A stretch of 64,000 bases of DNA, taken from positions 13,028 to 77,027 of the forward strand of contig DEIG01000001.1 in the NCBI GenBank assembly GCA_002352345.1. Direction: 5' to 3'. The stretch's first letter is position 1, and each line of letters opens with the position of its first letter. This document shows, in pieces, positions 1 through 64,000 of the stretch. Position numbers and translations under genes: made by a program. The notes below the pieces were generated by a model. That model was not told the DNA's origin and ran no database searches. It saw only the letters and a program-made list of their open reading frames with translations. This stretch comes from Methylococcaceae bacterium UBA2780 (GTDB lineage: Bacteria > Pseudomonadota > Gammaproteobacteria > Methylococcales > UBA2780).

Positions 1-644
1 TCTATCAAGAAGGTTCCCGAACCACACATCGGATCGAATAGTGTTCCACCCTGCTCCGCTATTTTTGGCCAACCCGCTCTCAACAAAATAGCTGCAGCAA
101 GGTTTTCTTTAAGCGGTGCAGCCATTGTTTCTGCACGATAACCACGCCGATGCAAACTATCCCCAGAAAGGTCGAGACTAATCGTTGCCTCATCCCGGTA
201 AATATGAAGATTAATCCGGATATCGGGCTGCTCTCTCTCTACCGAAGGGCGCTCGCCACTCTTCTCTCTAAACTGGTCAACAACAGCATCTTTCACTTTT
301 AGCGCAGCATATTGTGAATGGCTTATTTTTGAGCTGCTTAGTTTTGCATCGATGGCAAAACTCTGGTCAACGTCAAAATGCTCCGCCCAGTCAATCGCTC
401 TCACACCGTCATACAAAGCCTCTGGGCTTTCTGCTCTGAACTTTTTGAGCGGCAATAACACTCTGTTTGCCAAGCGGCTCCACAGACAAACTCGCATGGC
501 CATCTCCAAGTCACCCTGAAAATTAACACCACCGCGCTTTTCGGTAACCGCTTCTGCACCGATCGCCTTTAATTCATCAAATAGTAATCGTTCGACACCT
601 CTTGGCGCCGTTGCGAACAACGTAAAGCTTTTCTGATTTTGCAC
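1..644 (-). CDS. rlmL: 23S rRNA methyltransferase RlmL/RlmKL, N-terminal part (the gene runs off the window edge)
   Basis: My own translation of the minus strand from the GTG at 644 reads VQNQKSFTLFATAPRGVERLLFDELKAIGAE...LWSRLANRVLLPL...LSGDSLHRRGYR...LFDPMCGSGTFLI. That is a THUMP-type N-terminus followed by the start of SAM-MTase motif I. An in-frame TAA lies 5 codons upstream of the GTG. It is absent from the ORF track because it is truncated. Confidence 0.85.
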   Translation of the reverse strand, partial: MQNQKSFTLFATAPRGVERLLFDELKAIGAEAVTEKRGGVNFQGDLEMAMRVCLWSRLANRVLLPLKKFRAESPEALYDGVRAIDWAEHFDVDQSFAIDAKLSSSKISHSQYAALKVKDAVVDQFREKSGERPSVEREQPDIRINLHIYRDEATISLDLSGDSLHRRGYRAETMAAPLKENLAAAILLRAGWPKIAEQGGTLFDPMCGSGTFLI

Positions 645-682
645 TACTGCACTACCTTATTTAATCTTGTTTTTACCGTGGT

Positions 683-1300
683 TTATTGCCACCAGCTCGT
701 TTCCAATTCATCCCGGCAACTCGCTAGCTGGCCGCGATATCGTTTTGACCGCCTGTCAACCTTCTTGGCTACCCTTACCAACCAAGGTTTTCGGTTATAA
801 GTTCTCCGCTTATAACCGCCATGCCCTTCATGATAGGCAAGGTATTGCTTACCGGCATCCCATTTTGAAATACCCAGCTTTTGACTACTGACCGACACAT
901 ACCAACCGATAAAGTCAGTTGCATCTTCAAAGTCATCACGGTCTGCGCCCCAATTACCCGTCGAATCAATATACCAATCCCAAGTGCTATCTAGTACCTG
1001 CGCATATCCGTATGCACTTGAGGGTCGACCTAGAGGAATAAACAGAAACCACTCAAAAGAGGGCTTTGCATCAGAATAGAACCTAGATTCTTGATGAATA
1101 ATCGCCATCTGCACATGAACCGGTACCCCCCATTTTTTGAACGCATCATTGGCGTCGTCGTACCAATCACTCTGATCACGGAATATCTCACAGATATTAT
1201 CCAACCGGGCTGACGGCATTGTCGCGCAACCACTCAAGAAAATCATGAAGGTGAACATGAAAACAAGCCTTGTTGAGATCACGTTTATTGGCCCTCCCAA
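683..1300 (-). CDS. Lipoprotein with an SLT-like (lytic transglycosylase-like) domain
   Basis: N-terminus ...TRLVFMFTFMIFLSGC is a signal peptide plus lipobox. IIHQESRF and SAYGYAQV resemble the catalytic E-S and AYGxxQ motifs of SLT-type transglycosylases. The start is uncertain: the track start is TTG, and a GTG at 1282 gives MISTRLVF... Confidence 0.6.
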   Translation of the reverse strand: MGGPINVISTRLVFMFTFMIFLSGCATMPSARLDNICEIFRDQSDWYDDANDAFKKWGVPVHVQMAIIHQESRFYSDAKPSFEWFLFIPLGRPSSAYGYAQVLDSTWDWYIDSTGNWGADRDDFEDATDFIGWYVSVSSQKLGISKWDAGKQYLAYHEGHGGYKRRTYNRKPWLVRVAKKVDRRSKRYRGQLASCRDELETSWWQ

Positions 1301-1307
1301 ATCACCT

Positions 1308-1847
1308 TTAGTGTTTAGCTGAGCGGTTACTTTCCCAAACCTCTATCGCTGCGACCAATTGCTCCGCAGCACTATTTAGCGAGGCAAGCGCCAAGTCACG
1401 CTTATCATTAGTGATATGCCTCCAAGCAGTCTCAATAAGCCCTTTTGCCGTCCAACCCAGCTCCGCATCAAGCGTCATTTGGTAGGCGCCTTGCAAAGCT
1501 TTCTGACACTGATTTGATGCCGCCTCATCCAACCCGGCCTGCTTGAGAACCATCACACAAGCCGCCATAGGGGCTGCTTGCAGGGCCTCTTCGTTCGTGC
1601 CTCCCGAAAGGTCAGCCCACTCTTCTCGATAATACCCAGCCAAACCCGTTACTAAATAGATCAAAGCCAACATTACCGGTAAATCAGCTTGTAATGTTGG
1701 GTCTCCCCGCCTTGCTGCCAATTCTGCCGTCACCTTAAGAGAAGGCGCGACAATCATCTGGTATTCAGTTGAGCTCAGTGCGTTTTCTTGCAGTGTATCG
1801 TCAGCCATAAACAACCTATAATCTTCAAATAGAGACATTATACCCAC
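1308..1847 (-). CDS. Hypothetical soluble helical protein (179 aa)
   Basis: A long ORF co-oriented with and 7 nt from the neighbouring gene. I recognise no motif. Confidence 0.5.
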   Translation of the reverse strand: MGIMSLFEDYRLFMADDTLQENALSSTEYQMIVAPSLKVTAELAARRGDPTLQADLPVMLALIYLVTGLAGYYREEWADLSGGTNEEALQAAPMAACVMVLKQAGLDEAASNQCQKALQGAYQMTLDAELGWTAKGLIETAWRHITNDKRDLALASLNSAAEQLVAAIEVWESNRSAKH

Positions 1848-1957
1848 AGGGCATAAATACCCACAGCAGATAAGTTTCGGTGGAATGGAAGGTAGAGTTC
1901 TTCCTCACAACTCAGTTTTATAAAACATATACTCGCGCATAAAAGATAAAATAGCTT

Positions 1958-2872
1958 GTGAATAACAACATCAAAAATTGGTTTTTGCTGGCCAGGATTC
2001 CCTTTTTCTCTCCCGCACTCCTTCCTTTTCTACTTGGCTCAATGCTTGCCGCGCAAACGACCAGCCCTTTTAATTGGCCTGTTTTAATTATTAGCCTATG
2101 CGCGGTCATCTCTATTCTGCTCGCCTGTCATTTGACTGGAGAGCTTGCCGATTTAGAGGTTGATCGGCTTTCAGCAACATTGGAACGAAACCGTTTTTCT
2201 GGTGGCAGTCAGATTCTGGTAAAAGAGCTACTTTCTCCTCATCAAGTCCAACGTGTCGCCTATCTCGCGATTGTAATCGCCGTCATACTCGGCCTAACGC
2301 TTCAATTTGCCTTTGATCGCGGCCCTCTCACCATTCCTTTAGGAGTTATCGCAATTTTCTGCGCCTGGTTTTACTCAAAACCACCGCTACGCCTTGTTGA
2401 AAGAGGGCTTGGTGAAATCATGATTGCTTTTTGTTACGGCTGGCTATCCATTACGGTCGCTTACTATCTACAGACTGGTGAATTTTCTGCTCAGGCAAAT
2501 TTGATGGCCATACCCATTGGGCTAAGCTGCTTTAATATTATTCTTATTAATGAATTTCCTGACTATCCAGCCGACCTGCAAACAGGCAAAAGAAATCTTG
2601 TTGTCCGCTTTGGAAAAGCTTTTGCCAGAAAACTTTATCTATTAGCGAATATCATCTCTTGGATAATCTTTTATCAGTTACATTCAGAAGGGCATCTGCC
2701 ACAGTTCGCTACTCTCTTCTATCTGCCCTTCTTTATTATGTCGTTAAAAGCCTCTTACCTCCTAAACTCCAGCCAAGACAAAGATCCAGAAAAGCTCGAA
2801 CAAACTTGTGGTTCCACCATTATTGTTAACCTCGGCACAACACTCACACTGATGTTAAGCCTTATAAATTAA
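1958..2872 (+). CDS. UbiA-family (MenA-like) membrane prenyltransferase
   Basis: 304 aa and highly hydrophobic, with multiple TM segments. It has Asp-rich motifs GELADLEVDR and NEFPDYPAD, as in the UbiA superfamily. GTG start. Confidence 0.75.
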   Translation: MNNNIKNWFLLARIPFFSPALLPFLLGSMLAAQTTSPFNWPVLIISLCAVISILLACHLTGELADLEVDRLSATLERNRFSGGSQILVKELLSPHQVQRVAYLAIVIAVILGLTLQFAFDRGPLTIPLGVIAIFCAWFYSKPPLRLVERGLGEIMIAFCYGWLSITVAYYLQTGEFSAQANLMAIPIGLSCFNIILINEFPDYPADLQTGKRNLVVRFGKAFARKLYLLANIISWIIFYQLHSEGHLPQFATLFYLPFFIMSLKASYLLNSSQDKDPEKLEQTCGSTIIVNLGTTLTLMLSLIN

Positions 2873-2937
2873 GGCTTCTCAGGCAGAGTAGCCCCCTTCT
2901 TAGAGTTTATTTAGATCACCAGAACAGACCAGAAAAG

Positions 2938-2965
2938 TTGACATTTAGACTGTTTTGGCTAAACT
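2938..2965 (+). promoter_or_regulatory. Candidate sigma70 promoter for oadGAB
   Basis: TTGACA (2938-2943), a 16-nt spacer, then TAAACT (2960-2965), about 35 nt upstream of the oadG ATG. Confidence 0.35.
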
Positions 2966-3000
2966 GAACGATTGGAATGTTCTAAAAAATCAAGATAATT

Positions 3001-3252
3001 ATGAATATTGAAGAATTAATTGCGCAAGGTGTAGACCTGATGCTGCTTGGAATGGGCATGGTCTTCTTCATCCTCAGTTTGCTGATCTTTATCCTAAAAG
3101 GGGTGTCAGCATTAATTCACAAATACGCGCCACATGTAGAGCCTCCTATTTCTGTACCACAAAGCGTCTCTACACCTGATAAACCAGTGACAGACCCAGA
3201 GCTGCTCACTGCCATTTCTATCGCTATTCATCGTTACCGTTCAAACAGCTAG
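3001..3252 (+). CDS. oadG: Oxaloacetate decarboxylase gamma subunit
   Basis: 83 aa with a single N-terminal TM helix (LMLLGMGMVFFILSLLIFIL), sitting directly upstream of oadA/oadB. Confidence 0.8.
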   Translation: MNIEELIAQGVDLMLLGMGMVFFILSLLIFILKGVSALIHKYAPHVEPPISVPQSVSTPDKPVTDPELLTAISIAIHRYRSNS

Positions 3253-3262
3253 GCTTTAAATT

Positions 3263-5041
3263 ATGACAAACCAACTCAAAATAACCGACGTTGTTCTGCG
3301 TGATGCACATCAGTCACTTTTTGCGACTCGGCTACGCATCGAAGATATGCTTCCTATTGCCGAGAAACTCGACAAAATTGGCTACTGGTCTCTAGAAACA
3401 TGGGGTGGAGCCACTTTTGACTCCTGCATCCGCTACTTGGGTGAAGACCCATGGGAACGCCTACGCCTACTCAAAGAGGCAATGCCAAACACACCACAAC
3501 AGATGCTATTACGCGGTCAAAACCTGTTGGGTTATCGCCATTACGCTGATGATGTTGTTGAAACTTTTGTCGAGCGTGCTGCTGAAACTGGAATGGATGT
3601 TTTTCGCGTTTTTGATGCGATGAACGATGTCCGCAATCTTGATACTGCGGTTAAAGCGGTAATCAAATCAGGCAAACATGCCCAAGGAACCATCTCTTAC
3701 ACCGACAGCCCGGTTCATACACTCGACACATGGGTCGAGATGGGTAAAAAGCTGGAAGATTTAGGCTGCCACTCGATTGCAATTAAAGATATGGCAGGGC
3801 TTCTTCGCCCCCATGATGCGGCAGAGCTTGTCTCTCGCCTAAAAGAAAGTTGCTCTATCCCGCTTGCACTTCATTCACACGCCACAACAGGAATGAGCGT
3901 TGCCACTTGCCATAAAGCCGTTGAAGCCGGCCTGGATATGCTCGATACAGCCATCTCATCAATGAGCATGACTTACGGACACTCTCCAACTGAATCCTTT
4001 GTTGCCATGCTGCAGGGAACCGATAGAGATACCGGCTTAGACCTAAACCAGCTCGAAGAGATTGCCGCCTACTTTAGAGAGGTTCGCAAAAAATATGCGC
4101 CATTTGAAGGGGCACTGAAAGGTGTGGACTCCAGAATCCTAGTTGCACAAGTTCCTGGAGGCATGTTGACCAATCTTGAGAGCCAACTCCGCGAGCAAAA
4201 TGCAGGCGACAAAATTGATGCTGTTCTAGAAGAGATTCCCAATGTCCGCAAAGATCTTGGCTATCTACCGCTGGTAACACCAACATCTCAAATTGTCGGA
4301 ACACAAGCTGTGATCAATGTTCTGACAGGCGAGCGCTACAAGACCATCACCAAAGAGACTGCTGGCGTTCTTAAAGGCGAATATGGTGCCGCACCAGCCC
4401 CCGTCAACAAGGAGCTACAAGCACGTGTTTTAGACGGCGCAGAGCCAATCACTTGCCGACCAGCCGATCTAATTGACCCAGAAATGGACAAACTTTCTGC
4501 AGCGCTTGAAGGGAAAGTGGAGAGCGACAATCTCGAGCTAGCTGAAAACAAAATTGATGATGTCTTAACCTACGCGCTATTTCCTCAGGTAGGCTTAGAT
4601 TTCATCAAAAACAGAAACAATCCCGAAGCCTTTGAACCCGTACCTACGCTCGAATCCGCTGAAGCTGCAGCGAAAAAAGAGAACACTCAATACGATGTGG
4701 TTGTGAACGGCTCGCTGTTTAACGTAGAAGTTGCGCCTGGCGGCACAATCGCTCAAGTGCTTCCCACATCTGCGTGTGCAGCACCAGCCACAAAAGTAGA
4801 AGAGACGCCTGCTGCACCCAGTGCAGATGCCAAACCACTACTATCTCCAATGGCTGGCAACATTGTCCGCATTTCTGTTGCTCCGGGCGATCAAGTTAAT
4901 GATGGCGATGTCGTTGTCATTCTTGAGGCGATGAAAATGGAAACAGAGATTCGTTGCAACCAATCTGGAACGGTTGCCCATATTTTTGCAAAAGAGGGGG
5001 AATCTGTTCCAGCAGCAGCTCCTCTTCTTCAAATCAGCTAA
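3263..5041 (+). CDS. oadA: Oxaloacetate decarboxylase alpha subunit (carboxyltransferase plus biotinyl domain)
   Basis: 592 aa. The N-terminus [13 protein letters not shown]...WGGATFD is the HMGL-like carboxyltransferase. The C-terminus has the biotin attachment motif EAMKME. Confidence 0.9.
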
Positions 5042-5052
5042 AAGGTCGCGTC

Positions 5053-6186
5053 ATGGAAAATGGTCTAATTCAGATCTGGGAATCAACCGGTTTAGCAAAC
5101 TTTACTTGGGGCCAGCTTTTAATGAGTGGCATCGGCATACTGCTTATCTATTTAGCCATTGCCAAAGAGTTTGAGCCGCTCCTTCTGATTCCTATCGGCT
5201 TTGGTGGCCTTCTTGCCAATATCCCTGTTGCTGGTATCAGTGGGCCAGATGGGTTGCTGGGAATACTCTACCATTCAGGCATTGACACAGGAATGTTTCC
5301 GCTGCTTATCTTTATGGGAGTTGGTGCGCTCACCGATTTTGGAGCCTTAATCGCCATGCCCAGTCTGCTAGCGTTGGGGGCAGCTGCACAATTTGGCATC
5401 TTTGCCACCCTGATCGGCGCACTGGCAATGAATTTCATTCCTGGCTTGGAGTTCTCCCTTTCCGATGCCGCAGCGATTGCTATCATTGGAGGTGCTGACG
5501 GGCCAACCGCCATTTTCTTAGCATCAAAGCTGGCTCCTGACCTAATGGGCGCTATCGCTGTAGCGGCCTACTCATATATGGCACTGGTTCCAATTATCCA
5601 GCCACCAATCATGCGTCTGCTAACAACACAGGAAGAGCGCAAGACACCAATGGTGCATTTACGCGATGTTTCCAAAAAGGAGCGTATTGCTTTCCCTCTC
5701 CTGCTGCTTGCTCTCGTTGCCGCCCTGTTACCAGCATCAGCCCCGCTTATTGGCATGCTCGCCTTTGGTAATCTGCTTAGAGAATGTGGCGTTGTTGACC
5801 GCCTGAGCTATGCCGCACAAAATGAATTAATTAATATGGTGACGATCTTCTTAGGTCTTGCCGTTGGCTCAAAGCTATCAGCAGATAAATTCCTGAACCC
5901 TGAAACGCTCGGCATTTTAGTGCTTGGACTGCTTGCCTTTTCTATTGGCACAGCAGCAGGTCTGCTCATGGGAAAACTGATGTACCGGCTAACAGGTGGA
6001 AAAGTGAACCCACTCATTGGTGCGGCTGGAGTTTCTGCCGTTCCCATGGCGGCCCGCGTTGCCAACAAAGTAGGGCAAGAGACCGACCCGCATAATTTCT
6101 TGCTCATGCATGCTATGGGCCCTAATGTTGCTGGGGTAATCGGATCGGCCGTTGCTGCCGGCGTATTGCTAGCCATCGTGGGCTAG
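5053..6186 (+). CDS. oadB: Oxaloacetate decarboxylase beta subunit (Na+-translocating)
   Basis: [14 protein letters not shown]...[25 protein letters not shown] is typical of OadB. The track ORF starts at 4954 inside oadA. I prefer the in-frame ATG at 5053, 12 nt after the oadA stop. Confidence 0.9.
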
Positions 6187-6202
6187 CAATTTATTCTCTT
6201 TA

Positions 6203-6239
6203 GACTTCTGCTAGCCACTGTCTCTGGTTAGCAGAAGTC
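6203..6239. terminator. 11-bp perfect hairpin between convergent oadB and rimI (no clear U-tract)
   Basis: GACTTCTGCTA (6203-6213) pairs with TAGCAGAAGTC (6229-6239). It overlaps the rimI stop codon and has no T-run on either side. Confidence 0.35.
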
Positions 6240-6776
6240 CTTAAAAGTAGCATTGCCCTCGATTTTAAACGACATCATGAGCGCATCTTCGCGCTCTCCA
6301 GCAAGCGCCTGATAATAACTCTTACGGCGACCTATCTCTTCAAAACCAAGCCTCTCATAAAGTTTGATAGCGCCATGATTTGAAGGCCGAACCTCTAAAA
6401 AAATAGTTTCCGCCTTGTGTTCTGCTGCTACGCAGATTAGCTTCTCAACCATTTTTCGCCCATATCCGCACATATGTGCATCAGGATGGACACAGATATT
6501 TAAAATGTGCGCTTCACCTGCTGCTGCGGCTGAAACGATGCCGTAAGCAACAATTACACCAGCGCCCTCGTAAACCCAACTGCTATAACCGCTCGAAAGA
6601 CAATCACGGAAAATTCGCTCACTCCATGGGAATTGATAGACCCTGCTTTCTATCGCCATAACCCCCCAAAGATCTTCTTCATTCATTGGCCGAAATTCTG
6701 CACCCGACTTTTCTAAAGCATCCTTGAGTGAATCTTCACCTATCACCACATTTTTGAACAGATCGAAAAGTCCCAT
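6228..6776 (-). CDS. rimI: Ribosomal-protein-alanine N-acetyltransferase (GNAT)
   Basis: GNAT motifs HPDAHMCGYGRKMV (Q/RxxGxG/A-like) and LEVRPSNHGAIKLYERLGFEE. The true start may be the internal MNEEDLWGV. Confidence 0.75.
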   Translation of the reverse strand: MGLFDLFKNVVIGEDSLKDALEKSGAEFRPMNEEDLWGVMAIESRVYQFPWSERIFRDCLSSGYSSWVYEGAGVIVAYGIVSAAAAGEAHILNICVHPDAHMCGYGRKMVEKLICVAAEHKAETIFLEVRPSNHGAIKLYERLGFEEIGRRKSYYQALAGEREDALMMSFKIEGNATFKDFC

Positions 6777-7465
6777 TATCCTCGCACCTTAAGGGCAAGC
6801 TGAAGATCATCCCACGCCTTACGTTTTTCAGTTAATGATCTCAGCAAATAAGCTGGGTGATAGACTACCACTACCGGAATTTTGTCTACCCCGTAATAAT
6901 GAACCTTTCCCCTTAGCTCTTTTAAAGGCAGCTCTGTACCAAGTAGGTTTTGTGCCGCTATGCGGCCAAACGCAAGAAGAATTTTTGGTTGGACAAGCTC
7001 AACCTGTCTTTGCAGATAACCCCGACAACTCTCGCTCTCTTCGGGCTCTGGATCACGATTGTTTGGTGGACGACACTTAATGGTATTGGCAATAAAAACC
7101 GCCTCACGAGTGAGTCCTATTGCGGTCAGCATCTCTGTTAAAAGCTGGCCGGCCCTACCCACAAATGGCCTACCTTGAAGGTCCTCATCCTTGCCAGGTG
7201 CCTCGCCAACAAGCATCCATGTTGCAGATTGATCGCCCACACCGAAAACTGTCTGGGTTCGAGTTAAATGTAGTGAGCATTTTTGGCAATTCTGAACACA
7301 ATCTTTGAGCTCACTCCAACCCATCGCTGAAAGTTTTCCCGGCTCTTCACTCGATAAAGCAACCGACTCACTTGGACAGTCCTGCTGTTTGGCTATAGGC
7401 TTTTCCCTCAGAGCCCAGCCCTGAATATCCATTGCATCAAGATAGTCGAGTTTGTCCTTATTCAC
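6776..7465 (-). CDS. Uracil-DNA glycosylase, family 4
   Basis: GEAPGKDEDLQGRPFVGRAGQLL and IANTIKCRPPNNR match family-4 UDG motifs. It has a 1-nt overlap with rimI. Confidence 0.85.
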   Translation of the reverse strand: MNKDKLDYLDAMDIQGWALREKPIAKQQDCPSESVALSSEEPGKLSAMGWSELKDCVQNCQKCSLHLTRTQTVFGVGDQSATWMLVGEAPGKDEDLQGRPFVGRAGQLLTEMLTAIGLTREAVFIANTIKCRPPNNRDPEPEESESCRGYLQRQVELVQPKILLAFGRIAAQNLLGTELPLKELRGKVHYYGVDKIPVVVVYHPAYLLRSLTEKRKAWDDLQLALKVRG

Positions 7466-7476
7466 GAAAAAAGGTG

Positions 7477-8220
7477 CTACTGGTTCCGTTTGGCGCGCCG
7501 TTTTCTTAATTCAACCAGCGTTACTACAGGACCAGAGACCGCATAACCCAAGAAAATCAGAAATAAAGTGACGGAGGGTTGAATAAAAATAACCGCAAAA
7601 CCAAGCATCACCGCAATCGCCACAATAAATGGCACCTTGCCCCGGAAGTTAATCTCTTTAAAACTGCTATAGCGGAAATTACTAACCATCAACAAACCCG
7701 TTGAAATAGTTAGCACTAGCGCAAACCAACTTAATTGGCTCGTAGTCATTTCAAGATCCACAGCCACCCAAACAAAACCTGCTAATATCGCTGCTGCTGC
7801 AGGGCTTGGGAGACCTTGAAAATAACGTTTATCTGCTGATTCAATCTGCGTATTGAACCGAGCCAGCCTAAGCGCGCCACCTGCCGCATGGATAAAAGCA
7901 GCTAACCATCCTAACTTACCCAGAGGAATAAGCGCCCAAGTGTACATAACCAACGCAGGGGCAACCCCGAACGAAAGCATATCGGCCAGACTATCGTACT
8001 GCGCGCCAAATTCACTCTGTGTATTAGTCATTCTGGCGACACGGCCATCAAGACCATCTAGAACCATCGCTATGAAGATTGAGATTGCTGCCAGTTCAAA
8101 ACGACCAGCCATGGATGCAGTAATCGCATAAAAGCCGGCAAACAGTGCGGCTGTCGTAAACAGATTGGGAAGAAGGTAAATTCCCCGGCTACGCGGTTTG
8201 AGAGGGTTTGCTTTATCCAC
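7477..8220 (-). CDS. pssA: CDP-diacylglycerol--serine O-phosphatidyltransferase
   Basis: CDP-alcohol phosphatidyltransferase motif DGLDGRVAR...SLAD in a polytopic membrane protein of 247 aa. Confidence 0.85.
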   Translation of the reverse strand: MDKANPLKPRSRGIYLLPNLFTTAALFAGFYAITASMAGRFELAAISIFIAMVLDGLDGRVARMTNTQSEFGAQYDSLADMLSFGVAPALVMYTWALIPLGKLGWLAAFIHAAGGALRLARFNTQIESADKRYFQGLPSPAAAAILAGFVWVAVDLEMTTSQLSWFALVLTISTGLLMVSNFRYSSFKEINFRGKVPFIVAIAVMLGFAVIFIQPSVTLFLIFLGYAVSGPVVTLVELRKRRAKRNQ

Positions 8221-8252
8221 CAGAGTTTCCCCCTTTTTTTAAGGCTAAGAAT

Positions 8253-8293
8253 TAAAAAACCAGCCCCACACCAAATAGATATGGGGCTGGTTT
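8253..8293 (-). terminator. Rho-independent terminator downstream of ilvC
   Basis: Minus strand reads AACCAGCCCCA-loop-TGGGGCTGGTT followed by TTTTTAATT. Confidence 0.8.
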
Positions 8294-8302
8294 ATAGTGA
8301 AC

Positions 8303-9319
<1,017 letters not shown>

Positions 9320-9380
9320 CTAAAAATCCTCTTTATTAACTGTATTTACATCTAAAAATTGTAAAGCCACCACCCCCTAT

Positions 9381-9872
9381 TTAGAGGTGTAGCCCCTTCT
9401 CACCACGTGAGATTCCTGTTGCACCTGAACGAACAACCTCGAACACCGACTGCTCTTCCAAAGCCTTCAAAAAAGCATCCAATTTATCTTGAGCACCCGT
9501 CACTTCGATAATGAAACTGCTCGCTGTGACATCAATAATGCTGCCACGAAAGATCTCGGTTAGCCGCTTAACCTCTTCTCTATAACCACCCTGAGCATGA
9601 ACCTTAACAAGCATGATTTCACGCTCAATATGAGCGGACTCCGCTAGGTCAATCAGCTTGATAACATCGACCAGTTTGTTCAGCTGCTTGGTGATCTGCT
9701 CAACCACCTCATCGCTGCCTCTTGTGACCAAGGTCATACGAGACATGCTTGGATCTTCAGTTGGCGCAACGGTTAACGACTCAATATTATAACCACGTGC
9801 CGAGAAAAGTCCTGCAACACGAGAAAGTGCACCGGCCTCATTTTCCATAAGGATTGAAAGAATGTGTCGCAT
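9381..9872 (-). CDS. ilvH: Acetolactate synthase small (regulatory) subunit
   Basis: MRHILSILMENEAGALSRVAGLFSARGYNIESLTV is the ACT domain of the AHAS small subunit. Confidence 0.95.
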   Translation of the reverse strand: MRHILSILMENEAGALSRVAGLFSARGYNIESLTVAPTEDPSMSRMTLVTRGSDEVVEQITKQLNKLVDVIKLIDLAESAHIEREIMLVKVHAQGGYREEVKRLTEIFRGSIIDVTASSFIIEVTGAQDKLDAFLKALEEQSVFEVVRSGATGISRGEKGLHL

Positions 9873-9873
9873 A

Positions 9874-11604
9874 TCAGGCTAAATCCTCGTCAGTTATCAT
9901 CCCTGGGGCCAAACGCATTTCGTGATGCCCTTTGCCTGCCTCAATCATTGGGTAGACGTTTTCTGTTGGATCGGTAATAAAGTCCAAGAAGACTGTTCGA
10001 TCTTTTTGAGCAAACGCCTCTTCTAGAGCACCCCTAACATCTTCTTTCTTATCAATTCGCATTCCAACATGGCCATAGCTTTCGGCCAGTTTCATAAATT
10101 CAGGGATGGTATCCATATAAGAATGTGAATAGCGGCTTTCGTATGTGAATTCCTGCCATTGGCGGACCATTCCTAAATAGCCATTGTTCAAGTTAATGAT
10201 TTTGATCGGTGTTTTGTACTGGAGTGCCGTCGATAATTCTTGAATGCACATCTGAATACTACCTTCCCCCGTTACACAGGCGACTTCTGACTCTGGGTGA
10301 GCAAGCTTAACACCAATAGCTGCTGGCAAGCCAAACCCCATCGTCCCAAGCCCACCTGAATTAATCCAGCGGCGTGGTTTATTGAATTTATAGTATTGGG
10401 CGGCATACATTTGGTGCTGCCCCACATCTGAAGTGACGAAAGCTTCGCCGTTGGTCACTTCATACAATTGTTCGACCACATACTGCGGCTTAATTAATTT
10501 GCTCTCACGATCGTAATCTAAGCAGTTATAAGAGCGCCATTTCTCAATTCGCTCCCACCACTTACTGATAAGCTCAGGTTTTGGGGAAAACTCACCACTA
10601 TTAAGCAGCTTGAGCATCTCCTTCAGAACCCCTTTGACTTCACCAACAATTGGCACATCAACTTTCACATTCTTTGAGATCGAGGCAGGGTCGATATCGA
10701 CATGAATAATTGTCGCGTTCGGGCAGAATTCACTCAGCTTTCCCGTCACTCGGTCATCAAAACGCGCACCGATAGCGATTAATGTATCGCACTCATGCAT
10801 TGCTTTGTTGGCTTCATAAGTTCCGTGCATGCCGAGCATTCCAATAAACTGCCTCTCTGTAGCAGGATAAGAGCCAAGCCCCATAAGCGTATTGGTGATC
10901 GGAAAGCCCAATTTCTTGGTCAACGCTACAAGCTCATCAGAAGCCTCCCCGAGGACAACACCCCCACCCGTATAAAGTATTGGGCGATGTGCTCGCAACA
11001 TAAGCTCCAGTGCTTTCTTGATCTGCCCTTTATGCCCTTTTACAGAAGGATTGTAAGAGCGCATGGAAACTTTTTTCGGGTATTCGTATGAAACCAGAAC
11101 TGCTGGATCGGTTACATCTTTAGGAATATCAACTAAAACAGGGCCCGGACGACCTGTTGAGGCAATATGGAATGCCTTCTTTATTGTCTCGGCAATATCT
11201 CTAACGTCCTTCACAAGGAAGTTATGTTTAACGCATGGCCGTGTAATCCCAACTGTATCAACTTCTTGGAAAGCATCACTACCAATCATTGGCGTTGGAG
11301 TTTGTCCAGAAACAACGACCATCGGGATAGAATCCATATAGGCTGTTGCGATACCAGTCACCGCATTTGTTGCCCCAGGTCCAGACGTGACAAGCACAAC
11401 ACCCGGCTTTCCAGTAGCACGCGCATATCCATCGGCAGAGTGTGTAGCTCCCTGTTCATGGCGTACCAAAACATGCTTCACATCTTCCTGCTTAAACAAA
11501 GCATCATAGATATGAAGAACCGATCCACCTGGATAACCAAAAATGTACTCGACGCCCTCGTCCTTAAGACTTTGGACTAAAATCTCTGCCCCACTGAGCT
11601 CCAC
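9874..11604 (-). CDS. ilvI: Acetolactate synthase large subunit (ThDP-dependent)
   Basis: 576 aa, GAEILVQSLKDEGVEYIFGYPGG...GLGTMGFGLPAAIG, a ThDP-binding motif. Confidence 0.95.
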   Translation of the reverse strand: MELSGAEILVQSLKDEGVEYIFGYPGGSVLHIYDALFKQEDVKHVLVRHEQGATHSADGYARATGKPGVVLVTSGPGATNAVTGIATAYMDSIPMVVVSGQTPTPMIGSDAFQEVDTVGITRPCVKHNFLVKDVRDIAETIKKAFHIASTGRPGPVLVDIPKDVTDPAVLVSYEYPKKVSMRSYNPSVKGHKGQIKKALELMLRAHRPILYTGGGVVLGEASDELVALTKKLGFPITNTLMGLGSYPATERQFIGMLGMHGTYEANKAMHECDTLIAIGARFDDRVTGKLSEFCPNATIIHVDIDPASISKNVKVDVPIVGEVKGVLKEMLKLLNSGEFSPKPELISKWWERIEKWRSYNCLDYDRESKLIKPQYVVEQLYEVTNGEAFVTSDVGQHQMYAAQYYKFNKPRRWINSGGLGTMGFGLPAAIGVKLAHPESEVACVTGEGSIQMCIQELSTALQYKTPIKIINLNNGYLGMVRQWQEFTYESRYSHSYMDTIPEFMKLAESYGHVGMRIDKKEDVRGALEEAFAQKDRTVFLDFITDPTENVYPMIEAGKGHHEMRLAPGMITDEDLA

Positions 11605-11832
11605 GATTTACTTCCCCTGAATAAAGAGACGACGTTTCAGTAAACGCCAATATTGACAAAAAACCAAATCACCAACCAAAAATTGACCAGACAAGTTACT
11701 GATTTTCAGCCCTTTAGTCAAGAACCTTTCATATTTTTCAACTCGACCTATACTTAGTGAAGGCAAGTTAAACAGGCACTTTGGGAGTATAGTCCTAGCC
11801 CTATGCTTTTTACTAAATTATCAGGAACCACC

Positions 11833-12294
11833 ATGAAAAAGAGTCCACGCAGTATTGAAAAACTAATTATATTTGCATGTCTTCTTTTGCCCTCTTTATC
11901 TGGCTTTTCTGCTCCCGCCTTTAAATACTCCGGCGAGCATGGTGAAACGGTTTACTCGCAAACACCCCCTAAAAACAGCAAAGCTGAACGGGTAACGGTT
12001 AAAAGCAAAAAAACCTCAAACAGCGCTAGACCGTCTGCCGTTGAAGTTCTAGAAAAATTCACCCGCGATAATGACGACAAACAACGAGCTGCTGACAAAG
12101 CAACCGAAGAAAAAAGGCTCTCTGCTATCAAAAAGAAAAACTGCGCTACAGCCAAACAGAATCTGGCCGTTTATGAAGGGCCAACCAATAGACTTGTTAA
12201 AGATAGTAGCGGGAACTACAAACGGCTAAATGAGGAAGAGCGTCAAGCCAACATTAAAGCTGCACGAAAAAACATAAAGGAATTTTGCAATTGA
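11833..12294 (+). CDS. DUF4124-like secreted protein
   Basis: Signal peptide MKKSPRSIEKLIIFACLLLPSLSGFSA, then YSGEHGETVYSQTPP, typical of DUF4124. I prefer the ATG at 11833 to the track start at 11803. Confidence 0.65.
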   Translation: MKKSPRSIEKLIIFACLLLPSLSGFSAPAFKYSGEHGETVYSQTPPKNSKAERVTVKSKKTSNSARPSAVEVLEKFTRDNDDKQRAADKATEEKRLSAIKKKNCATAKQNLAVYEGPTNRLVKDSSGNYKRLNEEERQANIKAARKNIKEFCN

Positions 12295-12351
12295 GATGGC
12301 AACCACGATTATTAGCTTTCATTTCAGCTGGGCTACCTAAATAATAGCGCT

Positions 12352-13968
12352 ATGAATTTTTTCAAATTTACCGTTCCGGCCCAAAGTTTGGTTCAAAATC
12401 CACAGTTGGAAACCAATCAAGCGAAAGTAAAAACGTGGGTCGAGCAACTACCCTATGCAGACCCTGTTCCGACAGCACGAACCCTACTAAATAGCGTTCA
12501 GATTCTTAATCGCAACCTCTGCCCTCTTAAAACGCGGCACCAACTTCTAGAGCACTATAGAAAAGCATACTGGGTGCTATACCAGTCGATGAGGATGCTA
12601 GCGCTCACCTCGACCACAACGGCCTACGGAAAAAAACAGGTCAACACAGACAAGCTGCTTAAAGCAATGACTCGCGAGTTTGCATTTGGCTATAAAATCA
12701 CCCTCAACGAGGTTCTTGATGGCAGCTCGCTTCGTGGTAAAAAGACAATTCTTCATTCCGCATTAATTCAGACCACGCAATTTCTCTCTCTTGAGCTCAT
12801 TACGGCTTACATGGATCACGCCCAATACCCAAGCCATCTCTGGCGAGAGCTTCATACGGCTTACCGCCTAGCAGAGCAAAGCGAACTAAATGAACGCAAA
12901 ATTGTGGAGGTACAAAACAATCAGTCCCGCTCTTTCAACATCTCACAGCTATACAAACAGTCCTGTCTTTTAGCTCTTCTTGACCCCTATCAGCACAATA
13001 GAGACGACTTATGGTCGATCCTTTATTACACGGATGATCTTGCAAGCAAGCTAGTAATCACTCCCTTCACAAGCAAAAACAGTAGTGATTACACTTTTAT
13101 GGTTAATTTGCTCGGGGAAAATCCGCCGACCATTATTTCCTCAAGCTTTTCAAATTTTGATGCCAACAACTATCGTCTACTTGATACCCGAGCGGTTGTA
13201 GAGGAGCTAAAAGTAAAATTACACTCACTAAATACTGGTGCCTTGCCACAGCTTCCTCACTTTACAGGGCGTCTCTCCAACCCCGAACAAATTGAATCTC
13301 TACTCGAATCCATGCGTGAACATTGGCGCACAAGCCCTCGCAGAAAGAGTCCTAGAGAACCTTCATCTAATAATGTTTGGCTCGGTGTTAGCCTTGAACC
13401 CATATTTAATCTATTGAACGAGGAATCTGCCGAAGAGGTAGAAAAAAGCAACGCACCCAACTCTCTCGACTATCTATTAAACGCGCACAAAGAAGAGAAT
13501 TCATCGCTCGTACGCTGCTCCCAAATCGACTCCTCTGAACAGGGAATTGGGTTAGAGGAAATACCACTCGAAACGCCGCTAATGCAAGTGGGTCAAATCA
13601 TCGCTTTTCACATTGGAAACCGTTATGCCCGAGAGGGGCTAACAATTGGCACGGTTCAGTGGATAAGAAAGCGAACAGCAACAACACTATCCGCCGGTAT
13701 AAAAACCATTTCAAGCCATCTTGGTTACTGCACACTGTCTTTGCCTGATGCTGAACAACAAAGTCAGCAACCGGCCATTATGCTGCAAAGTTTTTCCGCT
13801 TCGAAGCCCTCTCGTCAACTGCTCGTTCCACCTGGGAAGTATTTTCAGAACCAGCTAGCTGCCCTCCAATTCATGGGGCACTCTACCAACATTATTCTTA
13901 GTAAATCGGTAGAAAATAATCAATGGTTTGAGCGCTTCGAAATCACTCCCGCCTCTAAAGCTCAATAA
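12352..13968 (+). CDS. Hypothetical 538-aa protein with a candidate C-terminal PilZ (c-di-GMP-binding) domain
   Basis: Contains RRKSPR (RxxxR) and, about 60 aa later, IDSSEQG (DxSxxG). The N-terminal ~320 aa are unassigned. Confidence 0.45.
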   Translation: MNFFKFTVPAQSLVQNPQLETNQAKVKTWVEQLPYADPVPTARTLLNSVQILNRNLCPLKTRHQLLEHYRKAYWVLYQSMRMLALTSTTTAYGKKQVNTDKLLKAMTREFAFGYKITLNEVLDGSSLRGKKTILHSALIQTTQFLSLELITAYMDHAQYPSHLWRELHTAYRLAEQSELNERKIVEVQNNQSRSFNISQLYKQSCLLALLDPYQHNRDDLWSILYYTDDLASKLVITPFTSKNSSDYTFMVNLLGENPPTIISSSFSNFDANNYRLLDTRAVVEELKVKLHSLNTGALPQLPHFTGRLSNPEQIESLLESMREHWRTSPRRKSPREPSSNNVWLGVSLEPIFNLLNEESAEEVEKSNAPNSLDYLLNAHKEENSSLVRCSQIDSSEQGIGLEEIPLETPLMQVGQIIAFHIGNRYAREGLTIGTVQWIRKRTATTLSAGIKTISSHLGYCTLSLPDAEQQSQQPAIMLQSFSASKPSRQLLVPPGKYFQNQLAALQFMGHSTNIILSKSVENNQWFERFEITPASKAQ

Positions 13969-13992
13969 TAAAGGCACCTGAGGAGGCTATTT

Positions 13993-14991
13993 TTAACGAA
14001 AGGCCTCTTCGATTTGAACCCAAAGCAACTCCTGAACCGGCTCTTTCTCCATCATTATTTCATGTTTTGCCCCTTTAATATCTACCTGTTTGCAGCTAAC
14101 AATTTTTTCGCACAACTGACGAACAAGAGGTGGATTAATAACGCTATCGTCTTCTCCCAACAACACAGTTATCGGCATCTCAAGTCGTCTAACATACCCT
14201 TTCAGGTGGATCTGCCTCATCGAAGTAAAAGCAGCATTAAGCCAGCCAAATGTTGGACCACCTAATGCAAGATCAGGATTTGCTGTAACAGTTTTGGGCA
14301 AAACTGCAAAACGCTTTGCGTCGCTAGTTAAAACATTATTTTTTGAGTACACCCTTCCAGCATATGGCCCAGAACCAGGAAGATAGCTTTCCTCAAACCC
14401 CACCGAAACCGCTGTACTTGCAAACAGCTCAGCAACTTGTCGAGGCCAAGGTGCCGTATTGATCTCAAACATAGGGGAAACTAAAAGAGCCGCATCTAAA
14501 GTCACTTTTTCCTCAACCATGTACCTTAACGCAACATGCCCCCCTAACGAGTGAGCAATCAAATACCGTTTTCCATCTCCCGCCATTTTATGCCAAATTT
14601 TGCGGTCAAATTCGCCCAAATCCTCAATATATTCAGAGAAACTGTTGATATAACCTTTATGGGAATCATCTAACAGGCGACTCGATAAACCCTGCCCTCT
14701 CCAGTCAAAGGTAAAGACAGAAAACCCAGCTTGGGTCAGGCGATCGATCTGTTCAGCATACTTTTCAATATTTTCTGCACGGCCCTGTAATAGCAAAACA
14801 GAACCACGGATAGCGCCCTCTGCTGGAGAAGCGATTCTGTAGCGCAGCTCTATACCATCGCTTAACGCTAAATACCCTATTTCGTTAGTCAGACCAGCCA
14901 TAGCATTATTAATAACCAAACTGGATAACAAAAGAAACCCAAGTCCTAGCCATTTTGCCGACCTATATAGCGAACCACTATCGAGCCACAT
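13993..14991 (-). CDS. Secreted alpha/beta hydrolase (lysophospholipase/monoglyceride lipase-like)
   Basis: Signal-like N-terminus, nucleophile elbow AHSLGG, and C-terminal GAKHEIM (catalytic His). Confidence 0.75.
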   Translation of the reverse strand: MWLDSGSLYRSAKWLGLGFLLLSSLVINNAMAGLTNEIGYLALSDGIELRYRIASPAEGAIRGSVLLLQGRAENIEKYAEQIDRLTQAGFSVFTFDWRGQGLSSRLLDDSHKGYINSFSEYIEDLGEFDRKIWHKMAGDGKRYLIAHSLGGHVALRYMVEEKVTLDAALLVSPMFEINTAPWPRQVAELFASTAVSVGFEESYLPGSGPYAGRVYSKNNVLTSDAKRFAVLPKTVTANPDLALGGPTFGWLNAAFTSMRQIHLKGYVRRLEMPITVLLGEDDSVINPPLVRQLCEKIVSCKQVDIKGAKHEIMMEKEPVQELLWVQIEEAFR

Positions 14992-15256
14992 CTAAAAATT
15001 TCCCCTTTTCTCAAGCGACGGTATTACTATTCAGTATATATCAGCCCTATATGAAGGGTAATCTGATTAAATCTGGTTAACTTTAGGCTGTGATGAAATG
15101 GCTCCAAACCTCAGCCAGCATATAACAATCGCGGCTTGATCAGGGGCTCCTCAATACCGGCGCTCATGCGCAAACACTATTTAAAGGATAGGGAAATTTT
15201 TCACCACTTTATGCGGTCGTATATTTAACCTCCTAAAAAACAACCAAGGAACACAA

Positions 15257-15847
15257 ATGTCCGTCATTAAAAAATCTCAAGATCTACTTGATGCAACCCG
15301 AGCTGTCGACTTCCTCGGGCCGCTTGCCCTTAGGGCTTACCTGGTTCCAATTTTTTGGATGGCTGGCACAAAAAAAATGTCCGCCTTCTCAGACACAGCC
15401 GCTTGGTTTGGCAACCCAGATTGGGGCTTAGGTCTACCTTTTCCTGAAGTAATGGCAGCACTAGCAACTGGTACAGAGGTAATTGGTGCAATATTACTTG
15501 CACTTGGGTTGGCCACCCGCTGGATTACCATTCCTCTTATGGTGACAATGCTTGTTGCCATCATTAAAGTCCATCTAGCAAATGGCTGGCTTGCCATTGC
15601 TGAGGGAAACGGTCTGTTTGCCACCGAACGAACGATTGAGGCAACAGAGAGATTAGGTCGGGCGAAAGAGATTCTGCAAGAGCACGGAAACTACCAATGG
15701 CTGACCGAAAAAGGGAGTATTGTTATCCTCAATAATGGCATTGAGTTCGGCATGACCTACTTCATCATGTTGCTTGCCCTATTTTTTATCGGTGGAGGCA
15801 AGTACCTCAGCGTTGACTATTGGGTAAAACGACACTACAAAGGCTAA
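15257..15847 (+). CDS. DoxX-family membrane protein
   Basis: LALRAYLVPIFWMAGTKK...EVIGAILLALGLATRW... is typical of DoxX. It carries a ~50-aa soluble insertion before the last TM. Confidence 0.7.
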   Translation: MSVIKKSQDLLDATRAVDFLGPLALRAYLVPIFWMAGTKKMSAFSDTAAWFGNPDWGLGLPFPEVMAALATGTEVIGAILLALGLATRWITIPLMVTMLVAIIKVHLANGWLAIAEGNGLFATERTIEATERLGRAKEILQEHGNYQWLTEKGSIVILNNGIEFGMTYFIMLLALFFIGGGKYLSVDYWVKRHYKG

Positions 15848-17349
15848 TGGAAAACAGATCAAACGGGCTAGAACAATTTATCCTCACCAGCTTGGAGGTG
15901 ATGGCTGGGCTATTCATTCTAGCGATTGGCGCAGCCACTTTAGCGGCACTGTTTATCTACGTTAAAGATCGCAGCCAGACCGTATCAACCGTTCGCAGAA
16001 ATTTCCCCCTAATAGGGCGCTTTCGATACCTTTTCGAAGAACTTGGTGAATTTTTTCGCCAATACTTCTTCTCCATGGATAGAGAGGAGATGCCATTTAA
16101 CAGAGCACAACGCTCGTGGGCTTACCGCGCTGCAAAAAAGGTCGATGTCACTGTCGCCTTTGGCTCAACCAAAGATTTGCGTCCAGAAGGAACCATTCTT
16201 TTTGTCAATTCTGCATTTCCAACACTTGATAAAGATGCCGTTACACCACCCCCACTGATCATCGGTCCTTATTGCAAGAACCCGTACGAAGCACACTCAA
16301 TATTCAATATTTCCGGGATGAGCTATGGCGCTCTTTCAAAACCAGCCATACTGGCGTTATCCCAAGGAGCAAAAAGCGCCTGCTGCTGGATGAATACAGG
16401 AGAAGGGGGGCTTTCGCCGGCTCACCTCGAAGGGGGCAGCGACATCGTCTTTCAGGTTGGCACCGCCAAATACGGGGTCCGCGATAAGAATGGCAACCTA
16501 AGCAATGAAAAGCTAAGAAAGATTGCTTCCTATCCACAAGTAAAAATGTTCGAGCTAAAGTTAAGTCAAGGTGCCAAACCCGGCAAAGGTGGAATACTGC
16601 CAGCCATAAAGGTGACGAAAGAGATTGCCGAAATTAGAGGCATTCCCGCAGGAGAAGCCTCTATTAGCCCAAACCGCCACCCCGAAATCAGCAATATCCA
16701 CGAGCTGCTGGACATGGTCAACCATATCCGTGACGTTACCTGCAAACCTACTGGGTTTAAGACAGTTATTAGTGGTGATGATTGGCTCGAGGCGCTATGT
16801 GAAGAGATATTAAAAAGAGGTATCGAATCGGCACCCGACTTTATCACCGTCGATGGTTCAGATGGCGGCACTGGCGCAGCACCCATGCCGTTAATGGATG
16901 ATGTTGGGCTTCCTCTAATCGAGAGCCTACCAATTCTGGTCGACCTGCTCGCCCGTTACAATCTAAACGAACGGATCAAAGTGATTGCCTCCGGTAAGCT
17001 CATTACTCCAGATAAAGTCGCTTGGGCTCTAGCAATGGGTGCTGATTTTGTCGTTTCTGCTCGCGGCTTCATGTTTGCACTCGGCTGCATTCAGGCGATG
17101 CAGTGCAATAAGAATAGTTGTCCTACCGGCATTACAACACATAATCCAGAGCTGCAGCATGGGCTTGTCCCAGCCAAAAAATCGGTAAGAGTTGCCAACT
17201 ATCAAAAAAAGGTCGAATACGGTGTAGGGCTAATTGCACATTCTTGTGGTGTAGCCGAGCCTCGAGAGCTGAAGAGAGAGCATGCTCGGATGGTCGTAGG
17301 GCCAGGTAAATCCATCCCTCTCAATGAGCTATATCCACCCGTTAATTAG
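15847..17349 (+). CDS. Membrane-anchored FMN-binding glutamate synthase (GltB domain 2)-family protein
   Basis: N-terminal TM (LEVMAGLFILAIGAATLAALFIYV), then SGMSYGALS...GEGG...QGAKPGKGG...DGSDGGTGAAP motifs of the GltS FMN domain. The ATG overlaps the DoxX stop (TAATG). Confidence 0.8.
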   Translation: MENRSNGLEQFILTSLEVMAGLFILAIGAATLAALFIYVKDRSQTVSTVRRNFPLIGRFRYLFEELGEFFRQYFFSMDREEMPFNRAQRSWAYRAAKKVDVTVAFGSTKDLRPEGTILFVNSAFPTLDKDAVTPPPLIIGPYCKNPYEAHSIFNISGMSYGALSKPAILALSQGAKSACCWMNTGEGGLSPAHLEGGSDIVFQVGTAKYGVRDKNGNLSNEKLRKIASYPQVKMFELKLSQGAKPGKGGILPAIKVTKEIAEIRGIPAGEASISPNRHPEISNIHELLDMVNHIRDVTCKPTGFKTVISGDDWLEALCEEILKRGIESAPDFITVDGSDGGTGAAPMPLMDDVGLPLIESLPILVDLLARYNLNERIKVIASGKLITPDKVAWALAMGADFVVSARGFMFALGCIQAMQCNKNSCPTGITTHNPELQHGLVPAKKSVRVANYQKKVEYGVGLIAHSCGVAEPRELKREHARMVVGPGKSIPLNELYPPVN

Positions 17350-17710
17350 GATTCAGTTCGCCATCAAGATAGCGCCACTCACCATCCTCTCTAATAAATC
17401 GGCTTTTTTCGTGCATCTTTTCAGCTTTTCCATTCACTTTATAACGGGCAATAAATTCGACCGTAGATTCGGTTGAACCAATAATCTTCAAGCCTCTCCA
17501 TTGTGGTGAATCTGACAAACTCAATGTAGCTGGACGCGTTGATGAGTGCCATGTTTTTAGCAGATACCCCTCTTCACCCAAAACATAGGCGCAATAGCGT
17601 GAACGCATCAGTTGCTCAGCTGTTCCTGCCAAAGCTTCCCCAAAGATTAATTGCCCACAGCACGCATTAGACAATTTCCCTGAACCACATGGACAAAGCG
17701 CATTAACCAT
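17342..17710 (-). CDS. ychJ: YchJ-family protein (SEC-C motif, UPF0225)
   Basis: CPCGSGKLSNACCG at the N-terminus; 122 aa. Confidence 0.8.
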   Translation of the reverse strand: MVNALCPCGSGKLSNACCGQLIFGEALAGTAEQLMRSRYCAYVLGEEGYLLKTWHSSTRPATLSLSDSPQWRGLKIIGSTESTVEFIARYKVNGKAEKMHEKSRFIREDGEWRYLDGELNPN

Positions 17711-18080
17711 CTATTAGGTGTTCGAGAGAAATCAGCAGCCATGTCAGCGCAGTTAAGGTAGTTGCGAATAACACTGCTGCCGAGGCGATATCCTTCGCCC
17801 GTCCAGACAACTCATGCCGCTCTATGCCGATACGATCTATCGCCACCTCAACAGCCGAGTTGAGCAATTCAACAATCATCAACATAATCAGGCTTCCCAC
17901 TAGTAGCAACTGTTCAACAGCACCATCACCGAGCCAAAACCCAAGCGGCGCACCGATGAGAAATAACGAAGCCTCTTGCCTGAACGCCTCTTCATGCTGC
18001 CAAGCGGCCTTTAAACCCGCCATTGAGTTTGACCATGCCGCAGTTAGCCTTGCTATCCCCTTTAAGTTTTGCCCAGCCAT
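17703..18080 (-). CDS. dgkA: Diacylglycerol kinase
   Basis: AFRQE...MIVELLNSAVEVAIDRIG...HELSGRAKDIASAAV aligns with E. coli DgkA. I prefer the start at MAGQNLKG (18080) to the track start at 18113. Confidence 0.9.
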   Translation of the reverse strand: MAGQNLKGIARLTAAWSNSMAGLKAAWQHEEAFRQEASLFLIGAPLGFWLGDGAVEQLLLVGSLIMLMIVELLNSAVEVAIDRIGIERHELSGRAKDIASAAVLFATTLTALTWLLISLEHLIDG

Positions 18081-18100
18081 CGCTCTTCCTTTGTCTTGTC

Positions 18101-19546
18101 TTACCCTTTCCAAGCCAGATCCAGCTCTCTCGCAGCTTTCACATCATCAAGACGGCGGACAGGCAGACTATATGGCGCCCCTTTCAAAGTCTCCACATCC
18201 TCTTCTGCCTCGGCCTGAATCTTGATCATCACATCAATAAAACCATCAAGCGTCTCAATACTTTCCGTTTCAGTTGGCTCAATCAACAGACATTCTGGAA
18301 TCAACAGTGGGAAATAGGTCGTCGGCGCGTGAAAACCATAATCAAGCAGTCGCTTTGCAAAATCCATCGCCGTCGCCCCCTGCTCTTTTGCCTGCCGCTT
18401 CATCGTAAGAATAAACTCGTGCGTCGCTCTACGCTCGGGATAGGCCGCATCAAAACCGGCCTCCATGAAACGTTTCAACATATAGTTTGCGTTTAGGGCC
18501 GAGTAATCCGCAACACGGTGCAGCCCATCACGCCCCAGCAACCTTGCATAGATATAGGCACGGAGCAAAACGCCGGCGTTGCCCGCAAATGCTGAAAGAC
18601 GGCCAATACTCTGCGGACAATCTTTTTCAGTCAACCAACGATAACCCTCATCATCTTTGCCAACCATTGGAATAGGGAGAAAGGGAATCAAACGCTCACT
18701 CACCCCAACCGGACCAGCACCCGGACCTCCACCACCGTGTGGCGTGGAGAAGGTTTTATGCAGGTTCATATGAATCACATCAAAACCCATATCCCCCGGT
18801 CTTACTTTACCGAGAATCGCATTCAAGTTGGCGCCATCGTAATAGAGCAAACCGCCCGCATCGTGCATAATCTTTGCGATCTCCTCGATACTACGCTCAA
18901 ACACCCCCACAGTTGAAGGGTTTGTCAGCATAATTCCCGCTGTTTGCGGTCCCACAACAGCCTTAAGTGCTTCGACATCCACATCACCATCCGCACCGGT
19001 TGGGATTTCACGCACCTTGTAACCACACATCACCGCAGAGGCCGGATTTGTCCCGTGCGCCGCATCAGGGACCAGAATTTCCTGACGCGCATCATCACCA
19101 CGCGACTCGTGATAGGCACGAATCATCGCCACACCGGCAAATTCACCTTGCGCACCAGCGGCAGGTGTTAGCGAAACCGCCTTCATACCGGTGATCTCTT
19201 TTAGCATCTCTTGGAGATCATGCATGCAGGAAAGAAAGCCTTGCCCGTGTGATGCAACACCGTGCGGATGACGTCCCATAAAACCCGGCAATTTCGCCAA
19301 CGTATTACAAACACGCGGGTTGTACTTCATCGTGCAAGAGCCTAGAGGGTAAAATTCGGTATCAATCGAAAAGTTCTTTTGAGAAAGGCGTGTATAGTGG
19401 CGCACCACATCCATCTCTGAAACTTCAGGCAGTCCTGGCTGCTCCTTGCGCAGAAATTTTTCCGGCAGATCAATCGCATCACCGCTTGCATGCGGCATTT
19501 GAGCTGTCGACTGGCGGCCTTTGTGTGAATGTTCAAAAATCAGCAT
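18101..19546 (-). CDS. gcvPB: Glycine dehydrogenase (decarboxylating) subunit 2
   Basis: 481 aa, [19 protein letters not shown], the PLP-lysine region of the split P-protein. Confidence 0.95.
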
Positions 19547-19550
19547 TTTT

Positions 19551-20063
19551 TCAATCCTCTACTACAGCAGCCAATGCCGCATCAAAATCGGGTTCGCTCG
19601 CGATATCATCGGTCAATCTCGCAAAAACAATATTGTTCGCCTCATCCAGAACCAGCAATGCTCTTGCCAACAAACCGGCCAATGGCCCCTCTGAAATCAG
19701 CAGTCCATAGTCTGTGGCAAACTGAGCAGAGCGCATCGTTGAGAGTGGCACCAAGTTTTTCAACTTTTCAGAACCACAGAAACGGCCCATGGCGAAGGGC
19801 AAGTCAGCCGAAACCACCAAAACAGCAAGATCGGGGGATTTAGCCGCCAATTCATTTAGTTTCTTAGTCGTTGTCGCACAAACTGGCGTATCAAGACTCG
19901 GCACACTGTAAATCAGTTTCTTCCTGCCAGAAAAGGTCTGAAGAGAGACATCTTTGAGTTTTTTGTTAACCAAGAGAAAGTCCAAGGCCTGACCACCCAC
20001 CTCTGGAAACTCACCAGACAGCGCAACCGCCTTACCCTGCAAAAGTACACTAGCCATTTTCAA
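19551..20063 (-). CDS. tpx: Thiol peroxidase (atypical 2-Cys peroxiredoxin Tpx)
   Basis: [11 protein letters not shown] (peroxidatic Cys) and GRFCGSE (resolving Cys) align with E. coli Tpx along its whole length. Confidence 0.9.
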
Positions 20064-21414
20064 GAATATCCTCTAGCTGCGCCGCGTAATAAGAAAAATC
20101 GTTCTCGTTGCGTGTTTCCGTTGCACAAACCAGCAACGCATTGCCCAGCTCTGGATAATCTTCGCTCAGGTCATAACCACCCAGAATATTACGATCCGCA
20201 AGCGCCTCTAGCACCTCGGAAACTGGCCGGTCCAAACGCAACACTGACTCATGAAAAGCCGGGTTATCAAATAATTTCTCGACCCCATTGAGTGCCGATA
20301 ACTTTTCAACCAAACGATTAAGATTACGATAACAACTTGTCGCAACACGTTTTAGCCCTTCTGGCCCAAGCAGCGACATATAAATCGTCGCTGCCGTAAC
20401 TAAAAGCCCCTGATTTGTGCAGATATTTGAGGTCGCTTTGGAGCGGCGGATATGTTGCTCTCTCGCTTGAAGCGTCAAGGTATAACCTCGCTTCCCTTCC
20501 AAATCGACCGTCGCACCGATAATTCGCCCTGGCATTTGTCGCACATGCTTCTGTCGGCAGCACATAAAGCCAAAATAGGGGCCACCTGAAGCCAGCGGCG
20601 CTCCTAATGGCTGTCCTTCACCACAGGCTATATCAACGCCCGATTCGCCCCACTCACCCGGGGGTGCTAGCAGCCCCAGCGCAACCGGGTTAACCACTGC
20701 AATGGAAAGTGCCCCATTTTGAGCAGCCCAATCACTCAGTGCATCAACATCCTCTAGCAAGCCAAAGAAGTTAGCTTGAGGAATTACCAACGCAGCCACA
20801 TCCTCACCAACCCATGCTTCCAAAGAAGAAAGATCCGTTAGACCGGTTTCTAGATCGAAAGGCAGCTCAACAAGTTCAATCTTCTGATTCTTAACGGTTG
20901 CCTCAACCACCTTGCGATAAACAGGATTTAATGAGCGAGGAATCAGGATTCGGCGTGATTTTGATTTGCGATTGGCACGAACCGCCATCAATACCGCTTC
21001 TGCCAATGCCGATGCGCCGTCATACAGCGATGCATTAGAAACATCCATCGCCAGCAGGCGTGTCATCATCGTCTGGAACTCGTAGAGCAGCTGCAATGTA
21101 CCCTGACTTGCCTCTGCCTGATAAGGGGTATACGCACTATAGAACTCGCCCCGCGTGGCAATTTCCCAAACTGCAGCAGGAATATGATGCTCATATGCAC
21201 CTGCCCCAACAAAACAGAGTGGCTGCCCATCAAGATTTGCACGGAGTGACATAAACTGGCTCACTTCCATCTCATTCATCCCATCGGGAATCCCTTTCAG
21301 ATCACCACAACGAAGATTTTTGGGAATCTCATCAAACAGCGCTTCAATCGATTCTGCACCAATTGTAGCGAGCATTTTTTCTACATCATTTTCGGTATGC
21401 GGTATAAATGGCAT
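20050..21414 (-). CDS. gcvPA: Glycine dehydrogenase (decarboxylating) subunit 1
   Basis: 454 aa, [15 protein letters not shown]...[14 protein letters not shown]. Confidence 0.95.
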
Positions 21415-21570
21415 CTCTGTGTACCTGATTTAATACTTTAACGTTTCAGCACGAAGTCCGTGGCTGGACAAAGCGCAGCGTGCCCAACAAAAATGGGCCT
21501 TCCTAACAAAAACTTCTGGGCATGCCGCTCTCGCTTCTTTGCCCAACCTACAATTTTTTCGTAATAAAAC

Positions 21571-21957
21571 TTAGTGGTCGTCTGCGATTGCTTCGTAACC
21601 CGCAGCATCCAGCAGCTGATCTAATTCTGAAACATCTGATGGCTTAACGATAAAAATCCAGTTTGCGTAGGCATCCTCATTGATCGCCTCGGGTGAATCG
21701 GATAGCGCTTCATTAACGGCAACAATCTCACCCGAAACAGGGCTATATATATCAGAAGCAGCTTTAACTGATTCAACAACCGCACAATCACCACCGGCTT
21801 CAACCTCTGCACCCACTTCTGGCAACTCGACGAAAACGATATCACCCAACGCCTCTTGTGCGTGATCAGATATGCCAACGCGAACCGTACCGTCCTCTTC
21901 TAATTTTGCCCACTCATGGCTTTTTGCATATTTTAAATCTGCTGGAGTGTTATTCAT
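21571..21957 (-). CDS. gcvH: Glycine cleavage system H protein
   Basis: VESVKAASD is the lipoyl-lysine motif; 128 aa. Confidence 0.97.
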
Positions 21958-21968
21958 CTTTTTATCCT

Positions 21969-23063
21969 CTAATCTAAATTAACTAATACTTTTCCATTGC
22001 GTACAAAACTGGGCTTTACCACCTGAGCTGCTTTCAGTTTGCCTCGAATATCGACTTCACAGCGGTCTCCCGTTCCGGCAGGGACTCTTGCCAAAGCGAT
22101 GGAGCGGTTCATGGTTGGAGAAAAACCGCCACTACTAATTTCCCCTTCACCGCCCCCTTCTACAACTATTTTCTGATGGTTTCTCAGAACCCCTTTATCT
22201 TCGAGAACCAAACCAACAAATTTCGCAATATTCCCTTTCTCATTTTGAGCAATCAAAGCTGCACGGCCAATAAAATCACGATCTGAAGGTTCTAAAGCAA
22301 CAGTCCAAGTTAGCCCAGACTCAAGTGGCGTAAAATTTTCATCCATATCAGAACCATATAGATTCATTCCCGCTTCCAACCGCAATGTATCACGTGCAGC
22401 CAAACCACATGGAGTAACGCCCTTTGCAGCCAAAGCCCGCCAAAAAGTGACCGCTTCAGCACCCGGCATAATCAGCTCATAGCCCTCTTCACCCGTATAA
22501 CCCGTTCTAGCCACAAACCAATCACCCGCCCAAGCAGCCTGAAACGGGGCGAGTTTTTTAGCTCTAGCATCAAGTCCTCTATGCAATAGCTCTTCGGCCA
22601 CTTCACGTGCTTTTGGCCCCTGCACGGCGATCATCGCCAACTCAGGGCGCTCTCTTACTTCGACAGAATAGCTCTCCGCCTGTCTCTCAATCCAAGCCAA
22701 ATCTTTCTCGCGGGTACCGGCGTTCACCACCAACCGATACTTTTCATCGCCCATCAAATAGACAATCAAATCATCAATAATGCCACCCTGCTCGTTCAGC
22801 ATACAGCTATAAAGCGCTTTCCCTTTTAGCGTTAATTTGTCGACATTGTTTGCGAGAAGGTTTTTTAAAAAATCCCGAACATTTTCACCACGAAGGTCAA
22901 TGATCGTCATATGCGAGACATCAAACATCCCTGCACCATCACGTACTGCATTGTGCTCATCCACCTGCGAGCCGTAACGAAGCGGCATATCCCAACCACC
23001 AAAGTCGACCATTTTCGCACCCATTTCACGGTGTACTAAATTTAATACTGTCTCTTGCAACAT
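21969..23063 (-). CDS. gcvT: Aminomethyltransferase (glycine cleavage T protein)
   Basis: [22 protein letters not shown]... I prefer the ATG at 23063, which is preceded by GGGAG, to the track start at 23111, which would run toward the riboswitch terminator. Confidence 0.95.
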
Positions 23064-23121
23064 GCTCGATTCACTCCCAAAAACATTGCCTAAACAAACG
23101 ATGCGCCGCAAATTTTAGGCA

Positions 23122-23157
23122 TAAAAAAGGCGGCACAGAACGCTGTCCTGTGCCGCC
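23122..23157 (-). terminator. Intrinsic terminator forming the expression platform of the glycine riboswitch
   Basis: Minus strand reads GGCGGCACAG-GACAGCGTT-CTGTGCCGCC followed by TTTTTTAT, immediately 3' of aptamer 2. Confidence 0.8.
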
Positions 23158-23336
23158 CCTCTGTCCAAAACCTGAAAGTTTCACAATCGCCACTCCCTCA
23201 GCGCCTGCTTACATCTTCGGTGGGCTAATCATAGCCGCTCTCCAGAGTCGATATGGCCTCTATGGTCCGTTTGCCTGAGCGATTCCGGGCGGATTTGCGT
23301 CTTCGGCGCCGGATGGATCCGGGCTCTCCCAACGAG
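23158..23336 (-). promoter_or_regulatory. Tandem glycine riboswitch (two aptamers) in the gcvT leader
   Basis: Aptamer 1 on the minus strand: GGGAGAGCCCGGAUCCAUCCGGCGCCGAAGACGCAA...CGCUCAGGCAAACGGACC. Aptamer 2: CUCUGGAGAGCGGCUAUGAUUAGCCCACCGAAGAUGUAAGC...CUUUCAGGUUUUGGACAGAGG. Both match the conserved GGAGAG / (C/G)ACCGAAG..CAA / CUCAGGCAAAAGGAC cores. Confidence 0.9.
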
Positions 23337-23496
23337 GTGTTATCGAGCTGCTCATTGTACAGATGAGCAGCCTTTTTTCCAAACCGTAGGATAATGACTA
23401 CAATGCTATCATCACCTAACCACAATACTTAAATAACCTTATCGTTTACAGTGCTTTATACAGATCATCCTTCCTGAGTAAAAATTAAAAAACAAG

Positions 23497-24678
23497 ATGA
23501 CAAACTACATCATAGGCCGGCAACCCATATTAGGACGGGATCTTCAGGTTCATGCTTACGAATTGCTTTATCGTAACGGCCCTCTCAGTGGCATGGATGG
23601 CACAGCAGCAACCCAGCAAATCATCACCGACCTCCTTCTTGAGCAAGGACTTTCTGAAACAGTTGGCACACATAAGGCATTTATCAACCTAACGCGCGAG
23701 AACCTCCTTAACCCAATTCTTGAAGCACTCCCTAAGGAGCAGGTTGTTCTCGAAATTTTGGAAGATGTTGCCATTGACGATCAGCTCATTGCGGCAGTCA
23801 AGTCCCTTTCTACGCAAGGCTATACCATAGCCCTCGATGATTTCGTTTTCTCCCCCGAATGGGAACCTCTTATAGAACTGGCCAACATCATCAAACTCGA
23901 CCTGCGCGTTCAAACAAGAGAACAAAACAGCGAACTGATAAAGCGGCTCAAATCAAGAAACGTAGAGCTACTGGCTGAAAAGGTTGAATCCTACGAAGAG
24001 TATGAATTCTTTCTCAACCTCGGATGCGACTACTTTCAGGGCTTTTTCTTTTGCGAGCCCTCTTTGGTCAAAGGCACTAAATTAAACAGCAACCAAAGTG
24101 CGACACTCAGACTGCTTTCGGAAATCAACAACCCCGACGTATTGGCAGATGATATTGCCGCAGTCATACAACAGGATGTGGGACTTTCTCACAAACTGCT
24201 TAAGTACATTAACTCGGCTTTTTTCTCTCTTTCCCAAAAAATCGAATCGATCAAACATGCCATCGTGCTTTTAGGCCTAGATGAAGTTAAACGCTGGGCG
24301 ACGCTAATTGCCATTAGTGATATTTCTGACAAACCGGATCAGCTCCTACACCTCTCCCTGCAAAGGGCAAAAATGAGCGAGCTCTTGGCTGCTTACAGTG
24401 GCGAGAAAGATACGAGTCCCTATTTCCTGATCGGCCTCTTTTCAACGCTCGATGCACTGCTCGATCTTCCAATGGAAGAGGTATTGGAAAAATTGAATCT
24501 CTCAGAGCAGGCAACCGAAGCACTCATATCTCGAGAGGGAAAAGCGGGGATATTCCTTAAAAATATCATCTATTATCAGAAGTGGGAGCTTGAAGAGGTC
24601 GAGTTTGACCTCGATAAAATGAGTGCCATTTTTCACGAGAGTCTCAAGTGGGAAAGGGAACTCCTCTCTAACCTTTAG
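23497..24678 (+). CDS. EAL plus HDOD domain protein (putative c-di-GMP phosphodiesterase/sensor)
   Basis: RQPILGRDLQVHAYELLYR, FINLT, LEILED, ALDDF, IKLD, AEKVE and QGFFF carry the EAL catalytic residues. The C-terminal half has HDOD-like LLKYINSAFF...LLGLDEVKRWA. Confidence 0.8.
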   Translation: MTNYIIGRQPILGRDLQVHAYELLYRNGPLSGMDGTAATQQIITDLLLEQGLSETVGTHKAFINLTRENLLNPILEALPKEQVVLEILEDVAIDDQLIAAVKSLSTQGYTIALDDFVFSPEWEPLIELANIIKLDLRVQTREQNSELIKRLKSRNVELLAEKVESYEEYEFFLNLGCDYFQGFFFCEPSLVKGTKLNSNQSATLRLLSEINNPDVLADDIAAVIQQDVGLSHKLLKYINSAFFSLSQKIESIKHAIVLLGLDEVKRWATLIAISDISDKPDQLLHLSLQRAKMSELLAAYSGEKDTSPYFLIGLFSTLDALLDLPMEEVLEKLNLSEQATEALISREGKAGIFLKNIIYYQKWELEEVEFDLDKMSAIFHESLKWERELLSNL

Positions 24679-26612
24679 GAATACTCTAGCAACAAGTTCC
24701 CAACAATATCCACCTCACACTCCCAGCCTGGAGCAATATAGGTTGTCGCCACTTTTTCAGTAATAATTGCCGGCCCCTTTACCCGTTCTCCGAAAAGCAT
24801 TCCCCCCCTGCTGTAAACAGCCTGCTGGCCTTCTGTCGCCACTAAAGAGGTGCTTTTCCCCTCTTTAAGTTTCGCCAGTTTAGGCTGCGGCATCTCACCG
24901 GAGACAGCCAAGCGAAGATTAACCAGCTCAATTGGTAACTCCAGTGAATGGCCATACCTCGACCGGTGTAGCTCATGAAACGTTAGCTGAATCTGCTCTA
25001 ACGATTCAGCTAAAACCTTCAGCGTATAAGATTGTCCCAAATAACGCAGATCCATTGCCCGTTCCAGCCTGACCCCTTCCTCATCAACCCCTTCTGCCAT
25101 AAGCGCCGCCCGCCCTTCTTGCTCCATCTTTGCATATAAGGATTCGATTTTTGCCGGCTCAATCCCTTCCAGCAGGCCAGTTAGGGTGTGCGACAACTGC
25201 CTTGAGCGAGGTGCAGCCAACATGCCGAATGCTGACAGAACACCACCATGTACAGGAACAATCGCAGAACTCATCTCTAAAGCCTCTGCTAACGCACAAA
25301 CATGCAATCCACCTGCTCCACCAAAGGAGGCGAGTCTAAATTGGCCCGGATCGACGCCTCGTTGAATTGAGATAACTCTCAGCGCTCGCGCCATATGCTC
25401 ATTGGCAATTTCGATAATCCCCTCTGCTGCCTCCTTGACGCTATAACCCAACTCATCAGCAACTCCACCAACCGCGTCATAAGCTGCCTTCTTATCCAAG
25501 GCCATTCCGCCACCAAGAAAGTTCTCAGGAAACAAGCGCCCTAACACCACATTGGCATCGGTTACCGTTGCTTTTTTACCCCCTTGTCCATAGCAAGCAG
25601 GCCCTGGAGATGCACCCGCAGACTCAGGGCCAACACACAACAGGCCGCCATCATCAATTTTAGCTATTGACCCACCACCCGCACCGATAGTGTGCATGTC
25701 GACCATCGGAACTGCCACGGGATATCCTGCGATGTTACCTTCGTTGGTCAACGGAACAGCCGCATCGAGCAATGCTACATCGGTAGAAGTTCCACCCATG
25801 TCGAAAGTTAACAGCCGGTTATAACCGGCTAATTCACCAACTCTTAGCGCTCCAACCAGCCCACCTGCCGGCCCAGACAGCAACATATTGACCGCCTGCT
25901 GTCCCGCTTGGTCAGCCTTTATCGTTCCGCCTGAACTTTGCATAACGGAAAGCGATTCCGCATCGACGCCATCGCAAAGCCTTGCCAGATAACCCTTCAC
26001 TAAAGGCCCTACATAACTATTTAGCCAAGTGGCAATTCCTCGCTCGTATTCTTTATATTCAGGCAACACCAGCGATGAACGACTCACAAAAAGTCCTTTC
26101 GGTAGAGCCGCCTCTATCGCCTTTTCTGCACGATCATCTAAAAAAGAGAAAAGTAGGTTTACTGCAATCGCGTCGGGGCTTAGCTGCTCGACTTGAGTGC
26201 AAATCGTCTCTAAATCTTCTTCCGTTAAAGGGTCAAGTTGTTCACCTTTTGCAGACAGCCTTCCACCTGTCTCTATGCATAGCTGTTCTGAAACCGGTGG
26301 AATTACCGGTTCCGGCGTTAAGTTATACAGCTCTTTTCGGGCCTGCCGACCGATCGTCAGAAGGTCTTTGAAACCTCGGTTGGTGATAAAAAGTGTTCGC
26401 ACACCTTTCCCTTCCAGAAGGGCATTCGTCGCGACAGTTGAACCATGCACTACGCGCAGTGTTTCATCAGCAACCCCCAACTCCTCAATCCCTTGCAAAA
26501 TCGCCTTCTCTGGTGCATCAGGCGTTGAAAGAACTTTATGAACACGTAATCGCTCACCATCCAACAAAACGAAGTCGGTAAACGTTCCACCCGTATCAAC
26601 ACCCAAAAGCAT
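24675..26612 (-). CDS. Hydantoinase/oxoprolinase (HyuA-type) family protein
   Basis: MLLGVDTGGTFTDFV...FDMGGTSTD... motifs of the ASKHA-type hydantoinase A family. No HyuB partner is present in the window. Confidence 0.8.
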   Translation of the reverse strand: MLLGVDTGGTFTDFVLLDGERLRVHKVLSTPDAPEKAILQGIEELGVADETLRVVHGSTVATNALLEGKGVRTLFITNRGFKDLLTIGRQARKELYNLTPEPVIPPVSEQLCIETGGRLSAKGEQLDPLTEEDLETICTQVEQLSPDAIAVNLLFSFLDDRAEKAIEAALPKGLFVSRSSLVLPEYKEYERGIATWLNSYVGPLVKGYLARLCDGVDAESLSVMQSSGGTIKADQAGQQAVNMLLSGPAGGLVGALRVGELAGYNRLLTFDMGGTSTDVALLDAAVPLTNEGNIAGYPVAVPMVDMHTIGAGGGSIAKIDDGGLLCVGPESAGASPGPACYGQGGKKATVTDANVVLGRLFPENFLGGGMALDKKAAYDAVGGVADELGYSVKEAAEGIIEIANEHMARALRVISIQRGVDPGQFRLASFGGAGGLHVCALAEALEMSSAIVPVHGGVLSAFGMLAAPRSRQLSHTLTGLLEGIEPAKIESLYAKMEQEGRAALMAEGVDEEGVRLERAMDLRYLGQSYTLKVLAESLEQIQLTFHELHRSRYGHSLELPIELVNLRLAVSGEMPQPKLAKLKEGKSTSLVATEGQQAVYSRGGMLFGERVKGPAIITEKVATTYIAPGWECEVDIVGNLLLEYS

Positions 26613-26683
26613 CTTTTTTCCTGTCTCAAAACGTCAAAATGTATCACAATGGCAAAAACTGTACAGATAGCATCTTTAATAAT

Positions 26684-27304
26684 ATGAGCAATATCTCTAT
26701 TCAAAACCAAACCATCGCCCTTGCCGCGCTCCATCAGGCCGTCGCACTTGTCCAGGAGATCGCCACACAAGGGATAGCCAAACAAGATGAGCTGGAAACT
26801 TGCCTTGGTTCGATTCTAAAAATTGACTCTTCAGGTGTTACTGATATTTATGGCTCGGTAGACAATCTTCGTCTCGGTCTAAAAAAATTAGAGCAGCAAT
26901 TCTCAGGGCGAAATAATCTTGACCCAATGCTGATGCGCTATACAACAGCATTGATTTACCTTGAGGCTGAGCTTTCCAAAAACCCAAAAATGCAAAAAAC
27001 CATCACCGCAGGCATTGAAAAGACAATATCTCAAACAGAGATGTTTCCGCTGTTGCATGAAAACGTCATCGCAAGTCTGGGTGATATTTATGAACAGACA
27101 ATAAGCACACTTCAGCCTCGTGTAATTGTTAACGGCGAAGAGGTTTATCTCACGACGCCCAATAATAAAAATAAAATACGCGCGCTCTTGCTTTCTGGAG
27201 TACGGGCAGTTCTTCTCTGGCGCCAATGCGGAGGGAGCCGATGGAGAATTATTTTCCAGCGCAAAAAAATCGTAAGCACCTGTCAACAGCTCCTCAGCCG
27301 TTAA
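26684..27304 (+). CDS. hflD: High frequency of lysogenization protein HflD homologue
   Basis: MSNISIQNQTIALAALHQAVALVQEIA... resembles the HflD N-terminus. I prefer the ATG at 26684. Confidence 0.7.
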   Translation: MSNISIQNQTIALAALHQAVALVQEIATQGIAKQDELETCLGSILKIDSSGVTDIYGSVDNLRLGLKKLEQQFSGRNNLDPMLMRYTTALIYLEAELSKNPKMQKTITAGIEKTISQTEMFPLLHENVIASLGDIYEQTISTLQPRVIVNGEEVYLTTPNNKNKIRALLLSGVRAVLLWRQCGGSRWRIIFQRKKIVSTCQQLLSR

Positions 27305-27316
27305 ACCGCCTCGACA

Positions 27317-28243
27317 ATGAGCAATCTCATCGATGCCGAGCAACTCACCCGCTATTACGGTGACAACTGCGCTGTAAATCAGGTTAGCTTCTCCCTTAAA
27401 AAGGGCGAAATTCTAGGCTTTCTTGGCCCGAATGGCGCCGGAAAATCAACTACGATGCAGATGCTCTGCGGGAATCTCGCCCCCTCAGATGGCGCAATCA
27501 GCATCAATGGAATTGATCTGCTAGAGCGGCCTAAAGAGGCGAAAGCAGAGCTGGGCTATCTGCCAGAAACACCTCCTGTCTATCGAGAGTTAACGGTCAA
27601 TGAATACCTAGATTACTGCGGAAAACTCCATGGACTTAAACGGGCAGCCCTACAAAAAGCGACCCTTTTCGCAAAAGAGCGCTGCGGGCTAATCGACGTA
27701 GCGGATCGACTTATTGGCAATCTCTCCAAAGGTTTTCAACAGCGAACAGGGATTGCTCAAGCAATCCTCCATAGCCCAGCCATTATTGTCCTCGATGAGC
27801 CCACGGTTGGACTTGACCCAATTCAAATTCGGGAGATCCGCTCCCTGATTCGTGATCTTGGCAACGAGCACGGCATTATTCTTTCCACACATATCCTGCC
27901 TGAGGTTGAAGAATCCTGCACACATGTACAGATTATTCACCAGGGAAAGCTGGTTTTGAATGATGACATTGCCAGCCTCAAGAGTCAGATGGTTGCGAGC
28001 AGCCTCACCCTAACAACCACAAAAGCCATTGAACCGGAACTGTTGCAAGCTATTGACGGAGTCAATTCGATTGAAACAATAAAAGATTGTCGCTATCGCA
28101 TCCATTTCTATAAGCAGCAAAACCCTGCCGAACAATTGGCTGAGAAAATAATCCAATCAGGCTATGGGTTGAAAGAGTTAACACCCGAGCATCGCTCAAT
28201 GGAGGCACTTTTTGTCGAAATCACCAATGAGGCGGGCAAATGA
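27317..28243 (+). CDS. ABC transporter ATP-binding protein (ABC-2/GldA-like)
   Basis: Walker A GPNGAGKST, signature LSKGFQQR, Walker B IIVLDEP. Confidence 0.9.
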   Translation: MSNLIDAEQLTRYYGDNCAVNQVSFSLKKGEILGFLGPNGAGKSTTMQMLCGNLAPSDGAISINGIDLLERPKEAKAELGYLPETPPVYRELTVNEYLDYCGKLHGLKRAALQKATLFAKERCGLIDVADRLIGNLSKGFQQRTGIAQAILHSPAIIVLDEPTVGLDPIQIREIRSLIRDLGNEHGIILSTHILPEVEESCTHVQIIHQGKLVLNDDIASLKSQMVASSLTLTTTKAIEPELLQAIDGVNSIETIKDCRYRIHFYKQQNPAEQLAEKIIQSGYGLKELTPEHRSMEALFVEITNEAGK

Positions 28244-28995
28244 AAGTAACCACCATTGCAGGCCGTGAGCTACGTAGCCTTTTCCTCTCGCCTCTCGCCT
28301 GGACGATTCTTGGCGTCACGCAGCTGATCCTAGCCTATCTTTTTCTTTCTCAAATCGATTATTATCTAACGATTCAACCTAAAATTGCCGGTATCGAAGG
28401 AGCTCCAGGTGTCACCGATCTCGTTATTGCTCCGCTCTTTGCTAATGCAGCGGTCATCCTCCTACTGATCACCCCGCTTCTAACGATGCGTTTAATCAGC
28501 GAGGAGCGACGCAACCAAACCCTCAGCCTGCTCTTTTCAGCACCGCTCTCAATGGCCGAAATTATCCTCGGAAAATATCTCGGCATTATGGCGTTTATGC
28601 TGATAATGATTGGGCTAATTGTGCTGATGCCACTTTCACTCATGGCTGGCGCAACACTCGACTATGGCAAATTAGCTTCAGGCGTTATTGCTTTAGTGCT
28701 CCTAATGGGCGCTTTCTCGGCGGTCGGCCTCTATATGTCAGCGGTTGCCAGCCAACCTACCGTTGCCGCAATTGGAAGTTTTGGGCTACTGCTTTTACTT
28801 TGGATTCTAGACTGGGCAGGAAGCAATTCTGATAAAGGCAGCGAACTGTTTGCCAGCCTCTCTCTACTTCACCACTTTGAAAATCTACTCAAAGGGCTGA
28901 TCCACTCCGCCGACATCGCCTACTACCTGCTCTTTATCATTCTCTTCCTGACACTCACTGTTCGCCGTCTCGATAATGACCGTTTACAAAAATGA
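28240..28995 (+). CDS. ABC-2 type transporter permease (GldF-like)
   Basis: 251 aa with about 6 TM segments; 4-nt overlap with the ATPase gene. Confidence 0.8.
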   Translation: MKVTTIAGRELRSLFLSPLAWTILGVTQLILAYLFLSQIDYYLTIQPKIAGIEGAPGVTDLVIAPLFANAAVILLLITPLLTMRLISEERRNQTLSLLFSAPLSMAEIILGKYLGIMAFMLIMIGLIVLMPLSLMAGATLDYGKLASGVIALVLLMGAFSAVGLYMSAVASQPTVAAIGSFGLLLLLWILDWAGSNSDKGSELFASLSLLHHFENLLKGLIHSADIAYYLLFIILFLTLTVRRLDNDRLQK

Positions 28996-30368
28996 GAATT
29001 AATAAAACGCGCCATCGGGCCATTCGCCTACAGAACCAGATCTTCACGATCCTTTTTTTAATCGTTATTGCACTTTTAGGCTGGCTAAGTAACCGCTATA
29101 CCACTCAGTTTGATTGGACTAATGGCGGACGCAATTCTCTTTCAGAGACAAGCCAACGCGTTGTTGAGCAGATGGGTGGAAAAATTAAAATCACCGCCTT
29201 TGCTTTTGAAGACAAAGTGACTCATACGCAAATTAGTGATCTTATCGGGCGCTATCAGCACCATAAAAAAGAGATCAAGCTCACATTCGTTAATCCAGAT
29301 AAACAGCCGGAAAAAGTTCGGCAGCTCGGCATCACCAACAATGGGGAGCTTCTCATAGAATTTAATGGCAAAAGTGAGAAGATTAAGACAGCCACCGAAA
29401 CACTCCTAACCAATGCACTTCAGCGCTTAAACAGAGCTGAAAAACGCTGGGTAGCCTTTCTGACTGGACACGGAGAACGCAACCCATTTGGGCAGGCAAA
29501 TCACGACTTTGAAGCATTTGGGCAGACCTTAGCAAGCAAGGGCATTTCGGTTCAGATCATTAACCTAATCGAAACCGCAGCAGTCCCTGCAAACAGCTCC
29601 TTGCTGGTTATTACCTCTCCTCAAGTCGCGCTACTTGATGGCGAGGTGGCACTTATTGAAGAGTATATAGAACAAGGTGGAAATCTCCTCTGGCTTCAAG
29701 ACCCTGGTGACCTGCAAGGCCTTTACCCACTAGCTGAACAGCTAGGGATTGAGTTTCTACCCGGAACTATTGTTGATGCTTCAACACAGCTACTGGGAAT
29801 AGACGACCCATCATTTGCACTAGTCAGCCGCTACTCTATACATCCCATCACAAAAGAGTTTCAGTCACTAACACTTTTCCCCGTCGCATCAGCAATCGCA
29901 AAAGAAGAGGGTGAATCTGGCTTCCAAGCTCAAGCGATTCTCAGCACGCTTGAGCGCTCATGGACAGAAACCAGTCCACGTGAAGGTGAAATACAATTTG
30001 ACTCTGATAGCGAAGAGACACGTGGCCCTCTTGACCTCGGATTTGCATTAACTCGAACTGTTGGTGAAAAACCAGCGGATGACGATCAGCCCGCAAAAGA
30101 GCAACGCATCATTGTGATTGGAGATGGCGACTTTCTCTCCAATAGCTACATTGGCAACGGCGCCAACCTTGATCTTGGCCTCAATATTGTCCAATGGCTG
30201 AATGAAGATGACCAGCTTCTTAATATTCCAGCCCGAACCGCCCCAGATCTTTCTCTCAATCTCTCCGAAACCAGCTCTGCAATTATCGGCATTGGCTTCC
30301 TGATTGTTCTGCCTGCACTCCTTATTGGAAGTGGTTTCACCATCTGGTTCAAAAGGCGTAGAAGATGA
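28992..30368 (+). CDS. GldG-family ABC-transporter-associated protein
   Basis: 458 aa with N- and C-terminal TM anchors and a large periplasmic domain. Its position after the ABC-2 permease, with a 4-nt overlap, fits the GldG-like architecture. Confidence 0.7.
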   Translation: MRINKTRHRAIRLQNQIFTILFLIVIALLGWLSNRYTTQFDWTNGGRNSLSETSQRVVEQMGGKIKITAFAFEDKVTHTQISDLIGRYQHHKKEIKLTFVNPDKQPEKVRQLGITNNGELLIEFNGKSEKIKTATETLLTNALQRLNRAEKRWVAFLTGHGERNPFGQANHDFEAFGQTLASKGISVQIINLIETAAVPANSSLLVITSPQVALLDGEVALIEEYIEQGGNLLWLQDPGDLQGLYPLAEQLGIEFLPGTIVDASTQLLGIDDPSFALVSRYSIHPITKEFQSLTLFPVASAIAKEEGESGFQAQAILSTLERSWTETSPREGEIQFDSDSEETRGPLDLGFALTRTVGEKPADDDQPAKEQRIIVIGDGDFLSNSYIGNGANLDLGLNIVQWLNEDDQLLNIPARTAPDLSLNLSETSSAIIGIGFLIVLPALLIGSGFTIWFKRRRR

Positions 30369-30880
30369 GATCCCGCCTCATTACCAACCTAGTATTGCTA
30401 GCTATCGTTATCGTATTGATAATGGTGACACTAACCGAGCTAAAGCCTAAAAAAATAGCGCCAGCACCTATCAGTCAACTTAACACCCAAACTGTTTCTA
30501 ACATTGAACTAGCAAGAGTGAGTAAGCCTCTTATCCGTTTTAGCAAGCAGGATGGAATCTGGCATATGGCCTCTCCCCAAAAAGGGTTAGCGAACCCAAT
30601 AAAAATCAAAAAACTACTCGCCATTGCAGAGATTGATTCAAGCTCGCACTTCCCTCTAAATGCCGAAGAGGCAGACCGTTTTGGCTTAAAAAACCCGGCA
30701 ATTACCCTTAAATTAGATCAATTAACAATTGTAGTTGGCACCATTGCCCCCATTAGCCAACAACGTTATCTAGGGATTAATGGAACCCTTTATCTTGTTG
30801 CCGATAATTTCTATCACCACCTTATTGCGCAGCTAGAACAGTACCTCGAACAGCCTATACCAGAAGCCTCTACGCCATAA
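30365..30880 (+). CDS. DUF4340-like membrane-anchored protein
   Basis: N-terminal TM (LITNLVLLAIVIVLIMV), 171 aa, and the usual position after a GldG-like gene; 4-nt overlap. Confidence 0.55.
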   Translation: MRSRLITNLVLLAIVIVLIMVTLTELKPKKIAPAPISQLNTQTVSNIELARVSKPLIRFSKQDGIWHMASPQKGLANPIKIKKLLAIAEIDSSSHFPLNAEEADRFGLKNPAITLKLDQLTIVVGTIAPISQQRYLGINGTLYLVADNFYHHLIAQLEQYLEQPIPEASTP

Positions 30881-31695
30881 TGCCAGAGCTCCCAGAAGTT
30901 GAAACCACTCGACGGGGGATTGAGCCTCACCTGCTCTCTAAGCGCATAAAAAGAGTGATTATTCGCCAGCCAAAACTACGCTGGCCAATCCCTGCTCAAC
31001 TCACAAATAGCCTGTTAAACCAAACGGTAAAAACGATCGGACGACGGGGTAAATATCTCTTAATTGGCTTTCCAAATGGAACGCTGATCGTTCACCTTGG
31101 CATGTCAGGCAGTTTAAGGATTTGCAATCAAAACCGGCCTCACGAAAAGCACGACCACTTCGAATTAATTTTAGACAGTGGCAACAGTCTACGACTGAAA
31201 GACCCAAGACGCTTTGGCGCTGTTCTCTGGACAGAAGAGGCTACTGAGAAACACCCATTACTGGTTAATTTAGGGCCTGAACCATTCAACCCTGCTTTTG
31301 ATGGCTCTTTTTTACATCAGAAAGCACAAGGAAAAAAAGTACCGGTTAAAACCTTCATTATGGACAGTAAAATTGTCACCGGTGTTGGAAACATCTACGC
31401 CAGTGAGGCGCTATTTTTAGCCGGCATTCATCCGAAAAGAGCGGTAGGGAAAATATCACCCAAGAGATTACAGCGACTGGCAGATGCCATTATTGAAATA
31501 CTTCAAAGAGCAATTGAACAAGGCGGTACGACTTTAAAGGATTTTGTAAATGAATCGGGAAAGCCCGGTTATTTTCAGCAACAGCTTGCTGTTTATGGTC
31601 GGTCAGGAGAGCCCTGCCAAAAGTGCACTACTCCGATTAAAAAGATAACGCTAGGCCAGCGATCGACTTTTTATTGTTCAACTTGTCAGCATTGA
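30880..31695 (+). CDS. mutM: Formamidopyrimidine-DNA glycosylase
   Basis: MPELPEVETTRRG N-terminus and a C-terminal zinc finger CQKCTTPI...YCSTCQ. Confidence 0.97.
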   Translation: MPELPEVETTRRGIEPHLLSKRIKRVIIRQPKLRWPIPAQLTNSLLNQTVKTIGRRGKYLLIGFPNGTLIVHLGMSGSLRICNQNRPHEKHDHFELILDSGNSLRLKDPRRFGAVLWTEEATEKHPLLVNLGPEPFNPAFDGSFLHQKAQGKKVPVKTFIMDSKIVTGVGNIYASEALFLAGIHPKRAVGKISPKRLQRLADAIIEILQRAIEQGGTTLKDFVNESGKPGYFQQQLAVYGRSGEPCQKCTTPIKKITLGQRSTFYCSTCQH

Positions 31696-31701
31696 GCTGT
31701 A

Positions 31702-31920
31702 CTAGGCGGCTTCAAGTGTAAGCTTAATAAACTCTTTCGCAATAAAACCAAAAACACCAAGGCAAAGCCCTCCAAAGAGTGCGATATAGGCCCACTTTCC
31801 GCCTTTAGATTTATGCGCTAAATCAAAAACAATAAAAAACATCAATCCAATGAGAACGGTAAAACCGATCATCAGCGAATACTCTTCAAATTGCTCAATA
31901 GAAATGTAATCCGTAATCAC
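31702..31920 (-). CDS. DUF2788-like small membrane protein
   Basis: 72 aa with two TM helices; FIVFDLAHKSKGGKWAYIALF is typical of the family. Confidence 0.6.
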   Translation of the reverse strand: MITDYISIEQFEEYSLMIGFTVLIGLMFFIVFDLAHKSKGGKWAYIALFGGLCLGVFGFIAKEFIKLTLEAA

Positions 31921-32026
31921 TTCGGAAGCCTCTTACTTATTTTGGGAAGTCCAAGCCAACCATTATAGCATTTTCCCCCCTATTCCGATACATTACCCCT
32001 TACTAAAAGCCATCATGGATGACTGA

Positions 32027-32761
32027 GTGATCGCCATTAAAAGCCACTTTCTAAAACAGTTAATTAGCAGCTGCCTAGACCTATTCCCGATTCTGGCAGT
32101 CATCTCTATTTTTCAACTCTTTGTCATTCAACAGCCTATTCCTAATGTGGCTGAAATGCTCTTCGGTACCCTGCTAATCGTTCTCGGTTTAACCCTCTTC
32201 ATACAAGGATTGGAACTCGGCCTTTTCCCCATTGGTGAAGCGATGGCCTATGCCTTTGCAAAAAAAGGTAGCGTTACTTGGCTGCTCACCTTCGCCTTTT
32301 CACTAGGTTTTGCAACGACCGTCGCCGAACCGGCACTTATCGCCGTCGCAGATGAGGCGGCGCGCGTTGTTGCTGCTGGAGGGATTATTGAAGCAACCGA
32401 AGAATCGCAGCAAAGTTATGCTTTCGGCCTTAGGATGACGGTCGCCTTCTCCGTCGGCTTTGCCATTTTAATCGGCGTTCTTAGAATCCTTCGTGGCTGG
32501 CCCCTGCACTACCTGATCATATCGGGGTATATTGTGATTGTCGCCATGACCCCTTTTGCACCGGCAGAAATTATTGGCATTGCTTACGACTCCGGCGGTG
32601 TCACCACCTCAACCATCACCGTTCCATTGGTTACGGCTTTAGGTGTTGGTCTGGCCTCTGCCATTAAAGGACGAAACCCAATGCTTGATGGCTTTGGTCT
32701 TATCGCCTTCGCCTCTTTAACTCCGATGATCTTTGTTATGGTCTATGGGATGCTCCTATGA
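32027..32761 (+). CDS. DUF1538-family polytopic membrane protein (paralogue 1)
   Basis: 244 aa, GTG start, multiple TM segments. Motifs [68 protein letters not shown]. Confidence 0.8.
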
Positions 32762-33528
32762 GCGCTTGGTTTCTAGAGTTTGGGAACACATTACTTCTAA
32801 CCATTCGGGATATCCTCCCTATTCTGGCAACGATTATTGGTTTTCAGTTATTGGTTATCCGGAAGCCACTGAAAAACCCAAAAAAAATAGCAATTGGTTT
32901 CCTGTATGTTCTATTGGGTATCGCTTTTTTCCTAGAGGGGCTGGAGATGGCGCTATTTCCACTCGGTAAGCTAATGGCAACCCAACTAACAGACCCCAAT
33001 TTTATTGGCAGCAGCTCTGACGTTGTCCGTTGGCAAGATTATTACTGGGTCTATCTATTTGCCGCCTGTATCGGTTTTGCAACCACACTGGCCGAACCCT
33101 CATTGATAGCTGTAGCGATCAAGGCAGAGGAAATTTCTGGGGGCGCGATCGGTGCATGGGGACTCAGACTAGCCGTCTCTGTCGGTGTCGCATTTGGCAT
33201 TTCTCTTGGAACATACCGGATTGTCACAGGGACAGAGCTCTATCTTTACATTGTTGCAGGCTATGTCGTTGTTATCGTACAGACCATTTTCGCCCCAAAA
33301 ATGATTATCGGTCTCGCCTACGATTCCGGAGGTGTCACCACTTCGACCGTCACCGTGCCACTTGTAGCCGCACTTGGACTTGGGCTTGCATCAACCGTTC
33401 CCGGCCGGAACCCAATGCTCGACGGGTTTGGCCTGATTGCATTTGCCAGCCTGTTCCCCATTATTGCCGTACTCAGTTATGCACAAATCGCTGAATGGCG
33501 AAACCAAACAAACTCTAAGATTACCTAA
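32758..33528 (+). CDS. DUF1538-family polytopic membrane protein (paralogue 2)
   Basis: 256 aa with the same motif set ([68 protein letters not shown]). ATGA overlap with paralogue 1. Confidence 0.8.
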
Positions 33529-33543
33529 AATGAGGCTCTATTC

Positions 33544-33894
33544 ATGCATTTCAAATTAATTATTGTTTTTGTCGAAGATGACAAAACCGACCTCGTACTC
33601 GACACCTCTCGTGAACACGGTGCAACTGGTGCTACCGTTATAAATAACGCGCGTGGTGAAGGCGTTAAAAAATCCAAAACATTTTTTGGATTAAATCTTG
33701 AAAGCCAACGAGATGTTATTTTGCTTCTAGTTGAAGAGCACATGTCGAGAACAATTCTTGAAGAGATTGCCAAAGTTGCCGAGTTTGATGCAAAACCAGG
33801 AACCGGCATCGCACTCCAGATCGATGTAGAAGATGCCATTGGGGTTCTTCATCAGATGGAAACACTTACACCAGCCGTTGAGGAGGAGTTATGA
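33544..33894 (+). CDS. PII-like (GlnB-fold) signal transduction protein
   Basis: 116 aa. KLIIVFVEDDKTDLVLDTSREHGATGATVINNARGEG...VILLLVEE...PGTGIALQIDVEDAIGV aligns with the beta-alpha-beta pattern, T-loop position and GxG B-loop of GlnB. Confidence 0.7.
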   Translation: MHFKLIIVFVEDDKTDLVLDTSREHGATGATVINNARGEGVKKSKTFFGLNLESQRDVILLLVEEHMSRTILEEIAKVAEFDAKPGTGIALQIDVEDAIGVLHQMETLTPAVEEEL

Positions 33895-34295
33895 AAAACC
33901 AGAAAATTATTCGCGTTCGCGATGTTATGAAAACAGATTTCGGAATGATCGATGGTGTTGCCACCATCAGCGAAGCGGTAAAGACGATGAAAGAGCAAAA
34001 GACTTCCGTTTTAATCGTCAACAAGCGGCATGATGATGACGAGTACGGGATAATTTTAGCCGGAGATATCGCCCGCCACGTCCTTGCTAAAGACCGCTCA
34101 CCAGAACGTGTCAACGTCTATGAAATCATGGCAAAGCCGATTATCTCAATGAATCCAGAGATGGATATCCGTTACTGCTCAAGAATGTTTGCTCGTTATA
34201 ATTTGGTTCGTGCACCTGTTCTTGAAAACCGTACAGTTATCGGCACTGTAAGCCCAATCTCTCTTGTGCTCGATGGGCTATACAATATCTGCTAG
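33891..34295 (+). CDS. CBS-pair domain protein
   Basis: 134 aa with two CBS motifs (VRDVMKTDFGMIDGVATISEAV...GIILAGDIARHV and VYEIMAKPIISMNPEMDI...IGTVSPISLV). ATGA overlap with the PII-like gene. Confidence 0.8.
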   Translation: MKNQKIIRVRDVMKTDFGMIDGVATISEAVKTMKEQKTSVLIVNKRHDDDEYGIILAGDIARHVLAKDRSPERVNVYEIMAKPIISMNPEMDIRYCSRMFARYNLVRAPVLENRTVIGTVSPISLVLDGLYNIC

Positions 34296-34300
34296 TGCAA

Positions 34301-35035
34301 CTAAACCTGAACAGCGCCCCCCACTGAGAGAGCTTCGAACCAGTCGAGAAAACGTTCCACATCATCGCCTTTAAAAATCCGGCCATGCTGTGGAGCTAAC
34401 ATCTCAACATCCAGCTTTCTTACACGTTTGATCCAGTCATTTTTTGCTCTATTTGAAGGCATCCAGCGCTGGTGAAAGTAGCGCATCTTTTCCACATGTT
34501 CGCTAAAGTCTTCCACAAACATTGGCGCATCATGTGACTCAATCGCCGCACCAATATCACCACTCATCAAGATTTTTGAGCGCGGATCATAAACATTAAA
34601 ATTTCCCGACGAATGAAGATAGTGGGCAGGGATGAGTTCAAGCTCCATAGACCCAAGATCAATCGTTCCCCCCGCATCTTCAATAGGAACATACTCAATT
34701 CTATTGCAACCAAAGTGCCGCAAAAACCCTTCCCAAATAGCTGGGGCATGGAGCTTAGCCTCGGGTAACGCCTGATCCCACAACCCAAGAGAGGAAATAA
34801 TGTCTGGATCTTGGTGCGATGCAAATAGATCGGTTATCTCTTCAACAGGGGCGTAGTGCAATGCTGCTGCCAGCATAGGAGCAAAGAGCTCCGTTCCACC
34901 TGGATCTAATAACAGACAACGGTTTGCTGTTCGAATCATATATTGATTCGTATCGATTAAATTTTCAGCTTTGTTTGGATCACGGCCAAACACAATCCAC
35001 TGATAACCCGAATCAAATAATGTTGTTCTTTTCAT
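34301..35035 (-). CDS. MBL-fold di-iron-type protein resembling the flavodiiron N-terminal domain / oxygen-binding di-iron protein (ODP)
   Basis: 244 aa. LLLDPGG...FASHQDPDIISS (an H-x-D-x-D variant of the MBL/FDP metal motif), PAHYLHSSGNF, LMSGDIG and LAPQHGRIF provide further His/Asp ligand candidates. No flavodoxin domain. Confidence 0.6.
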   Translation of the reverse strand: MKRTTLFDSGYQWIVFGRDPNKAENLIDTNQYMIRTANRCLLLDPGGTELFAPMLAAALHYAPVEEITDLFASHQDPDIISSLGLWDQALPEAKLHAPAIWEGFLRHFGCNRIEYVPIEDAGGTIDLGSMELELIPAHYLHSSGNFNVYDPRSKILMSGDIGAAIESHDAPMFVEDFSEHVEKMRYFHQRWMPSNRAKNDWIKRVRKLDVEMLAPQHGRIFKGDDVERFLDWFEALSVGGAVQV

Positions 35036-35063
35036 TTAAGAAATACCCTGAAGTCTTTCGTTT

Positions 35064-35678
35064 TTATAATTCCATCATTGCCATCGAGCTACGGCAACGC
35101 TGCACGTTCGTATACATAAGTTCTGCTGCCTTATCCACACTTTCCGCAACAGTTAAGAGGCTTTGTAAAAACTCACCCGCCTGTGACGCTTCAATTCGTG
35201 AGTTCGCGGCAATCACCCTCGCCGCACGGGCTGGATGCATAATTTCGGAAAGCTGATCTAACAAGCGATCCACTTGGCTTTTAAGCTGATGGCGCTTCTC
35301 TCCCAATTCATCTTCTATCCGTCCAGCAATCGGAAAAAGAGAGTCAACATATGCTGCATCACTTCCAAGCTCCAGTACCGCCTTGAACTGCCTGTTAGCT
35401 TCTTCATGCCGGTGCTCACTAACCGTTGTCTCGTACAATTCAGATGCCTGCTCATTAATCTGATTAACCAGCCCTATTGTCTCTCTAGCAAGCTCGTTAA
35501 TAAAATCGGTAATCGGTTGAAAGCCCCTCGCTTTCTCCCCCGCACGATAGGCAATTGCTTTAGCATTAGCTGCTGCAAGTGAAATTTCCTTAGCAACCAC
35601 CATCACATCTGAAAGCTCAGTTGCAATCGATGCTACGGAAACAAACTGGGATTTCTTTCGCTCGGTATTTGTTTTCAT
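35064..35678 (-). CDS. Minimal soluble MCP-signalling-domain (chemoreceptor hairpin-tip-like) protein
   Basis: 204 aa with no TM. SLAAANAKAIAYRAGEKARGFQPITDFINELARET aligns with the conserved MCP tip [33 protein letters not shown]. The rest is predicted helical with heptad character. Confidence 0.6.
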   Translation of the reverse strand: MKTNTERKKSQFVSVASIATELSDVMVVAKEISLAAANAKAIAYRAGEKARGFQPITDFINELARETIGLVNQINEQASELYETTVSEHRHEEANRQFKAVLELGSDAAYVDSLFPIAGRIEDELGEKRHQLKSQVDRLLDQLSEIMHPARAARVIAANSRIEASQAGEFLQSLLTVAESVDKAAELMYTNVQRCRSSMAMMEL

Positions 35679-35908
35679 TTTATTTAGACAGATTACGAAT
35701 CTCTGTGAAAAAGGATAGCAGAGAAATTACTTTTTGCTGCCGCATTGCCTAGCTAATGATTGCACACACATACCCAAAAAATTATGCCTTGGAAATGAGC
35801 ACTGAGCGGCCACCTGGATTTGATTTTTTAGCTTAAAAAACGATACGATCAAATCCACATAACCAAAAATAGGGAAACCCAACCTCTATCCCACAGGAAG
35901 GAAAAATT

Positions 35909-36487
35909 ATGCGTAAATTAATTACTGCTGCTCTCTTTGCACTCTTCACTCAATCATCGCTTGCAGGCTGGACTCTCGATAACGATGCCTCTACATTTAA
36001 TTTTCTCAGCACAAAAAAGAACACTGCAACAGAAAGCCACACATTCAAGCAATTGAGCGGCTCAATCAATGATGAGGGAAGCGCAGTTGTTTCGGTTAAG
36101 TTAGCAAGCGTTGAAACAAATATCACAATCCGAAATGAGCGGATGCAGACCTTTTTGTTTCAAATTGCCGATTTTGCAAGCGCAACAGCCACTTTATCCG
36201 TTGACCCAAATCTTCTTAAAAACCTGCGTGCCGGTGAAAGAAAGTCGATCAACTCAACAATCGCCCTTAATTTTCACGGCATCACAAAGAAGCTACCTAC
36301 TGAACTGATGGTTACTACTCTTGAAAACCATGTCTTGCAGGTCCACACAGTAAAACCAATCCTGCTTATAGCGGCAGACTTTGAGCTTAATGATGGAATC
36401 GAGAAGCTACGCACACTAGCCAAACTAAGCACAATTGATACGACTGTCCCTGTCACTTTTACACTGCTATTCCAACAGGATAACTAA
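35909..36487 (+). CDS. YceI-family periplasmic protein
   Basis: Signal peptide MRKLITAALFALFTQSSLA, then GWTLDNDASTFNFLSTKKN...HTFKQLSGSI, typical of YceI-like domains. Confidence 0.75.
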   Translation: MRKLITAALFALFTQSSLAGWTLDNDASTFNFLSTKKNTATESHTFKQLSGSINDEGSAVVSVKLASVETNITIRNERMQTFLFQIADFASATATLSVDPNLLKNLRAGERKSINSTIALNFHGITKKLPTELMVTTLENHVLQVHTVKPILLIAADFELNDGIEKLRTLAKLSTIDTTVPVTFTLLFQQDN

Positions 36488-36490
36488 AAG

Positions 36491-37339
36491 CTACCATTCA
36501 TAATTTTTAACTAGATGGGACTGTTGCCCTAACCCCTCAATAGCCATTTCCACACGATCGCCCTCCTCTAGAAACCGCTGGGGAGATTGCCCCATTCCCA
36601 CCCCATCTGGTGTTCCTGTAAAAATCAGATCACCGGGCTGTAGGCTCATGAATTGCGAAATATAACTCACTAAGAAAGCGATATTAAAAATCATATGTCG
36701 TGTATTGCTATTTTGCTGAGCAGCCCCATTAACACTCAGCCTTAGATCAATCGACTGTATATCTAAGAACTCATCAGGAGTCGCTATCCAAGGTCCAATA
36801 GGCGCGAAGCTGTCACAGCCTTTGCCCTTCATCCATTGCCCACAGCGCTCTTTTTGAAAACTTCGTTCAGAAACATCAATGCCAGCACAATAACCTGCCA
36901 CATAATCTAACGCCTCGCACTCCTCAACATAAAGCGCCTCTTTCCCAATCACAATGACTAGTTCTGCCTCCCAATCCACTTGGCTTGACTCTTTAGGGCG
37001 GACGATTGGATCATAGGGGCCAGAAAGCGAGCTAACCGCTTTGGTAAAAAGTACCGGCTCTTTTTGGGCCCTCGATCCAGTCTCGCGAATGTGCTCAGCA
37101 TAGTTCAAGCCCACAGCGATGATTTTCCCCGTAGAACGGATAGGAGAGCCTAGTCTCGGCTCACCATCAATGCTTGGCAGTTTATCAATTTCGAGAAAAG
37201 AGAGCCTTTCTAGCCCCCCGCCAACCAAAAACTCCGGGGTAATATCGTCAACAATTCCCTCTAATGAATGAATCGTTCCGCCCTCGCCCAAAACAGCCGG
37301 AATCTCGTTACCTTTTTCTCCACATCTAACCAATCTCAC
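36491..37339 (-). CDS. Fumarylacetoacetate hydrolase (FAH) family protein
   Basis: KIIAVGLNYAEH...EAELVIVIGK...DVSER...GKGCDSFAPIGPW...LQPGDLIFTGTPDGVG are FAH-family motifs. Confidence 0.9.
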   Translation of the reverse strand: MRLVRCGEKGNEIPAVLGEGGTIHSLEGIVDDITPEFLVGGGLERLSFLEIDKLPSIDGEPRLGSPIRSTGKIIAVGLNYAEHIRETGSRAQKEPVLFTKAVSSLSGPYDPIVRPKESSQVDWEAELVIVIGKEALYVEECEALDYVAGYCAGIDVSERSFQKERCGQWMKGKGCDSFAPIGPWIATPDEFLDIQSIDLRLSVNGAAQQNSNTRHMIFNIAFLVSYISQFMSLQPGDLIFTGTPDGVGMGQSPQRFLEEGDRVEMAIEGLGQQSHLVKNYEW

Positions 37340-37348
37340 AGCGCACCT

Positions 37349-38224
37349 CTAATCAATAATAAACATCAGCGTCACTGGGATCACAAACAAACTCAGCAGA
37401 TTTCCCACTGCAACAACCGATGCAACCAACTCGGGCTCTCTATTGTATCTTTCTGCCATAATTGCATTCATCACTGCTGGAGGCAGTGCGCCAAAAAGTA
37501 TCAACAGGCCGGCCTGCTCTTTCGGCAAATCGATAAAGCTAATCGCCAGTAAGGCACAGGCAATGCCTGATAGTGGACAAAGCAAAGCCCCCCACACACC
37601 CATCTTCCAATGGTCAAATCTAATTGAAGTTAAGCGAACCCCTAAAGCAATCAACATCAAAGGAATAGCAACCTGTCCAAGCATCTCTATTGCCGGAACT
37701 GTTATGACAGGGAGGTGCCAATCGAGTTGATTTGCCAATATACCCAGCCCCGTTGCAACAAAGATCGGATTCTTAACAAAAACCTGCAGGTTAATCTTTC
37801 CTTCAAGCATCAAGGTTCCCAAAGTGTGCTGAAAACAGACCATTACCACGAAAAGAACAACCGCTGCGGGAAACAGCTCCTCTCCAAAAGCAAAAACGGC
37901 AAGCGGCAGCCCCAAATTGCCTGAATTGTTAAACATCATTGAGGGCAAAAAAGCTGTTGGCCTAAAGCCAAGCAGACCTGAAGCCGGTAAAAGTAACAAA
38001 CCAGAGCCTAGAACGACAATCGTTCCGCCCAATGCAAGACCACCAAACTCGAAGTCTTGAGGAATTTTTTCTGACAAAACAAAAAATAACAGAGCAGGGA
38101 TGAAAATCTCAAAATTCAGCCTGTTCGGCTCTTCCATCTCTAAATTACGCAGCCGCGCATAGAGATAACCAGTCAAGACAATTGCAAAAACCGGTAGCGT
38201 TATTTCCAGAACCCGGAAAATCAT
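37349..38224 (-). CDS. AEC (auxin efflux carrier) family transporter
   Basis: 291 aa with about 10 TM segments, an N-terminus like MIFRVLEITLPVFAIVLTGY, and a 9-nt gap to the FAH gene. Confidence 0.75.
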   Translation of the reverse strand: MIFRVLEITLPVFAIVLTGYLYARLRNLEMEEPNRLNFEIFIPALLFFVLSEKIPQDFEFGGLALGGTIVVLGSGLLLLPASGLLGFRPTAFLPSMMFNNSGNLGLPLAVFAFGEELFPAAVVLFVVMVCFQHTLGTLMLEGKINLQVFVKNPIFVATGLGILANQLDWHLPVITVPAIEMLGQVAIPLMLIALGVRLTSIRFDHWKMGVWGALLCPLSGIACALLAISFIDLPKEQAGLLILFGALPPAVMNAIMAERYNREPELVASVVAVGNLLSLFVIPVTLMFIID

Positions 38225-38339
38225 ATAGGGGACACCTAAAGGAAAAGAGTAATAAAAGAGAACGATCCGAATCAGCGAATGCTTATTGCTCTATTTTTTC
38301 TCTGCTCGCATAACGAATAAAAAGTAAAAGCATGCTTTA

Positions 38340-39914
38340 TTAGCCAAAAACACACTGATCACGACCACTATTTTTTGCTTGATACATCGCCTTATCCGCC
38401 CGGCTAAATGCTTTTTCAGTTGTATCGCCTTCGACAAACTGAGTAAGGCCACATGAGGCGGTAATATTAATGGGCTTACCTTTAGAGTTGAAGCCACAAT
38501 TTTTAATCTTCTCTCGAAGCTCGTTTGCTTTGGTCAGAGCCTCTTCTTTAGAGGCTCCCGGCATCAGCATGACAAATTCCTCACCCCCATAACGCGCAAC
38601 AAAATCCGTTTCGCGCAGATCGGAAGCTAACACTTTTGCAATTGCCCGTAATGCAACATCTCCGGCCTGATGACCAAAGCGGTCATTAATCTCTTTGAAA
38701 TAATCAATGTCCCAAACCAGCAATGCTACGCTCTCTTTGAATCGCCCCCAGCGAGCAAACTCGCTTGCGATCCTCTCATCGTATGCCAATCGGTTCGGCA
38801 AGCCGGTCAAACTATCGCTAAATGCCATATCATGCTTAAGTTTAATCGAATCCTTAAGGCTTGCAGACTCTGCCTCCATCGCCTTGATTGTGGAACTCAT
38901 CTCCTTAATCTCGGCCTCCGCCTTTTCCGCGCGCAGTTTGTCACTCTTGAAGTGCTCTTCAAGTTGCGCCGTCATCGCATCTAGCCTACTTGTAACGGAG
39001 TCCTTCAACCCATCTAGAGTGGTTGCTGCACTACTTACCGACTTTAAATCACTCACATTATGCGAGACATTTTTATTCAGCTTCTCAGACGCACTATTCG
39101 ATTCTTTTATAAAGCATCTAATTCCCTCAGCGCCTGACTCCAAGCCTTCGAGTCGAGTCGTAACGCCCAGCAAAAAATCATCAATCTCTTGCTGCTCCTC
39201 TTGTATCTTCGATTTAATCTGAAGAAGCAGCGATATAATATCTTCGAGCATTTTAAAGAAGATTGAATCGCCACCCACATTTGCAGCCTGTTGCTTCAGA
39301 GATTCAAGCTGGTGTTGTAGATAAACCGGAACATCCAGGCTATCGAGAAGACGCTCGAGCAATTTACTCTTCAGGCTGCTGCTAAACTCTTCATCTTTCT
39401 TATCATTTTTCTTTGCCCGCCCAAAAAGTCTGCCTAAAAGGCCCGGTTTTGAGTCAGCTTCAACCTCATCAGCTAATAAACGACTAGCCGCAAGAAACAG
39501 CGCATTCAAGTTCGAAAACTGCCCCTTCGCATGATCTTCCTTTAGCTTCTTAGTCGCAGCTCTTTCAATATCATTTTGCGCACAATATTCAAGAAAGCCA
39601 AATAAGGCAGTCGCATCAAAATTGTCTTCTGCCTCTTCACTTTGATCTTCGGCACGCAATAGTGCCTCCGATACCGCATCTACCTGTTCACGAAGGCGGT
39701 CATTCTTAACACCCGCTTTTAAAAGCGTGCGTAATTTCTTAAGGTGAGGATCTAGCGCTGCATCAAGTCCATTTGCCGCCAGTGTGAGTCGAATAATTGT
39801 TCTGCATAGCAACTTTTCTGTTGCCTCTCGCTCCTTTCCCAAGCGGTCAGATTCGGAAACAAGCTCGCCATACTTCCGCTTCCATGCGCTATCTGTATTG
39901 CTTTCTGCATCCAT
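38340..39914 (-). CDS. Diguanylate cyclase with a long N-terminal coiled-coil region
   Basis: C-terminal GGDEF domain (RYGGEEF) with an I-site RETD 5 residues upstream. About 350 aa of charged helical N-terminal sequence. Confidence 0.9.
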   Translation of the reverse strand: MDAESNTDSAWKRKYGELVSESDRLGKEREATEKLLCRTIIRLTLAANGLDAALDPHLKKLRTLLKAGVKNDRLREQVDAVSEALLRAEDQSEEAEDNFDATALFGFLEYCAQNDIERAATKKLKEDHAKGQFSNLNALFLAASRLLADEVEADSKPGLLGRLFGRAKKNDKKDEEFSSSLKSKLLERLLDSLDVPVYLQHQLESLKQQAANVGGDSIFFKMLEDIISLLLQIKSKIQEEQQEIDDFLLGVTTRLEGLESGAEGIRCFIKESNSASEKLNKNVSHNVSDLKSVSSAATTLDGLKDSVTSRLDAMTAQLEEHFKSDKLRAEKAEAEIKEMSSTIKAMEAESASLKDSIKLKHDMAFSDSLTGLPNRLAYDERIASEFARWGRFKESVALLVWDIDYFKEINDRFGHQAGDVALRAIAKVLASDLRETDFVARYGGEEFVMLMPGASKEEALTKANELREKIKNCGFNSKGKPINITASCGLTQFVEGDTTEKAFSRADKAMYQAKNSGRDQCVFG

Positions 39915-40777
39915 CAGGCAGCTTCCCTTTTGTGACTGACCGGCACAAAAATGTCCATTGCAATGGGCAGATGATCTGAGCCCGCAAAATTGATTGCGCG
40001 AATATTTTCCGTTCTAAGGTCTGGTGTAACTAATAAATGGTCGAGCTTTCTCTGAGGATTCCAGCTCGGATAGGTTTTCAGTCCCTCAATGGGATCGACT
40101 AAATTACTTTTATCAAGCAAATGCCTCATTTCAGGGCTATTCACCTCACAGTTTAGATCACCCATCACAATCACTCTGGGCAGACCTTGAATAATCTCCG
40201 AGACAAAGTCTAACTGCCTTTTCCTCGCTTTACGCCCAAGCGCCAAATGAAGAATACATAAATAAAAAGGTGATTCATCTTCACCCAAACGAATCAATAG
40301 AGCGCCACGACCAGGCAAGCCTGGGAGCTTATAATCATGAACACTGTGTGGTTTTAATCGACTTAAGAGGCCATTGCTATGCAGCGCAAGGCGCCCCAAT
40401 CTTCGGTTTATTTGATTGCTCCAGAAAGGAAAGTTAGCGTGATAAGCTAAATATTCCGTTTGGTCGATAAACTCGCTACGAGAGCCGCCGCTGTCAACTT
40501 CTTGAAGGCCAACAATATCAAATGGTCGCAATAACCCGGCAATACGCTCAAGATTTTGCCTTTTCTTCTTTGTGGGCAATAAATGTTGCCAACTGTGGGT
40601 CAAATAATGGCGATAGCGGGAGCTGTGAATCCCAGCCTGTATGTTATAACTAGCGATACTGAGCCGCTGAAAACCCGGCAGCAGAGCAGATTGCCCTGAT
40701 ACATCAAATGTTTTCTTAAATCGGTTGTCACCATTCACAGTTTGCTCCATTTCCCCCGCTTGATTTGAATGCTCCAA
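39914..40777 (-). CDS. Endonuclease/exonuclease/phosphatase (EEP) family protein
   Basis: SYNIQAG...VGLQEVD...VMGDLN...GSDHLPI are EEP catalytic motifs. Its stop overlaps the diguanylate cyclase ATG (TGATG). Confidence 0.85.
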   Translation of the reverse strand: MEHSNQAGEMEQTVNGDNRFKKTFDVSGQSALLPGFQRLSIASYNIQAGIHSSRYRHYLTHSWQHLLPTKKKRQNLERIAGLLRPFDIVGLQEVDSGGSRSEFIDQTEYLAYHANFPFWSNQINRRLGRLALHSNGLLSRLKPHSVHDYKLPGLPGRGALLIRLGEDESPFYLCILHLALGRKARKRQLDFVSEIIQGLPRVIVMGDLNCEVNSPEMRHLLDKSNLVDPIEGLKTYPSWNPQRKLDHLLVTPDLRTENIRAINFAGSDHLPIAMDIFVPVSHKREAA

Positions 40778-40861
40778 ATTAGGTCAGAACTCTCTCTCAC
40801 CCATTTATTGGCTAAGCATAGAACATTCTCACCATTTCTGTAACAAAATTCTGAGCGCTGA

Positions 40862-41503
40862 CTAACGCTCTTTTTTAATCAGGTAATCAACAATTTCCAT
40901 CATTCTTGGATAACTTTTTGCCATAGAGCCTGTTACTCGGTACTTACCATTTACCACTACCGCCGGAACACCTGTTATCCCATATTTTGCTGGCTTGCTC
41001 ATTGCATTACGCAATTTCATATCAACAGAGAAGCCATTAAAACCACTAGCTTTATCTCTAAAATCTTTCTTATCGACACCCCGTTCTACGAAGAACGCTT
41101 CCAATGCCTCTTCTGTGTCGGTCTTTTTCCCCTTCCGATGGTAAGCATCAAAAAGGTCTGCATGAATCTTATCAGTTACCCCCAAGGACTTTGCCGTAAA
41201 GTAAGCCTTAGCGTGCTCACGCCAGCTATCTCTGAATACTGCAGGAGTTCTAACAAAAGAAACATCACTGGGCACTGTTTTCAACCACTCAGCCAAAGTA
41301 GGCTCAAAGTGATAACAATGAGGACAGCCGTACCAAAAGAATTCTCTAACTTCGACTTTGCTTTTATCGACAGTACTTTGTGGCTTGGATAGCAGTTTGT
41401 AATCCACCCCCTCTTGAAAGCCCTCAGCATTCGTTATTAGGGAAAAAGAGAGCCCAACTAACAGCGAGATTAACAGGCCAATTTTCTTAACATTATTTTT
41501 CAT
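40862..41503 (-). CDS. dsbA: Thiol:disulfide interchange protein DsbA
   Basis: Signal peptide and the FFWYGCPHCYHFEP active site. Confidence 0.93.
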   Translation of the reverse strand: MKNNVKKIGLLISLLVGLSFSLITNAEGFQEGVDYKLLSKPQSTVDKSKVEVREFFWYGCPHCYHFEPTLAEWLKTVPSDVSFVRTPAVFRDSWREHAKAYFTAKSLGVTDKIHADLFDAYHRKGKKTDTEEALEAFFVERGVDKKDFRDKASGFNGFSVDMKLRNAMSKPAKYGITGVPAVVVNGKYRVTGSMAKSYPRMMEIVDYLIKKER

Positions 41504-41504
41504 T

Positions 41505-42683
41505 CTAAAGCTCTCCGTATGAATGTAGTCCGGATAAAAACATGTTTACACCTAAAAAGGCGAACAGCGTGACAAATAGGCCAATAACCGACCACCACGC
41601 CATTGGGGCGCCTCGCCAGCCTTTAGTGAGCCGCATATGTAACCAAGCCGCATAATTGAGCCAGACAATCAGAGCCCACGTCTCTTTTGGATCCCACGAC
41701 CAGTATCCACCCCAAGCTTCCGCCGCCCACAGCGCGCCAAGAATGGTCGCTAATGTAAAGAATGCAAAACCCAATGCGATCGACTTGTACATCACATCGT
41801 CAAGCATATTTAGCTCAGGAAGCTGCTTAGCCATCAATCCACCGGGGTTTCTGGCCACTACACGGTTCTTGATCAGATAAACAACACCAACCATCGCCGC
41901 CAGCGCAAATGCTCCGTAGCCCACAAAATTAGCTGGAACATGAATCTTCATCCAATAACTTTGTAATGCAGGAACTAATGGCTGAATACCGTCTGCATTT
42001 CGGTCAAACGCGTACCAAAGAATAAATCCAACCGCCGCGCTAATAATCAGTAAAACAAACCCACCTAAAGAGCGTGTTTCATAGCGTTTTTCGTAGTGAA
42101 GATAAATGAGGGCGGTAATAATTGAAAAGAGGATAAAGACTTCATATAGATTACTGACGGGGATATGCCCCACATCAGCGCCAATTAAATAGGACTCATA
42201 CCAACGAACCATCAGACCAACAAATCCCATCATTGTTGCGCCCCAAGTCATACTGCTCGCGACTCGCCCAACAAATTCAATCTGAGAAAACAGCCAGCCG
42301 AAATAGGCTATTGTTGCCATCACGTAGAGTGCACTCATCCACATAATCGCCGATTGGCTCGAGAACATAAACTTAAGGAAAAAATCCTGCTCAGCTTGCG
42401 CTAAATCCCCCCCATAACGAGACAACCCAAACAGACTCAATAAAGCGATCAAAGTGGTTAATAGCTGTAGAGCACGCCATGAAAACCCCATTACCAAGAG
42501 CGTTACGGCCGTCAGAACCAAAATCCCTTTTTCATAGAGATCCATCAAATTAGCGTACTCGCTATAGACAAAGAATGCCCCAACAAGCAGCAAAGCAGTC
42601 CAAATCCAATCGATTGGTTTCAATCTTTGCAGCAAAGAGCGCTGCCCTAGCTCCAGTTTTAATGTTTGATTTGAAGTAACCAT
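41505..42683 (-). CDS. ccsA: Cytochrome c biogenesis protein CcsA/ResC (system II)
   Basis: W-rich haem-handling motif WGGYWSWDPKETWALIVWL in a polytopic protein. Confidence 0.92.
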   Translation of the reverse strand: MVTSNQTLKLELGQRSLLQRLKPIDWIWTALLLVGAFFVYSEYANLMDLYEKGILVLTAVTLLVMGFSWRALQLLTTLIALLSLFGLSRYGGDLAQAEQDFFLKFMFSSQSAIMWMSALYVMATIAYFGWLFSQIEFVGRVASSMTWGATMMGFVGLMVRWYESYLIGADVGHIPVSNLYEVFILFSIITALIYLHYEKRYETRSLGGFVLLIISAAVGFILWYAFDRNADGIQPLVPALQSYWMKIHVPANFVGYGAFALAAMVGVVYLIKNRVVARNPGGLMAKQLPELNMLDDVMYKSIALGFAFFTLATILGALWAAEAWGGYWSWDPKETWALIVWLNYAAWLHMRLTKGWRGAPMAWWSVIGLFVTLFAFLGVNMFLSGLHSYGEL

Positions 42684-42693
42684 AATTCAGTCT

Positions 42694-44685
42694 CTAAGTA
42701 TGTGGAGAGAAGACCTCTTCCAGCTTATCGTGCACCTGTTGATATTCCTTAGCAAAATCCATTTCATTTCGCACAGCATTTCCAGACAAGAGGACCTGAA
42801 CGCCACCATCCCTCTTTCTGAAATAGACCCACAATCGGCGCTGCGGCATATAAAACATTAGAAATACGCCCAATGCCAACATAAAACAGCCTGGGTAAAC
42901 CAAATTTTTGCCTGGCGACCTTGTTAACTGCAGCCCTGTGGCTTGAATATGCTCAAAGCTTTCCAGCTGAAGATAGAAGGGTGAGCCATACCGCTCAATC
43001 GCACCAATCGCCGCACCTGCATCCTCAAAAAACTGCGAATCAAATGCACTCATCTCTTGGTCTATTGACTGCCCCTCATCCTTTAGTAGATTAATATAAA
43101 CCACTCCCAAGAGGTGGCGAAGAATTTTCACGTAGATTCCAGCAACCTCCTCTCGTTTTTCCTCAGGAATACGAGACTCTATCGCACCCACTACAGCATC
43201 CATTCCGCCCTGAACATAAATGCCCACAAGCATGCTCATCATTTTTGCAATCTCTTCTTGTCCGCCTTCGGGCACTACACCGCCACCATCTGTTGCTGAG
43301 GCAATCTTCAATGCCAGTTGGTATAGCGTCTTGGTATCTTTCAGTCGATTATAAAATGCCATAAATCGATGAACAGAACCTGAAGAGTCAGCGGGCAGAT
43401 AAAGATACTGAAAAGGTTCTGCCGGACTGCTACGAACTCCACTCATAAAATAGGGGCGCCCATCCGTCTCGACTGGGCTCATATAGTTCAAATATTCCTT
43501 AGCCTCACCAATTTCTGATCTCAACTTAAACTGGATACTTGGCCCTATATTATGAAACTTTCGCCCCTCTTCGGGAGAGGGCTGGATATTAAAAAGTCGA
43601 AAATCATTCAGCTCCAAATTCATTACGCCTTGTGCTGACTGTAACTTCTGCTCCTGATTAATGACTCCTTTCAGCTGAATAGGTTCATTTTTCCCGCCAA
43701 CCAAAGGCCATGCTTTTACATCTATTTTAGAACCACCATCACCAAAGCTCGCCTGATAAATCGACACCCCTTTATAAATAAGCGGGTGATTAACTGAAAT
43801 GGTCTCTCTAATTGGCTCTTTTAACGTCTCATCCACAATAACCAAATCACTTTCAAATGATTTCGGCTGCCCACTTGCGTAGTGTTCAATTCGAAAATCT
43901 TCAACCTCTATTGTGAAAGGTAGTTGCTGGAGCAAATAACCGTCCTTATAACCAAGAAAGACAACATTTGCACCGCCTCCCTCAGGAATACTCACATTCC
44001 CTCTATACGAAAGATTGCTACTATCTAGGCGGCTAATCTCTGGTATCTCATTTGCCGAAATATTACGCTTTTCTACCTTGATCTCACCAAGAGACTCAGC
44101 AATTTTCAATAAGACATTGCCATCCATCAACCCGCCAATGCAGATCAAAACAATCGCAATATGCGTTAGCAGATAACCCCATCGACTTCCTGCCCCTTTA
44201 ATTGCTGATAAAAGCTGATAATCATCACCGCTCTTTTCTCTCAATCGAAAACCATGGTGCGCCAAAAGCTCATTCGATACCGACATGCACTCTTCAATTG
44301 GTGCAGCCACCTTCCATTCATTATTGTGCTTATGATTGCGAAGAGATCTCTCTTGAGCCTCAAGCCGAAAATCTTGCATTTCACGAAACATTCTCGGCAT
44401 ATTTCGATAGATACAGACACTCGTCGACAAGACAAGAAAACCGAGAATAATTAGAAACCAAACTGCAGAATAGACTTGGAACAGGCCTAATGTTTTAAAT
44501 ACCTCAAACCAAAATGGACCAAATTTCAAAAGATAGTCCGAATATGGCTGGTTTTGCTGAAGAACCGTACCAATAATTGAGGCAACAGAAACAGCAACCA
44601 GCAGAGTGATTGCCAGATTCATTGAACCCAGAAACTTCAGTAAAATTGCTCGCCTACTGGCGTGATGGGTATTGCTATTAGTCAT
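42694..44685 (-). CDS. ccsB: Cytochrome c biogenesis protein ResB/CcsB (system II)
   Basis: 663 aa. N-terminus LKFLGSMNLAITLLVAVSVASIIGTVLQQN is typical of ResB. It sits adjacent to ccsA. Confidence 0.9.
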   Translation of the reverse strand: MTNSNTHHASRRAILLKFLGSMNLAITLLVAVSVASIIGTVLQQNQPYSDYLLKFGPFWFEVFKTLGLFQVYSAVWFLIILGFLVLSTSVCIYRNMPRMFREMQDFRLEAQERSLRNHKHNNEWKVAAPIEECMSVSNELLAHHGFRLREKSGDDYQLLSAIKGAGSRWGYLLTHIAIVLICIGGLMDGNVLLKIAESLGEIKVEKRNISANEIPEISRLDSSNLSYRGNVSIPEGGGANVVFLGYKDGYLLQQLPFTIEVEDFRIEHYASGQPKSFESDLVIVDETLKEPIRETISVNHPLIYKGVSIYQASFGDGGSKIDVKAWPLVGGKNEPIQLKGVINQEQKLQSAQGVMNLELNDFRLFNIQPSPEEGRKFHNIGPSIQFKLRSEIGEAKEYLNYMSPVETDGRPYFMSGVRSSPAEPFQYLYLPADSSGSVHRFMAFYNRLKDTKTLYQLALKIASATDGGGVVPEGGQEEIAKMMSMLVGIYVQGGMDAVVGAIESRIPEEKREEVAGIYVKILRHLLGVVYINLLKDEGQSIDQEMSAFDSQFFEDAGAAIGAIERYGSPFYLQLESFEHIQATGLQLTRSPGKNLVYPGCFMLALGVFLMFYMPQRRLWVYFRKRDGGVQVLLSGNAVRNEMDFAKEYQQVHDKLEEVFSPHT

Positions 44686-44691
44686 AACACC

Positions 44692-44727
44692 CGAAAGATA
44701 AAGGGGGAGCGAAGATCGCTACCCCTT
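44692..44727 (-). terminator. Rho-independent terminator after the cytochrome c4 gene
   Basis: Minus strand reads GGGGTAGCGA-TCT-TCGCTCCCCC (one mismatch) followed by TTTATCTTTC. Confidence 0.6.
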
Positions 44728-44791
44728 CAAAAATTGAAATAGTTAAGTCGTTAGTCGCGGCTACTTGTAAAACAACTAACGTTAATCCAGC

Positions 44792-45394
44792 TTAATGCAG
44801 GCCTGAAATATAAGAAGAAACAGCCTTAATTTCCTTTAGCGTCATTTTGCCCGCTGTATTTCTCATCATCTCTGAAACATCATTTGTACGAATCTCAGAT
44901 TTGAAATCATTAAGCGCTTTTTCAAGATAGGTCACATGTTGCCCACTTAAAGAGGGGAAACCAGCTGGTTCGTTGCCTGTTCCTGTCGGGCCATGACATG
45001 ATTGGCAAGCAGCCAATCCACTATCAGGGTTACCACCGCGGTAGAGCTTCTCACCCAAAGTGATTTTCTCAACGTCCGCAACCTCTATAGTTGTCTTTTG
45101 GCTCGCAAAGTAAGCTGAGATATCTGCGATATCTTCATCACTCAATGCCCCAACCATTGCATTCATTGTTGGATCAATACGTGTTTGCGACTTAAAGTCT
45201 TTGAGCTGTTTTTCGATATATGAAGCATGCTGCCCTGCAAGTTTTGGAAACATCGGAGCAGGGCTATTCCCATCCATACCATGACATGCCGCACAGGCAT
45301 TCGCCTTTGCTTTTCCCGCAACTACATCTGCAGCTTGCACAGCTCCAATTCCAAATGCCAAAAGCAATCCAGCAAGTAGTACCTGTTTTTTCAT
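44792..45394 (-). CDS. Dihaem cytochrome c4
   Basis: Signal peptide MKKQVLLAGLLLAFGIGAVQA and two CxxCH motifs (CAACH, CQSCH). I prefer the ATG at 45394 because the track 5' extension runs through a terminator hairpin. Confidence 0.9.
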   Translation of the reverse strand: MKKQVLLAGLLLAFGIGAVQAADVVAGKAKANACAACHGMDGNSPAPMFPKLAGQHASYIEKQLKDFKSQTRIDPTMNAMVGALSDEDIADISAYFASQKTTIEVADVEKITLGEKLYRGGNPDSGLAACQSCHGPTGTGNEPAGFPSLSGQHVTYLEKALNDFKSEIRTNDVSEMMRNTAGKMTLKEIKAVSSYISGLH

Positions 45395-45409
45395 CGCCAA
45401 CTCTCTTTT

Positions 45410-45447
45410 AATAACAAAGCACAAGGCCTCCAGAGGAGGCCTTGTGC
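45410..45447 (-). terminator. Rho-independent terminator after the monohaem cytochrome c gene
   Basis: Perfect 13-bp stem GCACAAGGCCTCC-loop-GGAGGCCTTGTGC, followed on the minus strand by TTTGTTATT. Confidence 0.8.
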
Positions 45448-45466
45448 TTAAAACAACACCCTAAAC

Positions 45467-45778
45467 TTACTTCAAGCTTGAATAATAAGAAGCTAGATTT
45501 TCAATATCCGCGTCAGACAAAGCAGCCGCTGTAGGATTCATCATTGGGTTTTTACGTGTGCCCGCTTTGAATGCATTAAGCTGAGCAACTAAATATTTCT
45601 CGTTCTGGCCTGCCAAATTAGGATACCCAGGAATAGAGCTAACACCTGCTGCGCCATGACATGCTGCGCACATTCCTGATTTAGCTTTCCCTGCAGCTGC
45701 ATCTGCATGCGCCGCACTTGCGATACCTGTTACACCTGATAGTAGGCTTACTGCTACAACTGCCAATACTTTTTTCAT
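45467..45778 (-). CDS. Monohaem class I cytochrome c (c5/c551-552-like)
   Basis: Signal peptide, a single CAACH motif and a distal Met (NPMMNP); 103 aa. Confidence 0.85.
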
Positions 45779-45915
45779 TTTTATCTCCAGTTTTCTGTCT
45801 AGCTTTTAGAAACTACACTTGCCAGCCTGAATCACGACTGAACGTTTACCTGCCCAAATAGGAACATTAAACACGCATTATAGTCACTCATTTCATGATT
45901 AACTACTATATACGC

Positions 45916-46257
45916 CTATTTTTTCAAGCTGGCGTAATAGGCAGCGAGTTCTATAATATCTTTGTCCGTCAGTGAAGTAGCGGCTGGTGTCATCATCAAA
46001 TTATTTCTATAGCCGATTCTGAATGCTTTTAACTGCTCAACCAAGTAACTCTCACTCTTCCCTGCAATATCTGGCAAACCATCTTGGTTTCCTGAGCTCT
46101 CAGCACCATGACAGCCAGCGCATTTCGATTTTGCCAACATTTTACCCGCTATAATTTCTCCCGGCCCCGTCTTAACCGCTGCTGCCGGCTCGGCATTCAC
46201 GCCTCCCGCCAAGCAACCCATTCCAAGTAGCGCCGAAATAGTCAGTATTTTTTTCAT
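45916..46257 (-). CDS. Monohaem class I cytochrome c
   Basis: Signal peptide MKKILTISALLGMGCLAGGVNA, a CAGCH motif, and NLMMTP. The ATG at 46257 is preceded by GGGAGA. Confidence 0.85.
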   Translation of the reverse strand: MKKILTISALLGMGCLAGGVNAEPAAAVKTGPGEIIAGKMLAKSKCAGCHGAESSGNQDGLPDIAGKSESYLVEQLKAFRIGYRNNLMMTPAATSLTDKDIIELAAYYASLKK

Positions 46258-46412
46258 TCTTTCTCCCTGCCTCACCTTATTTTAATTACGCTGGAAGTTG
46301 TCTAACCATGAGCTAGGCGCTTACAGCAATAACCCACCCCTTCCAACGTTGCTCGTTGTATTATAGCGCTTCTTTAGCGCATGATTAACACGATTCCACC
46401 GAAACTATTTTT

Positions 46413-47012
46413 ATGAACAACTTTTACCGCAAAGCCCAATTTTTACTGAGCACTCCAGATCTCAAAAGTGCCCCTCTTGATCAAGGGCTCGAGGTCGCCT
46501 TTGCGGGGCGCTCAAATGCCGGGAAGTCCAGCGCTATCAATGCAATAACCTCTCACAAAGCACTCGCCAGAACAAGTAAAACGCCCGGCCGCACACAACA
46601 ACTAGTCTTTTTTAGACTTGATGATGAGCGGCGACTTGTCGATCTGCCAGGCTACGGGTACGCAAAAGTATCTCTGCAAATGCAGAAAGATTGGCAGCTT
46701 AATATGCAACGGTATTTAAACGAGCGCACAGCACTTAAAGGGCTTTTCTTGCTAATGGACATCCGCCGCCCGCTTACGCCATTTGATGAACAGATGATCT
46801 CTTGGTCGCAGCACCAACAGGTCCCCTTGCATATTGCACTGACCAAAGCAGACAAATTGAGCAAGGGAAATGCAAAAAGCATCTTGCTTAAAACACGTGA
46901 TGAACTCGAAGAACGGGGCATCCCCTGCTCCCTTCAACTTTTTTCTGTTCCCGGAAAAATAGGCGTTGACGATGCGCATGAAATTCTTAACGAGTGGTTC
47001 GAATTGAGCTGA
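46413..47012 (+). CDS. engB: Ribosome biogenesis GTP-binding protein EngB/YihA
   Basis: EVAFAGRSNAGKSSAINAIT (G1), DLPGYGYA (G3) and TKADK (G4). Confidence 0.95.
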   Translation: MNNFYRKAQFLLSTPDLKSAPLDQGLEVAFAGRSNAGKSSAINAITSHKALARTSKTPGRTQQLVFFRLDDERRLVDLPGYGYAKVSLQMQKDWQLNMQRYLNERTALKGLFLLMDIRRPLTPFDEQMISWSQHQQVPLHIALTKADKLSKGNAKSILLKTRDELEERGIPCSLQLFSVPGKIGVDDAHEILNEWFELS

Positions 47013-47044
47013 ATTGGCGTTGCTCAGCAATATTTATAGCATGG

Positions 47045-47176
47045 AGAAATAAAGAAACCCCAGAGCGACAATTAGGGGGCATCGCTCTGGGGCAAGATGT
47101 CCCGGCTGGAGAAGCCGGGAGGGAGAACATAACCTATGTTAGGAGGAACATAAGTAAACGCTGTTTCCAGCGCGTT
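47045..47176 (-). ncRNA. Candidate small regulatory RNA, or structured polA 3' UTR, in the polA-engB spacer
   Basis: Elements read on the minus strand:
- GGAACTT (47210-47204), then 16 nt, then CCTTA (47187-47183).
- Hairpin ACUUAUGUU-CCUCCU-AACAUAGGU (47155-47132).
- Linker CUCCCU.
- Hairpin CCCGGCU-UCUCC-AGCCGGG (47119-47101).
- Terminator CCCCAGAGCGA-loop-UCGCUCUGGGG (47092-47058) followed by UUUCUUUAUUU.
The boundaries are approximate. Confidence 0.45.
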
Positions 47177-47244
47177 GCAACATAAGGCAATTAGAATATT
47201 AAAAAGTTCCGTTCTCCCTAAAAATATTTTTCATCCCCCTATAG

Positions 47245-49977
47245 TTAGTGCGCCTCATCCCAGTTATCTCCTGTCCCAACATCGACAATTAAAGGCACAT
47301 CCAGCTCTACCGCCTCACTCATTAGCCCATCAATTTTCTGACCCGCTTGCTCGAGGTAATCTTCTCCAACTTCAAACACCAACTCATCATGAACCTGCAT
47401 AATCATCCGCACAGGGGCATCACTCCCCTCAATCCACTCGTCAACATTGATCATTGCCTTCTTAATAATATCTGCGGCCGTTCCCTGCATCGGCGCATTA
47501 ATTGCCGTCCTCTCCGCATATTGCCGCCGCTGCCCATTTCGCGCATTGATATCGGGCAGGTAGAGTCGCCGACCAAACAGCGTTTCAACATAACCTTTCT
47601 CTTTTGCAAGTTCCCGTGTGCTATCCATATATGTCTGAACACCTGGATAACGATTGAAATAGCGATCCACATAGGCCTGCGCCTCTCCTCTGGCAATACC
47701 CAGCTGGCGCGCCAAACCGAAAGCAGACATACCATAAATAAGGCCAAAATTAATTGCCTTAGCTGAGCGCCTCTGCTCTTGCGTCACCTCATCCAGCGCC
47801 ACCCCAAAAACCTCAGCTGCTGTTGATTTATGCACATCTTCACCGCGCACAAAGGCACCCAGCAACCCTTCATCTGCCGACAGGTGCGCCATAATCCGCA
47901 ATTCAATCTGAGAATAATCCGCTGCCAACATCTTATAGCCTTGCGGAACAATAAAGGCCTGCCGAATACGCCGGCCCTCAGCCGTTCTAACCGGAATATT
48001 CTGTAAATTTGGATTCGACGAAGATAGGCGTCCTGTTGCTGTCACCGCCTGATGGTAGGAGGTATGAACGCGACCAGTTTTTTCACTAACCTGCTCAGGC
48101 AGCCTGTCGGTATAGGTTGATTTGAGCTTACTAATACTGCGATTTTCAAGAATCAATCTCGGCAACGCGTAGGTTTCTGCCAATTCTTGCAAAACGGCTT
48201 CATTCGTTGATGGCTGTCCTTTTGGCGTCTTTTTAAGGACCGGCAACCCTTGCTGATCAAATAAAATAGCCTGAATCTGCTTAGGAGATGCCAGATTAAA
48301 TGGCTGTCCTGCCTCATCGTATGCGGATTGCTCGATCTCGAGCATGCGAGTCGCCAACTCATGGCTCTGTTTTGACAACAATGCAGAATCGATTAGCACA
48401 CCATTACGCTCTATACGCGAAAGCACTGGAACCAACGGCATCTCGATCTCTCGATAAAGCTGCGCCATCTCTGATTCAGCCTCTAATTTAGGCCATAGGC
48501 AGTGATGGAGACGCAAAGTAATATCGGCATCTTCAGCCGCATAAGGGGCTGCTTGCTCGAGTGAAATCTCCTGAAACGGGAGCTGCTTGGCACCTTTACC
48601 CGCAATCTCTTCGTAATGGGTTGTTTCGTAAGCGAGCAGTCTTAACGCCATATCGTCCATATTGTGGCGGCCTGCAACACTATTTAAAACATACGACTCC
48701 AACATCGTATCGTGCTCAATACCTCGCAGAGTTATTCCGTGATTTGCCAGCACATTAGAATCATATTTAAGATTTTGTCCGACTTTGGAGATGTTTGCAT
48801 CTTCAAGCAGTGGCCGCAATTTCTCCAAAACCCAATCGCACGAAAGCTGCGTGGGTGCTCCAGGATAGCTATGTGCGACCGGCACATAAGCTGCGGCACC
48901 CTCTTCTACAGCAAAAGAAACACCCACTACCTCTGCTGCAATATAGTCGAGTGAGGTTGTCTCCGTATCAAAGGCAAAAATTTCAGCTTTATTAAGCCTG
49001 TCCAGCCATATTTCAAACTGCTCTTCCGTTAAAACAAGTTCATAAGAAGCCTCAATTTCCTTAGCCACCACCATTTTCTCTGCTGGCTCCGCCTTAACAG
49101 AAGTCGGCCCTGAGCTTTCCTTTTCAAGCTGTTTTAACCAGCTTGAAAACTCAAACCGCTCGAGCAATTCGCTCAACTTCACCTTATCCATTGGATTGAG
49201 CGTTAAGTCACTTATATTTTCTGATAACGGTAGATCACATTTGATTGTTGCTAGCTCTCTAGAGAGCTTCAAAACCTCCAGCCCATTTCTAAGGTTATCG
49301 CCAACTTTTCCTTTCACCTCTTCTGCGCGCTCAATCAGCTCATCAACCGAGCCATACTCACCCAACCATTTTGCCGCCGTTTTCGGCCCCACTTTAGGCA
49401 CGCCGGGAATATTATCTGAACTATCTCCCACCAAGGCTAGATAATCGATTATCTGTTCAGGTGCCACACCAAACTTATCTTTAACTCCGTCAGGATCCAT
49501 CCGTGTATTGGTCATCGTGTTTTCTAGCATAATCTGCTCGTTGACCAACTGGGCCATGTCTTTATCCCCCGTCGAGACAATAACTTTCAACCCTTCCGAC
49601 GCAGCCTGGCGAGCGAGTGTTCCGATCACATCATCTGCCTCAACACCCGACTCCATCACCAACGGAAAGCCCATTGCTTTGATTAGCTCATGCAATGGGG
49701 AAATCTGCCGGCGCAAATCATCATCCATTGGTGGGCGATTTGCTTTGTACTGATCGTACATCTCATGACGAAAGGTTTTTCCTGGCGCATCGAAAACGAC
49801 AACAACTTCTGCCCCTGGATACTCCACCAATAATTTTCTCAACATATTTGAGACACCGAGGATTGCCCCGGTCGGCTCACCCTGAAAATTAGTCAGTGGT
49901 GGCAATGCATGAAAAGCTCTAAATAAAAAAGAGGAGCCATCAACGAGAACAATTGTTTTTTCAGGAGGTTGCGTCAT
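47245..49977 (-). CDS. polA: DNA polymerase I
   Basis: 910 aa with 5'-nuclease, 3'-5' exonuclease and Pol A motifs (DYSQIELR, QVHDELVFE). Confidence 0.98.
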   Translation of the reverse strand: MTQPPEKTIVLVDGSSFLFRAFHALPPLTNFQGEPTGAILGVSNMLRKLLVEYPGAEVVVVFDAPGKTFRHEMYDQYKANRPPMDDDLRRQISPLHELIKAMGFPLVMESGVEADDVIGTLARQAASEGLKVIVSTGDKDMAQLVNEQIMLENTMTNTRMDPDGVKDKFGVAPEQIIDYLALVGDSSDNIPGVPKVGPKTAAKWLGEYGSVDELIERAEEVKGKVGDNLRNGLEVLKLSRELATIKCDLPLSENISDLTLNPMDKVKLSELLERFEFSSWLKQLEKESSGPTSVKAEPAEKMVVAKEIEASYELVLTEEQFEIWLDRLNKAEIFAFDTETTSLDYIAAEVVGVSFAVEEGAAAYVPVAHSYPGAPTQLSCDWVLEKLRPLLEDANISKVGQNLKYDSNVLANHGITLRGIEHDTMLESYVLNSVAGRHNMDDMALRLLAYETTHYEEIAGKGAKQLPFQEISLEQAAPYAAEDADITLRLHHCLWPKLEAESEMAQLYREIEMPLVPVLSRIERNGVLIDSALLSKQSHELATRMLEIEQSAYDEAGQPFNLASPKQIQAILFDQQGLPVLKKTPKGQPSTNEAVLQELAETYALPRLILENRSISKLKSTYTDRLPEQVSEKTGRVHTSYHQAVTATGRLSSSNPNLQNIPVRTAEGRRIRQAFIVPQGYKMLAADYSQIELRIMAHLSADEGLLGAFVRGEDVHKSTAAEVFGVALDEVTQEQRRSAKAINFGLIYGMSAFGLARQLGIARGEAQAYVDRYFNRYPGVQTYMDSTRELAKEKGYVETLFGRRLYLPDINARNGQRRQYAERTAINAPMQGTAADIIKKAMINVDEWIEGSDAPVRMIMQVHDELVFEVGEDYLEQAGQKIDGLMSEAVELDVPLIVDVGTGDNWDEAH

Positions 49978-50096
49978 GAGTTTTAATAGTTGCTTGGCTA
50001 AAAGGTCGGCTATGGAAAGTTACACGCTGGCAAGCTCTCCCAATTTAAGCGTTATCCCTGTAATATTAACAAGGTCCCTTTAGTGAGGAAAAATAG

Positions 50097-50429
50097 ATGC
50101 GCCATACTATCGCCATTTTCTGCCTGATTGCTACATTTTCTGTTACTGCCGAAGAGGCCGCTGTGCAGCCAATGCCCGAACCACCGACGCTTCCGCCTAC
50201 GGTTCAAAGCGGGGAGACTCTTGAACCAGAAATCACAATTATTCGTCGCGACAAAAAAATCATCCACGAATATCGTGTTAATGGTGCCATTTACATGGTA
50301 AAAATCATCCCTAGCTCAGGCCCCGCATACTACCTTATCGATAAAGATGGCGATGGAAACATGGAAACACGCCGCAGCGATCTCAATAAAAACATGAACG
50401 TCCCTCAATGGCTGTTATACAGCTGGTAA
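50097..50429 (+). CDS. DUF2782-like secreted protein
   Basis: Signal peptide, then EPEITIIRRDKKIIHEYRVNGAIYMVKIIPSSGPAYYLIDKDGDG, typical of DUF2782. Its conserved position is next to polA. Confidence 0.7.
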   Translation: MRHTIAIFCLIATFSVTAEEAAVQPMPEPPTLPPTVQSGETLEPEITIIRRDKKIIHEYRVNGAIYMVKIIPSSGPAYYLIDKDGDGNMETRRSDLNKNMNVPQWLLYSW

Positions 50430-50452
50430 TCATTATCAAATTTTTCTGAGTT

Positions 50453-51379
50453 ATGTCCGTCTATACCGTTGTTGAAAGAGCAGAGCTCGAGCTATTCTTA
50501 ACCCACTACACTTTAGGCCAACTTGTCGATTTTAAAGGCATTAGTGATGGCATCGAAAACACCAACTATTTTGTCACCACTACACAGGGCGAGTTTGTCT
50601 TAACGCTTTTCGAATCACTCAACAATGAAGAGCTACCTTACTTTCTTGACTTGATGGCCTATTTGGCCGAACACAATATTCCTAGCGCTCACCCTCAACC
50701 TGATGACAATAACTGCTATCTGCGCGAGCTAAATGGTAAACCGGCAACGCTGGTCAACAAGCTAGAAGGAAAAGGGGTAACCGAAGCGACAGCGATTCAA
50801 TGTCGAGAAATTGGCTCTATGATGGCGAAAATGCACCTCGCTGGACAGAGCTTCCCCAATCAACGAAGTAACGAGCGTGGCCCTGAATGGTGGCACCAGA
50901 CCGCCCAACGACTTAGCCCTCACCTGACAAAAGCTGAAAAATCTTTGCTCGAAGAAGAGCTTAACTTTCAGGATCAATTTCGAAGTGCCCATCTACCAAA
51001 AGGGGTGATTCATGCTGATCTCTTTCGCGATAACGCACTATTTATCGACGATAAACTACGTGGACTGATCGATTTTTATTATGCCTGCAACGATGTATTA
51101 ATCTACGACCTAGCTGTTGCGGTCAACGACTGGTGCGGAGAACCAAATGGTTCTTTAAATGATGAAAAACTTGAGGCAATGCTTACCGGATACAAGCAAA
51201 TCCGCCCTCTAAACGACGAAGAAAAAGCTCTATGGCCAGCGATGCTTCGTGCTGGCGCACTAAGATTTTGGCTTTCCCGCCTTCAAGATAAACATTTCCC
51301 TCGCCCTGGAGAGCTGACACATATCAAAGACCCAGACGCTTTTCGTCAGATTCTTGAAAACAGGAAACAGCTTACTTAG
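50453..51379 (+). CDS. thrB: Homoserine kinase, APH/ThrB type II (Pseudomonas type)
   Basis: 308 aa. GISDGIENTNYFV...HADLFRDNALF...IDFYYACND are APH-fold kinase motifs. The thrB-type context is next to polA. Confidence 0.85.
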   Translation: MSVYTVVERAELELFLTHYTLGQLVDFKGISDGIENTNYFVTTTQGEFVLTLFESLNNEELPYFLDLMAYLAEHNIPSAHPQPDDNNCYLRELNGKPATLVNKLEGKGVTEATAIQCREIGSMMAKMHLAGQSFPNQRSNERGPEWWHQTAQRLSPHLTKAEKSLLEEELNFQDQFRSAHLPKGVIHADLFRDNALFIDDKLRGLIDFYYACNDVLIYDLAVAVNDWCGEPNGSLNDEKLEAMLTGYKQIRPLNDEEKALWPAMLRAGALRFWLSRLQDKHFPRPGELTHIKDPDAFRQILENRKQLT

Positions 51380-51408
51380 CCTGAAAAGCAAGCTAACCTC
51401 AAGCCCGT

Positions 51409-52455
51409 TCAGATACTGTACGCCCCAGCATATTCTCTTCTTTTTTGCCTCGATGGCTGCCGCACAGGCTCTAGCGAGTCTAAAAACTGCTGTGCACAAC
51501 TCTCCCAGCGATATCGGGAAACTGACTTCGAACAATCCTCACGATTGAGTTCAAGCGCAGCCATTACAGCTCTGCCGAGGTTTTTATCGAGTACGCCCGT
51601 CACATTTTGCTTAACAATATCAACTGGCCCAGCCACTGGGTATGCAGCCACCGGCACCCCACATGCTAGCGCCTCAATTAATGAGATTCCAAATGTATCC
51701 GTTTTACTCGGAAAAACAAAAACATCGGAAGCCGCCAAATATCTCGCCAACTCCTCACCCTGCTTAAAACCGACAAAGTGAACCTCTGGATATCTCTTTT
51801 CAAGGCGCACTCTATCTGGCCCATCACCCATTACCCGTTTTTTTACTGGAATATCAAGCTTCAAAAAGTCCTCGATATTCTTTTCCGCAGAGACTCGACC
51901 CATAAAAAGCGCAACCGGCCTCTCTTCGTTTAGGAGATTCTCATTTCGCGGATAAAAAAGGCGCCTATCAACACCTCTTTCCCAAACCTTCATACTCCTG
52001 AACCCCTCTACTAGCAAGCGGTTACGCATAGGATAGGTTGCTACAAGTGTATTACTGGCGCGACTATGGAAATTTCTCACCCAACGGTAGAGCCATTTAA
52101 CGGGAATTCCAGTTTGCGAGCTAATATGCTCTGGAAGCCTAGTGTGATAAGAGCTTGTAAAGTTTAGTCCATAGTCTAGACAGTATTTCCTTGCGGCAAT
52201 ACCTAAAGGTCCTTCTGTGGCAATATGAATGGCATCAGGACGGATCGCTCGCAATTGCCTTGCCACCTTTCTACTAGGAAAAATCGCCAACCTAACCGAA
52301 GGATAAGTTGGGCAAGGTACCGTTTTAAACTGATCCGGCTGAATAATAATCACCTGATGCCCCTGCTTTTCCAGCCATCTGGTCACTTCGGTGAGCGTTT
52401 TTACAACATCGTTTCCTTGAGGGTGCCAAGTATCACTCACTATAACGACCTTCAT
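51409..52455 (-). CDS. Glycosyltransferase family 4 (GT-B, group 1)
   Basis: MKVVIVSDTWHPQGNDVV...FVFPSKTDTFGISLIEALACGVPVAA is an EX7E-type motif. Confidence 0.85.
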   Translation of the reverse strand: MKVVIVSDTWHPQGNDVVKTLTEVTRWLEKQGHQVIIIQPDQFKTVPCPTYPSVRLAIFPSRKVARQLRAIRPDAIHIATEGPLGIAARKYCLDYGLNFTSSYHTRLPEHISSQTGIPVKWLYRWVRNFHSRASNTLVATYPMRNRLLVEGFRSMKVWERGVDRRLFYPRNENLLNEERPVALFMGRVSAEKNIEDFLKLDIPVKKRVMGDGPDRVRLEKRYPEVHFVGFKQGEELARYLAASDVFVFPSKTDTFGISLIEALACGVPVAAYPVAGPVDIVKQNVTGVLDKNLGRAVMAALELNREDCSKSVSRYRWESCAQQFLDSLEPVRQPSRQKRREYAGAYSI

Positions 52456-52636
52456 GCCAACCTCCCTTAAACATTAATTTACGTCAGCATAATTACGTCT
52501 AAATATTTCATTCAAATGACCATTTTATTACCACTTGGTTAAACCGCTTAATTCATCCTATAGCACGTCACACTGCTGTCATAAAAAAACCTTAGCTTAA
52601 CGCTCAAATAAAACGAGATATGAGACAAGGAGCCTT

Positions 52637-53086
52637 ATGATGAACAGGCAAAACGCAACGAAGCTACTGTTTTTATGCCCAGATAACAGCATCTTTTCCC
52701 CCATCGCCGCCGCATGGGCTAATGAACTGGGAGATGGACATGTCCACTCTTTTTCCGCGGGACTCTCTAGCTGCAAAAGAAATAAAGCCGCAATAGAGGT
52801 AATGGGTGAAACTGATATCACGCTTAAAGAACAGCCAAACATACTAACCAATGAGCTGCTAAAGTGGCCAGATTTAGTGATTGCCTACACCGATGAGGCC
52901 GCAAAGCACTTGCCGCTTCCACCGGGATTACAGCTTTTTACACATGATATTCCCAGCCAACTGAATAAATCCGACAAGGAGTCTATCAGACAGGTCCGGG
53001 ACCGCATCTTCAAGCAGATTCAACCACTTATAGAAGGCATTAAGAAGAGCCATCGCAAACAGTTGCGCCTGAATAAAACACATTAA
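52637..53086 (+). CDS. LMW-PTP/ArsC-fold protein with a degenerate P-loop
   Basis: KLLFLCPDNSIFSPIAAAWANEL...SAG... aligns with LMW-PTP/ArsC (FLCTGNSCRSQMAEGW). The CX5R arginine is replaced by Phe (CPDNSIFS). Confidence 0.6.
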   Translation: MMNRQNATKLLFLCPDNSIFSPIAAAWANELGDGHVHSFSAGLSSCKRNKAAIEVMGETDITLKEQPNILTNELLKWPDLVIAYTDEAAKHLPLPPGLQLFTHDIPSQLNKSDKESIRQVRDRIFKQIQPLIEGIKKSHRKQLRLNKTH

Positions 53087-53401
53087 ATATCCCACAGATG
53101 AACTTAGAAAATAGCGGGCCGTATCAATGAACAACAAGAGTAACAACCGCCTAAATTTTCTGAACAAAACGATGTGCTATTGCTCCAAATCAAGGCCATC
53201 ACCAGAATGACCTCGTTGCCATTCTGGCTATAACATCATCTCGCCTTCCTACAGTTGCGAGAAAATTGCCCATATTAGCTTTTGCTCCCCTCTCACCAGC
53301 TTCATGCTAAGTTTGGTTGCTTTTTAGCTGACACAATTTCCACACGACTTGATTTCACAGTAACATAACGATCCGCGACTTCCCTGACCACCCGGATTCA
53401 A

Positions 53402-53929
53402 ATGCTCCAAACACTTGCTGATCGTATAGACCGCCTAAATGACTGGGTAGGCCGCACTACCGCATGGCTTACACTTGCCATGGTTTTGGTTACCTTCTCA
53501 ATTGTTATATTACGTTACCTTTTTGATCTAGGTTGGATTGCGCTACAAGAATCCGTCTCTTACATGCACTGCCTCGTTTTTATGCTCGGTATCAGCTGGA
53601 CGCTCAAAAACGACGGCCATGTTCGTGTTGATATCTTCTACCAACGCTGCCATCCCAAAAAACGCGCCCTACTAGATATTCTGGGAACCGTTTTTCTCTT
53701 AATCCCTGTCTCTATTTTCATCTTTTATACGAGTCTCGATTATGTCGCCAACTCTTGGGAGCAGCTTGAAAGCTCAAGGGAAGCAGGAGGATTACCGGGT
53801 GTTTTTCTATTAAAAAGCCTTATCCCTCTAACTGCCAGTCTCCTTTTTTTGCAGGGTATAAGCTTAATATGCCGCTCAATAATAGCCTTCAATACCCAAG
53901 AAATTAAAGGGGAAACGGGGTGGAATTAA
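53402..53929 (+). CDS. TRAP transporter small permease (DctQ-type)
   Basis: 175 aa with 4 TM segments; it overlaps the following large permease gene by 10 nt. Confidence 0.8.
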   Translation: MLQTLADRIDRLNDWVGRTTAWLTLAMVLVTFSIVILRYLFDLGWIALQESVSYMHCLVFMLGISWTLKNDGHVRVDIFYQRCHPKKRALLDILGTVFLLIPVSIFIFYTSLDYVANSWEQLESSREAGGLPGVFLLKSLIPLTASLLFLQGISLICRSIIAFNTQEIKGETGWN

Positions 53930-55305
53930 CCGAGTCAGCATTAGCTATATGGATGTTTATATCCGTATTTATCATCTTGCTAAGTGGCTACCCCGTCGCT
54001 TTGGCACTCGGCGGTACCGCACTTGGATTTGCTGCACTTGGAAACACATTGGAGCTTTTTGATGGCGACTTTCTAAGCGCCTTGCCAAACCGCATCTACG
54101 GCATTATGCGCAATGAAACACTGATTGCAGTTCCTCTGTTTGTTTTTATGGGCGTTGTTTTAGAAAAGGCAAAAATAGCCGAAAGCCTTCTCGAGACGAT
54201 GTCCGACCTATTTGGCTCTTTGCGTGGAGGTCTTGGCATTTCAGTAATGCTTGTCGGCATGCTGATGGCTGCAAGCACCGGCATTGTTGGCGCAACCGTG
54301 GTCACTATGGGGCTACTTTCTCTACCCACCATGCTCCGCCACCAATATGATCCCGCCATCGCCGCCGGAGCAATTTGCGCGTCAGGCACACTGGGGCAGA
54401 TCATCCCCCCCTCTATCGTTCTGGTTTTACTGGGTGATGTTCTCTCCTCTGCCTATCAACAGGCTCAACTAGATATGGGGATCTTTGCACCGGATACCAT
54501 CTCCGTCGGAGACCTCTTTGCTGGCGCAGTTATTCCAGGCCTTTTGCTAGTCAGTTGTTATGTTGTTTACCTGCTAATCGTGGCTTGGTTAAATCCAAAT
54601 AAAATGCCCGCGCCACCTCATGCCCCTAGCAAACAGAAACCCTCAATTACCACATTGCTTTCTGCACTACTGCCCCCGTTGGGGTTAATCGTTGCGGTAC
54701 TCGGCTCAATTCTAGGGGGCATCGCCACACCAACAGAGGCGGCGGCCGTTGGGGCAACCGGTGCACTGCTTTTAACCTATTCTCGAAAAGCGCTTTCACT
54801 CAAGCTGCTACGCGATGTCGTTCAAAACACGACCCAAGTTACCAGCATGGTCTTTCTAATTTTGATTGGCGCATCACTCTTCTCTCTCGTTTTTCGTGGA
54901 TTTGAAGGTGATGAACTCATCACCGAACTACTAAGCGACCTTCCCGGAGGGACATTCGGTGCAATGCTGATTGTGATGCTGGTGATGTTTCTACTCGGCT
55001 TTGTGCTCGATTTTATTGAGATAACCTTTGTAATTGTCCCAATAGTTGGGCCCGTTTTACTGGCAATGGGGCTTGATCCTGTCTGGCTCGGCATCATGAT
55101 TGCGTTAAACCTCCAAACCTCCTTCCTAACTCCTCCATTTGGGTTTGCGCTATTTTATCTACGCGGCGTTGCACCCGCTGAAGTGTCCACACTGCACATA
55201 TATAAGGGTGTTATGCCTTTTATTGCTATCCAAATTGCACTACTAGCCTTTCTTGCTGTTTACCCTGAGCTGGCCACATGGCTGCCGAATCTTATTTACC
55301 CTTAA
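53920..55305 (+). CDS. TRAP transporter large permease (DctM-type)
   Basis: 461 aa, polytopic, with a typical DctM N-terminus and GQIIPPSI motif. Confidence 0.88.
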   Translation: MELTESALAIWMFISVFIILLSGYPVALALGGTALGFAALGNTLELFDGDFLSALPNRIYGIMRNETLIAVPLFVFMGVVLEKAKIAESLLETMSDLFGSLRGGLGISVMLVGMLMAASTGIVGATVVTMGLLSLPTMLRHQYDPAIAAGAICASGTLGQIIPPSIVLVLLGDVLSSAYQQAQLDMGIFAPDTISVGDLFAGAVIPGLLLVSCYVVYLLIVAWLNPNKMPAPPHAPSKQKPSITTLLSALLPPLGLIVAVLGSILGGIATPTEAAAVGATGALLLTYSRKALSLKLLRDVVQNTTQVTSMVFLILIGASLFSLVFRGFEGDELITELLSDLPGGTFGAMLIVMLVMFLLGFVLDFIEITFVIVPIVGPVLLAMGLDPVWLGIMIALNLQTSFLTPPFGFALFYLRGVAPAEVSTLHIYKGVMPFIAIQIALLAFLAVYPELATWLPNLIYP

Positions 55306-55397
55306 CAGGATCACCTCCGGTATTCAGTTAACATTCATACTGCAAAGAGAAAATAACCCATTCCGACCTCACAACGACCAACTAAAAGGAATTACCT

Positions 55398-56243
55398 ATG
55401 CTAGAAAAACTAACCTCCCTAATACAGAACTTGGATCTCGCCGAGCTCGCCTCCACTTACGCCATCCCCTGGACTATAAATATTGTGATGGCCCTAGTTA
55501 TCTACGTCATTGGTAAAACGGTTGTTAGCATTGTCGTTAATCTTGTTAAGAAACTGCTCGTTAAGGCCAAAATGGATGACATTCTGATCAACTTCGTTTG
55601 CTCCATTATGAGCAGCATTCTTATCTTGTTCGTTATTGTTGCAGCACTTGACCAACTTGGTATCGACACCACCTCCTTCATCGCCTTATTAGGTGCGGCC
55701 GGTTTAGCCGTTGGTCTTGCCTTGCAAAGTTCTCTACAAAACTTTGCCGCAGGCGTCATGTTAATTATCTTTCGCCCATTTAAAGCAGGGGATTTTGTTG
55801 AAGCAGGTGGCACATCGGGTGTTGTTGAAGATATCAGCATTTTCAGCACAACCCTTAAAACGGGCGACAACCGCGAAGTAATCGTTCCTAACGGCTCGAT
55901 TTACGGTGGCACAATCACAAACTACTCCGCCAAAGAGACACGAAGAATCGATATGGTTTTTGGGATTGGATATGACGATGATATTCGCCTTGCCAAAGAG
56001 ATCATCAATACAGTGGTTTCATCTGATGAGCGCGTTCTAAAAGAGCCCGAAACATTAATTGCAGTAAGTGAACTGGCCGATAGCAGCGTCAATTTTGCGG
56101 TTAGGCCTTGGGTGAAAAGTGCTGATTACTGGGGCGTTAAATTCGACCTAACAGAGAAAATCAAACTGGCTTTCGACGAACAAGGCATTTCAATTCCTTA
56201 TCCTCAAATGGATCTGCATCTAAACAAGCAAGAGGTTAGTTAA
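55398..56243 (+). CDS. Small-conductance mechanosensitive channel (MscS family)
   Basis: 281 aa with 3 TM segments, then RPFKAGDFVEAGGTSGVVEDISIFSTTLKTGDNREVIVPNG, the MscS beta-domain. Confidence 0.9.
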   Translation: MLEKLTSLIQNLDLAELASTYAIPWTINIVMALVIYVIGKTVVSIVVNLVKKLLVKAKMDDILINFVCSIMSSILILFVIVAALDQLGIDTTSFIALLGAAGLAVGLALQSSLQNFAAGVMLIIFRPFKAGDFVEAGGTSGVVEDISIFSTTLKTGDNREVIVPNGSIYGGTITNYSAKETRRIDMVFGIGYDDDIRLAKEIINTVVSSDERVLKEPETLIAVSELADSSVNFAVRPWVKSADYWGVKFDLTEKIKLAFDEQGISIPYPQMDLHLNKQEVS

Positions 56244-56292
56244 AAATTAACCACTGGGCCAGAATTCATCTGGCCCAGTGGGCATTTGGTTT
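56243..56292. terminator. Bidirectional rho-independent terminator between convergent genes
   Basis: Perfect 13-bp stem CCACTGGGCCAGA-ATTCA-TCTGGCCCAGTGG (56251-56281), flanked by an A-run upstream and a T-rich tract downstream. Confidence 0.8.
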
Positions 56293-56294
56293 AG

Positions 56295-56930
56295 TTAGCG
56301 ATTACGGCGGCGGTATAAAACCTCATCCGCAAGATCAATTACATCAACAACAGAGCCATTTCCACCCAGCACTCTGACCACTTTGTCACCCAAACGGCGG
56401 TATTCAGACCCATCTCGTAATTCTGGCAGCCTTCTGGTTAACTCTTCTGGCATGCGTACAGAGCGTTCCAACAAATCCCTATCCAGCACTTCTCCCTTAA
56501 CAACTTTATTCTGCCAACCTGGAGGCAACTCACCACCTCGCTCTAGCTTTTTCTGTAACCCATAAGGTAGTTTTTTCTTTTTATGCTTTTGATTACGATC
56601 CCCATCAAATTCACGATCTCTATAATACTCACGAACTTTCAGTTGATCCCATTCACTTAAATCTGACCGGCTCCTTCGGTAACTGCGCTCACTTTCCACT
56701 TCATCCGAATATTTTTCACCTTTCTCTTTATGTTTTTCTTTTCGCTTTTCTGACCACTCACGTTGCCCGCGTTCAGCCTCAGAGTACTCAGCTTTTTTAG
56801 CTTTCCCTCCTTTGTTGCCAGCCCACTCAGGTTTACCAGCCTGAGATGCAGTACCCGTCATCAGGAGCCCTGCTGCTGCAATAACAACCAACCCTTGTTT
56901 TAGTTTTCTCATCTCTTTCCTCTCTGACAC
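56295..56930 (-). CDS. Secreted, highly charged CigR/RcnB-like protein
   Basis: Signal peptide (the start is probably MRKLKQGLVVIAAAGLL at 56912), a K/E/R-rich middle region, then LPYGLQKKLERGGELPPGWQ and YRRLGDKVVRVLGGNGSVVDVIDL. Confidence 0.55.
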   Translation of the reverse strand: MSERKEMRKLKQGLVVIAAAGLLMTGTASQAGKPEWAGNKGGKAKKAEYSEAERGQREWSEKRKEKHKEKGEKYSDEVESERSYRRSRSDLSEWDQLKVREYYRDREFDGDRNQKHKKKKLPYGLQKKLERGGELPPGWQNKVVKGEVLDRDLLERSVRMPEELTRRLPELRDGSEYRRLGDKVVRVLGGNGSVVDVIDLADEVLYRRRNR

Positions 56931-57005
56931 CTGTTATCAATCAACAAAAACTCATTAGAAGTCAGTTCAACTGAACAGCGACTGAACTACGTTAGATAAA
57001 CCGCT

Positions 57006-58088
57006 CTACAGTGACCGAGCCCGTGTGTAAGCTTGCTCAGAAATACTCTGCCACTTACCAGCCTGTTTTTGAAAAGTAGAGTAGGAGGCATAGATCTTTT
57101 TAGCCATAGGATCTTTTTCTGCTATTTCGGTCACCACCTGTTCTGATATGGTCTTTAGCTGCCTGAGCACATCATCAGGGAACGGTTTTAGCTGAACACC
57201 ATGCTTGTTAACTAAAGCATCCAGCGCCTGATTATTTTTAACTGTGAAATCAGCAAGCATGTCCATATTAGCGGCTTTACAAGCAGCTAGGACGATCGAT
57301 TGCAGGTCATCTGGCAGAGACTCGAACGCCTCTTTGTTGATAAAACATTCGATGATTGAACCGGGCTCATGCCAGCCGGGGTAATAGTAGTATTTAGCGG
57401 CTTTATGTAGACCAAAAGCCATATCATTGTAGGGGCCAACCCATTCGGTTGCGTCTATATTGCCAGACTGTAGCGAAGTGAATATTTCCCCGCCGGGTAA
57501 ACTAACGGGGGTTCCTCCTGCACGCTTTAAAACTTCCCCGCCGAGCCCAGGGATTCGCATTTTCAACCCTTTTAAATCCTCAGCAGATTTGATCTCTTTG
57601 TTGAACCACCCACCCATCTGCACACCAGTATTACCCGAAGCCGCAGGAACCAAGTTAAAAGGGGCGTAAAGTTCACGCCAAAGCTCCATGCCACCACCGT
57701 AGTACAGCCAACCATTGACCTCTTGCGCGGTCATCCCAAATGGAACTGAAGAGAAAAACTGTGTCGCTTCGTGCTTACCTTTCCAGTAATAAGCCCCACC
57801 ATGTCCCATCTGCGCGGTTCCCTGGGAAACAGCATCGAACACCTCAAATGCAGGAACAAGTTCTTTAGCACCGTAGACTTTTATTTTGATCCGGCCACCG
57901 CTCATCTCACCGATCAATTTCGCCAAGTAGTTTGCGTTAGCACCCAGTCCCGGAAAATTTTTTGGCCAAGTGGTGACCATTTTCCAGCGGAATTTTGTTT
58001 TAGCTTCGGCAACAGTCGGGATAGCAGCGGCTGCACCTGCGGCGACCGATGTGGTGACCACTTTTTTGATAAATGAACGACGTTTCAT
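57006..58088 (-). CDS. TRAP transporter substrate-binding protein (DctP type, Tat-like signal)
   Basis: MKRRSFIKKVVTTSVAAGAAAAIPTVAEA (twin-Arg-like), then a DctP-type SBP. The ATG at 58088 is preceded by AGGAG. Confidence 0.88.
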   Translation of the reverse strand: MKRRSFIKKVVTTSVAAGAAAAIPTVAEAKTKFRWKMVTTWPKNFPGLGANANYLAKLIGEMSGGRIKIKVYGAKELVPAFEVFDAVSQGTAQMGHGGAYYWKGKHEATQFFSSVPFGMTAQEVNGWLYYGGGMELWRELYAPFNLVPAASGNTGVQMGGWFNKEIKSAEDLKGLKMRIPGLGGEVLKRAGGTPVSLPGGEIFTSLQSGNIDATEWVGPYNDMAFGLHKAAKYYYYPGWHEPGSIIECFINKEAFESLPDDLQSIVLAACKAANMDMLADFTVKNNQALDALVNKHGVQLKPFPDDVLRQLKTISEQVVTEIAEKDPMAKKIYASYSTFQKQAGKWQSISEQAYTRARSL

Positions 58089-58173
58089 ATTGGCTCCTGC
58101 TCTAATTTTATTGTGCACCACAAAGATCTAGCATTGATTCTTTTTCCTTTAAATCCACTGCAGTGAAATATTT

Positions 58174-60327
58174 CTACAATTTTTCTAGCTTTGCATAACC
58201 TGCAACCAGAGTTTTAATGCCGACCGAATTAAAGTTAATCTGAATCTGCGCACTATCTCCTTCACCCTCTTGCTGTAGCACAACCCCTTCTCCAAATTTA
58301 GCATGGTACACACGCTGGCCAAGCCGGTATTCTGCCTCTTTCTGGCTCATCGAAGGGCTGACTGAAACCGGCCGGCTAATGGTTGCCCGCATTCTAACTT
58401 CTTCAATATGCTCTTCGGGGATTTCACGCAAAAAACGTGAAGCCTTCGGATAGGTTTCTCGCCCATAAAGCCGCCGTGATTCTGCATAAGTGAGGTAGAG
58501 TTTTTCCATTGCACGGGTCATACCGACGTAGCAAAGTCTCCGCTCTTCCTCTAGGCGCCCCGGCTCGGTTATTGAACGCTCACCAGGGAAAAGCCCCTCT
58601 TCCAGCCCAACCACAAAGACCAACTTGAACTCCAACCCTTTCGCAGAATGCAGCGTCATCAATTGCACACAATCATCGTATTCCTCTGCTTGGCCTTCGC
58701 CCGCTTCCAGAGCAGCATGAGCTAGAAAGCTACTCAGTTCGTCTAACTCACCTTCATCTTCTGTCCAGACAAACTGCTTCGCTGCATTTGCCAGCTCTTC
58801 CAAGTTTTCGATCCGTGCCTCGCCTTTTTCCCCTTTCTCTTTTTTGTAATGCTCAATCAGTCCGCTTTTTTCAACAACAATCCTGACTTTTTCAAATAGA
58901 ACTTTATCTTTTGCCTCACTCGTTAAGCCATTAATAAGTGCCAAAAAGGCATTAAGTGCATTGGAGGCACGAGCCGGAAGTTGCTTGCGATTTATAATTG
59001 AGATTGCCGCCTCCCACAGTGAGCTACTCTCGCTTTGCGCTTCGGCGCGAATCAGATCAACTGTGCGACTACCGATTCCGCGTGTGGGAGTATTAACAAT
59101 CCGTTCAAACGAGGGATCATCGTTTTTATTGGCAATAAGGCGAAGGTAGGCGAGCCCATTCTTAATTTCTGCCCGATCAAAAAATCGTTGTCCTCCATAA
59201 ACTCGGTAAGGAATAGCAGAAGCCATCAGCTTTTCTTCAAACAGTCGAGATTGTGCATTTGAGCGGTAAAGGATGGCGGCATCACCTCTGGCATTACCAT
59301 CTGCCGACCATTTACGGATACGCTCGACAACAAAATGCGCCTCATCCTGCTCATTAAAGGCATTATAGAGGGAGATTTTTTCTCCTTCTGAATCTTCTGT
59401 CCAAAGCTCTTTACCCATTCGCCCAGCGTTATTGGCAATCACACTATTTGCCGCACCGAGGATATTGCCTGTTGATCGGTAGTTCTGTTCTAAGCGAACC
59501 ACTTTGTGTGCGGGATTATCTTTCTGAAAAGTATGAATATTCTCGACCCGCGCCCCACGCCAGCCATAGATAGATTGATCATCATCGCCCACCACAAACA
59601 TATTCTCTCGCCCTTGCGAGAGCAGCCTTAGCCAGGCGTATTGAATGGCGTTGGTGTCTTGAAACTCATCAACCAAAATATAGCGAAAACGACTTTGATA
59701 CTCTTCTAACAGTGCGGGGGTATCACGCAATAATTCAAAGCTGCGCAGCAATAGCTCGGCAAAATCGACTAACCCTGAACGCTGGCAGTTTGCCTCATAC
59801 TCCGCATAAATCTTCAACAGCTGCCGCCTGAAAGGATCCATTCCAGCATCAACATGGGCCGCACGTAATCCTTCGTCTTTTTGCTCATTGATAAACCACT
59901 GAACCTGACGAGGTGGGCAGCGACTTTCATCAATCCCAAGATTTTTCATCAAGCGCTTAATCAGGCGGTATTGGTCATCTGAATCTAGGATCTGAAATGT
60001 ATCAGGGAGCTTTGCTTCGGCAGCATGGCGCCTTAAAAAACGGTGCGTAAGGCCATGAAAGGTACCAATCCACATGCCTCCCGCTGGCATTTTCAAAAGA
60101 GATTCAACCCTGCCTCGCATCTCCGCAGCTGCTTTGTTGGTAAAAGTAACAGAGAGGATATTACTCGGATAGGCACCATCCACTTTAATCAACCAGGCAA
60201 TCCGGTGAACAAGTACACGCGTTTTACCACTGCCCGCACCCGCCAAGACCAGCATTGAATTGTTAGAGGCAGAGACAGCCTCTCTTTGTGCATCGTTTAA
60301 TGATGAAATAATTGCGTTAAGTTCCAT
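58174..60327 (-). CDS. uvrD: DNA helicase II
   Basis: 717 aa. LNDAQREAV...AGAGSGKTRVL (Walker A), DEFQDTN and the remaining SF1 motifs. Confidence 0.95.
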   Translation of the reverse strand: MELNAIISSLNDAQREAVSASNNSMLVLAGAGSGKTRVLVHRIAWLIKVDGAYPSNILSVTFTNKAAAEMRGRVESLLKMPAGGMWIGTFHGLTHRFLRRHAAEAKLPDTFQILDSDDQYRLIKRLMKNLGIDESRCPPRQVQWFINEQKDEGLRAAHVDAGMDPFRRQLLKIYAEYEANCQRSGLVDFAELLLRSFELLRDTPALLEEYQSRFRYILVDEFQDTNAIQYAWLRLLSQGRENMFVVGDDDQSIYGWRGARVENIHTFQKDNPAHKVVRLEQNYRSTGNILGAANSVIANNAGRMGKELWTEDSEGEKISLYNAFNEQDEAHFVVERIRKWSADGNARGDAAILYRSNAQSRLFEEKLMASAIPYRVYGGQRFFDRAEIKNGLAYLRLIANKNDDPSFERIVNTPTRGIGSRTVDLIRAEAQSESSSLWEAAISIINRKQLPARASNALNAFLALINGLTSEAKDKVLFEKVRIVVEKSGLIEHYKKEKGEKGEARIENLEELANAAKQFVWTEDEGELDELSSFLAHAALEAGEGQAEEYDDCVQLMTLHSAKGLEFKLVFVVGLEEGLFPGERSITEPGRLEEERRLCYVGMTRAMEKLYLTYAESRRLYGRETYPKASRFLREIPEEHIEEVRMRATISRPVSVSPSMSQKEAEYRLGQRVYHAKFGEGVVLQQEGEGDSAQIQINFNSVGIKTLVAGYAKLEKL

Positions 60328-60492
60328 CCGACCTATTCTATCGAATGATTCGCCCGCAAGTGACTAAAAAACTGACCTAATAACAATTCAGCTCAAAACA
60401 AAACCCGTTTCAAGTTATGCTATGAGCTATTCTTTAAATAAGCGCTGGTTTTTCTAAATTGACCTAACCCGATAAAACCCAATTCGATTCCC

Positions 60493-62187
60493 GTGATATC
60501 AAGCTATCTCGTCGACATAATTATTTTGCTTATGGCAGCCGTCATTGCGGTTCCATTTGCCCAGTCGATTAGGCTAGGAGCCGTACCAGGCTTCCTGTTA
60601 GCCGGCATGGCCGTTGGCCCATCCGGCCTTAGCCTGATAAACAACATCACCGAAATCGGCAATCTTGCGGAAATTGGCGTTATTCTCCTCCTATTTGTTA
60701 TCGGCATTGAGCTCCAGCCAAAGCGCCTATGGCAAATGAAGCGGCTTGTTTTCGGAATGGGCTCGCTTCAGGTTCTGCTTACTAGCTTATTACTAGGCGC
60801 TGCCGGTTATTTTTTCTTTGCTCTGCCGCTTAAAGCTGCTGTTTTAGCTGGCCCAGCATTGGCACTCTCATCAACCGCATTTGTGCTGCAGTTGCTAACG
60901 GAAAAAAAGGCGCTTATCTCAACCTACGGGCGCGGCTCGATCTCTGTTTTATTGCTCCAAGACCTCGCAGTTGTCCCTTTGCTTGCACTGATCCCGCTTC
61001 TTTCAATGCCCGAACTTGGAATTGGTGAGGATATTGGCCTAGCGCTCCTAAAATCGCTCACCATACTCGGAATCGTTGTCGTAGTTGGCCGGTTTTTTCT
61101 ACACCCACTCCTGCACCGTATTGCACTGTCGGGCAACCCCGAGATTTTTACAGCTTCAGCTGTTCTCATTGTTCTTGGTACCGCTTACATCACAGAACTT
61201 TCAGGTCTTTCAATGGCGATGGGTGCTTTTCTCGCGGGACTTCTTATCTCTGACTCTTCTTACAGGCATCAAGTTATGTCAGAAGTCCAACCCTTTCGAG
61301 GGCTTTTGCTGGGACTTTTCTTTATGTCGATGGGAATGTCCCTCAATCTTGGACTATTGCTAAAAGAACCCATTTTATCAATCAGTGTGGTTAGCGCCCT
61401 AATGGCGACAAAAGCCGCTGTGCTGTTTGCAATCGCTCAGTGGTTCGGACTCAAAAGAGAAAATAGCTTGGCTGTGTCGCTACTCCTTGCCCAAAGTGGG
61501 GAATTCGCACTGGTACTGTTCTCTTTAGCTCACCAAACCGACCTATTGCCCGACGTGCTTTTTCAGCAACTCTTACTTATTGTCTTATTGAGCATGCTGG
61601 CAACCCCAATATTCGCGCATTTTGCGTTTCGGCTAGCCAAAAGCCAGAAAAAACAGGCAAAAACAGCCGATAGCCCTCCTGGAGCTCCTCTTGTTATCGC
61701 AGGATTTGGCCGCGTTGGCCGCCGAATAGGGGATATTCTGTCTCTAAGTGGAAAGCCATTTGTAGCCCTAGACTGTGACGCAATGATTGTTGAAAGCGCA
61801 CGCGCAAAAGGCTATCCCGTATTCTATGGGGATGTGAGAAGTACAGAGTTATTAAAGGCCGCGGGAGCCAGTCATGCGATGGCAATTATTGTTACTCTGA
61901 ACGACCCAAGTGCCACTAAAGAGGTGGTTTTGTCATTGCGAAAAACTCTCCCTGACACAAAAATATTTGTCCGTGGTCGCAGTATGAGCGAGTGCTGTGA
62001 AATCAAAGAGGTCGGTGCCTCTGGTGTTGTTTCAGAGAACATTGAAGCCAGCCTAGAGCTTGCCCGCATGGCACTAGAAAGCGTAGGGGTTGATGAAAAG
62101 TCGATGAAAATCGTTCTTAACAATTTTCGGCAGAAATATCTTGCCCAATTAAGCAGCACCAATAAGCTGGATACCGAAGATAACTAG
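60493..62187 (+). CDS. CPA2 monovalent cation:proton antiporter with a C-terminal RCK/TrkA-N domain (KefB/KefC-like)
   Basis: 564 aa with an Na+/H+-exchanger-type TM domain, then IAGFGRVGRRIG (Rossmann GxGxxG). GTG start. Confidence 0.88.
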   Translation: MISSYLVDIIILLMAAVIAVPFAQSIRLGAVPGFLLAGMAVGPSGLSLINNITEIGNLAEIGVILLLFVIGIELQPKRLWQMKRLVFGMGSLQVLLTSLLLGAAGYFFFALPLKAAVLAGPALALSSTAFVLQLLTEKKALISTYGRGSISVLLLQDLAVVPLLALIPLLSMPELGIGEDIGLALLKSLTILGIVVVVGRFFLHPLLHRIALSGNPEIFTASAVLIVLGTAYITELSGLSMAMGAFLAGLLISDSSYRHQVMSEVQPFRGLLLGLFFMSMGMSLNLGLLLKEPILSISVVSALMATKAAVLFAIAQWFGLKRENSLAVSLLLAQSGEFALVLFSLAHQTDLLPDVLFQQLLLIVLLSMLATPIFAHFAFRLAKSQKKQAKTADSPPGAPLVIAGFGRVGRRIGDILSLSGKPFVALDCDAMIVESARAKGYPVFYGDVRSTELLKAAGASHAMAIIVTLNDPSATKEVVLSLRKTLPDTKIFVRGRSMSECCEIKEVGASGVVSENIEASLELARMALESVGVDEKSMKIVLNNFRQKYLAQLSSTNKLDTEDN

Positions 62188-62316
62188 TTACGGTTTGCGC
62201 AGCCTGCTAAAGGGTGGGAAACTCTCACGTTGAAAGCGCATTTAACCCCAAAGGGCATAAGTTTCATCGAGGCGGAAAGTAAAACGTTCCCGCTTAATTC
62301 AGCTTTAATAACTAAA

Positions 62317-62994
62317 ATGATCACAGACCCAGAAGCTCAAACAAAAATACGCCACAAACTGCCTTTTCTGAACGAAGATGATCGCTTTTGTGCTGAGTTT
62401 ATGAAGGTGGCTACATTAGCTGAACTCCCTAACAAGCACCGCTTTATGGAAGAGGGAATGAGCTGCTCAGGCCTTGCCCTGATCACCGAAGGAAAAGTGC
62501 GCGTATACAAACTAGGAGAAAGCGGCAGAGAAATCACTCTTTATCGGCTCAATGCTGGAGAAAGCTGCGTTCTAACCGCTTCCTGCATTATGAGCGACAT
62601 CCCTTTTCCCGCTATCGCCACGACTGAAGCAGCAGTCACAGCACTGCTGGTACCAACTGGGATTGTTCAGAAATGGGTAGACCAGCACAAAGTCTGGAGG
62701 CAGTTTATCTTTAACCTCGTTTCTCAACGACTCACAGATGTTATTACTGTAATTGAAGAGATCGCTTTTCGTCGCATGGATGCCCGCCTTGCCTCTTACC
62801 TACTTGAGCAGCCGCTCGATAGTAATCACAAATTCAGCATCACACACCAAGCGATTGCAACCGAGCTCGGAACCGCACGCGAGGTTGTGAGCCGCCTCCT
62901 TAAAGATTTTGAGTCCTCCGGCATAATTACTTTGACTCGAGGAACCATCGCACTCAATGATCAGAAACAGCTTAAAGCAAAAACAGAAAGTTAA
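62317..62994 (+). CDS. Crp/Fnr family transcriptional regulator
   Basis: cNMP-binding-like beta-roll (ITEGKVRVYKLGESGREITLYRL) and a C-terminal HTH (ITHQAIATELGTAREVVSRLLKDFE). The maximal ORF starts with TTG at 62230 and the start is uncertain. Confidence 0.8.
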   Translation: MITDPEAQTKIRHKLPFLNEDDRFCAEFMKVATLAELPNKHRFMEEGMSCSGLALITEGKVRVYKLGESGREITLYRLNAGESCVLTASCIMSDIPFPAIATTEAAVTALLVPTGIVQKWVDQHKVWRQFIFNLVSQRLTDVITVIEEIAFRRMDARLASYLLEQPLDSNHKFSITHQAIATELGTAREVVSRLLKDFESSGIITLTRGTIALNDQKQLKAKTES

Positions 62995-63180
62995 ACGGCT
63001 CTTTACTACGCTGGTAATTTGAACAAAATCTAGGCTAATATCCCTAAATAGTCTAAAACATCGTTGAAATACAGATAAAAATTCCTGATTATGTGACTAT
63101 GTTACAGACAACGGTGGCGACTATTTTTAGACTAATGTTTCCAAAGAGAAACTATTCATAAAATTGTTGAGGAGATTGAA

Positions 63181-63381
63181 ATGAAAGCAAATGTAGGTGG
63201 TACTGATAAGATTTTACGTATTGTTGTCGGCTTAGCGATTTGTGGCTGGGGCGTTGCAACACAAAATGTTTTGGGCGCGATTGGCCTAGTCCCTTTGCTA
63301 ACTGGCTTTATTAACTTTTGTCCACTGTACACGCTACTCGGCGTTAACACTGGTGCCCAAAGCGAAGAAGCAGGCGAATAA
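63181..63381 (+). CDS. DUF2892 (YgaP C-terminal-like) small membrane protein
   Basis: GGTDKILRIVVGLAICGWG...LVPLLTGFINFCPLYTLLGVNT is typical of DUF2892. Confidence 0.8.
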   Translation: MKANVGGTDKILRIVVGLAICGWGVATQNVLGAIGLVPLLTGFINFCPLYTLLGVNTGAQSEEAGE

Positions 63382-63388
63382 ATTAGAT

Positions 63389-63423
63389 AAGCCCTCCTGC
63401 TCTCGCGGGTGGGCTTTTTTTAT
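63389..63423 (+). terminator. Rho-independent terminator after the DUF2892 gene
   Basis: AGCCCTCC...GGGTGGGCT imperfect stem followed by TTTTTTT. It abuts the HIT gene start. Confidence 0.6.
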
Positions 63424-63853
63424 GTTTAAACTTCACTCACAACTTGAAGCCGATTCAATCACAATCGGTGATTTCCCACTCTCACGACTGCTGTTGATCA
63501 ACGACTCAAACTACCCATGGTTTGTTCTTGTTCCACGCCAACCTGATATTAGTGAGAGTTATCAACTCTCCGAACAAGACCAGATTCAGCTGGCGCGAGA
63601 ATCAGCTTTCTTATCAAAAAAAATTTCAGAACTATTCTCTGCTGACAAGATTAACGTAGCGGCACTTGGAAACATGGTTCCACAGCTCCATATCCACCAC
63701 ATTGTGCGCTTTAAAAGTGATCTTTCATGGCCGCATCCTATTTGGGGGAGAATCCCGGCTAAACCCTATGAGCGTAATGGATTAAATGAGATTGTCGCGT
63801 TGCTTGTTGAAGAGATCGGCCTCGATAAGGGTTTTAAATTCAACCCCCATTAA
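63422..63853 (+). CDS. HIT family protein
   Basis: PWFVLVPR...NVAALGNMVPQLHIHHIVR is a histidine triad. I prefer the ATG at 63422; the track start at 63353 lies within the upstream gene and terminator. Confidence 0.85.
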   Translation: MFKLHSQLEADSITIGDFPLSRLLLINDSNYPWFVLVPRQPDISESYQLSEQDQIQLARESAFLSKKISELFSADKINVAALGNMVPQLHIHHIVRFKSDLSWPHPIWGRIPAKPYERNGLNEIVALLVEEIGLDKGFKFNPH

Positions 63854-64000
63854 TCATCCCGCCTAAACTCACCTTCGATAGTATCTGAGCCACCTCTTCC
63901 ATCAGGGCCTCTCGGTCCGCCACCTGAATTTGGGCCTTTCAGCAGCCCTTTCTCTAAAATAGAAAGCGCAATACGTCGACGGAGCATTGGCACCAAGCAG
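63850..64000 (-). CDS. 3' end of an unidentified CDS running in from the window edge
   Basis: My own translation of the minus strand reads ...LVPMLRRRIALSILEKGLLKGPNSGGGPRGPDGRGGSDTIEGEFRRDD*. It is open to the edge. The Gly/Arg-rich tail is unassigned. Confidence 0.35.
   Translation of the reverse strand, partial: CLVPMLRRRIALSILEKGLLKGPNSGGGPRGPDGRGGSDTIEGEFRRDD

Follow-up and report, generated by a model that had tools for sequence, protein, structure and literature searches.

What does a bacterium do with two paralogous membrane proteins, a PII-like protein, and a CBS pair that are encoded side by side? This question is raised by four co-oriented, tightly packed genes at 32027-34295 in contig DEIG01000001.1 of Methylococcaceae bacterium UBA2780, with positions counted along the window, the whole 64,000-nucleotide stretch of DNA that was analyzed. 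The umpA-like gene (32027..32761, + strand) starts with GTG and encodes DUF1538 membrane subunit A (244 aa), and the umpB-like gene (32758..33528, + strand) encodes DUF1538 membrane subunit B (256 aa), which has a hydrophilic, basic C-terminal tail; both were assigned by Pfam and NCBIfam. The next gene (33544..33894, + strand) encodes a non-canonical PII-like protein of 116 aa, a putative T-loop regulator of UmpAB recognized by Pfam, AF2, and Foldseek. The last gene (33891..34295, + strand) encodes a stand-alone CBS pair (Bateman module) of 134 aa, a putative AMP/adenylate sensor matched by Pfam CBS. Sequence reading places one ATGA overlap between umpA and umpB (32758-32761) and another between the PII-like and CBS genes (33891-33894), while a 15-nt spacer with a GAGG Shine-Dalgarno-like site (33529-33543) separates umpB from the PII-like gene. 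The original prediction had described both overlaps and the gap correctly, and the families that it named (DUF1538, P-II, and CBS) were all matched by Pfam HMMs.

The 106-nt intergenic region upstream (31921..32026, + strand) is the presumed promoter and 5' UTR of umpA, and the gene on its other side is a divergently oriented DUF2788 gene. A simple scan of the region returned no sigma-70-like site, and a comparison with Rfam gave no riboswitch at E<=1 upstream of umpA in the window. Cation or c-di-AMP riboswitches were not found upstream of 14 diverse loci either.

Both membrane subunits are full DUF1538 proteins. Against Pfam DUF1538 (PF07556, gathering cut-off 22.6 bits), the UmpA-like protein scores 232.4 bits (E 4.4e-69, profile positions 1-211 of 211) and the UmpB-like protein 228.8 bits (E 5.7e-68, positions 1-210 of 211). 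They are 51% identical to each other and contain the peptide blocks on which their paralogy had been proposed. The best NCBIfam matches follow gene order and discriminate clearly between the subunits: the first protein matches UmpA (NF041627) over its full length with 379.9 bits, as against 182 bits for the UmpB model, and the second matches UmpB (NF041628) over its full length with 338.2 bits, as against 211 bits for the UmpA model. Both scores are below the NCBIfam equivalog cut-offs of 490 bits for UmpA and 500 bits for UmpB, so the two proteins need not be functionally identical to Halomonas UmpAB. The UmpA of the window (380 bits) scores above ten other family representatives on the UmpA model (195-334 bits), and the membrane pair shares 74-75% identity with that of a Methyloglobulus sp. 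MAG. Single-sequence searches of solved structures returned no relative of a membrane subunit at E<=1, and the DUF1538 profile gave only chance matches there.

The original prediction held that DUF1538 had no experimentally assigned function and that the cluster might be an undescribed transport system whose substrate could not be read. This is contradicted by work from 2017, in which Meng et al. described the DUF1538 pair UmpAB of Halomonas zhaodongensis as a heteromeric Na+(Li+,K+)/H+ antiporter (PMC5484666), and by the existence of NCBIfam models for UmpA and UmpB, to which the two proteins match best. In that study, umpA and umpB alone were cloned and assayed, E. coli KNabc was complemented only when both were present, and antiport of Na+, Li+, and K+ against H+ was measured in everted vesicles. 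UmpA and UmpB co-immunoprecipitate and UmpAB is described as a heterodimer (PMC5484666). The UmpA and UmpB clades of that work (54-93% and 52-90% identity, bootstrap 96 and 99) include homologs from Methyloglobulus morosus and Methylosarcina lacus at >50% identity (PMC5484666). By homology, the present locus would be a member of this already characterized antiporter family, with Na+/K+ as its substrate, and the substrate assignment of the whole family rests on the one heterologous study in E. coli KNabc and everted vesicles.

The locus resembles Halomonas UmpAB in its two paralogous DUF1538 genes, which adjoin and overlap, the shorter A preceding the longer B, in the hydrophilic C-terminal tail of the B subunit (here a 12-residue stretch), and in a longer loop that follows helix III in A and helix II in B. 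It differs in that the pair is half of a conserved four-gene module, and in that an opposite topology of A and B, absent from the description in PMC5484666, is predicted here. Each subunit has seven predicted helices and two broken-helix motifs, GF[GA]TTxAEP and YDSGGVTTS. The K+R bias of UmpA is +5.2 toward the N-terminal-side loops (97% of 77 orthologs), whereas that of UmpB has the opposite sign at -5.6 (99% of 71 orthologs). UmpA is accordingly predicted to have its N-terminus inside and its C-terminus outside, and UmpB its N-terminus outside and its C-terminus inside; because the positive-inside biases are opposite, an antiparallel heterodimer is implied. This topology agrees with natural fusions, in which the A-B linker is short and non-hydrophobic and a cytoplasmic P-II domain is placed at the C-terminus.

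Antiparallel, or inverted-topology, paired membrane proteins include the EmrE-type SMR pairs and the Fluc/CrcB pairs. UmpA and UmpB share with these systems homologous adjacent genes with opposite positive-inside bias and fused single-chain versions elsewhere. They differ in size, each subunit being far larger with its seven predicted helices, and in having a topology assigned by prediction.

The four-gene arrangement is conserved far beyond chance. A genome survey of the 80 closest loci, 70 of them informative for gene order, recovered the order UmpA-UmpB-PII-CBS in 66 of the 70, in Gammaproteobacteria, Nitrospirota, Desulfobacterota, and Gallionellaceae. The same order, with the CBS gene after the PII gene, was present in 36 of 38 informative metagenome loci, which form a second clade whose PII protein is only ~46% identical. 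Together, the two surveys give four-gene synteny in 102 of 108 informative loci, which settles in its favor the co-occurrence that had been proposed for the cluster. A reverse search from matches to the PII-like protein recovered the module in all three look-ups (five loci). Farther away, in Clostridia and Alphaproteobacteria with 30-35% identity, 5/5 loci have a P-II gene immediately downstream of their DUF1538 gene or genes; the CBS gene is missing from the module in these distant lineages.

In Campylobacterota, the link is covalent: a single DUF1538-DUF1538-P-II polypeptide occurs in at least 120 clusters. Among 43 long DUF1538 representatives (>=540 aa), one has a P-II domain and one a cytidylate-kinase-like domain, and the others are double-DUF1538 proteins with unexplained linkers. 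Since only one of the 43 carries P-II, the fusion is lineage-specific rather than general. An AF2 model of the natural fusion gave pLDDT <50 for the linker and for the loops of P-II, and for this reason no docking geometry was drawn from it. Judging by gene order and fusion, it is very probable that the PII-like and CBS proteins serve the DUF1538 pair as dedicated partners.

Although the fold of the 116-aa protein is that of PII, its sequence is without the signatures of canonical PII. It matches Pfam P-II (PF00543) with E 1e-9 (39.1 bits, cut-off 25), and its AF2 monomer model (mean pLDDT 82.6) shows the b-a-b-b-a-b topology, a low-confidence loop at the T-loop position, and a C-terminal helix at 95-115. 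Foldseek placed CPII, TTHA0516, SbtB, and GlnK1 at the top with probability 1.00 and ~20% identity, and CPII and SbtB are its nearest neighbors; the PII type proposed from the sequence was thus upheld. By sequence the relationship is distant: a single-sequence search of solved structures returned no relative at E<=1, and a profile against GlnB/GlnK sequences in the PDB reached only E ~0.1. The signatures searched for, the PROSITE patterns of canonical PII, were Y-[KR]-G-[AS]-[AE]-Y in the T-loop and [ST]-x3-G-[DY]-G-[KR]-[IV]-[FW]-[LIVM] at the C-terminus. Both are missing from the protein of the window and from 75/75 orthologs, and both were found in E. coli GlnB, used as a control. The B-loop reads G-T-G-I-A in place of the canonical G-D-G-K-I, there is no equivalent of R101/R103 and no Tyr51 motif, and the canonical contacts to ATP and 2-oxoglutarate are not kept. 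The T-loop is as conserved among the orthologs as the strands are. The current label "nitrogen regulatory protein PII" is probably misleading for this protein.

The closest functional parallels are GlnK-AmtB, SbtB-SbtA, and CPII-DAB. As in GlnK-AmtB, a PII-fold protein is encoded beside a membrane transporter, and its conserved T-loop is the likely plug or latch; unlike GlnK-AmtB, the transporter belongs to an unrelated family, no nitrogen genes are nearby, and the PII-like protein has no uridylylation motif and a T-loop that is ~4 residues shorter. SbtB and CPII, its nearest structural neighbors, are likewise non-canonical PII-like proteins; they bind adenylates, and each is devoted to a transporter encoded with it, but the partner here is DUF1538 rather than SbtA or DabAB, and there is an additional CBS partner. 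SbtB is encoded next to sbtA and carries a C-terminal redox extension, CGPxGC. The neighbors of the present gene are DUF1538 genes, and its product ends in LTPAVEEEL; because this C-terminus contains no cysteine, the protein is without an SbtB-type redox motif.

The CBS protein is a CBS pair, matched by Pfam CBS in two stretches (E 8.3e-14). Its best solved relative is the CBS module of Microcystis CBS-CP12 (5nmu, E 8.5e-27), to which it is 40% identical over 120 ungapped residues that cover residues 4-123 of the 208-residue CBS-CP12. Of AMP, ADP, ATP, and cAMP, the CBS-CP12 module binds only AMP; in isolation it forms dimers. The present protein ends at residue 134 and has no CP12 domain, so it is not a CBS-CP12 and a hexamer is not expected. 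It is in this respect comparable to the plant CBSX proteins, which are stand-alone CBS pairs, and its target is presumably the membrane transporter or the PII-like protein rather than phosphoribulokinase.

The genes that flank the module vary between loci, and no conserved fifth gene was found in the surveyed loci. Genes resembling nadC and ampD were considered as module members and rejected as local chromosome context. A thioredoxin gene downstream of the CBS gene, which recalls the link between CBS-CP12 and TrxA, was set aside as well, as it occurs in only 2/80 loci and three PII-seeded loci of a small clade. KefC-like antiporter genes are present in 7/80 of the closest loci, and a K+ channel with RCK proteins adjoins the fusion gene. 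The hosts include autotrophs and methanotrophs (Methylococcales, Thiomicrorhabdus, Sedimenticola, Beggiatoaceae, Nitrospirota, Gallionellaceae, and cable bacteria) and marine heterotrophs (Colwellia, Thalassotalea, Hahella, and Aliikangiella). Taken together, the gene contexts point to monovalent cations. Inorganic carbon and nitrogen species, which had been offered as guesses, were rejected as the leading substrate idea, since nothing in the gene contexts supports them and the K+ channel/RCK and KefC-like genes occur instead.

The reading that we prefer, with a probability of about 0.6, is that the locus encodes an antiporter of the UmpAB type, for monovalent cations and protons, together with two cytoplasmic sensor subunits dedicated to it. 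UmpA and UmpB would be homologous seven-helix proteins inserted in opposite orientations, and the two would form an inverted-repeat core for the exchange of Na+, Li+, or K+ against H+. The PII-like protein, presumably trimeric like every PII protein, would dock on the cytoplasmic side, close to the basic tail at the C-terminus of UmpB. Its strongly conserved T-loop would gate the transporter in response to a ligand, which is most likely an adenine nucleotide. A second input, probably AMP, would come through the CBS pair, whose gene is translationally coupled, and cation/proton exchange would then track the energy state of the cell. We infer the physical binding of the PII-like and CBS proteins to UmpAB, the identity of the ligands, and the oligomeric state; the direction of regulation is assumed, on the model of GlnK-AmtB and SbtB-SbtA, to be inhibition. 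In E. coli, Halomonas UmpAB is active in the absence of the two small proteins, so their role would be accessory rather than essential.

That same activity without any PII-like or CBS protein (PMC5484666) might suggest that the two small genes are unrelated passengers sharing an operon with umpAB. Such an arrangement would hardly show synteny across phyla with variable flanks, persist as an adjacent P-II gene in lineages at 30-35% identity, or bring start and stop codon overlaps and a gene fusion; the fusion and the synteny come close to refuting it, and it is extremely improbable. A less remote proposal, though still an unlikely one, is that the DUF1538 pair carries another solute, such as bicarbonate, another anion, or a small metabolite. 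The Na+/H+ antiport of E. coli KNabc would then be a side activity, and gating would remain the task of the PII-like and CBS proteins. The structural neighbors CPII and SbtB are carbon-related, many hosts are autotrophs or methanotrophs, the family function comes from a single heterologous study with the equivalog cut-offs missed here, and the membrane fold has no solved relative to constrain the substrate. However, the vesicle assays gave Na+, Li+, and K+/H+ antiport for UmpAB (PMC5484666), and the cluster is also present in marine heterotrophs. Its recurring neighbors are K+ channels with RCK and KefC-like genes rather than carboxysome, RuBisCO, or nitrogen genes, and the likeness to CPII and SbtB reflects a PII fold common to GlnK, not a substrate.

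The membrane pair could also act mainly as a sensor or anchor, at which the PII-like and CBS proteins are held back or from which they are released, depending on ion or energy status, with their output on other cytoplasmic targets. Sequestration at the membrane belongs to the biology of GlnK and SbtB. PII proteins typically have multiple targets, according to a 2023 review of PII-regulated transporters, the nearest CBS relative (CBS-CP12) acts on a soluble enzyme, and a thioredoxin gene follows the CBS gene in the small clade described above. Yet P-II is covalently fused to the transporter in Campylobacterota and therefore cannot leave, and neither a conserved fifth gene nor the rare thioredoxin provides a general soluble target, which makes the proposal improbable, more so than transport of another solute.

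The regulated-antiporter reading has stoichiometry against it: UmpAB is described as a heterodimer, while the PII-transporter complexes known to the 2023 review are trimer on trimer. A tentative extension, with odds clearly against it, makes UmpA and UmpB the two halves of an inverted-repeat transporter that are still encoded as separate antiparallel proteins; they would assemble into a trimer of heterodimers, of a fold new to experiment, capped by a PII-like trimer, in which T-loops and an AMP-sensing CBS dimer gate the exchange. If true, AmtB-GlnK and SbtA-SbtB would be joined by a third PII-transporter paradigm that is structurally independent of them.

Of the original picture of a transporter with two sensors, the single module and its dedicated partners stand on synteny, the P-II link, and the fusion, but the system is not undescribed. 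It is an antiporter of a known family with accessory regulators that are undescribed and probably sense energy state: the two small sensor proteins, which are almost always co-encoded with the antiporter, probably switch it on or off. No openly accessible publication linking DUF1538 or UmpAB to PII-like or CBS proteins was found; PMC5484666 contains no mention of P-II or CBS, and the 2023 review is likewise silent on such a link.

Few signal processors are as widespread as PII and PII-like proteins, but the number of their established transporter targets is small. The 2023 review lists AmtB, Amt1, NrtABCD, UrtABCDE, and SbtA. If a cation/proton antiporter does have a PII-like protein and a CBS pair of its own, PII control would reach beyond nitrogen and carbon uptake, to ion and pH homeostasis. 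Compact, widespread, and readily cloned, the four genes are a suitable system for testing PII control of antiport, and the predicted antiparallel pair, with its natural A-B and A-B-PII fusions, is a useful case for the evolution of inverted-repeat transporters. The module is found in methanotrophs, sulfur oxidizers, cable bacteria, nitrite oxidizers, and marine heterotrophs, where UmpAB is already cited in the literature as a salinity adaptation. In many marine and sediment bacteria, a PII-capped trimer, if it exists, would tie ion and pH homeostasis to energy charge.

The cluster consists of four plus-strand genes: a UmpA-like DUF1538 gene with a GTG start (32027-32761, 244 aa), a UmpB-like DUF1538 gene (32758-33528, 256 aa), a PII-like gene (33544-33894, 116 aa), and a CBS-pair gene (33891-34295, 134 aa), exactly where the original prediction placed them. 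Two ATGA overlaps are read directly in the sequence, with the CBS start codon overlapping the stop codon of the PII-like gene, and a GAGG site lies inside the 15-nt spacer ahead of the third gene. Pfam agrees with the predicted families of all four proteins, matching DUF1538 in both membrane proteins (E 4e-69 and 6e-68), P-II in the 116-aa protein (E 1e-9, 39 bits against a cut-off of 25), and CBS in the 134-aa protein (E 8e-14), where two stretches form a CBS pair. The two membrane proteins are 51% identical to each other. The cluster is bordered upstream by a divergent DUF2788 gene and downstream by a convergent ODP-type metallo-beta-lactamase gene that ends 5 nt past the CBS stop codon. Identical proteins in public sources come from an uncultured gammaproteobacterial MAG, and the nearest named relatives are Methylococcales. 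The source labels go no further than "nitrogen regulatory protein PII" and "DUF1538 domain-containing protein".

Two neighboring loci were also noted. The ODP-family protein (oxygen-binding di-iron type, metallo-beta-lactamase fold, 244 aa, minus strand, within 34301-35678; Pfam ODP E 7e-73) is followed on the minus strand by a 204-aa soluble protein (35064-35678) whose match to the MCP signalling domain is weak and falls short of the cut-off (24 versus 34.6 bits), and the two may form a small sensor-receptor pair. Upstream of fpg, 28992-30880 holds the last two genes of an apparent four-gene ABC-type cluster, whose order in L090, a locus with proteins identical to those of the window, is ATPase, ABC-2 permease, 458-aa ABC_transp_aux/DUF4350 protein, and 171-aa DUF4340-like protein.

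The membrane pair belongs to a characterized family. The best NCBIfam match of gene 1 is "Na,Li,K/H(+) antiporter subunit UmpA" (380 bits) and that of gene 2 is UmpB (338 bits); both matches run over the full length and clearly tell A from B, and neither protein reaches the equivalog cut-offs of 490 (UmpA) and 500 (UmpB). Both models go back to Meng et al. 2017 (PMC5484666), in which two overlapping DUF1538 genes of Halomonas zhaodongensis rescued the antiporter-deficient Escherichia coli KNabc only if co-expressed. The two subunits co-immunoprecipitate, and in everted vesicles UmpAB exchanges Na+, Li+, and K+ for H+ in a pH-dependent manner (PMC5484666). The premise that DUF1538 has no experimentally assigned function is therefore wrong, and the biochemical characterization that the original prediction had named as a refuting result exists. 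Homologs from the Methylococcales genera Methyloglobulus and Methylosarcina group with UmpA (54-93% identity) and with UmpB (52-90%) in well-supported clades (PMC5484666). The window proteins are 74-75% identical to their counterparts in a Methyloglobulus MAG, and the window's UmpA scores above ten other family representatives against the UmpA model. On the basis of these matches, clade placement, identity, and model score, we treat the pair as UmpAB orthologs.

UmpA and UmpB are each predicted to contain seven helices (PMC5484666). Lys and Arg residues were counted per loop after 77 UmpA and 71 UmpB orthologs were aligned to each other, and the patterns are alternating and opposite between the two subunits. 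In UmpA, positive charge lies at the N-terminus and in the loops that follow helices 2, 4, and 6 (odd-minus-even sum +5.2, sign kept in 97% of sequences); in UmpB, it lies in the loops that follow helices 1 and 5 and in the C-terminal tail (sum -5.6, sign kept in 99%). Together with the seven helices, this opposite bias, which is not mentioned in the UmpAB paper (PMC5484666), implies predicted orientations of N-in/C-out for UmpA and N-out/C-in for UmpB. In these orientations the two separately encoded subunits would form an antiparallel heterodimer, the counterpart of the inverted repeats within a single-chain secondary transporter. Two independent features of natural fusions agree with this: in A-B fusions a short non-hydrophobic linker joins the halves, and where the cytoplasmic P-II domain is fused, it sits at the C-terminus of the B half.

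The four genes co-occur widely. Among 80 genome loci seeded from the membrane subunit rather than the PII gene, 70 were informative, with at least 2.3 kb of downstream sequence, and 66 of these carry UmpA-UmpB-PII-CBS in this order on one strand; the CBS gene alone is missing in three and one locus is disrupted. The 80 loci span Gammaproteobacteria (Methylococcales, Cycloclasticus, Colwellia, Thalassotalea, Sedimenticola, Beggiatoaceae, and Hahella), Nitrospirota, Desulfobacterota including cable bacteria, and Gallionellaceae. An independent sample of 80 metagenome loci, seeded from a different UmpA-like protein and with PII-like proteins only ~46% identical to the window's, contains all four genes in 36 of 38 informative loci. 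Three look-ups seeded from PII-like proteins, covering five loci, each recovered this block. Flanking genes are not conserved around the module in the 80 genome loci, and the four genes therefore behave as an autonomous module.

Individual loci depart from this pattern or extend it. In L013 (Candidatus Parabeggiatoa, 5289-9998), the UmpA gene stands alone before a 1236-aa repeat-rich protein, representing either a disrupted locus or a misassembly, and the Thiomicrorhabdus cluster L028 is missing its CBS gene. In a Nitrospirales MAG (L018), ~370 nt separate the CBS gene from a downstream c-di-GMP-I-GGC riboswitch (8636-8712; 72 bits, gathering score 59), which presumably acts on the next gene and does not belong to the module. 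A thioredoxin gene starts 20-70 nt past the CBS gene in L024, L067, and L096-L098, a small clade including Thiohalomonadales MAGs that accounts for only two of the 80 surveyed genome loci, and another follows the Campylobacterota fusion gene of L093 (5982-6317); these arrangements recall the CBS-CP12/TrxA cluster.

The 116-aa protein is PII-like by structure prediction. Its AlphaFold2 model (mean pLDDT 82.6) contains four strands (3-11, 29-36, 56-64, and 88-94) and two helices (12-24 and 65-78). Residues 37-55, at the T-loop position, form a poorly ordered loop, and an extra helix spans the C-terminal residues 95-115. The top Foldseek match is CPII of Thiomonas, with TTHA0516, SbtB, and GlnK1 next; all have probability 1.00 and ~20% identity. 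In sequence, the protein is distant from canonical PII. A PDB search with the single sequence gave no match, and the family profile reached an E value of only ~0.1. Compared with canonical PII, the T-loop is shorter by ~four residues, the B-loop reads G-T-G-I-A instead of G-D-G-K-I, and R101 and R103 have no equivalents. Two PROSITE-type signatures of PII match none of 75 orthologs. These differences place the protein in a separate subfamily of PII-like proteins, for which "nitrogen regulatory protein" is probably the wrong label. Across the 75 orthologs, the T-loop is about as conserved as the beta-strands and more so than the helices (mean top-residue frequency 0.78 versus 0.79-0.84 and 0.64-0.72), as would be expected of an interaction surface.

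Among solved structures, the CBS protein is by a wide margin closest to the CBS pair of cyanobacterial CBS-CP12 (5nmu), with 40% identity across 120 ungapped residues and E 8.5e-27. The window's protein lacks the CP12 domain; the CBS module of CBS-CP12 binds AMP, whereas ADP, ATP, and cAMP are not bound, and in isolation it is a dimer that retains AMP binding. By this analogy, the window's CBS protein is a reasonable candidate AMP sensor.

The P-II link extends beyond this clade. A plasmid collection contains DUF1538 genes that share only 30-35% identity with those of the window, and in each of the five records inspected a gene annotated as P-II family protein comes next. Vescimonas, Paraclostridium, and Peptoclostridium encode a fused 500-aa DUF1538 gene followed by a tandem double P-II protein of 222-224 aa (L081, 5021-5695; L082, 4210-4878; L084, 4111-4779), which may replace the PII and CBS pair of the window's clade, while Methylocystis and Chelativorans have split A and B genes followed by a single P-II protein of 112-122 aa. 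None of these five distant loci has a CBS gene; the P-II link of DUF1538 is older than its CBS link.

Profile searching, run exhaustively over 1.84 billion representative proteins, returned 3,727 DUF1538 representatives. One of these, P0242, is a single 659-aa chain of two DUF1538 domains and then a P-II domain, and in a follow-up search this architecture (650-670 aa) recurred in at least 120 distinct clusters, of which all that carry a source name are assigned to Campylobacterota or Arcobacteraceae. Natural single-chain fusions of this kind strongly indicate that the P-II domain functions in direct physical contact with the transporter. Another nucleotide-binding module occurs in the metagenomic representative P0243 (724 aa), where a cytidylate-kinase-like/AAA domain is fused to two DUF1538 domains. 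Alignment A3 places 41 of 43 representatives of ~550-800 aa in a large separate clade of fused double-DUF1538 proteins, in which a ~130-aa linker separates the halves and the second half contains an insertion; linker and insertion match no Pfam family.

Gene contexts fit monovalent-cation homeostasis. In two of three fusion lineages sampled, a K+ channel with RCK domains and a TrkA-like RCK protein lie directly upstream of the fusion gene on the same strand (Arcobacteraceae/Campylobacterota L086-L089 and L092: Ion_trans_2 with TrkA_N/C, and a 234-aa TrkA_N/C protein); the third, L093, has neither gene. KefB/KefC-like CPA2 K+/H+ antiporter genes with an RCK domain lie near the cluster in seven of 80 genome loci, including L028 (8085-10073, minus strand). 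These contexts lend no support to the carbon or nitrogen substrate guessed originally; by homology to one heterologous study only, the pair would transport monovalent cations.

In the proposed mechanism, UmpA and UmpB would form the antiport core, the PII-like protein would bind its cytoplasmic face, and the T-loop would gate antiport depending on a putative bound nucleotide, with a second input, probably AMP, from the CBS pair. Halomonas UmpAB is active in E. coli without PII-like or CBS proteins (PMC5484666), and these would therefore modulate the antiporter without being part of its core. The analogy with GlnK-AmtB and SbtB-SbtA suggests, as the simplest case, that they inhibit it under a particular energy state. 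Known PII-transporter complexes are so far trimer on trimer (2023 review), whereas UmpAB has been called a heterodimer only. The second sensor differs between lineages: the window's clade has a CBS pair, Clostridia have an additional P-II domain, the two alphaproteobacterial loci have none, and in Arcobacteraceae RCK proteins are encoded nearby. This variation suggests a modular nucleotide-sensing layer upon a constant P-II core.

The membrane pair is already known, and PII-like control of a transporter is a known kind of mechanism. UmpAB with a PII-like protein and an extra CBS sensor goes unmentioned in the UmpAB paper (PMC5484666), in later citing papers, and in the 2023 review tabulating PII-regulated transporters, and full-text literature searches, whose coverage leaves out most subscription journals, returned nothing on this combination. 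The regulatory module is conserved, widespread, directly testable, and apparently unstudied, and the predicted split inverted-repeat architecture adds interest.

Follow-up and report, generated by a model that had tools for sequence, protein, structure and literature searches.

Among the described RNAs with which the present locus can be compared, Spot 42 (spf) is repressed by CRP, governs carbon metabolism and encodes the small protein SpfP. In enterobacteria, MicA, RybB and MicL, the last of which overlaps the 3' end of a gene, are short Hfq-type sRNAs that are transcribed from a GGAACTT-N16-TCNAA promoter and repress envelope protein synthesis. ErsA of Pseudomonas is sigma-22 dependent and pairs with the ribosome binding sites of its targets through a region just 3' of the first hairpin (PMC13613067, PMC5819304, PMC7565897); its targets are algC, oprD, mlaA and fleN (PMC13613067). 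In Burkholderia cenocepacia, ncS04, the same RNA as anti-hemB (RF02837), was identified by Northern blot and RACE as a 105-nt primary transcript and was reported to bind Hfq, and its level did not change significantly after 20 min in 0.01% SDS or under the other stresses tested (PMC5688073). In Xanthomonadaceae, sX13 (RF02232) lies downstream of polA and has C-rich motifs at the tips of its three stem-loops, with which it pairs to G-rich sites close to the start of translation on mRNAs, the targets being XCV3927, hfq and pilH (PMC3771888).

In the present study, the gap between polA and engB was analysed in a window of 64 kb, that is, the whole stretch of DNA under consideration. The gap is a spacer of 232 bp, since engB on the plus strand ends at 47012, and the polA stop codon TAA, read on the minus strand, occupies 47247-47245. 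A preliminary description of this DNA had proposed a discrete sRNA gene on the polA strand, and all of the elements that it listed were found at their coordinates on the minus strand; a 5' hairpin with a GAAA loop (hairpin 1) and a CCCCC run in the terminator loop had been missed. The features of the locus are as follows.

46413 to 47012, plus strand: engB/yihA, 199 aa, the convergent gene and conserved neighbour of the RNA family.
47245 to 49977, minus strand: polA, 910 aa, upstream and co-directional (the Pfam domains of its homologues were examined).
47204 to 47210, minus strand: putative -35 box GGAACTT of the RpoE/AlgU type, assigned from sequence and conservation in relatives.
47183 to 47187, minus strand: putative -10 box CCTTA, imperfect (consensus TCNNA), 16 nt after the -35 box.
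47047 to 47176, minus strand: predicted sRNA of about 125-130 nt, with the 5' end placed 6-8 nt after the -10 box and the 3' end in the U-tract.
47158 to 47173, minus strand: hairpin 1, GCGCUG-GAAA-CAGCGU, a 5' hairpin of 6 bp with a GNRA-like loop.
47132 to 47155, minus strand: hairpin 2, a 9-bp stem ACUUAUGUU/AACAUAGGU with the loop CCUCCU at 47141-47146.
47120 to 47131, minus strand: single-stranded linker UAUGUUCUCCCU, which holds CUCCCU at 47125-47120 and is unpaired in both the MFE and centroid folds.
47101 to 47119, minus strand: hairpin 3, CCCGGCU-UCUCC-AGCCGGG, 7-8 bp with the loop UCUCC.
47047 to 47093, minus strand: intrinsic terminator with a GC-rich stem of 11-12 bp (11 bp at 47092-47058).

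Folding of the 130-nt minus-strand RNA gave an MFE of -55.8 kcal/mol (z = -7.53), a stability that none of 200 shuffled sequences reached; the opposite strand gave z = -3.84, so the minus strand is favoured. Four hairpins are predicted between 47176 and 47047. The loop of hairpin 2 is complementary to GGAGG Shine-Dalgarno sequences. The terminator loop comprises 13 nt, UGCCCCCUAAUUG, with CCCCC at 47075-47079, and the stem is followed by the U-tract UUUCUUUAUUU at 47047-47057, which is present on the minus strand only and, being interrupted, is weaker than typical Hfq-binding tails. Folding of the full spacer also gave a long-range pairing of AGGGAGAAC, upstream of the -35 box, with GUUCUCCCU, and this pairing was dropped because it is not conserved in the relatives L003 and L009.

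Three lines of comparative evidence bear on this predicted structure. First, among relatives with EngB proteins 91-61% identical, the promoter and the RNA are more conserved than the flanking coding DNA. In L003 and L009, the promoter is 100% and the RNA 93-94% identical to the window, compared with 76-83% for the flanking polA and engB codons; from the polA stop codon to the -35 box (34-55 nt) identity is 49-74%, and the onset of conservation is GGAACTT. Second, in a seven-sequence alignment of the clade, prepared with MAFFT and not fitted to a model, 91.5% of the cells pair, double changes occur at 15 pairs versus 6.1 +/- 1.7 in shuffles (0/500), and the covariation score is 0.40 versus at most 0.17 for slid registers. 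Third, 33 of 34 pairs are compensatory across 26 sequences, and G.U pairs outnumber A.C pairs by 61 to 10, in an alignment that was fitted to the model and is thus biased in favour of the structure. Hairpin 1 has compensatory changes at 3/6 pairs in the seven sequences and 6/6 in the 26, hairpin 2 at 9/9 in the 26, and the terminator, in which all cells pair in the clade, at 5/12 and 11/12, respectively; the stem of hairpin 3 covaries in both alignments. Compensatory changes among related spacers, by which the preliminary description had proposed that its candidate be checked, were thus found in all four stems, and these four covarying stems support the discrete RNA gene that it postulated. 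Judging from these comparisons, the polA-engB gap is the site of a real and evolutionarily conserved RNA gene of about 130 nt.

No feature of the family is better conserved than the loop of the predicted hairpin 2, which is near-invariant: of 26 homologues, 21 have CCUCC(U/C), and the other five have UCUCCC, CUCCCC or a C-rich loop of greater length. It is retained in L011 (GGCUCAA/UUGAGCC) and L014, where the stem is wholly replaced. The loop of hairpin 3 is variable (UCUCC, UCCCC, GUCUU(A) in L011 and L012, CCCCUU), with a frequent CCCC run. Thus, of the repeated CU-rich loops to which attention had first been drawn, the one in hairpin 2 is confirmed, but the UCUCC of hairpin 3 is not conserved. 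A run of at least four C in the terminator loop, found in 18 of 26 homologues, is a further conserved motif that had been overlooked. The linker is C/U-rich in close relatives and not alignable in distant ones.

In other lineages, the slot beside engB is occupied by anti-hemB (RF02837), Pseudomon-1/ErsA (RF01719) or Spot_42. An Rfam scan, recommended in the preliminary description, found no family in the spacer at gathering score (the only match in the whole window was a glycine riboswitch elsewhere) and no relevant match at E <= 10 on 46850-47450, where Spot_42, RF01719, RF02837 and RF02232 were all without a hit. The gathering scores are 80 bits for Spot_42 (RF00021), 50 for RF01719, 49.5 for RF02837 and 50 for RF02232; as positive controls, six Spot_42 loci scored 123-125 bits and true ErsA loci 133-144 bits. 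We built a covariance model (R1) from the window clade, which scores the window RNA at 152.9 bits. R1 also gives matches at about 30 distant engB loci, in the corresponding slot and on the corresponding strand. Seven of these distant matches are RF02837 anti-hemB, with R1 scores at anti-hemB loci of 22-32 bits, and four (L020, L021, L022 and L030) are RF01719 ErsA. A second model (R2), built from 19 distant members without the window clade, eight of them anti-hemB-type (seven at the Rfam gathering score, plus L079), gives a single match in 64 kb, namely the window RNA, with 70.6 bits (E = 2.6e-17); this reciprocal test is not fully independent, because the seed sequences of R2 were selected by R1. 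Pseudomonas ErsA scores 20-29 bits with R1 and R2 (27-29 with R2), and the divergent L023, also identified as ErsA-type and matched by R2, scores 32 bits. In the same slot, a graded series of sub-threshold scores was obtained for anti-hemB at L089 (41.1 bits), L098 (36.7 bits, E = 3e-5), L024 (35.5), L014 (25.8) and L096 (25.1), and for ErsA (RF01719) at L098 (29.5), L014 (25.5) and L096 (23.8). The sole trace of sX13 (RF02232) in relatives was at L068 (23.6 bits, E = 1.4). On the evidence of these models, the predicted RNA is an unannotated relative of ErsA and anti-hemB and not a new type of element. The term "positional analogue", which had been applied to it at first, holds for the slot but understates the relationship, since the reciprocal models detect a homologue of anti-hemB and, more weakly, of ErsA; the remark that no similarity to Spot 42 is visible agrees with the lack of a Spot_42 match even at E <= 10.

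The likeness to anti-hemB extends to the gene order, as both RNAs lie directly downstream of engB and converge on it, to the order of elements (CCUCCC-loop hairpin, second hairpin, terminator with a C-rich loop) and to an upstream motif, GGAACT-N16-TCTNA in anti-hemB. However, anti-hemB, whose hosts are Burkholderiales and not a gammaproteobacterium near Methylococcales, is flanked on its other side by divergent hemB, whereas the window has co-directional polA; the stem sequences differ, and the C/U-rich linker is longer in the window. ErsA resembles the window RNA in the polA-engB slot, the strand and the length (132 nt), in an AlgU/sigma-22-type promoter (in the window, the -35 box is perfect, the spacing 16 nt and the -10 box CCTTA), and in the C-rich loop of its terminator. 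The small 5' hairpin of ErsA leads directly into a CUCCU element that can pair with ribosome binding sites and lies in a long unstructured U-rich region; in the window, CCUCCU stands within a few nt of hairpin 1, but in the loop of a 9-bp hairpin. Like the window RNA, sX13 is encoded downstream of polA and carries C-rich motifs in three loops (CCUCCU, UCUCC and the terminator loop in the window); unlike it, sX13 has CCCC/CCCCC motifs rather than CCUCC, a downstream neighbour other than engB and no reported RpoE-type promoter. Spot 42 shares the slot, the strand, a similar size and a GCCCC...GGGGC-U terminator, the resemblance being limited to the terminator and a generic 5' hairpin, but it lacks the CCUCC loop, and enterobacterial spf loci lack the RpoE-type motif. 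MicA, RybB and MicL resemble the window RNA in regulatory logic only and differ from it in locus as well as in sequence and structure. They use 5'-terminal seeds that pair within coding regions or close to them, and not an anti-Shine-Dalgarno loop of the kind predicted here.

The neighbourhood of the homologues indicates that the conserved linkage of the predicted RNA is with engB and not with polA. At betaproteobacterial loci the RNA diverges from hemB and polA is not there (hemB was confirmed in L085), and in Methylocaldum a PolX/PHP gene takes the place of polA upstream of the RNA (homologue at L096, 2158-2290). The polA-engB slot put forward in the preliminary description is thus correct for the window RNA, which lies there on the polA strand, but engB alone is the conserved partner. 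A search of the genome contigs for EngB gave only two distant loci, neither with a comparable slot. In L004-L008, engB is followed by metK, and these relatives do not carry the RNA beside engB.

The RNA gene most likely has an envelope-stress-type (RpoE/AlgU-type) promoter, with sigma dependence read from the motif. The -35 box GGAACTT is identical in L003, L009 and L010, and GAACTT is retained in L011, L012, L014, L096 and L098; the equivalents of the -10 box are TCTGA in L010, TCCAA in L011 and TCTTA in L014, L096 and L098, and the window deviates from the consensus by a C instead of T at the first position. Accordingly, the strict motif GAACTT-N15-17-TCNNA has no match in the whole 64-kb window, because the local -10 box is CCTTA, and the same search revealed no other RpoE-type promoter in the 64 kb. 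In relaxed form, GAACTT-N16-TCNNA was observed in the 75 nt that precede the RNA for 29 of 32 slot RNAs, homologous or analogous, compared with about 0.3 expected by chance (background rate, 0.0104 per 75-nt stretch); Spot 42 is excepted from this statement. These observations, and the exact start of conservation at GGAACTT, bear out the promoter box that had been recognised previously. A promoter scan detected no sigma-70-like promoter on the minus strand of the spacer. The presence of the sigma factor in the genome is assumed, since rpoE is absent from the 64-kb window (tblastn search with E. coli RpoE as the query).

An sRNA derived from the polA 3' UTR, processed from read-through transcripts with no working promoter of its own here and GGAACTT a relic, is an unlikely alternative. 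The polA stop codon is separated from the -35 box by only 34 nt, in which a terminator scan detected none, and the -10 box is off-consensus, both in keeping with such an origin. However, the promoter block is 100% conserved in L003 and L009 against 49-74% for the preceding 34-55 nt, and the RpoE-type motif also precedes homologues without an upstream co-directional gene. The two routes, own promoter and processing from polA, could coexist.

Herein, we propose with moderate confidence, from sequence and by analogy, that the window RNA, encoded on the polA strand and about 130 nt long, is an independently transcribed, RpoE-type-driven, trans-acting sRNA that occludes ribosome binding sites. RNA polymerase carrying an envelope-stress ECF sigma factor (RpoE/AlgU type) would start at GGAACTT-N16-CCTTA, as the conservation of the motif suggests. 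The polA gene lacks a terminator of its own, and transcription continuing from it probably adds a basal level of the RNA. The shape of the transcript, as shown by covariation, comprises a 5' GAAA hairpin and the CCUCCU hairpin, then a C/U-rich linker, a third hairpin and finally the terminator with its CCCCC loop. By analogy, the CCUCCU loop, perhaps aided by the other C-rich segments, may pair with GGAGG-type Shine-Dalgarno regions. This pairing would block translation initiation of a set of mRNAs, probably envelope-related, as with the C-rich loops of sX13 and with ErsA, which is the functional model in that a stress sigma factor drives an RNA that represses its targets at their ribosome binding sites (PMC13613067, PMC5819304). 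In ancestry, the reciprocal covariance models show the RNA to be a diverged gammaproteobacterial member of an engB-adjacent family that includes anti-hemB/ncS04 of Burkholderiales and, more distantly, ErsA.

Specificity counts against this proposal, since CCUCC is the complement of essentially every strong Shine-Dalgarno sequence, and in a target prediction with hairpin 2 and the linker against -30 to +15 of the 63 crude ORFs of the window, the duplex energies were no better than those of shuffled seeds, an uninformative result. The lack of a significant ncS04 response to SDS and the other stresses (PMC5688073) and the interrupted U-tract also count against it. A decoy or sponge, in which the CCUCC copy of the 16S rRNA anti-Shine-Dalgarno sequence titrates a G-rich RNA or an RNA-binding protein or competes globally for Shine-Dalgarno sites, would explain why no specific target stands out in this prediction, why the anti-Shine-Dalgarno core is conserved whatever the flanking bases and why three C-rich loops recur across the family. 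Nevertheless, we consider it improbable, as the characterised relatives ErsA (PMC13613067) and sX13 (PMC3771888) act on defined mRNAs and there is no known candidate protein partner.

Cis-antisense regulation of a neighbour, either the engB 3' end or heme and cytochrome genes, is very unlikely. Antisense control of hemB has been proposed for anti-hemB in a 2026 preprint, which also noted ResB nearby (10.64898/2026.09.01.748597), and in the window, too, ResB and cytochrome c genes stand beside engB; moreover, the RNA and engB are convergent, and the terminator of the L014 homologue extends into the 3' coding end of engB. In the window, however, the predicted RNA stops 34 nt short of the engB stop codon, the overlap varies between relatives, hemB is absent from the locus, and the conserved part is a loop and not an extended antisense stretch. 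A passive structured terminator and 3' UTR of polA without regulatory role is disfavoured and hardly plausible: polA needs the strong intrinsic terminator in which the RNA ends, but one hairpin suffices for this, whereas here four covarying hairpins and a near-invariant loop are found, the RNA persists where polA is absent, its conservation exceeds that of the coding DNA beside it, and the data on ncS04 and ErsA contradict the absence of a stable short transcript in carriers. Least probable is a dual function in which the RNA would also code for a small protein, like SpfP in Spot 42, for although the minus strand holds a 47-codon ORF with an ATG at 47130 (and the plus strand one of 63 aa), the former reads through the terminator and its ATG is missing from L010, L011 and L014, and both ORFs were rejected owing to this lost start codon and to 1-nt and 2-nt indels that break the frames among close relatives, in line with the earlier view that the spacer contains no credible CDS.

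The genome thus gains a regulatory RNA gene that is well supported although undetected by any Rfam model, and envelope-stress riboregulation becomes approachable for the first time in this uncultured lineage close to the methanotrophs. One engB-adjacent slot is occupied by three Rfam families and by many unannotated RNAs. The findings also suggest that most gammaproteobacterial members escape the current models. A literature search gave no published statement linking these slot RNAs by an RpoE-type promoter and a CCUCC loop, and nothing on the polA-engB locus was found in the methanotroph literature on sRNAs and transcription starts. We see an even chance that the window RNA is a connecting link, that is, that anti-hemB/ncS04 of Burkholderiales, ErsA of Pseudomonas and the many unannotated engB-adjacent RNAs of Methylococcales-like and other Gammaproteobacteria all descend from a single ancient sRNA gene. 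On this reading, the ancestral gene would have been under RpoE/AlgU control and centred on a hairpin that displays the anti-Shine-Dalgarno CCUCC, and its association with engB would predate the beta/gamma split. If this single-ancestor reading is true, Spot 42 would have come into the slot later, as an unrelated RNA or with its promoter swapped, and anti-hemB, in 2026 still discussed as an antisense regulator of heme synthesis, would join the envelope-stress regulon. The comparison also offers a concrete, testable function for anti-hemB. The near-invariant CCUCC loop is common to the anti-hemB-type and window-clade members, 26 sequences in all.

In the present study, the 232-bp spacer between polA and engB was found to carry a conserved, strand-specific four-hairpin RNA that displays a CCUCC loop with hardly any variation and is preceded by a conserved ECF-type promoter motif. 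Judged from its sequence, this RNA is a putative RpoE/AlgU-type sRNA that adjoins engB, is so far unannotated and has anti-hemB and ErsA as relatives; the locus, the fold, the covariation and the promoter motif thus lend support to the overall interpretation of the preliminary description. The promoter boxes, hairpins 2 and 3, the CUCCCU segment and the terminator, all listed there, were located on the minus strand, although hairpin 1, with its GAAA loop, and a CCCCC run read in the terminator loop had been overlooked.

Elements of the polA-engB spacer (window positions)
47247-47245, minus strand: polA stop, sequence read (polA, 910 aa, ends at 47245)
ending at 47012, plus strand: engB, 199 aa, converging with polA across 232 bp
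47210-47204, minus strand: GGAACTT, -35-type box, sequence read
47187-47183, minus strand: CCTTA, -10-type box, 16 nt after GGAACTT
47173-47158, minus strand: hairpin 1, 6 bp, GCGCUG-GAAA-CAGCGU, directly after the predicted start
47155-47132, minus strand: hairpin 2, 9 bp, loop CCUCCU, sequence read
47125-47120, minus strand: unpaired CUCCCU, sequence read
47119-47101, minus strand: hairpin 3, 7-8 bp, loop UCUCC, sequence read
47092-47058, minus strand: terminator stem, 11 bp, GC-rich, then UUUCUUUAUUU

The predicted fold of the 130-nt RNA (47176-47047) contains four hairpins and no others (MFE -55.8 kcal/mol, z = -7.53, centroid identical to the MFE structure), and the complementary strand folds more weakly (z = -3.84). 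The compensatory changes proposed as a check among the spacers of relatives were found with the model of all four helices. First, in seven sequences aligned with MAFFT and not fitted to the model, 91.5% of the cells were paired, both sides had changed in 15 pairs compared with 6.1 +/- 1.7 in shuffles (a value reached by 0/500), and the covariation score was 0.40, whereas sliding the 3' partners by 1-3 columns gave no more than 0.17. Second, the hairpin-2 stem is wholly different in the relatives L011 (GGCUCAA/UUGAGCC) and L014 (CUACUCAUU/AAUGAGUAG), and despite these replacements the loop is still CCUCCU or CCUCCC. Third, in a wider realignment of 26 sequences, which was fitted to the model and is therefore biased towards the structure, 93.4% of the cells were paired and 33 of 34 pairs showed compensatory changes. 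G.U pairs exceed A.C pairs by 61 to 10 in these sequences, which fixes the transcribed strand. The CU-rich loops emphasized earlier are borne out most clearly in hairpin 2, whose loop is CCUCC(U/C) in 21/26 sequences and a C/U-rich variant in the others (three with UCUCCC, one with CUCCCC and one with the longer ACCUCCCCCC); at least four consecutive C were present in the terminator loop of 18/26.

The closest EngB proteins (91-81% identity) derive from metagenome assemblies, one of which carries the label 'Gammaproteobacteria bacterium'; among named relatives, Methylococcales MAGs come nearest (65% identity and below), and nothing close to the window EngB was observed in the species-representative genome collection. 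The convergent polA-engB layout and a homologous spacer are common to the contigs L003 (EngB identity 91%), L009 (88%), L010 (81%), L011/L012 (72%) and L014/L015 (65%). The nucleotide identity of L003 and L009 to the window is 100% in the 28-nt promoter block, 93-94% in the RNA, 76-83% in the final 90 nt of both polA and engB, and 49-74% from the polA stop to the -35 box; therefore, conservation starts at GGAACTT. To judge from these close relatives, the spacer contains a conserved gene and is more than mere spacer. Consistent with the earlier view that it holds no credible CDS, its small ORFs were rejected owing to 1- and 2-nt indels among close relatives, which excludes a coding role of the RNA. 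Divergently upstream of engB, genes for a ResB-like protein (663 aa) and three cytochromes c (42694-46275, minus strand) are kept in all close relatives, and ResB near an anti-hemB RNA has likewise been remarked upon (2026 preprint, 10.64898/2026.09.01.748597). In the Methylococcales MAG contig L014 (2101-2124), engB has a C-terminal extension whose final codons are overlapped by the sRNA terminator, so that both genes have 3' sequence in common, read from opposite strands.

Upstream motifs lie at the same distance as in the window in L010 (GGAACTT-N16-TCTGA), L011/L012 (TGAACTT-N16-TCCAA), L014 and L098 (TGAACTT-N16-TCTTA), and L096 (GGAACTT-N16-TCTTA), all fitting the canonical RpoE/AlgU-type ECF sigma consensus. 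The -10 box CCTTA of the window, L003 and L009 is one base off, so that a strict RpoE/AlgU-type pattern has no match in the 64-kb window; no sigma-70-like promoter was predicted on the minus strand of the spacer. The pattern GAAC[TC][TCA]-N15-17-[TC]CNNA occurs at most 75 nt upstream in 29 of 32 RNAs in the slot directly downstream of engB on the converging strand, compared with ~0.3 expected from the background of all fetched DNA (0.0104 per 75 nt), and the other three carry near-variants, e.g. GAAACTT. This retention supports the earlier assignment of GGAACTT as a putative RpoE/AlgU-type -35 motif. The ErsA promoter has been described as of this ECF type (PMC7565897).

The RNA travels with engB rather than polA. 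No polA was found nearby in any anti-hemB-type locus, and at one locus (L085) the RNA and hemB point away from each other, so that the RNA there is not a read-through product. In the Methylocaldum contig L096 the upstream gene encodes a PolX/PHP polymerase, with RNA and promoter intact, and in L098 the RNA lies 217 nt from polA. In L004-L008 (EngB 88%), metK, ahcY and metF follow engB on the same strand in place of polA, and no trace of the RNA was detected in the 232-bp spacer (about 3604-3835). It is also absent from L013, where another plus-strand gene follows engB, and from L097, where atpC follows across a 38-nt gap.

R1, a covariance model built from the window clade, was searched against 95 engB loci, 80 of them from a metagenome scan seeded on EngB peptides alone (44-57% identical to the window EngB); matches directly downstream of engB on the converging strand were obtained in ~30 of the 80 (E 1e-12 to 1e-4). 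Rfam identified seven R1-matched loci as anti-hemB (RF02837), five loci as Pseudomon-1/ErsA (RF01719) and six further loci as Spot_42; in L021 and L022, EngB exactly matches Pseudomonas proteins. The remaining R1-matched loci and the window RNA reached no family at gathering score. A second model (R2), built from 19 distant members (eight anti-hemB-type, eleven unannotated) and leaving out the window clade, had its best and sole match in 64 kb at 47047-47182 on the minus strand (70.6 bits, E = 2.6e-17), in a reciprocal test that partly depends on R1, which had picked the seed sequences. R2 scored 54-65 bits on window-clade relatives, 27-32 bits on ErsA loci and 20-25 bits on Spot 42 loci, the last owing solely to the terminator together with a 5' hairpin of generic type; the Rfam scan proposed earlier gave no Spot_42 match in the window. 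At permissive thresholds, relatives matched at the slot position as follows.

Sub-threshold Rfam matches at the slot position
L089: anti-hemB 41.1 bits; ErsA, none
L098: anti-hemB 36.7 bits; ErsA 29.5 bits
L024: anti-hemB 35.5 bits; ErsA, none
L014: anti-hemB 25.8 bits; ErsA 25.5 bits
L096: anti-hemB 25.1 bits; ErsA 23.8 bits

The window spacer matched neither family even at these thresholds. We read this as one diverged family, with the window subclade probably beyond the reach of current Rfam models. Hence the 'positional analogue' described earlier does occupy that slot, but the R2 score suggests a family link that is more than positional. The link among anti-hemB, ErsA and many unannotated RNAs, for which no statement was found in the literature searched, is the more interesting by-product. 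The sole Rfam family at gathering score in the 64 kb is a glycine riboswitch aptamer (RF00504, 52.5 bits, 23253-23341, minus strand).

Several characterized RNAs bear on the possible function. ErsA is transcribed by sigma-22 and represses algC, oprD, mlaA and fleN, pairing with their RBSs by means of the segment that immediately follows its first hairpin on the 3' side (PMC13613067, PMC5819304). For the anti-hemB RNA ncS04, a primary transcript of 105 nt was confirmed with dRNA-seq, RACE and Northern blot, and Hfq binding has been reported (PMC5688073). In sX13 of Xanthomonas, which adjoins polA, C-rich loops act on G-rich sites near start codons, and its authors earlier asked whether other polA loci encode similar RNAs (PMC3771888). 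Herein, we propose that envelope stress would activate transcription of the window RNA and that its hairpin-2 loop would pair with the Shine-Dalgarno sequences of selected mRNAs, thereby blocking translation initiation; target prediction within the window was uninformative. However, the local -10 is imperfect, rpoE was not found within the 64-kb window, and ncS04 showed no response to a short SDS treatment (PMC5688073). Some read-through is expected from polA, which lacks its own terminator, and may supply additional RNA; processing of the polA 3'-UTR, requiring no separate promoter, is therefore a possible second route, whereas promoter conservation speaks against it as the sole one. The anti-SD-like loop might conceivably act as a decoy or sponge instead. 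Antisense control of engB or heme genes, as proposed for anti-hemB (2026 preprint, 10.64898/2026.09.01.748597), does not fit, since the overlap with engB is variable and no hemB lies in the window. A passive terminator fails to account for four covarying stems and a fixed loop.

Other arrangements were also observed in this slot. In L033 (~2100-2780, minus strand), two tandem RpoE-type promoter motifs lie between polA and engB, and downstream of each comes an RNA with a C-rich loop, then a terminator; this looks like a duplicated slot RNA, which Rfam, R1 and R2 do not recognize. In L049 (2088-2550, minus strand) and L044 (2076-2790, minus strand), a Spot 42 or short Spot 42-like RNA adjoins polA and a second terminator-ended RNA-like unit lies closer to engB, preceded in L049 by TGAACTT-N16-TCTAT; it may be, then, that Spot 42 and the RNA on the engB side are distinct genes within one slot. 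On the minus strand between engB and polA in L037, L062 and L074, GGAACTT/TGAACTT-N16-TCTAA/TCTGA precedes a short, terminator-ended RNA containing CUCCC motifs. Neither R1 nor Rfam detects these RNAs, and R2 matches two of them weakly, with 23.7 bits for L037 and 16.7 bits for L062; they look like additional, diverged occupants of the slot. As a positive control, the scans recovered CsrC RNA (RF00084; ~700-1220, minus strand) at its known position across engB from the slot in the enterobacterial loci L045, L047, L048 and L057.
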